Under the pieces are notes generated by a model. It was given only the letters and a program-made list of their open reading frames with translations. It did not search any database and was not told where the DNA came from. Positions 1-43,444 of a stretch of 43,444 nt of DNA are shown here, one piece after another. This DNA comes from Callorhinchus milii (Eukaryota). The translations under genes were made by a program, and so were the position numbers. The stretch is from assembly GCF_018977255.1 (NCBI RefSeq), contig NW_024704768.1:2728001-2771444 (forward strand), written 5' to 3'. Position 1 is the stretch's first letter. Each line of letters starts with the position of its first letter.

Positions 1-400
1 AGACGTAGAGTGGGGTGGGAGGAGAGATGTAGAGTGGGGTGGGAGGAGAGACATTTAGGGGGAGGCACATGCAGAGACCGGGAGCCAGCAATCAGTGGGA
101 TGGCAGCAGCCCTCAGGCTTAGCCTCCCAGGTCCGCTCCCGAGTGAGTGGCTCCTCACCTGGCTGTGCTTTTCGACACGGCCTGGCGTTGGCTCCACCCC
201 ACGCTCTCCTACCTCCGCCCCCCAACATAGAGGGGGGAGTGTGCCAGAGATTTGGTGCATATTGGCTTAAAAGGTGGACCATTGGTGCAAAGGAGGGCAT
301 GGGGGTCAAGCAGAGGCAGCGGCTACTACAGGAGAATAAGGACAAGTCAAAGGGCTCTTCAGCAGTTTTTATTGGTTAACGGTTCAGACATCTCAGCCCC

Positions 401-3073
401 TCAGCAAAATTTGATATCTGACACCGCCACATTAACCACAGACATGTAGGTGAGGATTTCCATCTTCAGGCTGTTTTGGAACACAATCCGGTGACCAGTC
501 GAGAGGTTGATTTCAAACGTGTCGCCCAAGAAGGCAATCATAATCTGTAAATGGAAAGGAGTGTTTCGTGAGTGAATATTTCCCACGTCTGCGAGCTCGT
601 CACTCCCATCCTCACTGGGCTCCGCCACTCGTGCTTTCACTCACAATAAACTACATCTGACGCAAGTCTTCACTGGGCTCCACTGACTCCCGATCAAAGC
701 TATGGATCGATTTCAAGATCCTCTCACTCGTCTACAAATCCCTTCACCCACTGCCATTACCTTTCCATTACTCAACTACCCACTGCCTCCGCTCGGCTGT
801 CTCTGGCTTCCTGTTTGTCCCTCGTTCCCTCTCCGCCAATCCCTTCCTGTGATTTCAGTCACTACCCCTTGAAGCTTTGGGACTCTCTCCCAGATGCTGC
901 GCTGAATGAAGGGCGCTGTGCAAATGCAAGTTGTTGTTGTATCGAATATAAGGATTATTATGAGTATTCTCCTTTACTATTTACCTCCACTTGTTTCCCC
1001 CAAAAGAAGGGGAAGTTGTCATCTCTTTGCTCATGTCCCCATTCGCCATCTTTCCGGGTGGCCATGAAAATCTTTTTCTTATCACGCAGATGATTGAAAC
1101 GAGGGTCGAAGTGTAAGGCAATGTTTCTGTCATCTTTGCCAAGATTCACGGTGAATCTACAACTGGGCAGAACAGAGAGAAGCAAACGTTGTAAAATGCC
1201 GTTATTTGAATATTCTTACCTCTATGACCGGCAGAATGGGTCGTGGCACAGATATTGGGTTTAAAAGATAATTGAGGGTCGAACAAGACACAAATGTTCC
1301 GTACTGACTCAGTGAGGTCAGAGTGCATCTGTGAAGTGATGCTGCCAGGACCTGAGGTGAGGAGGTGCTGACGGGAGCCAAGTATTCAATTGGATAAAAT
1401 TGTCTCTCATCCAGGACTTGACGTCTGACAGACATCCATCAGGACAGCAGTGTCCTGGAGTCGAGGCTGGAGGCAGAGAGATCGAGTTGGGTATCAACAT
1501 TGGGTATCTACTAAAACTGTTCAGTTGTATCAATTGGATCAATTGAACAGACCCCGTGCGATTCAAAGCCCAAATCTGCTTCTCTTTAGCTCAGTCTGAG
1601 CCGCACGTGGGGATGTGATGAACGTGTTTGTTGGTCAAGACAGAAAAAACAGGATTCTCACCTCTCGACCTCCTCCAGAATCCTCCCTCTGATCCTCACC
1701 GCGTCTCCGGGCTGCATCTTCATTCCCGTCACTTCAAACAGCTGTGGTGTTGGGAGCAAAACACAGGGCAATGCATTACAACACTGACCCCCCCTAATAA
1801 TCAGCTCTGTTTGTGGGGTAAACCCTTTGCCCACAAAATACACATTCAATGCACTTTACAGTATATTCTGGGAAGCGCTTTTAAGACATCTCAACGACGT
1901 GATAAGGCACTGTATCAAATGCAAGGATTGATCATTATTATTATTAAATTAAGAGAGTGAGTCTCATTGTGGACGACAGTCCTTTTAGAGTGTTTGCAAC
2001 CACTCAAAACAGGTTCGGATTCGGTAATGTCAGATGTCAAGTTCTGGATGAGAGACAACTTTCTCCAATTGGTCAGAGTCTCCGGATGTTTTAATCACAG
2101 TAAACCTTTAATTATGCATACATGTGGAAAAAAAAGTCACGTCTATCTTAATAAAACAGAGCAATGCTACTGAGCTTTGCAGGTTCAGCACTTTGTCTTT
2201 ACGGCAAGCGAACTTTAGTTCTTCAAGCGATCAAGCCTCGCTCTCAGTCTTCTGTCTTCGTTGTCCAAGCTTTCAATCTTCGTTGTTCTCTGCAACCACT
2301 CAGCGATGCTCTCGAGTTAACTAACTTACTTAAGTTGGACCGCGGTTTTTATAAATGTTTTATAAATGACAGAGACGGGCTCCAGCCTTGGAAGGGAGAA
2401 GCAAGATGTCCTGTGTTGAAGAACAATGAGCAAAGCTGCTTTGTCTCAAAAGGGTCTGCTTATCTAGAAGATATGGGTACAAGGATGTGCCAGGGTCGAA
2501 TATGTTGGGTACGCTCTAAGATGCTTGATTGGAGAAGAAGGGGGGAAGATCCCTTAGGTGGAAGAACAAGTATAACTACCCTGAATTTAGGCAAGTAAGA
2601 CAGCAGATCCAACCAGACAAAGTATCTTTGAAGCACACATTGAGTCAGGTCGCAAGGGTCAACCCACACATTGTGTAACTGAGTTGACGGTTTGTGGCCT
2701 TGAGTCAGAACACGACGAACTGGTCAAGGTCCCACCCGCTTGGGGAGAACAAGATTGGAATGGGTGGCAGAGTGCCAGCACGACGATATTACTGTTAGTT
2801 CAAGTTCCTGTCTCAAGACCGTCCTCGCTGACTGTGATTTCGGTCAACTTTCCCCTCCCCCTCCCGAGGCCGGTACTGTTCATCTCATTGGGACGTGAAA
2901 AGCTCCGTATCAACGTCGATTCGTAACAATAATAATCCTTACATTTGATATAGCGTCTGATCTTCGAGAAGTCTCAAAGCGCTTTGCAGAACGTACTATA
3001 AAGTGAATCATATTGTATTATGTAAACTATTGCGCTGCCACATATCTGTCGGCCGCATTTAACTCACCTCCAT
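401..3073 (-). CDS. Prototype galectin (galectin-1/2-like), copy 1; exons complement(3068-3073, 1662-1741, 985-1156, 401-544), 133 aa
   Basis: Exons of 6/80/172/144 nt with GT-AG junctions; the 80- and 172-nt middle exons match the LGALS1 layout. Protein ME-LFEVTGMKMQPGDAVRIRGRILEEVERFTVNLGKDDRNIALHFDPRFNHLRDKKKIFMATRKDGEWGHEQRDDNFPFFWGKQVEIMIAFLGDTFEINLSTGHRIVFQNSLKMEILTYMSVVNVAVSDIKFC aligns without gaps to the galectin-1 core (LHFNPRF...WGxEQR). PolyA signal AATAAA on the minus strand at 368-373. Confidence 0.9.
670..940 (+). mobile_element. L2 LINE 3' fragment in galectin intron 3 (paralogous copies ~8730-9005 and ~17620-17910, minus)
   Basis: HW-P-IK--IDFKIL-LVYKSLH-like ORF2 C-terminus followed by ...gggcgctgtgcaaatgcaag(ttg)n tail. 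Confidence 0.7.
1250..1500 (-). mobile_element. L2 RT-region fragment in galectin intron 2 (paralogs ~8170-8420 and ~17065-17310, plus)
   Basis: Translates CLSDVKSWMRDNF(I/L)QLN...VRNIGVLFDPQLSF, the typical L2 ORF2 post-RT motif. Confidence 0.7.
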
Positions 3074-4458
3074 CCTTTCCTTTACGGAGATCAAACAAAG
3101 TAAGAGGTTCAAGTATCAGCTGAATTATGAGAGCAGAGGATCCTCACACTCGCTCCTCGAGCACCGTGTTGTGCTGTTCTGCGTGCGGTGTGATCATATA
3201 TGTAGGACATCGCGAATCCACAATGGCCTTGTGGAGGGGATGTGCAAGTGAGTTCCCAGGAAAGCAATCATTCACATGATCTGTTCCCAGGAAAGTGCTC
3301 GGGAGGGGAGAATTGTCTGAGAACCTGATTCTGATCCCGAGAATCACATTATTAGGAATTGGGAGGGGAAGTAAGATAAGAGAAAATAAAAAAGTAACCT
3401 TTAGAATTTTGGATGGTGATATAAACCGCTATAAAGAAATGCAAGGATTATTCCGACCGATCCTGGATCAGGTGTTTCTGCAGTTCCAGAATGAAACCGA
3501 CACAAAAAGCTCATTCCCCTGACACTGGGAATCAATCTCGTTCAGATTAAACAATAGTTCCTCCGGTGAACAAGTAAACCTCTTGTGCATTTTGTGGGCC
3601 AAACAAAGTCCAATTGTCAAAGACTGTTTGATTGAGTTGACAGCAGTTTGGGACTCAGACTCCCTTTATCTGAGGTACAGTCGACTTGAGGTACAGATCA
3701 GCCATGATCTACATAAATGACGCAAAAGGCTTGAAGGGCTGAATGGCCTCAAGTTGTTGTTGTTGTTGCTGTGCTGGGGCAGCGATGCAATGTCGGAGGC
3801 CTGATCCTTCAGGCGAGGGATGAAACATTAAACCAAGCTCCGTGCCTGTCTGTAGCTGCTCAGGTGGACGTTTAAGATCCAACAGCGCTTTTCGGCAAGA
3901 GAAGGGGTTCCGCCCAGTGTCCCGGCCAACAATCCCCCTCCCCCCGATAAAATTGGTTGTTGACTTCACGGCTGTTTGTGGGACATGCTCCCCACATGTC
4001 AGGGATCTAACCCAAATGCCAGGATTATTATTTGACTCGTCTACCAGACAGACACTATCAGGTGGAAGACAAGAGAGAGTGGGATTTGCTATAGTCACTG
4101 AACTTGATTTCCTTCCAATGAAATCTCTGAAGTTCTGGATCTAATATCAGTATCTCGTATACACATTCAATTCATTCTACAGTGAATCCTGTGAAGCGCT
4201 TTGAGACGTCTCGAAGACGTGACAAGCCATTGTAACTTGTGACTGTTATCTTCATGTTGGCTTCGGGTCACGGCCGGTTATCTGATCCTGTGTAACGAAG
4301 AGCATTTTTGGAGTGTGATGAGTTTTGTGTTAAGCAGAGAAACAAGTTGAACAGCGTTCCTTGCACAGGGCTGTGGCCGGGTCACGGACAACATGGGGAC
4401 TCCGTGGCAGAGACAAGGTTAGCCGGTGTCGAGTTATCAGGAGTTTTCTGGATCGAGA

Positions 4459-4994
4459 TGTAATGTCTGGAGCTGCCACTGGGCGGCGATGTAATGAACA
4501 TTACAATTGAACCATTGGATGTCAATGGACCAAAGGTCCTCCTGAGCCGCTTGTGTCGCCACCTTGTGGTGAGGTCCGGCCACTGCAGCAACAACTTACA
4601 TTTGCGCAGTGCCCCTCCCGCAGTGTAGGGTCCTGGAGCGCTTGACAATGGCGGAACGCAAAGCCAACCCCAGGGGATGGGGAGTGACCGTAGGCACAGG
4701 TCGAATAGGAAGGTCTTCAGGAGTGACCTGAAGATGGGGACGGAATGGACAACGCGAAGGGACAGAGGAAGTGTGTTCCAGAGTTTCAGGGCGTAGTGAC
4801 TGAAAGCGCAGCCGCCATTGGTGGAAAGGAGGGCACGAGGGACATGCAGGAACCCGGAGCCAGTCCAGTGTCATGTATCGCAACGTCTTGAGACGTGTTG
4901 AAGACGTGATGAGGCGCTGTATCAAATGCAAAGCTCGTTATTATAATGATGTTGGACCACAGCAGTGCCACCAGCGCGGGGCGAGTGGAACAGC
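4459..4994. promoter_or_regulatory. Cluster of extended CTCF-like motifs in the palindrome spacer
   Basis: + TGTAATGTC-N8-CCACTGGGCGGCG (4459-4488); - TGCAGTGGC-N9-CCACAAGGTGGCG (4557-4587); weaker minus site 4966-4994. Confidence 0.55.
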
Positions 4995-5316
4995 CGAGGC
5001 CTCTGATTAATCCCCCAATTCAGGTGCATTGAAGAGTAATAATCCTCGCGTTTCATACAGCGCCTCATCACGTCTTCGAGGCATCTCAAAGCGCTTCTCA
5101 GAATATTGTAAAGTGTAATGACTGTGTATTTTGTGGGGGAAACGCGGCAGCCATTGATGCACAGCGACGTCCCCACAAACAGTCGTGGATTGAAGTGACC
5201 AAATTATTATTTCTTTTTTTTGAAGGGAATATTACCACCGGAAAAGTGAACCACCAACCGACTAACAGGCGGGTTCCTACTGTCTGCTGGGTACACAGAG
5301 GTAGAGAAATAATTAC

Positions 5317-5462
5317 CCGAGTCGAGAGCCGGCGAGCTGCGGGGCCTCGAGAAACCCAGGGGAACCGAGCGGGAGTCGCGAGTAGCGAGGGCCATTGCAA
5401 ATTCCCCCCCTTAACGATGGTCGAAACTCGCAGCCGGACGTCACTTCCGGGCGCCATTTTGA
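5317..5462 (-). promoter_or_regulatory. CpG-rich housekeeping-type promoter/first exon (YY1 + ETS-CRE) ending in a splice donor
   Basis: Minus strand AAAATGGCG-CCCGGAAGTGACGTC, CpG-rich ~150 nt, ends CGG|gtaatt at 5317/5316. Confidence 0.5.
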
Positions 5463-5477
5463 AAGCCGTCCAAGTCG

Positions 5478-6186
5478 GGTCAGGTTAAGGGAGGAGAGGA
5501 GGGCAGTGAAATCAGCAGAGGTGGTGCAAAGGGAGTTTAGGTGGAGGTTGAAATTGCCCGATATGAGTAGGCGCTCGGCGCAGAGGGACAGGGAAGAGAG
5601 GAGAGTGGAAATGTCTGTGTGGAAGGAGCCGGGGGGTTTAGGGGGACGGTAAACAAGGAGAATTTTCAAAGGGAGAGAAGGGTGGAAAAGGGTGAGATGC
5701 TCAAAAGAGGGGAAGCAGCCAGAGGAGTAGGGGCTGAGGCCAAGGGAGGCTTTGGAGATGAGGGCCACCCCGCCGCCACGTTGGTTTGGATGGGGGTGTG
5801 TGGTGGAAGGTGCAGCCTGGAGGGAAGGCTTCCACTAGGGGTTCGGGGTCATTGGGGGAGAGCCAGGTTTCGGTGAACCCAAGGATGTCAAGGTGCTCGT
5901 CCAGGATGAGGTCGTGGATGGTGAGGGCTTTGTTTGAGAGGGAACGGACATTTTGAAGGGAAATGCGGGTGGGTTTGCTGGAGGTGGGGGAGGGAGGAGA
6001 GAGTGATGCGGAGAGGATTTTGGGGTGTATAGGAGAGATGGTTGTGGAGGGTGGAGAGTTGGGGAGGGTACATGTGAGGGAGTGGGAAGTTGGGTTTGCC
6101 TTAAGGAGGTGGTTTGAGCGGAGGGAGTGAATGATTGGACACGTGGGGTTGCTGTTCTGGGACAGCCAGTGCCTGGAGCCACGATG
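5478..6186 (-). mobile_element. L2-clade LINE fragment, ORF2 apurinic endonuclease domain, frameshifted and truncated
   Basis: LQNVRSLSNK...LDILGFTETWL...RGG(frameshift)VALI...LVYRPP...LLISGNFNLH, the APE motifs of CR1/L2 LINEs. Confidence 0.85.
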
Positions 6187-7187
6187 GTCTGGTAGACGAG
6201 TCAAGTAATAATCCTGGCATTTGAGTTAGATCCTTGACATGTGGGGAGCATGTCCCACAAACAGCTGTGAAGTTAACAACCAATTTTATCGGGGGGAGGG
6301 GGATTGTTGGCCGGGACACTGGGCGGAACCCCTTCTCTTGTCGAAAAGCGCTGTTGGATCTTAAACGTCCACCTGAGCAGCTACAGATAGGCACGGAGCT
6401 TGGTTTAACGTCTCATCCCTCACCTGAAGGATCAGGCCTCCGACATTGCATCGCTGCCCCAGCACAGCAACAACAACAACAACCACTTGGATTTATATCG
6501 CGCCCTCCACGCAGGACGGCGTCTCAGAGCGCTTTACAGTAAGGGATCCCGGGACCGAACCAGGGGGAGGGGGAGGAAGGTGACCCAAGACGCGGTCGAA
6601 AAGAAAGGTCTTCAGCACTGGAAATTCATCTTAGACTATTTGGGTTCCAAGTCCACACAATCTTCTGACTCGAGGCAAGCGAGAGAGTGCTGCTGACTGA
6701 GCCAGGCTTATGCCCAGATAAGAACAGGATGAGGCCATTCAGCCCTTCAAGCCTTTTGCGTCATTTATGTAGATCATGGCTGATCTGTACCTCAAGTCGA
6801 CTGTACCTCAGATAAAGGCAGTCTGAGTCCCAAACTGCTGTCAACTCAATCAAACAGTCTTTGACAATTGGACTTTGTTTGGCCCACAAAATGCACAAGA
6901 GGTTTACTTGTTCACCGGAGGAACTATTGTTTAATCTGAACGAGATTGATTCCCAGTGTCAGGGGAATGAGATTTTTGTGTCGGTTTCATTCTGGAACTG
7001 CAGAAACACCTGATCCAGGATCGGTCGGAATAATCCTTGCATTTCTTTATAGCGGTTTATACCACCATCCAAAATTCTAAAGGTTACTTTTTTATTTTCT
7101 CTTATCTTACTTCCCCTCCCAATTCCTAATAATGTGATTCTCGGGATCAGAATCAGGTTCTCAGACAATTCTCCAGTCCCGAGCACT

Positions 7188-7286
7188 TTCCTGGGAACAG
7201 ATCATGTGAATGATTGCTTTCCTGGGAACTCACTTGCACATCCCCTCCACAAGGCCATTGTGGATTCGCGATGTCCTACATATATG
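7188..7286 (+). promoter_or_regulatory. Galectin copy 2 proximal promoter: two TTC-N4-GAA (STAT6-type) sites and a TATA-like box
   Basis: TTCCTGGGAA at 7188-7197 and 7219-7228; CATATATG at 7279-7286. Mirrored at 3195-3293 for copy 1. Confidence 0.55.
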
Positions 7287-7408
7287 ATCACACCGCACGC
7301 AGAACAGCACAACACGGTGCTCGAGGAGCGAGTGTGAGGATCCTCTGCTCTCATAATTCAGCTGATACTTGAACCTCTTACTTTGTTTGATCTCCGTAAA
7401 GAGAAAGG

Positions 7409-9275
7409 ATGGAGGTGAGTTAAATGCGGCCGACAGATATGTGGCAGCGCAATAGTTTATATGCTTGCTGTAAAGACAAAGTGCTGAACCTGCAAAGCTC
7501 AGTAGCATTGCTCTGTTTTATTAAGATAGACGTGACTTTTTTTTCCACATGTATGCATAATTAAAGGTTTACTGTGATTAAAACATCCGGAGACTCTGAC
7601 CAATTGGAGAAAGTTGTCTCTCATCCAGAACTTGACATCTGACATTACCGAATCCAAACCTGTTTTGAGTGGTTGCAAACACTCTAAAAGGACTGTCGTC
7701 CACAATGAGACTCACTCTCTTAATTTAATAATAATAATGATCAATCCTTGCATTTGATACAGTGCCTTATCACGTCGTTGAGATGTCTTAAAAGCGCTTC
7801 CCAGAATATACTGTAAAGTGCATTGAATGTGTATTTTGTGGGCAAAGGGTTTACCCCACAAACAGAGCTGATTATTAGGGGGGGTCAGTGTTGTAATACA
7901 TTGCCCTGTGTTTTGCTCCCAACACCACAGCTGTTTGAAGTGACGGGAATGAAGATGCAGCCCGGAGACGCGGTGAGGATCAGAGGGAGGATTCTGGAGG
8001 AGGTCGAGAGGTGAGAATCCTGTTTTTTCTGTCTTGACCAACAAACACGTTCATCACATCCCCACGTGCGGCTCAGACTGAGCTAAAGAGAAGCAGATTT
8101 GGGCTTTGAATCGCACGGGTTCTGTTCAATTGATCCAATTGATACAACTGAACAGTTTTAGTAGACACCCAATGTTGATACCCAACTCGATCTCTCTGCC
8201 TCCAGCCTCGACTCCAGGACACTGCTGTCCTGATGGATGTCTGTCAGACGTCAAGTCCTGGATGAGAGACAATTTTCTCAATTGAATACTTGGCTCCCGT
8301 CAGCACCTCCTCACCTCAGGTCCTGGCAGCATCACTTCACAGATGCACTCTGACCTCACTGAGTCAGTACGGAACATTGGTGTCTTGTTCGACCCTCAAT
8401 TATCTTTTAAACCCAACATCTGTGCCACGACCCATTCTGCCGGTCATAGAGGTAAGAATATTCAAATAACGGCATTTTACAACGTTTGCTTCTCTCTGTT
8501 CTGCCCGGTTGCAGATTCACCGTGAATCTTGGCAAAGATGACAGAAACATTGCTTTACACTTCGACCCTCGTTTCAATTTTCTGGGTGGCATCAAAAAGA
8601 TTTTCATGGCCACCCGGAATGATGGCGAATGGGGACATCAGCATCAAGATGACAACTTCCCCTTCTATTGGGGGAAACAAGTGGAGGTATATAGTAAAGG
8701 ACAATACTCATAATAATCCTTATATTCGATACAACAACAACTTGCATTTGCACAGCGCCCTTCATACAGCGCAGCATCTGGGAGAGAGTCCCAAAGCTTC
8801 AAGGGGTAGTGACTGAAATCACAGGAAGGGATTGGCGGAGAGGGAACGAGGGACAAACAGGAAGCCAGAGACAGCCGAGCGGAGGCAGTGGGTAGTTGAG
8901 TAATGGAAAGGTAGAGAGGTGCCAGTGGGTGAAGGGATTTGTAGACGAGTGAGAGGATCTTGAAATCGATCCATAGCTTTGATAGGGAGTCAGTGGAGCC
9001 CAGTGAAGACTTGCGTCAGATGTAGTTTATTGTGAGTGAGAGCACGAGTGGCGGAGCCCAGTGAGGATGGGAGTGACGAGCTCGCAGACGTGGGAAATAT
9101 TCACTCACGAAACACTCCTTTCCATTTACAGATTATGATTGCCTTCTTGGGCGACACGTTTGAAATCAACCTCTCGACTGGTCACCGGATTGTGTTCCAA
9201 AACAGCCTGAAGATGGAAATCCTCACCTACATGTCTGTGGCTAATATGACTGTGTCCGATATCAAATTTTGCTGA
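7409..9275 (+). CDS. Prototype galectin (galectin-1/2-like), copy 2; exons 7409-7414, 7931-8010, 8515-8686, 9132-9275, 133 aa
   Basis: ATG GAG|gtgagt micro-exon, then 80/172/144-nt exons with canonical splice sites and an open frame. CRD reads LHFDPRFNFLGGIKKIFMATRNDGEWGHQHQ. AATAAA at 9303-9308. Confidence 0.9.
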
Positions 9276-9625
9276 GGGGCTGAGATGTCTGAACCGTTAA
9301 CCAATAAAAACTGCTGAAGAGCCCTTTGACTTGTCCTTATTCTCCTGTAGTAGCCGCTGCCTCTGCTTGACCCCCATGCCCTCCTTTGCACCAATGGTCC
9401 ACCTTTTAAGCCAATATGCACCAAATCTCTGGCACACTCCCCCCTCTATGTTGGGGGGCGGAGGTAGGAGAGCGCGGGGTGGAGCCAAGGCCAGGCCGTG
9501 TCGAAAAGCACAGCCAGGTGAGGAGCCACTCACTCGGGAGCGGACCTGGGAGGCTAAGCCTGAGGGCTGCTGCCATTCCACTGATCGCTGGCTCCCGGTC
9601 TCTGCATGTGCCTCCCCCTAAATGT

Positions 9626-9830
9626 CTCTCCTCCCACCCCCCCTCTACATCTCTCCTCCCACCCCACTCTACGTCTCTCCTCCCACCCCACTCTACGTCT
9701 CTCCTCCCACCCCACTCTACACCTCTCCTCCCACCCCACTCTACATCTCTCCTCCCACCCCACTCAACATCTCTCCTCCCACCCCACTCTACATCTCTCC
9801 TCACACCCCTCTCTATGTTTCTCCTCCCAC
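9626..9830. repeat. 24-bp minisatellite (CTCTCCTCCCACCCCACTCTACAT)n, ~8 units; mirror copy at 1-50
   Basis: Directly visible tandem units. Confidence 0.9.
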
Positions 9831-10313
9831 CGCCCCTCCCCCATCCGCTACTCTCCCCTCTGTCCTTCTCTCCCACCGCCCTCCCCGGCTTCTCTCTCTC
9901 CTCGACCCCATCACCATTTCCCTTTGCTACCAGAGAGACAATATCAGGTGGAAGACAAGAGAGAGTGGGATTTGCTATTGTCGTGGAACTTGATTTCCTT
10001 CCATTGAAATCTCTGAACCTCTGGATCTAATATCAGTATCTCGTAGCTCAATGGTTTGGGCAATCGCCTCACAAGCAAGAGGACCTGGGTTCGATTCCCG
10101 GGCAGAGCAAAACCTTGCATATACATCACTCTGATTCAATACTGCAAGAGTCAAAGTAAATGACACATAAAATTAATCAGAATATCTTCAAGTAATATGA
10201 GGAACGTTGGCATTGCAGCATTTATAGATACTCCTGTTCCAGATATTCTCCCCAATATTTTCAAACCATCAGCTGAACTCGTCTTTAAAGACTACCACTT
10301 CTCCCTCTTTAAC

Positions 10314-10640
10314 GTGGAGTCCTGTAGCTCAGTGGTTAGAGCACTCGCTTTGCAAGCGAGAGACCTGAGTTCAATTCCAGGCAGAGGGCGAAACCTTGGG
10401 CAAGTTTCCTTACTCCACACAGAGCCTAATAATAATCCCTCCAAAACCAAACACAATAATAAATTGGTCATTTTCAATCTACGACTGTTTGTGGGACATT
10501 GCTGTGCGCAATTGGCTGCCGCGTTCGCCCACAAATATACAGTCAATTCACTTTACAGTGTATTCTGTAAAGCGCTTTGGGACGTCCTCCCGACGTGATA
10601 AGCGCTATATCAAATGCAAGGATTATTATTATTATTATTA
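10314..10640 (+). mobile_element. Full-length young tRNA-derived SINE (Deu-core remnant, L2-like 3' tail, (TAT)n)
   Basis: tRNA-like head with A box (tagctcagtgg) and B box (gttcaattcc), body gtgggacattgctgtgcgcaattggctgccgcgtt, tail gcgctatatcaaatgcaagga(tta)n. Many near-identical copies in the window. Confidence 0.9.
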
Positions 10641-11680
10641 ACTATCACGGTTGGTCATTGTTTAACCTGCCTCGCCACTTTGTGCTCATGCCGTGTGTGC
10701 AAGGAACGCTATTCAACTTGTTTCTCTGCTTAACACAAAACTCATCACATTCCAAAAATGCTCTTCGTTACACAGGATCAGATAACCGGCCGTGACCCGA
10801 AGCCAACATGAAGATAACAGTCACAAGCCTTGCACTTGATACATGTTGTATCATCACGACTTGTCACGTCTTCGAGACGTCTCAAAGCGCTTCACAGGAT
10901 TCACTGTAGAGTGAATTGAATGTGTGTACGAGATACTGATATTAGATCCAGAACCTCAGAGATTTCAATGGAAGGAAATCAAGTTCAATGACTATAGCAA
11001 ATCCCACTCTCTCTTGTCTTCCACCTGATAGTGTCTGTCTGGTAGACGAGTCAAGTAATAATCCTGGCATTTGGGTTAGATCCTTGACATGTGGGGAGCA
11101 TGTCCCACAAACAGCCGTGAAGTCAACAACCAATTTTATCGAGGTGAGGGGGATTGTTGGCCAGTAGGAACCCCTTCTCTTTTCGAACAGCGCCGTAGGA
11201 TCTTTAACGTCCACCTGAGCAGGTACAGGTAGTCAGGGTGCTTGGTTTAATGTCTCATCCCTCACCTGAAGAATGGGGCTCCGACATTGTAGTGCTCCCC
11301 CAGCACAGCACTGGAAAGTCATCTTACACTATTTTGGTTCCAAGTCTTCACATTCTTCTGATTGAGGCAAGACAGAGAGTGCTGCCGACTGAGCCAGGCT
11401 CAAGACTCTCGAATACAGGTAGATAGGAACATGGGAACAGGAGGAGGCCATTCAGCTGTACCTCAGGTAAAGGGAGTCTAAGTCCCAGACTGCTGTCAAC
11501 TCAATTAAACCGTCTTTGAAATTTGGACTTTGTTTGGCCCATAAAATGCACAAGAGGTTTCTTTGTTCACTGCAGGAAATATTGTTTGATCTGAACAAGA
11601 TTGATTCCCAGTGCCAGGATTGAGCTTTATCTGTAAGTTTCATTCTGGAACTACAGAAACAACAGCTCCAGGATTGGTAG

Positions 11681-12282
11681 TGTTAGATATCATTCCGTTT
11701 AGGTAAAATCTGTTAAGCCAAGTTTATTGAAACAAACATATACCATTGAAACGCGCTTATTTCAGCAGTCAACCGTCAACACCGCTAGGCCGAGTGCTGC
11801 GGGTCCGGAAGAGGGCTCTTTCTTAGTTACTGCAGTTATTCGAGCTTTCGATCTTCCATCACGATCTGTTGGCACCGTTCCGGACTGCTTCCCACTTCTC
11901 TTTTTCGGCTACTTGTGGTCAGTGGCCTGACTTGAAATTACATCCCTTTTTACATAGCCAATCACTTTGTGTTGTACCGCGCCTTATTCGACGGTTTGTC
12001 GACCAACCGCCTGCTCCTTCCTGGGGCCCTGAACCCACTTCTGATACAGTCACGTACTCAGGTTAATCAATCATTTGACTTGGTGCCAACCTGACTGAGG
12101 CTCCACCAGGTCTTCCCTTTGTCCTGATAGGAGATGGACCAGTTGAGGGCTGTACCCGGTGCTTGTTATTTTGTGGTGTGGGATCATTAGTACATTCCTT
12201 TTAAGTGACTGCTCATTTCTTATCAGGTATCCCGGGACGGTACCAAACTCCTTTAGTTTAAGCAACTTGCTCATTAGTTGCT
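11681..12282 (-). mobile_element. Truncated duplicate of the same solo LTR
   Basis: GTAG|TGTTAGATA start (intact TG); matches 14507-15109 and is cut at the tandem-duplication junction. Confidence 0.85.
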
Positions 12283-12624
12283 CATTAGAAATCATTGAAC
12301 TTGATTTCCTTCCATTGAAATCTCTGAAGCTCTGGATCTAATATCAATATCTCGTAGCTCAATGGTTTGGGCAATCGCCTCACAAGCAAGAGGACCTGGG
12401 TTCGATTCCCGGGCAGAGCAAAACCTTGCATATACATCACTCTGATTCAATACTGCAAGAGTCAAAGTAAATGACACATACAATTGATCAGAACATCTTC
12501 AAGTAATATGAGGAACATTGGTATTGCAGCATTTATAGATACTCCTGTTCCAGATATTCTCCCCAATATTTTCAAACCATCAGCTGAACTCGTCTTTAAA
12601 GACTACCACTTCTCCCTCTTTAAC

Positions 12625-12953
12625 GTGGAGTCCTGTAGCTCAGTGGTTAGAGCACTCGCTTTGCAAGTGAGAGACCTGAGTTCAATTCCCGGCAGAGGGC
12701 GAAACCTCGGGCAAGTTTCCTTACTCCACACAGAGCCTAATAATAATCCCTCCAAAACCAAACACAATAATAAATTGGTCATTTTCAATCCACGACTGTT
12801 TGTGGGACATTGCTGTGCGCAATTGGCCGCCGCGTTCGCCCACAAATATACAGTCAATTCACTTTACAGTGTGTTCTGTGAAGCGCTTTGGGACGTCCTC
12901 CCGACGTGATAAGCGCTATATCAAATGCAAGGATTATTATTATTATTATTATT
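12625..12953 (+). mobile_element. Same SINE, duplicated with the tandem unit
   Basis: Same sequence and same flanks as 10314-10640. Confidence 0.9.
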
Positions 12954-13859
12954 AACTATCACGGTTGGTCATTGTTTAATCTGCCTCGCCACTTTGTGCT
13001 CATGCCGTGTGTCCCGAATTACTCGACCTTATCTACAATTCAGTGCAGACCCTGATATTCCTTCTCTCTCACTCCTAAAACTATGTACTTTTTCTTTGCT
13101 GCTTACGTTTCCAGATTTCACCCACAAAATACACATTCAATTCACTCTACAGTGCATCCGGTGAAGCGCTTTGAGACGTCTCGAAGACGTGACAAGCCAT
13201 TGTAACTTGGCCACAGCCCTGTGCAAGGAACTTGTTTCTCTGCTTATCACAAAACTCATCACATTCCAAAAATGCTCTTCGTTACACAGGATCAGATAAC
13301 CGGCCGTGACCCAAAGCCAACATGAAGATAACAGTCACAAGCCTTGCACTTCGAGACGTCTCAAAGCGCTTCACAGGATTCACTGTAGAGTGAATTGAAT
13401 GTGTGTACGAGATACTGAACCTCCAGAACCTCAGAGATTTCAATGGAAGGAAATCAAGTTCAATGACTATAGCAAATCCCACTCTCTCTTGTCTTCCACC
13501 TGATAGTGTCTGTCTGGTAGACGAGTCAAGTAATAATCCTGGCATTCGGGTTAGATCCTTGACATGTGGGGAGCATGTCCCACAAACAGCCGTGAAGTCA
13601 ACAACCAATTTTATCGAGGTGAGGGGGATTGTTGGCCAGTAGGAACCCCTTCTCTTTTCGAACAGCGCCGTAGGATCTTTAACGTCCACCTGAGCAGGTA
13701 CAGGTAGTCAGGGTGCTTGGTTTAATGTCTCATCCCTCACCTGAAGAATGGGGCTCCGACATTGTAGTGCTCCCCCAGCACAGCACTGGAAAGTCATCTT
13801 ACACTATTTTGGTTCCAAGTCTTCATATTCTTCTGATTGAGGCAAGACAGAGAGTGCTG

Positions 13860-14205
13860 TCTCTCTCTGTGGAGTCCTGTAGCTCAGTGGTTAGAGCACT
13901 CGCTTTGCAAGTGAGAGACCTGAGTTCAATTCCAGGCAGAGGGCGAAACCTTGGGCAAGTTTCCTTACTCCACACAGAGCCTAATAATAATCCCTCCAAA
14001 ACCAAAAACAATAATAAAAATTGGTCATTTTCAATCTACAACTGTTTGTGGGACATTGCTGTGCGCAATTGGCTGCCGCGTTCGCCCACAAATATACAGT
14101 CAATTCACTTTACAGTGTGTTCTGTGAAGCGCTTTGGGACGTCCTCCCGACGTGAAAAGCGCTATATCAAATGCAAGGATTATTATTATTATTATATATA
14201 TATAT
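13860..14205 (+). mobile_element. Same SINE, inserted after the tandem duplication; TSD TGCTG
   Basis: Absent from the paralogous site (~11370-11390 gacagagagtgctgccgact); TGCTG at 13855-13859 and 14206-14210. Confidence 0.92.
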
Positions 14206-14506
14206 TGCTGCCGACTGAGCCAGGCTCAAGACTCTCGAATACAGGTAGATAGGAACATAGGAACAGGAGGAGGCCATTCAGCTGTACCTCAGGTAAAGGG
14301 AGTCTAAGTCCCAGACTGCTGTCAACTCAATTAAACCGTCTTTGAAATTTGGACTTTGTTTGGCCCATAAAATGCACAAGAGGTTTCTTTGTTCACTGCA
14401 GGAAATATTGTTTGATCTGAACAAGATTGATTCCCAGTGCCAGGATTGAGCTTTATCTGTAAGTTTCATTCTGGAACTACAGAAACAACAGCTCCAGGAT
14501 TGGTAG

Positions 14507-15379
14507 AGTTAGATATCATTCCGTTTAGGTAAAATCTGTTAAGCCAAGTTTATTGAAACAAACATATACCATTGAAACGCGCTTATTTCAGCAGTCAACC
14601 GTCAACACCGCTAGGCCGAGTGCTGCGGGTCCGGAAGAGGGCTCTTTCTTAGTTACTGCAGTTATTCGAGCTTTCGATCTTCCATCACGATCTGTTGGCA
14701 CCGTTCCGGACTGCTTCCCACTTCTCTTTTTCGGCTACTTGTGGTCAGTGGCCTGACTTGAAATTACATCCTGTATTTACATAGCCAATCACTTTGTGTT
14801 GTACCGCGCCTTATTCGACGGTTTGTCGACCAACCGCCTGCTCCTTCCTGGGGCCCTGAACCCACTTCTGATACAGTCACGTACTCAGGTTAATCAATCA
14901 TTTGACTTGGTGCCAACCTGACTGAGGCTCCACCAGGTCTTCCCTTTGTCCTGATAGGAGATGGACCAGTTGAGGGCTGTATCCGGTGCTTGTTATTTTG
15001 TGGTGTGGGATCATTAGTACATTCCTTTTAAGTGACTGCTCATTTCTTATCAGGTATCCCGGGACGGTACCAAACTCCTTTAGTTTAAGCAACTTGCTCA
15101 TTAGTTGCTGTCCTTGAGGGTTGCCTTTTGTTGCTTGGCAGGCCCTGCCAGAATCTAGCGAGCTCCTGTGTCGACCAATACTTTGGACCGTTCCCTCTGT
15201 GGGTTGGTTGTTATTCACTGTTAAGAGGTAACTCACTGCCCTTTTCCAACGCTGTCTTGTTATTCTTTCAGAAACAGAGAAAACCAGACGTGTCCTATCC
15301 CACGACTGTCAGTACTTTCTCCATTCTCCATTTGTTTAATGTTTCATTGTTATTAGACGACAACTTCTATTATCTAACA
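14507..15379 (-). mobile_element. Solo LTR (~873 bp) with 4-bp TSD GTAG
   Basis: Ends (T/A)GTTAGATA...TATCTAACA, flanked by GTAG at 14503-14506 and 15380-15383. The empty site is visible in the paralogous upstream region of copy 2 (~7014-7040, ccaggatcg-gtcg-gaataatcc). On the minus strand there is a CCAAT box, an AT-rich TATA-like box and AATAAA (14549-14554) ~40 nt from the end. Confidence 0.85.
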
Positions 15380-15479
15380 GTAGGAATAATCATTGCATTT
15401 CTTTATATCGGTTTATCAGTGGGGGAAGCTTTAGGAAATTCGGGAACGAGGCAATTATAGTAATAATAAACTAGTTACG

Positions 15480-15705
15480 CCTAATAATAATGCCTCCAAA
15501 ACCAAAAACAATAATAAATTGTTCATTTTCAATCCATGACTGTTTGTGGGACATTGCTGTGCGCAATTGGCTGCCGCGTTCACCCACAAATATACAGACA
15601 ATTCACTTTACAGTATATTCTGTGAAGCGCTTTGGGACGTCCTCCCGACGTGAAAAGCGCTATATCAAATGCAAGGATTATTATTATTATTATTATTATT
15701 ATTAT
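15480..15705 (+). mobile_element. 5'-truncated copy of the young SINE upstream of galectin copy 3
   Basis: Body and (TAT)n tail only; absent from the copy 2 upstream region. Confidence 0.85.
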
Positions 15706-16056
15706 CACACCATCCAAAAGTCTCAAGTTACTTTTTATTTTATTTTCTCCTGTTCTCTTACTTCCTCTCCCAATTCCGAATAACATGGCCTCGATGACAA
15801 GAAACAAGTTCTTACGTAATTCTCACCTCCTCAGCGCTTTTCTTGGAACACATTATGTTAATGATTGATTTACTAGGAACTCATTTTCACATCTCCCCCC
15901 ACCTGCCCCTGCCCCGCGATGTCCTATATATATGAACACCCAACACGCAGAACAGTACAACGCGGAGGTCGAGGAGCGAGTGTGAGGATCCTCTGCTCTC
16001 ACCAGTCAGCTGATACTTGAAACTCTTACGTCGTTTGATCCCCGTAAAGAGAAAGG

Positions 16057-18178
16057 ATGGTGGTGAGTAGAACGCAGCCGAGAGATGTGTGTCAGCGCAG
16101 CAGCCGATATGACACAATACAATTCACTTTGCAGTACGTTCTGCGAAGCACTTTGAGACAGACGTCTGAAAGGCACGATCAGGCGCTATATTAAATGTAA
16201 GGTTATTAATGTTACTTAATTGACATTTAAACAGAGCTTTCCACGTCCCAAGGAGATGAACAATACCGGTCTCGGGAGGGGGAGGGGAAATTTGACCGAA
16301 AGCACAGTCACCGAGGATAGTCTTGAGACGGAACTTGAATGAACAGTAATATCGTCGTGCTGGCACTCTATCATCCATTACAATTTTGTTCCCACAAAGT
16401 AGCCATCATGGGTTAATGTTCCAGCTTCATTTAATGTAGCGCCAGAAAGGGCTCAGTCACTCTCACTCTCACCTCAAAGGCTGCGAGTAAAATCCTGTGA
16501 AGCGCTTTGAGACGTCTTGACAGTATGATAAGGCGCTGTACGAAGTGCAAGGGTTGTTATTATAAATCCTTACGCACGAATAGAGGGGACTATCGTCCAC
16601 AATGAGACTCACTCTCTTGATTTAGTAATAATAATGATCAATCCTTACATTTGATACAGCGCCTTATCACGTCGTTGACACGTCTCAAATGCGCTTCCCA
16701 GAATATACTGTGAAGTGCATTGAATGAGTATTTTGTGGGCAAAGGGTTTACCCCACAAACAGAGTTGCTGATAAGGGGATCAGTGTTGTAATACATTGCC
16801 CTGTGTTTTGCTCCCAACACCACAGCTGTTTGAAGTGACGGGAATGAAGATGCAGCCCGGAGACACGGTGAGGATCAGAGGGAGGATTCTGGAGGAGGTC
16901 GTGAGGTGAGAATCCCGGATTTCCCATCATGATCAACAAACACGTTCATCACATCCCCACGTGCGGCTCAGACTGAGCTAAAGAGAAGCAGATTTGGGCT
17001 TTGAATCGCACGGGGTCTGTTCAATTGATCCAATTGATACAACTGAACAGTTTTAGTAGATACCCAATGTTGATACCCAACTCGATCTCTCTGCCTCCAG
17101 CCTCGACTCCAGGACACTGCTGTCCTGATGGATGTCTGTCAGACGTCAAGTCCTGGATGAGAGACAATTTTCTCCAATTGAATACTTGGCTCCCGTCAGC
17201 ACCTCCTCACCTCAGGTCCTGGCAGCATCACTTCACAGATGCACTCTGACCTCACTGAGTCAGTACGGAACATTGGGTTCGACCCTCAATTATCTTTTAA
17301 ACCCAATATCTGTGCCACGACCCATTCTGCCGGTCACAGAGGTAAGAATATTCAATTAACGGCATTTTACAACGTTTGCTTCTCTCTGTTCTGCCCGGTT
17401 GCAGATTCACCGTGAATCTTGGCAAAGATGACAGAAACATTGCCTTACACTTCGACCCTCGTTTCAATCATCTGTGTGATATCAAAAAGATTATCATGGC
17501 CACCCGGAAAGATGGCACATGGGGACATGAGCAAAAAGATGACCACTTCCCCTTCTATTGGGGGAAACAAGTGGAGGTAAATAATAATGGATAATACTGA
17601 TAATAACCCTTACATTCGATACAACAACAGTTTGGATTTACACTGCGCCCTTCATACAACGCAGCATCTGGGAGAGAGTCCCAAAGCTTCAGGGGTTAGT
17701 GGCTGAAAGCGCAGGAAGGTAGTGGCATGGAGGGAACGAGGGACAAGCAGGACACCAGAGCCAGCCGAGCAGAGGCAGTGGGTAGTGGAGTGATGGGAAA
17801 GCAGGTCAGAAAGGTAGGGAGGTGCCGGGGGGGTGAAGGGATTTGTAGACGATTGAGAGGATCTTGAAATCGATCCGTCCTGTGATAGGGAGTCAGTGGA
17901 GCCCAGTGAGGACTTGTGTGACATGTAGTTTATTGTGAGTGACAATCCGAGTGGCGGAGCCCAGTGAGGATGGGAGTGACGAGCTCGCAGATATGGGAAA
18001 TATTCACTCACGGAACACTCCTTTCCATTTACAGATTATAATTGCCTTCTTGGGCGACACGTTTGAAATCACTCTCTCGACTGGTCACCGGATTGTGTTC
18101 CAAAACAGCCTGAAGATGGAAATCCTCACCTACATGTCTGCGTTTAATATGACTGTGTCCGATATCAAATTTTACTGA
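16057..18178 (+). CDS. Prototype galectin (galectin-1/2-like), copy 3; exons 16057-16062, 16826-16905, 17405-17576, 18035-18178, 133 aa
   Basis: ATG GTG|gtgagt, same exon sizes, open frame. CRD reads LHFDPRFNHLCDIKKIIMATRKDGTWGHEQK. AATAAA at 18206-18211; TATATATA at 15925-15932. Confidence 0.9.
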
Positions 18179-18604
18179 GGTGCTGAGATGTCTGAACCAT
18201 TAACCAATAAAAACTTCTGAAGAGCCCATTGAGTTGTCTGTTCTTCTCCTGGAGCAGCCGCTGGCTCCGCTCGACTGGTTCCTGGCTTCTGCATGTCCCT
18301 CGTGTGCTCCGTTCCACCAATGGTGACCGCGCTTTACGCCACTCTGCCCCGAACCTCTGGCACACTCCCCCTCTATCACTCCGCCTTGCCCCTTCCTTCC
18401 CCATCTTCACGTCGCGCAGGAAGCCATTCGACCGTGTCTTACGTCACCTCCCCCCCCCAACCCCCAGCTCGGCGTCCTGCGCCCCCAATGTCAAGCGCTC
18501 CGGGACGCTCTCCCCTGCGTGAGGGGTTAATAATTCCAGATTGCGATTGGCAGCTGATAAAACGCTTCTCGGTTTACATTGAGATGGTTGAACAACACAA
18601 ACAG

Positions 18605-18902
18605 CTGCAGTGCCGCATTGAGCCGCACAGGTGGTGTTGATGGAGACCAAAGTCTGCGACGTGAACAATCAGCCGATGAAATGAACGGCTCATTTTCTGG
18701 GGCGATTGTTGCTTTGAGACGTCTCGAAGACGCGATGAGAGGCGATGTATCAAATGCCATCATTATTATCCTTCAATGCTCCTGAATTGGGGGATATAAC
18801 CCGGTATTGGCAGTACCACCTGTCGCCCTCAGTGGGCGATGTTCAGGTAGAGGGCATTGTGGTCCAACAGCGCCGCCTGCGGGACACGACGCGGTACTGC
18901 AG
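18605..18902. promoter_or_regulatory. Cluster of extended CTCF-like motifs between galectin copy 3 and FAIM2
   Basis: + TGCAGTGCC-N9-CGCACAGGTGGTG (18606-18636); + GGCAGTACC-N8-CCCTCAGTGGGCG (18809-18838); + CAGGTAGAGGGCA (18844-18856); - TGCAGTACC-N9-CCCGCAGGCGGCG (18871-18901). Confidence 0.55.
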
Positions 18903-19375
18903 CTGTTTGCGGGGCTCAGTCATCTCAATGTAAACCAAGAAGCATTTTACCAGCTGCCAATTGTGATCCGGAAGGTTATTAATTTTGATGATGAATCATT
19001 TCCACACAGTGTACCTCCTCTCAGCTTCGAACCACAACTGTGCAGCAAAGCGTCCGATAAAACCCGCAAATGAACCGTACATTAATACTAATGACCCTTG
19101 CCTCCACAACGCAAGACAAAATTTGATTCGTGTCGCGCCTTTCACGTCGGGAAGGCATCCCATTCGATACGGCAGCTTCCTGTGAAGCGCTTTGGGACGT
19201 CTCAACGATGTGGTCAGGGCGCGATATCAATAAAGAAGCCATTAACCCAACCTTGATTTGGATGAAGTTGTATATTGCCTCTGTCAACCTCTCTCCCTCT
19301 TCCTCTCTCTGTGCTCTTTTTTTCTTGCGGAATAAGACGAGGATAAACTGACCCATGGTATTTAGTCCGTTGCGG

Positions 19376-19494
19376 TGTTTATAATCCCGGCTAATGACCA
19401 TCATGTGACGCAACACTGCTCCTAATCTTCGCCACAGACGCTTGGAACAAAGCGGTGCGGCAATGGACGTGAATTTCCTAAGGGAGACTTGAAG
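19376..19494 (+). other. Candidate non-coding first exon of FAIM2
   Basis: TTTATAA at ~19378-19384, a 9-codon uORF (ATG 19463), strong donor GAAG|gtaatt at 19494/19495; matching acceptor ccgcag|at 20629/20630. Confidence 0.35.
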
Positions 19495-20686
19495 GTAATT
19501 CCAGTGTAAGATTTACAGAGGTAGGAATCCCAGATTTACTCCAGATTTTTCTGCTGCTTTTATATTTACTGTGTGGAGCTACATCCAGAGTGTCCGGAAT
19601 TTGGCGAATTCTTGACCTCGGAGCGGGTTTTCTGTAATTTTTACGCAGAACCCGCAGAAACCACCAAACATTTTTTTTTTTAGAAGTCCCCAGTTTGCCA
19701 ATGTTTGGAAATGCTGAGGAAATAGAGCAAATTCTGGATCGAGATAATTATTATTATGATTATTATTCGTAGTAGTAGTATTATTATTATAGACTTGGAA
19801 TTTCAACCCATGCTGTAGTATTAAATGTGAATGCTGGATGTGCATCTTAATACTTAGGTATGGTCTGTCTGTCTGTCTGTCTGTCGTGTCTCTCTGTCTG
19901 TCTGTGGGTGGGAGTGGGAGGGTGGGTGGGGTAGCGATTTGTCCAGTCTTGTTCAGCCGCTCTCTCTATAAGCAATGCTGGAATGGAGCGCTACATTGGT
20001 TGGAGACGCCGTCCTTCAGATGAGGCGTTAAATGCGCTCCCAGTCTGTGCCTATTCGGGACGTTAAAAGATCCTGCATCACTATTGGAAAAGAGAAGGGC
20101 GTTGTCTCTCTCCTGGTGTCATGGCCGACGATCCCTCCAGATAAAAAATCGGCTGCTTTGGGGCTGCGCTGCTGCGCGCAAACTGGCCGACGCATTTGCC
20201 TACAGAGTACACGGTCGCTGCACTTTGCAGCAAAATCCCGTGAAGGGCTTTGAGACGTCTCGACGTTGTGATGAGGCGCTTTATCAAAAGCGAGCCTTTG
20301 ATTTTTTTATTAATTCATTCATTTGTTCATTTATTTCCTCAATAATGTTTGTTCGGATGCTGCAACGGGAAGGGGTCGGTTGGGCGGGTGTGCCGGAGGC
20401 GTGGGGTTGGATGGGCCAAAGAGTCTTTGTCATCCAATAGAGACCGCGTGAGGCACACTCAACAACAACAACTTGCATTTACACCGCGTCCCTCACGCAG
20501 GGTAGCGTCCCAGAGCGCTTGACACCAGCCTCGGGGGAGGGAGAGGCGATCGTGGGGGGGGTGGGGGCTTTATAAATCCAAGTTGTTGGTGTTGTTGTAA
20601 CTAGGCCTAGTCTCTTGCTGTGTCCGCAGATTTTTTTGCCGCCATTAAAAGCGCGAGTCAGGGAGCGAGCGTAGAGGACGGAGACC

Positions 20687-26628
<5,942 letters not shown>

Positions 26629-27416
26629 CTCCCGGTTCCCCTCCTCCCCCCTCCCACCATCTGACCTGCCGGCCCCAGGTAAACGTGTAAAACAACAACA
26701 ACTTGCATTTACATCGCGCCCCCCCCACCCCCACCCACCCTCACCCCTGGTAGTCTCCTGCGGCGCTTCACCGCGTCCGCACTGTGTTACTTTGCGCGTG
26801 GAGTGTGCAAATGGTTTTCGTGGTGTCCGTCTCGCCAATAAACAATGGAACGGTCAGTCTCGGCTTAATTCGGACTCGCTCTCGGTGGGAATTCTGTCCG
26901 AGGGGTGGGAGTTGTGCGCGTGTGTGCGTGTGTGTGTGTGTCTCTCTCTCTCCTCTCTCTCTGTTATCCAGTGGGTCTGTATGTATGTGTGTAGCCTTCG
27001 TGTGGAGTGCGTGTGTCTGCGGGAGGAGGAGGAATGAGGAGGTTAATAGACTGAACTCTGTTGGGGGCGTCTTTTTTGTGCCGGTGACCCTTCAAATAAC
27101 ACACACGGAAACCCCTCACTGTTGCCTAAGAACACCCAAATCGAGATGAGATTTCCAATGCAAGTGCTCTCTCTCTCTCTCTCTCTCTCATTGGAGGGAC
27201 GCCCTCTGCTTCCCTAATTCCGGAGAGTATTAGGCGCAGGTTGGCGAGAGCCAAGGCTTGGGGTGGTGGGGGGGGGGGGGGGTGGGAGCCCAGAGTGTGC
27301 GTTGGGGGTAACTGCTGAGGTCTAACCGGCTAAACCCGCACACACAGCCTCGGCCATTGGGAGCGAGGTCTGGCCAAGCCTTCCCGCTGCTGGTCCGGCT
27401 CGGACCCCCCTCCCCG

Positions 27417-27446
27417 TTAGTTAGTTAGTTAGTTAGTTAGTTAGGG
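27417..27446. repeat. (TTAG)n microsatellite ending in TTAGGG
   Basis: ttagttagttag...ttaggg. Confidence 0.85.
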
Positions 27447-27774
27447 CTTTGGCTGTGGGGTTACCAGGAGCTGAGGGGGAGGATTCCCGGCCCCCAGTGA
27501 CTGGTCGTGAGCCGGGCTGGGCTGTGCCGCCATCAGCGGTGAGTGCCCCGGGACACTGCGGCCCCTCCCGGCTCAGGAACCGGGGGCTCGAGACCGTCAC
27601 GGAGGGGCGGGTGTGGGGGGTGGGGGGGGTTGGGGCTCGATCCCCACATTCCGTTGCCAGGCAGGTCACCTCGGAGCCAGTTCAGTTTCGGGGAGACCTC
27701 CCCGCCCCCCTCCCACTCACCTTCGCCTGCGCACCCCCCCACCCTCCCCCCACCAGGTGTTTATGGGCGGGGGT

Positions 27775-27950
27775 CTGGGGCGGGGTTTGAGTGCGGGTGG
27801 GGTTGGGGGTGTGGTTTGCGAGTGGGCGGGGCTGGGTTGGGGGCGTGGTTTGAGTGTGGGCGGGGCTGGTTTGGGGGCGTGGTTGCGAGAGGGCGGGGTT
27901 GGGTTGGGGGCGTGGTTTGAGTGTGGGCGGGGCTGGGGGGGCGGGTCCGG
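27775..27950 (+). promoter_or_regulatory. BCDIN3D GC-box promoter built from a ~30-bp tandem unit
   Basis: Repeated ggggcgtggtttg-gagtgtgggcggggctg (Sp/KLF boxes) ending ~65 nt before the ATG. Confidence 0.6.
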
Positions 27951-28013
27951 GCCGGAACCTTTGTTGGCGGCTCCGGTGGGGACGGACGGACGGGTGTTGG
28001 TGACGGACCAGTA

Positions 28014-29589
28014 ATGGCGGCGCCCACCGGCGGTCCCGCGCTGTTCGGGAACTTCAGCCGTTATTATCAGTTCAACCCGACGGCCGAACGGCTCAGCCTC
28101 ATCCCCGCCGCCGCCATCACTGAGCTGCTGCCGCCCCGCGGCTCCCGGGAGGCCCTCGCCCTGGATGTGGGCTGTAACTGTGGGGTAAGTGGGCGACCCC
28201 CCCCCACCCCACCCCCCCCACCCTCACCCCCCCCACCCCACCCCCAACTCCACCCATACCACCCCCATACCCCCCACCCCCAACCCCCCACCCTCACCCC
28301 CCCACCCTCACCCCCCCCACCCCCCCCACCCTCACCCCCACCCTCACCCCACCCACCCTCACCCCCCCCACCCCCCACCCTCACCCCCCCCACCCCTCAC
28401 CCTCACCCCCCACCCTCACCCCCACCCACCCTCACCCCCCCCACCCTCACCCCCACCCACCCTCACCCCCCCACCCTCACCCCCACCCTCACCCCCCCAC
28501 CCTCACCCCTCACCCTCACCCCCACCCTCACCCCCACCCACCCTCACCCCCCCCACCCTCACCCCAACCCCCCACACACTCACCCCCAAACCCCATAACA
28601 AAATGTGCGTCGCGGTCAGTGTGAGCTCTGAGGAGCCTCTTGAGGGGCAGAAGGCCATGGATTCACAAGGGGTTGAGGCCAACGGACTGTGGGACGGAGT
28701 TCCAGAGGGCGGGGGGGGGGGGGGGGGCGGCTGGGGTGGATGTGAGGGGGGTTGGGGGGTGCAGAGAGGCTGGAGGCTTGACCGCTAGATGGTGGGTGGC
28801 CGGCCGGAGGGAGCGGTGGGAGGCTGTGGGGAGTGGGGGGGGGGTGCGCCGTGGAGCAGGAGCCGTGCCGGACCCCACTGAGCACTCGTATCGGGAGTAG
28901 TTGTTTTCTTTTTTTTAACCATCTTTAACTAAAATCTTTATAAATAAAAAAGAAAGAAAGAAAGAAAAGAACAAACTCTCTTTCGGTCTAAAAATTCCCC
29001 TCTTCAGGACTTGAGCCTCGCTCTGTACCAGCACCTCGACGGCTCGAGCGGAAACCTGCAGCCGGAGGTTCCGAGAGGGTTGAACCTGAAGCTGTTGGGC
29101 TGCGACATCGACGCCGACCTGATCCGCAGGGCCGTCGAGTCCAACCCCTTCCCGGAGTCCGTCTCGTACGTTACGCTGGACATCATGGACCCCGCGAGGC
29201 GAGAGGCCGTGCTCGAGCCCTACCTGGGCGGCTTCGGCCGGCGCTCCTTCGACATTTGCTTCTGCATGTCCGTCACCATGTGGATCCACCTCCACCACGG
29301 CGACCAGGGACTCCTGGACTTCCTGCTCCTCCTGGCCCGGCTCTCGGGGGTCCTGCTGATCGAGGCCCAGCCCTGGAGGTGTTACCGCTCGGCAGCCCGG
29401 AGGATGCGCAGGCTCGGGCGCAGCGACTTCGACCACTTCAAGAGGCTCTCGATCAGGGGTGACTTAGCGCAGAGGATCTCGCACTTTCTGGTGACAGACT
29501 GCGACATGGAGCTGCTTCACTGCTTCGGCAGCACGAGCTGGGACAGGAACTTGCTTCTGTTCAGAAAACTGCCTCCGAATCAAAGCTGA
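28014..29589 (+). CDS. BCDIN3D: RNA 5'-monophosphate methyltransferase BCDIN3D; exons 28014-28184, 29008-29589; 250 aa
   Basis: MAAP...FGNFSRYYQFNP, SAM motif LDVGCNCG|DLSLALY split by a single phase-0 intron, GCDID, FDICFCMSVTMWIHLHHGD, EAQPWRCY, FGSTSWDRNLLLF. AATAAA at 29635-29640. Confidence 0.95.
28197..28590. repeat. C-rich low-complexity array (CCCTCACCCCCCCA-like) at the start of the BCDIN3D intron
   Basis: ~400 nt of C runs separated by A/TCA, almost without G. Confidence 0.9.
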
Positions 29590-29659
29590 AACCTGCTGCG
29601 CAACGCCACCAGGAACCATCCTTACTAGGATTCAAATAAACTTGTTTTTATCATCGAAC

Positions 29660-30065
29660 AATAATAATAATAATCCTGGCATTTGACACAGCGCCTTATC
29701 ATGTCTTCGAGACGTCTCAAAGCGCTTCACAGGATATACTGTAAAGTGAATTGACTGTATGTTTTGTGGGCGAAACGCGGCGGCCAATTGCGCACAGCGG
29801 CGTCCCCACAAACAGCCGTGGATTGAAGTGACCAAATTATTATTGTTTTTATTTTATTGTATTTTTAATGGGATTATTACCCCTGGAAAAGCGATCCGCC
29901 AATCGACTGACAGCCGGGTTCCTAATTACTGCTGGTAAACAGAGGCGTGTGTGTGTGTGTGTGTGTGTGGAGTAAGGAACTTGCCCAACGTTTCGCCCTA
30001 CCTGGGTGGGAATCGATCCCAGGTCCTCTCGCTTGTGAGGTGAAGGCTCTAACCGCTGAGCTCCA
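29660..30065 (-). mobile_element. SINE (long subfamily) immediately after the BCDIN3D polyA signal
   Basis: Head at ~30010-30065, (GT)n, Deu-core body, (AAT)n tail at ~29660. Confidence 0.85.
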
Positions 30066-31239
30066 ATGATCGCTGTCCTCAGCACTCTGAGACGCTGCAT
30101 GCAGGGTGTTTAGTTTGTGTGAAGAACGAGGAGACGACGTGTTGACCGGCTGCTGCTATCGAGCGCAGTTGCAGTCGACTGGCAAAAGAGTGTGCCAGCC
30201 CGGCTCCAGAGGTTAGTGTGATAGTGAGTGGGGACTCAACAACAATAACAAACTTGCATTTATATTGCGCCCCCTCATGCAGGGTAGCGTCCAAGGGCGT
30301 TTGACGGTGGCAGAGCACAGCGCTGAGCCGGGGGAGGGGGAGATCCTCAGGCGCGACCTTAAGATGGGGGAAGGAAGGGGCAAGGGCGGAAACGCTTTGT
30401 GGGAGGAATCTTGAGTGTGCGATGAGGCGCTAAATCAAACGCAGGAATTGTTAGACAGATCCTCCCGTCTGATGAAGCACCTGAGCACGTCTCCGAGTGC
30501 TTCAGTGGTATCAGTTGTCAAGTGTAGAGGGTGTGAACCGTTTTCGAGGCAATAAATTCCGCAGGCGATCGGTGACTTGAATGTACAGTACCTGATGTCC
30601 TCGGTCAGGAATTCCCTTCGCATCAAAGAATACAATCTGCGTTCTTTTGTGTTCGCCCCAAAGGCAACTGGCCAGTCGGGCTCAGTGGCTCAGCGCTCTC
30701 GCCTCTGAGTCAGAAGATCATGGCTCCAACGTCAACAATTTATGACGTTCACGGAGAGCCTTTTACGTCAGGAGGACGTCCCAAGGCGCTGGACAGTCAG
30801 GGATCTGCAGCTGAGCTGGTGGTTGGGATCAGGAGGGGGTTGGAGGGCGGGGAGGGTAAGGGGTAGGAGGGTCACTGATAGCGCGGTCGAAGAGGCGGGT
30901 CTTGAGATGGGTCTTGTAGGAGAAGAGCGAGGGGGTGAGGCGAAAGGACCGTGGGATGGAGGTCCAGAAGGTGACAATGCAGCGTTTTCTCTCCCTCCCA
31001 CTCACCCCCCGCCACCCCCTCGGGGCTGGAGTGAGTGTCAGCCTGGACAGTGAACTCAAAGGAACAGGTGGCTTTGAGAGGCAAAGCAGTTGATGGCTCA
31101 GGGGTTGGGTTGAGGTTGAAGAGACTCCTAAATTAATGTTTTTTTGTGGTAAACAAAGCGTGGCTGTATTTCAGTGACAACAGCCTATGTGCCTGACATC
31201 ACCAGGTGCTACTTGATGGTCCATATGATGCAGTGAATA

Positions 31240-31304
31240 CAGACTGAGTAACCTTTTGTCTCGTGTGGGCTCTCGAAATCAATTATGAAGGGTTACTCAG
31301 TCTG
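31240..31304. mobile_element. Tiny Tc1/mariner (Tigger-like) MITE
   Basis: TA|CAGACTGAGTAACC ... GGTTACTCAGTCTG|TA: perfect terminal inverted repeats with TA on both sides. Confidence 0.6.
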
Positions 31305-33369
31305 TATAACCGTAGAAGAAATGGATCGTGAATAATTCAGCTTCGATTGTTGAGCACAACGACAGCAATTGCTAATTTCCCCGGGACTGTGGGAGAAACA
31401 ATGGGCAAGTGTCCTTACTCCACACACCCTCCTCCGTTCACCTACCAGTAAGTAGGGACCCGGTTGTTAGTCGATTGGCGGATCGCTTTTACTGCCTTCA
31501 AAAAATAATAATTTGGTTGCCTCAATCCACGACTTTGTGGGACGCTGCAGTGTGCAATTGGCTGCCGCGTTTCGCCCACAAAACATACAGTCAATTCGCT
31601 TCACAGTACCTTCTATGAAGCGCTTTGAGATGTCTCGAAGACGTGATGAGGCGCTGTATCAAGTGCAAGGATTATTATTATTATAAAGCATCAATTCCAT
31701 GACCTTATTGGATGGCGGGGCAGGGCTCGAGTTGCCGAATGGCCTACTCCTGCTCCTAATTCTTATGTTCTTATGTCCATAGAGGCTTCAATCCCAACAC
31801 TGGACACAAGGTGATGCCCTAATTCTACATGGTTGACCCACTCGGTTCGTTTCATGAGCATAAGAGGCAGACTCACTGGTTGCTGTGTTTCTGGTTTCTC
31901 TTTGACCGTGCCTTCAGCTCCCCTCTCGACTCTCTACCCCCTCCTCGCTCCCTCCCTTCCCTCCCCTCACCCTGACCATTTCCCCCCAATGCTCGGGTCC
32001 TGACCCAACTGTACAGTGCCTTGGGACGTCCTCCCGACGTGAAAGGCGCTCAATAAATGGAATCTTGTTGTTGTTGTTGCTGTAACCAGGGAATCTCCCC
32101 ACTCAGCTCCTGTTAACCCTGCAAGCCCAAGCCCTAATCGGTAGGGTGGTCCTAGCTGGACAAGCTGCAGGAAAGCTTGCCAGGCAGCGCTCTTAACGGC
32201 AAACTGGGTTTATGATAACAATAATCCTTGCATTTGATAGAGCGCCTCATCGCATCTTCACAAAGTGACTGTGTTTTGCGGGCGAAACGTAGCAGCCATT
32301 TACGCACGGCGGTGTCCCACAAACAGTAGAGGATTGAGTGACCAAATTACTATTATGTTTTAATATATTTTTGGGAGGGATTGTTACCCCCGGAATCATT
32401 CAGAACCTGACTCTACCAAAAAAAAAAAGCACCTTAGCTGGTTAGATGCCAGCAGTTATCCTCAAGGCACACTCTGGGAGTCACCAATTCCTCGCTCTTA
32501 TGAGACTCTTGGGTTTGCTTCTATGTGTTTAATTGCTGCCAAGTGTAGTAACTGTGTTTTCCAAGTCCACTGCACCCAATTTCACCCGGCAATCTCCCAC
32601 AAACAGCTATAATAAGAAATAAACAATAATCCTTGCATCTAAGCGCTTCACAGAATATACTGTAAAGTGTAGTGACTTGTGGGTGAAGTCTATAACTTGT
32701 TTTGTTATAGACCGAGACAAAGGGGGTGGGAGATTTCGTTTATGGTGGCAAAGCGCATCGATTGTCTCAGTCAAAGGTTACTTAAATATTAATGATTGCC
32801 GCGCGTTGGATTAAATATTTAAACTGCAGAACAATGTTGGGATCAACCAGAGAAGACGAGGCTTTCTGTCCATTGTGGTTCAGCTTTGAGGCACACACTT
32901 GTGTGTATCGCCTGTTCCTGTAGAGTCGCAGATTACTCACCTTTGCCTCGTATCGTTTAAACGATCACTGGCTTCTTGGCTCTTTGCAGGAATGTTGCTG
33001 TATGCAAATTTGGCTGCTGCATTTCGCACACAATCAGTAAAATCCTGTGAAGTGATTTGAGAAATGCGCCGTATCAAATGTAAGGATTATCCATTGCTTC
33101 CAAATCAGAGTTTGATCGCGATTACTCGGGCTTTCGTGAGTACAAGATCCTACATCTTGTGGTATTAATTTTTTGGTGTCTGACCCATGCGAAGAGTTTC
33201 CAACCCAAACAGAGAATTCCACGGCATCAAAATGCATCCAGCAACGTCAGAAACTTTACTAATCAGCCGTTGGCAATTCAGCTTTCACCTGAGCGTAGAC
33301 TTTATAGCAATCATTAACACACAGTGTTTGCTTTGCAAATCCTTTCTCTGAGCTCAAGAATGCTCAAAT

Positions 33370-33785
33370 CTTTGGCTCAGTCAGTAGCGCTCAGGCCTCT
33401 ACGTTAGAAGGTTGTAGCTTTGAACCCCATGTCACAACTCACACTCTAAGCTGATGCTCCAGTGAAGGCTGGGGGGAGAGGTGGTGGGGAGAGCTGCATT
33501 GTCGGAGTTGCCGTCCTTCGGAGGAGATGTTAAATCGAGGTCCCGGCTGCCTGTTCAGGTGGACGTTAAATATCCCACAGCGCTAATCGTTTCTTTCGGT
33601 TTCCTGACTGACGCATAGAATCAGTCATTCAGGACATTGCTGTGTGCAAATTGGCTGCCACGTTTGTCTACAAAATCCACAGTCTCTACACTTTACAGTA
33701 GGTATCCATATATATCCCGTGAAGCGCTTTGAGGCATCTGCCTGATGTGAAAAACTCTATCAAATGTAAGGATTGTTGTTGATGT
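33370..33785 (+). mobile_element. Older SINE with long Deu domain (SacSINE1/AmnSINE1-like); other fragments ~3770-4000(+), ~6230-6465(-), ~11090-11310(-), ~13555-13790(-), ~19975-20290(+), ~36520-36670(-)
   Basis: gctgcattgtcggag-tgccgtccttcgga-gagatgttaaa-cgaggtccc...tcaggtggacgttaaa-atccca, the conserved DeuSINE core. Confidence 0.75.
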
Positions 33786-34250
33786 GATAAGGCGCTACAT
33801 CAAATGCAAGGATCATCGTTATTAATGAAAAGGATGCTGGAGACTGAGCCAGGCTGTTGCACAATTTTGTGGGGGGGTGGAAATCAATAAAAGAGGTGGT
33901 CAATTAACACTCTGTAGTTACATTAAATCAAGTAAATCGACAGTTTGTAGAGGTTAATCAATTCATGTTCCCCCTCTCCTCCAAAATGACCTTCCCAAGA
34001 TGCAGCTTGAGATGGGGAAGTGGTGTAATGTCTCAATAAGAAAGTCATTAATGTGTGGCTTGTACAATCAGCCTACTAGTCATATACAGAGATAGGTTTA
34101 TCTGGTGCAATGGTGTTCTAACCACCTGTAGACTGGCTCAGTTCCTCCTTGAGGTGACGAAGGGAGGGGCGGGGATGGTTATAGTTATTTGCCTTTTATG
34201 GTTATTGCCGCTCAACCTCCGTGTAAAGGGAGATAACCAGGACTGGTTCT

Positions 34251-34559
34251 CCTCGCATTTGAGACAGCGCCTTATCTCGTCTTCGAGACGTCTCAAGGCG
34301 CTTCACAGAATAGACTGTAAAGTGAATTGACTGTATATTTGTGGGCGAACGCGGCAGCCAATTGCACACAGCAATGTCCCACAAACAGTCGTAGATTGAA
34401 AATGACCAATTTATTATTGTTTTTGGTTTTGGAGGGATTATTATTAGGCTCTGTGTGGAGTAAGGAAACTTGCCCATGGTTTGGCCCTCTGCCTGGAATT
34501 GAACTCAGGTCTCTCACTTGCAAAGCGAGTGCTCTAACCACTGAGCCACAGGACTCCAC
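34251..34559 (-). mobile_element. Full-length young SINE
   Basis: Reverse complement of the 10314-type SINE. Confidence 0.88.
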
Positions 34560-37500
34560 AGCTATTATTATTATTATCATAACATCTCATACTTTGCCAG
34601 TTTTGCTAAACACAGGAAATGTTAGATGCACAATGCAGACCCGGAGCTAATAATAATAATCCTCACATCTGATATCGCAGCATTGCACCACAGAGAGCCA
34701 CGGAATCGTTTTTATTTGGAGGACATTTGTTGCCCGGGACACCAGGAGAGAGCAACTCCCTTTGAAAAGAGGCTTTCTCTCTCTCTCTCTCTCTCGCTGC
34801 ACATTCCTGGCAAACAGGTTCCTGCAGGCTGGGTTTGGGTGGAGCAGAGAGTGAGCTATGGAGATAACCTTTAAACAATTCGTATCACTTTTTATAGTGA
34901 TTGTGGCAGCCGTGTTATCTCGCTTGGGCTCGTTCCTCAATGATCTGATGAAAGTACAGTATACAGTAGTGGGGGCACAAGAAAGGGGGAGATTCGTTGC
35001 AAGAACGACAACAAAGGAAGAGGTTGAAGAGGCATAGTTTTGCCCAGAGGCTTGAATGGGACATGGACTGCCTCCCTCAAAACCCCGATTGAAGCAGAAT
35101 CCACAACAATAACCCTTGCATTTGATACCGAGTCTCACCGCGTCTTCGAGACACCTTGAGGTGCCCCCAAGCCCTCTGGAACTCCATCCCGCAGTCCCTC
35201 CGCCTCGCCCCAACCCCCGCAACCTGCCCTCCACCCTCCCTGACCCCCAGCGCGGGTCCGAAACTCTTGTCTGTCCAGCGCCTCGGGACGTCCTCAAATG
35301 TTGCGTTGTTGTCAGCGTTCTCCCATTCGATCGATATACGCGATCTATTACAGCGAGGTGGGGCTCGGGCTGGAACATTTCTGCGATTGATTGGGTTCCT
35401 CTTCCCGTAAACTGAGGAACTCATTAATAATACGTTAACCCACCAAAGACACAGCTGGGGCCCGACTTAATAATTTAGACGCCGGCAGCAAAGGGGTCTC
35501 GGCGGTGGCTGTTTCTATTTCAAGAAGTGATGTCGGCCGTTCTTCCTGGACACCGGACGTAGGAAGTGACATCGGGGCAGAGGATATTTATTTTATAATT
35601 ATCGTAATAATAATAATCATAATAACCCTCGTTTTCGATGCAACCAACGCCTTATCACGTCGTCGAGACGTCTCAAAGCGCTTCACGGGACTCGCCGTAA
35701 AGTGAATTGACTCGTGTGTATTGCGGGCGAAATCCATTAATTATTATTAATGCATCTAATAACTCTTAACTCCCCCCCCCAACCCCCCCAAAGAAAATTA
35801 AGGCTCTCCTTTAAAAACAACGTTCCGAATTCTGGGCCCTCTGAAACGAGGTGAAAGTGAAATCTAAGCGAAGGGTGGAATTTCTCCCTCAGGCGCATAC
35901 AGCGCAACACAATAGAAAATAACATTTACGCAGCGCCTTTCAAGTCGAGGGGGAACAGTCGGGGATTTGGACCCAAACCGGGGGGGGGGGAGAGGATCAG
36001 GGAGGGTGGAGGGTCGGGGTACGAGGGTGGCTGAAGGCGCAGTCGAGGAGGAGGGTCTCGAGAAGCACCTTGAAGGAGGTGAGGGAGAATTGCGATGGAT
36101 TTGTAGCCTGAGACGAGCTGGTTTGATAGACGACCTGGGGGTTTAACTGGTTGAAGCATGTTCTGTGGATTAATTTCTGCACTCACTGATGACTGACGAC
36201 ATTTCTTTTGCTCAGTGTTTTATTGTGGCCCTCTGAAATAGGGCTGCGATCGTCTGCGATCCAGATGTCGCAACGTCACACCCATACAGTGACTTATATA
36301 CTTGACAGCGCCCTTTTGTGTCAAGACATCTGAAAATGTCTCACGGTGATTTGTTTTTTTCCTGTCTAGAAATCCTAACGCGGGAGGTGTTGTGTGCTTT
36401 GAGGATTTGGTGACATGATAAAGGCTGTCAAAACTTTTCAAACCACTTTATGGCGGGCAATTAGTGTCAAGTGTATAGTGACTGATTTCTTTACAGGCAA
36501 AAAAGCAGCCGCCAAAGTCCACACAGCCAATTAATTGTCCCACAGACAGCCACGAAGTGAGTGACTGACTGACCGTAACTGGAAAATTGTCGGCCAGGAC
36601 ACCAGGAGAGAGGAAACTCCCTTCTCTCTTCAAGGAGAGTCGCGGGATCTGTAACCTCCACCCGAACAGGCACGAGCGGGGAGCTCGTTTCCCAATAATT
36701 ATGGAATAAAATCGCAGTGAATCCCGTGAAGTGCTTTGAGACAACTTTCTGGCGCGACATGTCGCAAAGTATTTTTATTATTCCCCATGTCGCGATGCGC
36801 ACATCGCCTGCCACAACCAAAAGAACCAACACCGTGACTCCACTTCACGGCAACTTCCACAAAGAGCTTTGAGACATCTTTCTGACGCTGTCAAACATGA
36901 GGTTTATTGGGGTTTTTTTTTTTTTTACGTTAACCTTTTGCTTATGGCTTTCCCTACTTTGGGCGACTCCAGTCATTTCGTCCTCTCAGACCAGAAAGGC
37001 ATCTCAGAGCTGAAACGTTTTGTGAGAAGTGAGAAAGTCTGACCGCTCCCTGTGAAAGAATTCTGCTCTGCCTCCCCTTGCACTCAGCAGCGCTCAAACG
37101 CCCAGTTGTATCTTTCTCTAAACTCTTTAGAAACCTTCCCACGGTACAAACCCTTGGAGACGTGAAAGATTGGCTCAGTCTCTCTCCTCCGAAGGCCAAC
37201 GACGACGACGGCGACAACAACAACTTGCATTTGCGTAGCCACCCCTCACACGGGGCAGCGTCCCAGAGCGCTTGGGTTGAGCGTTGAAAGGATAATTTCA
37301 GGACCTGATTCCAATTTGCCACTTGGATGAAGGAACAGGGTTTGATTGCGTTTGAACAGTAACAGCTCGCAAATATTTTGCGCCGTCCGCGATGGCGTCT
37401 CGGAGCGCTTTCGAGAAACACTCCCGACTCATAACTGACTCCTCGAAAAGCCCTGGGAGTGAGTGGGCGCCATTTTGGATGGGGGTCCAGTTTCTCAGCG

Positions 37501-37928
37501 CCATAAATTCCCCTCACGGACCTATTCACGGGAACGTGGGCAAATTTAGACGTGAGCTTAGCCCCCTTACTTGCCCGTCTTCAACAACAACAACAACAGC
37601 AGCAGCAACGGCAACGTTGGGGGTGGTAGGGGGGGTGGAGCGAGGAGATGAACGCAAGCACGGTCCAAATTTGAGACAACCTTCTACTTTGTAAACAGCC
37701 ACAGAATACGCAGTCACTGCACTTTACGGTGTATTCTGTGAAGCGGGTTTGCGGCGTCTCGAAAAGGAGATCAGGCGCTGTGTCAAATGCGAGGATAATT
37801 ATTATCATTATGGTGTCCGACTGGATCTTGACCGTCGGGGCGGTCTCGTGTAATAGTCCCTGCCTTCGATACAGCACCTTCAGCCATCGTGCGTCTCGCT
37901 CACAGTGAGTCACAGCTCACAGCTCACA

Positions 37929-38259
37929 GTGGAGTCCTGTAGCTCAGTGGTGAGAGCACTCGCTTTGCAAGTGAGAGACCTGAGTTCAATCCCAGGCAGA
38001 GGGCGAAACCTCGGGCAAGTTTCCTTACTCCACACAGAGCCTAATAATAATCCTCCAAAAAAAAACAATAATAAATTGGTCATTTTCAATCCACGACTGT
38101 TTGTGGGACATTGCTGTGCGCAATTGGCTGCCGCGTTCGCCCACAAATATACAGTCAATTCACTTTACAGTGTGTTCTGTGAAGCGCTTTGGGACGTCCT
38201 CCCGACGTGAAAAGCGCTATATCAAATGCAAGGATTATTATTATTATTATTATTATTAT
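37929..38259 (+). mobile_element. Full-length young SINE, TSD GCTCAC
   Basis: 10314-type sequence; GCTCAC at 37898-37903 and 38263-38268. Confidence 0.9.
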
Positions 38260-39181
38260 TTTGCTCACCGCGATTCCTCCGACTTCACTCAACGCTAAGA
38301 CTTGGTATGCGAAGGGGATGGGAGTACTGGATAAATCACCCTCATGGAATTTGCGTTCCGGGTGTAGCCTTGCCGTAGCATGCACAGATCCTATTTGGAT
38401 TTGGGTTACACTGTGCATCGCTTACCTATTAATCAATTGGCACTGGTGTGTGGTGTGTGCGCGCGTGCGTGCGTGTGCGCGTGCGCGCGTGTGTGTGGCG
38501 TATATGTGTGTATGCCACAAGCAATACGGCGTCCCTCATCTAAATTCCTGTGTCCAACACGCCCTTACCGGTAGGAAAGGTTCTCCTGCAAACGAGGAGC
38601 TGTTTGAGACCAGTTACAATCTGTGTTTAGGTGCCTTCCTGTAGCACTGCACTTGGCGACTCACTTCTTGCGTCTCTTACGCTCGGCCAAGGAAACGTGA
38701 CGCGCAGCATCGTTTAACCTCAACTTAATCCTGAGCGGTGCATTAAAGAATAATATCCCTTGCACCCGACGAGTCCCTTTCACATCAGGAGATTGTCGCA
38801 GTAAGAGCATATCGCTGTAAGGTGCAGGTATAAGGCACCGGTGATTGTCTGGCTCTGCGCAGGGACTACTGGGCGAAGAGAAGGGGGGTCTGGGTTCGGA
38901 ACGCAGCCGAGCAATTGATTCCAAAAAAAAACCAAAAACAATAATAAATTGGTCATTTTCAATCTACGACTGTTTGTGGGACATTGCTGTGCGCAATTGG
39001 CTGCCGCGTTCGCCCACAAATATACAGTCAATTCACTTTACAGTGTGTTCTGTGAAGCGCTTTGGGACGTCCTCCCGACGTGAAAAGCGCTATATCAAAT
39101 GCAAGGATTATTATTATTATTATTATTATTGGTGGGTTGGAATATTGCAGTGCAGATTTCTGTGTGATTGAGAGAGAAAGC

Positions 39182-39207
<26 letters not shown>

Positions 39208-39212
<5 letters not shown>

Positions 39213-39513
39213 GTCCTGTAGCTCAGTGGTTAGAGCACTCGCTTTGTAAGCGAGAGACCTGGGTTCAGTTCCCGGCAGAGGGCCAAACCTTGGGCAAGTT
39301 TCCTTACTCCACACAGAGCCTAATAATAATCCCTCCTAAAAAAAAAAAGAATAAATCGGTCATTTTCCACCCACGACTGTTTGTGGGACAGACGCTGCTG
39401 CGCGCAATCGGCCGCCGCGATTCGCACCACAAGTATACGGTCAATTCGCTTTACAGCACATTCTGCGAAGCGCTTTGTGAGACGTCTCGAATATCATTAT
39501 TATTATTATTATT
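39208..39513 (+). mobile_element. SINE preceded by (GA)n; a headless copy lies at ~38925-39130
   Basis: Head, body and shortened tail. Confidence 0.85.
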
Positions 39514-39719
39514 CTTCGAAAGATTGGAGCCAACTTTTGCCCACAACGACTACCTCCCTGCCCTGGAGGTCTCTCACTACCCGCCTGAGCACAAAGAAAG
39601 CTTTGACATGTTTTCCGGGCGTGGCACACTTCGCCCTTTGCCAACTGCGGTAAACTCCTCGGATCCGCCTCGCTTCGTTCGCCAACTTAGCACTCTCGGC
39701 CTTACTCAGCGCCGCAAAC

Positions 39720-40098
39720 AAATAACAACGCCGATCATCATCCCGGCGTCCGATGCAACGCCTCATCGAGACGTCTCAAAGCGCTTCGCGGGATCGACTG
39801 GCACATCTCGTGGGCGAAACGCGGCCCGCCAGTTACGCCCCGCGACGTCCCCAGAAACAGTCGGCGATTTAGTGACCTGTTTGATTCTTTTTTTTTTCGT
39901 TGGAAGGAATTGTTATCCCCCGGAAACGCGATCCGCCAATCGACTGCTAGTTAAACAGTGGCGCACGCGTGTGCGCGTGCGTGTGCGTGCGTGGAGTAAG
40001 GAAACTTGCCCAACTTTTCGCCCTGCCCGTCCGCGAATCGAACCCAGCTCTCTTCGCTTGCGAGGCGAGTGCTCCAACCACCGAGCTACGGGACTCCT
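39720..40098 (-). mobile_element. SINE (long subfamily), tail-to-tail with 39208-39513
   Basis: Reverse complement head ggagtcccgtagctcggtggttggagcactcgcctcgcaagcg. Confidence 0.82.
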
Positions 40099-40104
40099 GT
40101 AGCT

Positions 40105-40710
40105 TATCAACTTAGATGCTGCGCAGAGGATTGTGACGAGGACTACCCCTTGTTTAAGAGGACTGAGCTGTGAGTGACATCTCAGGACCTTCCTCTTTGA
40201 CCGTGCTTTCAGTCAACTTCACACCCCCACGTCACCTCCCCTCCACCCCTCTTGATTCCGACCCCCAGCTCGGGTGCAAACCCTCGACCGTCCAGTGCCT
40301 TGGGACGTCCTTCTCGACGTGAAAGCCTCTATAGAAATCTAATTTGTTGTTGCTTGGTCAGTGACTGGAGGCCAAAGTCATGAGATAGTCACAAGACGAG
40401 AGAACAACAACTTGCATTTGTACAGCGCCCTTCACTTGGGGTAGCGTCCCGGAGCGCTTAAAGCAGAACTTAGGAAAAATCTTTTCACTCAGAGCGTTGC
40501 AGGGACCTGGAACACTCCACCCCAAGTAAGGTGACAGAGGCAGAGTCCGTTGTGTGTTTCAAGAGGGAAGTAGAAGGGTATGTGAAGGATCGAGGCTTGA
40601 AGAGGTGTGGGGATGGGGTCAGGGCATTGGGATAACATGTACAGCTTGCTCTGAGATCTGGTGCGGACTCGATGGGCTGAATGGCCTCCTTCTACGATTC
40701 TCTATGAACT
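40105..40710 (+). mobile_element. Degenerate CR1 LINE 3' end, interrupted by L2 tail fragments
   Basis: L--AQR--TR--P-LRGLS and FTQ-V---WN-L-like remnants; 3' UTR ggtgcggactcgatgggctgaatggcctccttct. A further CR1 tail with (ttcttatg)n is at ~31695-31778. Confidence 0.7.
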
Positions 40711-40999
40711 TGCCCGGCTACGGATCAGTGCCGAGACGTAAACCTCTGGCTTGGCGTGGAGCTGGCATCGTGGTTTGGGATGAGGCCAGCCTTGACGTGT
40801 CGTGGCGTTTCCTGGAGTTAATGGACGAGTCGGGTGGGAGGCTGGAAACCGATCAAAGCGCGGAAGGCTATGTCTCTGCCTCTGCCCAGGTTACAAGTAA
40901 GGACTGTCCAGAGTGTGATTCCTCAGTCAGGAATGTACACCCCGATTATGTCATCCAACCCATCAACCCATATCTGACGCATTCTGTCTGTGTTCTTGC

Positions 41000-41270
41000 T
41001 CTCCCACTGGAGCTCTCTAATCTCATCCAATTCCCTTTCTCTCTCCCCCATCGTGTCTCTGCTGGGGCTCGTTCCCCGTCCCACTGGAGCTCTCTATTGT
41101 AACCCCATTCCCTGTTCTCTGTCTCTCTCTCTCTCTGTCTCTCTCCCCGTCGTGTCTGTGCTGGGGCTCGCTCCCTTACAGGAGCTCTCTACTCTAACCC
41201 CATTCCCCTGCGCTCTCTCTCTCTCTCTCCTCTCTCTCTCTAGCCATCGTGTCTGTGCTGGGGCTCGCCT
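41000..41270. repeat. Three ~80-100 bp tandem units (ggagctctcta...ccattccc-(CT)n-cgtgtctgtgctggggctcg)
   Basis: Three copies with variable internal (CT)n length. Confidence 0.8.
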
Positions 41271-41449
41271 CGTGACCAACCGCCATTTTAGTCAGTAGCT
41301 CACTTCACGGGTGTGTTTGAAGGGGCGTTGCTGTTGCGAAATGGCCGTTGAGTTCACTTCCAAATAAAACTAATCCTCGTTGAGCTTTACTGCAATTACC
41401 TGCGAAATGTTTTGAGCCCGACTTGACATCGAACGCAAAGAACCATTAC

Positions 41450-41905
41450 GAGACTGAGGGCTGTCTGCGGTCTGATCCATGGGTTTATAAAATAGGAAAA
41501 CTCAAGCTACTGCAAGAGGGAGAGAATTTAGGCAGAGAAAATGGAGTGATGCCAGGCTTCGTGTAATATTTCTCCTCATCTCCCTGCTTGGTGAAAGGTG
41601 AGGAGCCAGTGAAACTAAACTATTACTATATATGGCATTGATGCATACACCAGCCTTAGGCTTAGGGAGATAGTAATCTAGGTGTGTCCTCTAAAGCCAT
41701 GGCTTATGGCCAAGGCTAAGCAGAATGAAGTTCTCATAACAGCATCCAATTCTGTTTGGGATGATATATTGGTGCTCCCCAGGCTCCAGAGTCAATGCAG
41801 AAGACAGCAATGCAGATGATTGATGCGGTGTTGAGTTGTGGAGAGAGTTGTGAGCAACGATTAGACAAGCTATGGACTTGGATTCAACCTTGAGAGATGA
41901 CTCTG
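41450..41905 (+). mobile_element. Highly degenerate non-LTR reverse-transcriptase fragment (RTE-like)
   Basis: Frameshifted remnants in the expected order: LI-GLY...T-A-(V)R; GV-(Q)G...ISP-L; ILF-DDILVL; YGLGFNLE. Confidence 0.45.
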
Positions 41906-41957
41906 TCACTCCCTCCCTCTATCCCTCCGCCTTGCTCCTTTTGTCCCCCCCATCTGT

Positions 41958-42293
41958 GTGGAGTCCTGTAGCTCAGTGGTTAGAGCACTCGCTTTGCGAG
42001 CGAGAGACCTGAGTTCAATTCCAGGCAGAGGGCGAAACCTCGGGCAAGTTTCCTTACTCCACACAGAGCCTAATAATAATCCCTCCAAAACCAAAAACAA
42101 TAATAAATTGGTCATTTTCAATCTACGACTGTTTGTGGGACATTGCTGTGCGCAATCGGCTGCCGCGTTCGCCCACAAATATACAGTCAATTCACTTTAC
42201 AGTGTATTCTGTGAAGCGCTTTGGGACGTCCTCCCGACGTGAAAAGCGCTATATCAAATGCGAGGATTATTATTATTATTATTATTATTATTA
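41958..42293 (+). mobile_element. Full-length young SINE inserted into an L2 3' fragment (TSD ATCT)
   Basis: Flanks rejoin to ...ccccatct|tcaggtcgcgcctgaagacc, which is seen uninterrupted at ~25760-25790. Confidence 0.9.
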
Positions 42294-43444
42294 TCTTCAG
42301 GTCGCGCCTGAAGACCTTCCTATTCGACCGGGCTTACGGTCTGCTGTAATTTCAGGACAGACGCCAGGAAGTTTTTCTTTAAGGGGTAATCAAAGACTGG
42401 AACAGGAAGGGTGGTTGAGGCCAGGGCACTGGGACTCATTTAAAAAAAACAGCTTGATGCTGGGGTGGGGTGGGAGAACGGTAGGGTGGGTGTTCGGGAA
42501 GGATAAGGTCAGATGGACCGAAGGGCGTAGATCAGTGGTTAGGGCACTCTCGTTCGATTCACGGACAGTCACTACACTTTACAGTGTATTCTGTGAAGCG
42601 CTTTGAGCCGTCTCGAAGACATGATAAGGAGCTACATCAAGCGCAAGGGTTATTATGTTCATCTGGAACCAGTTGTACGACGTGGAGGTTATTTCTCGTG
42701 CTCTACGTCTCGAAACAAACGAGAGCCGTTCGCTTCACGGACGTGCGTGGTTCGTTGCTGCGAGGAGATTGACTGCCCACACAACGCACACGGTCACTTC
42801 ACTCCGTGATAAGTTCTGAGAATCGCTTCTTGAGAGGTTAAAGAGAAACCAACGGAGAATTTTAAAGCGCTCTCTCTCTCTCTCTCTCGTCTTCCCACCG
42901 TCCCTTCACACACACACACACAGACACAGACACACACACACAATTGCTGTTTATTCATGTTATTGTGGTTAAACCCAGTGCCAACCACCCACTTTCTGCG
43001 CCCCGCCGTGCTCTCAGCGTTAATGGAAGGAGAGACCTCTTTACTTGTCCGTATCTCCGCATTCCGCACACCCGCCGCCGCTGTTCACGGGTAACACTCT
43101 TTCGGAGCTACCGACCGACTACACACGGAGGGACTGGACATGAGTTCTGACGTGTGGCGTCTTGCACTATAACTCTTTCTGGATTCTTTCTGACGCGCCT
43201 CTGTAAACACCCCCTCACCCCCCACCCCCCCCCCCCCCCCCCCCCCCCCACCCCCACCCCCCTGTGCGGTGGTATTGAAGGGTGGCCGACACCTTCCTGT
43301 CTCACCTTCACCTCCAGGTTTTAGTCACGAACCTGAGACGAGACGGGATTTGTCTGCGAAGTTTACGGCCGGGAAGGAGTTTCACTGAGTTTGCTTTGTG
43401 GGGCGTTGAATGGGTCCTTTGTCTTTTGAGACTTGATCTCTTCT

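Follow-up and report, generated by a model that had tools for sequence, protein, structure and literature searches.

Congerins I and II, proto-type galectins of the conger eel, offer the closest comparison for the locus considered here: they are duplicated, show a dN/dS of 2.6, and have loops that tune sugar specificity (PMC3269628 and PMC2843614, both in excerpt). [quoted passage not shown] From a mutational perspective, template switches in apes are also pertinent. In these, a nearby reverse complement serves as template over a median of 12 nt, and a hairpin is left in the descendant (PMC7954356, in part); switches in yeast coding genes have been reported too (PMC8604942, likewise in part).

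The window analysed, a 43,444-nt stretch of Callorhinchus milii contig NW_024704768.1, contains three galectin genes, here A, B and C, each of 133 codons in four exons, with open frames and GT-AG introns (Table 1). Exon 3 of each scores 38-46 bits with the PF00337 profile, for which the curated cut-off is 22.1, and a proto-type layout of about 135 residues fits, there being one domain and neither a tail nor a second domain. The exon sizes of 80 and 172 nt are presumably those of LGALS1 as well. A and B form an inverted pair with about 1.3% non-coding divergence (35/2710), at a rate that is even along the pair once one distal segment is removed (p 0.38); C is about 11% diverged from both in introns 1 and 3. 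Like congerins, they are one-domain galectins of a fish that have been duplicated and in which amino-acid change is accelerated. However, congerins are galactoside binders with a demonstrated part in mucosal defence, whereas the Callorhinchus copies have lost two to four of the canonical sugar-binding residues, are 94-95% identical in coding DNA and share a likely conversion tract. The likeness to the opsins lies in the combination of evened introns and a divergent exon; a difference is that trees across species and sites of known function prove the peak of the opsins.

Table 1. Features of the galectin cluster, in window coordinates
Feature	Position	Strand	Remarks
Galectin copy A	401..3073	-	Coding exons 3073-3068, 1741-1662, 1156-985, 544-401
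Extra 6 nt of A transcript	1157..1162	-	AG acceptor 6 nt upstream of exon 3, A only
Galectin copy B	7409..9275	+	Coding exons 7409-7414, 7931-8010, 8515-8686, 9132-9275; putative expression
Likely gene-conversion tract	8045..8514	+	Intron 2, near-identical in A, B and C
Exon 3 of B	8515..8686	+	Contains the canonical sugar-binding set in full (positions 44, 46, 48, 61, 68, 71, 73)
Codons 51-54 of B, S4-S5 loop	8579..8590	+	Likely template-switch product; 5 of the 14 A/B differences
Codons 61-64 of B, likely template	8609..8620	+	Reverse complement equals codons 51-54 of B at 11 of 12 positions, reduced to 10 by B's later K64N
Codons 71-73 of B	8639..8647	+	E71Q, Q72H, R73Q; two more canonical sugar-binding residues gone
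Second variable patch	9237..9257	+	Exon 4, codons 122-128; B = C at codons 125-128
Galectin copy C	16057..18178	+	Coding exons 16057-16062, 16826-16905, 17405-17576, 18035-18178; putative expression
Exon 3 of C	17405..17576	+	Divergent version D of the same exon in run X2
Repeat copies of about 330 nt	10314-10640, 12625-12954, 13869-14195, 34250-34559, 37929-38255, 41958-42287		Likely SINE

A comparison of exon 3 between A and B shows 14 differences over its 172 nt, which give nine amino-acid changes and one purely silent codon. Exon 2 is identical (0/80), intron 2 has seven substitutions and one indel in 504 columns, and exon 4 has five differences in 144 nt, every one at codons 123-128. The recount agrees with the preliminary description, which had given the same figures for exons 2 and 3 and some eight differences for intron 2, and had listed three-way loop variants (HLRDK, FLGGI and HLCDI; HEQR, HQHQ and HEQK) that are indeed present, as is its second patch near the C-terminus (VVNVA, VANMT and AFNMT), which lies in exon 4. 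Its further claim, that the changes are confined to exon 3, does not hold, given the A/B differences at codons 123-128 and further exon-4 replacements in a C-type contig. That exon divergence exceeds intron divergence is correct for the A/B pair but not for C, whose exon 3 is slow relative to its introns 1 and 3 (A-C differences number 9/172 in exon 3 and 48/437 in intron 3).

How exceptional the A/B peak appears depends on the unit counted. With sites taken as independent, exon 3 stands far above the non-coding sequence (14/172 versus 35/2710, Fisher p 4.6e-7), and in site-by-site shuffles none of 5000 placed 14 differences in any 172-nt window. Grouped by hand, the 14 differences amount to about eight events, where 2.2 are expected (p 0.002-0.003, for an exon chosen in advance); with an event-level scan over any window, 1333 of 5000 shuffles were as extreme and the peak is not significant that way. 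Split by lineage, the hand-grouped events in exon 3 comprise five private to B versus 0.67 (p 0.0007) and three private to A versus 0.8 (p 0.048). In exon 4, a short C-to-B tract is conceivable since B and C agree at codons 125-128, and such a conversion could explain the A/B difference there, with its direction unpolarised for want of an outgroup; a local template search reported none for A's exon-4 patch.

The intron that would ordinarily serve as the yardstick has likely been homogenised by conversion across A, B and C. Sites private to C number 2 of 464 within the tract of Table 1, versus 93 of 818 in other non-coding columns, a disparity seen in none of 5000 shuffles. Being a likely conversion tract, intron 2 is unfit as a neutral clock. 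The tract probably extends into exon 3, since A and C have no silent difference there where about four are expected (p 0.004-0.018). What looked like a clear-cut count in favour of selection is thus weakened, the exon-3 differences being interdependent and intron 2 giving no neutral rate. A 399-nt contig from DNA run X1, spanning 8555-8958 in B coordinates, equals C over exon 3; in intron 3 it has five gap letters and fewer differences than a C copy should show, as though it had switched to A type, and it may be either a C/A haplotype produced by recombination or a chimeric contig.

The non-independence is best illustrated by the S4-S5 loop of B, where codons 51-54 were likely rewritten by one template switch, accounting at a stroke for 5 of the 14 differences and, likely, for a third of the A/B amino-acid changes. 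All five B-private bases in these codons agree with the reverse complement of the nearby codons 61-64, and an equally good match is given by only one of the 243 letter choices at the five sites and by 15 of 40000 random five-change clusters, the inverted match having been spotted by eye first and tested afterwards. The template of A or C gives a match of 11 and that of B itself one of 10, from which the switch likely preceded B's K64N change. A hairpin at this place is present in B only (-11.3 kcal/mol, z -2.64), with no strong pre-existing one in A or C (z 0.21 and -0.36), and is the expected footprint of a template switch. In apes, switches are depleted in coding DNA and 5.5% are length-preserving (PMC7954356, in excerpt); B's, by comparison, is length-neutral, in frame, situated in a ligand-binding loop and found in 4/4 runs examined. 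For B's codons 71-73, no local template above chance was found (best 8/11).

Seven residues, H44, N46, R48, N61, W68, E71 and R73, are held essential in galectins (PMC12116657, as excerpted). A retains five of them, C four and B three: D46 and A61 occur in all three copies, K73 in C, and Q71 with Q73 in B. For galectin-1, the available parts of two preprints report loss of glycan binding with N46D (bioRxiv 10.1101/2024.01.03.574113) and its near abolition with E71Q (bioRxiv 10.1101/2025.11.21.689721). Binding of beta-galactosides by A, B and C is, from these residues, predicted to be probably weak or absent, with B the least lactose-like. As N46 and N61 are lost in all copies, and B has E71Q and R73Q besides, a ligand other than ordinary lactose is probable. 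Six other galectin exons of the genome, identified as motif-bearing PF00337 matches, all have H44, N46, R48, N61 and W68, and the other single-domain-like loci on contig C31 (L008 and L009) keep the full canonical set. In L011 (G000:C6:1527509-1527760), another galectin exon, position 71 is Q and position 73 is E; degeneracy of galectin sites is thus recurrent in this genome. The variable positions of the cluster, 20 of which are in exon 3, fall at 36-41, 51-55, 59-67, 71-80 and 122-128; on the galectin-1 topology we assign these to the sheet that binds sugar and to the loops of that sheet, with placement and loop names both taken from sequence alignment.

Additional variation is evident in four DNA runs, all from one study and consulted as assembled contigs rather than reads. 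In run X2, the place of reference-type C exon 3 is taken by a 180-nt contig with a depth of 10.8, termed version D, that has 16 substitutions and a compensated 1-base deletion/insertion. Eleven of its codons are changed, none of them silently only and none, in this one contig, to a stop. Because D retains C's private states, it is either a C allele or an unassembled fourth copy; were it simply an allele of some age, a complete lack of silent differences would be improbable (p 0.015-0.044). In both X2 and X4, an exon-4 contig of C type shows at least three further differences from reference C, and those listed (Q109P, E115K, V127M) are all replacements, though silent ones may be hidden. Among the contigs listed over the exon-3 core, X4 has none of C type, a gap that is not proof of absence.

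Tests on codons give a divided answer. Between A and B, exon 3 has pN 0.082 and pS 0.075 (p 0.48). Codon models, whose tree assumption is broken by conversion, were fitted in single-hit and multi-hit form on exon 3 of A, B and C (ABC) or of these plus version D (ABCD). M0 gives dN/dS values of 2.0-4.7, with dN/dS = 1 never rejected (p 0.07-0.38). With single hits, M2a is preferred to M1a (p 0.034 for ABC, 0.0008 for ABCD); with double and triple mutations allowed, the fit is much better and the preference fades (p 0.43 and 0.09). The diversifying selection proposed in the preliminary description, for which site models were named as a check, is supported in part: it keeps its divergence peak on the binding exon and the single-hit result, but its dN/dS signal is gone under multi-hit models. 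Over A, B, C and D, single-base codon changes stand at 15 replacement to 1 silent by hand count, which rejects dN/dS of 0.5 (p 0.003-0.018) and of 0.2, but not of 1 (p 0.05-0.16). Changes in different lineages did not fall on shared codons more often than by chance (p 0.25 or higher), and family-conserved structural codons were not significantly spared (p 0.26-0.35).

These results bear most directly on the main rival to selection, unlikely in our estimation though deserving of real weight, in which redundant copies devoid of canonical binding drift near-neutrally under relaxed constraint, clustered mutation by template switches and other multi-base changes builds dense patches, and the converted intron 2 makes the exon look fast. 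The failure of multi-hit models to reject dN/dS = 1 is in keeping with such drift, as are the absence of N46 and N61 from all copies and the E71Q and R73Q of B, N46D and E71Q each being crippling in galectin-1. B's E71Q is a change that a decaying copy might carry and in that respect counts against selection. Clustering points the same way. One event covers a good part of the A/B differences, adjacent differences are about twofold over expectation even in introns (16 versus 8.5), and positive selection is known to be wrongly inferred from multi-base mutations (PMC7954356, in part). Yet neutral drift would not load one exon in both B and D, and a single silent-only codon among 21 variable ones is ill-suited to it. 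Nor does local templating account for D, whose patches have no local template above chance (15 tests), and decay sits poorly with A being spliced and with the frame kept in every version, A, B, C and D being free of stops and frameshifts.

The grouping of D's 19 changed bases in three dense patches would be natural if short conversion tracts had brought the B and D patches from a diverged galectin lost or missing from the assembly, with D perhaps a fourth gene. We regard this as improbable. Conversion does appear active in the cluster, and the roughly twofold difference in per-copy contig depth among runs would fit copy-number variation. However, exon 3 searched as DNA through the genome returned three matches, A, B and C themselves, a PF00337 profile search of the genome gave no close fourth, no galectin exon is present in 50 kb of flanks, and the nearest other paralogue is 45-49% identical in exon 3. 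Moreover, the template of B's main patch is 30 nt away in the same exon, and a diverged donor should carry silent differences, of which D's lack of any silent-only codon shows no sign. For the single conversion tract from a distant paralogue that had been raised earlier, no donor was found in the assembly. Sequencing or assembly error, also raised earlier, has a negligible chance of being the explanation and is excluded for A and B, as the B exon-3 core was recovered in 4/4 DNA runs (with 0, 0, 1 and 1 differences, the one difference being silent) and A-type contigs in 4/4, version D being the single contig described above.

Diversification of binding-face loops under selection, with conversion evening the surrounding DNA, in the manner of congerins, is the reading that we place just on the probable side. 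It is favoured because some eight exon-3 events are found where about two are expected and because none of D's changed codons is silent, and the case is suggestive, unproven. An older duplication would have given C, and a young inverted duplication A and B. Conversion would have proceeded across the copies, with selection against tracts that erased loop differences, and clustered mutations would have furnished new loop sequences, at least one loop presumably being rewritten by a single template switch. The ligand would probably be a foreign or variable glycan or protein and not plain lactose; a role in surface defence like that of the eel congerins is a guess by analogy. A bolder proposal, which we consider rather unlikely, is that the galectin-like locus is hypervariable and polymorphic and has given up the canonical galactose site. 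Its binding loops would be renewed in jumps of several bases, one of them being the template switch in the same exon, and its highly divergent alleles would be maintained by MHC-like balancing selection against a changing non-galactoside ligand.

Were selection on the loops the correct reading, the cluster would stand beside the congerins as a second and independent instance of such diversification, among galectins seemingly past lactose binding, and its few natural variants of the binding site could be put to the test. Likely, too, it lets one trace in a vertebrate how a ligand-binding loop was rewritten by a template switch. In any event there is a caution, in that a count taken as positive selection can be inflated by one replication slip together with a converted intron used as a clock.

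Copy A is transcribed and spliced. In run X8, guessed to be RNA, one spliced contig unites its exons 2, 3 and 4; the contig, of A type and the only one from that run, was aligned over 178 nt with the matching place in C. This sole transcript contig uses the upstream acceptor of A, by which two residues, one a cysteine, are gained in frame before strand S3. DNA run X3 and the transcript contig of X8 both have a G-to-A change at 8010, the last base of exon 2 in B coordinates, which alters codon 29 and is at the splice donor.

With regard to surrounding organization, LGALS1/2 and their degenerate kin, mammalian GRIFIN among them, resemble the present genes in having four exons with a short middle exon of S3-F3 type, and conserved neighbours of LGALS1/2 are gga1, elfn2, tmem184b, cacna1i and cacng2 (PMC10343441, in part). 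Different neighbours were seen here. Downstream exons at 26212-26628 and 28948-29589 correspond to Bax1-I (under cut-off) and Bin3 (over cut-off), with 37 of 47 frames scanned, and upstream no family was over cut-off in the 70 of 142 frames scanned. We take the Bax1-I and Bin3 genes to be FAIM2 and BCDIN3D, which adjoin in human. Neither Bin3 nor Bax1-I is among the LGALS1/2 and GRIFIN neighbours in Table 1 of PMC10343441, as far as the available part of that source goes, and since the setting with these two genes is unlike the usual LGALS1/2 neighbourhood, the cluster may have relocated. An aquaporin gene was considered as a synteny marker beside the cluster and rejected, the nearest MIP match on the contig being about 1.9 Mb off. 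In a partial library, no paper describing this cluster was found; PMC10343441 and PMC4989294, as excerpted there, treat other galectins of cartilaginous fish.

Several minor features of the region complete the picture. Intron 1 of A contains about 800 nt (2210-3019) missing from B, and as the first part of this is common to C, B likely has a deletion. Between B and C there is a 900-nt direct duplication (11380-12282 and 14206-15109, 99%), and the interspersed repeats of Table 1, 92-98% identical, are of a young family. Elsewhere in the genome, galectin loci at G000:C1:32388472-32394252 and G000:C3:56715539-56721315 lie on different contigs yet have identical scores and spacing, which suggests a duplication of very recent date or the double assembly of one region.
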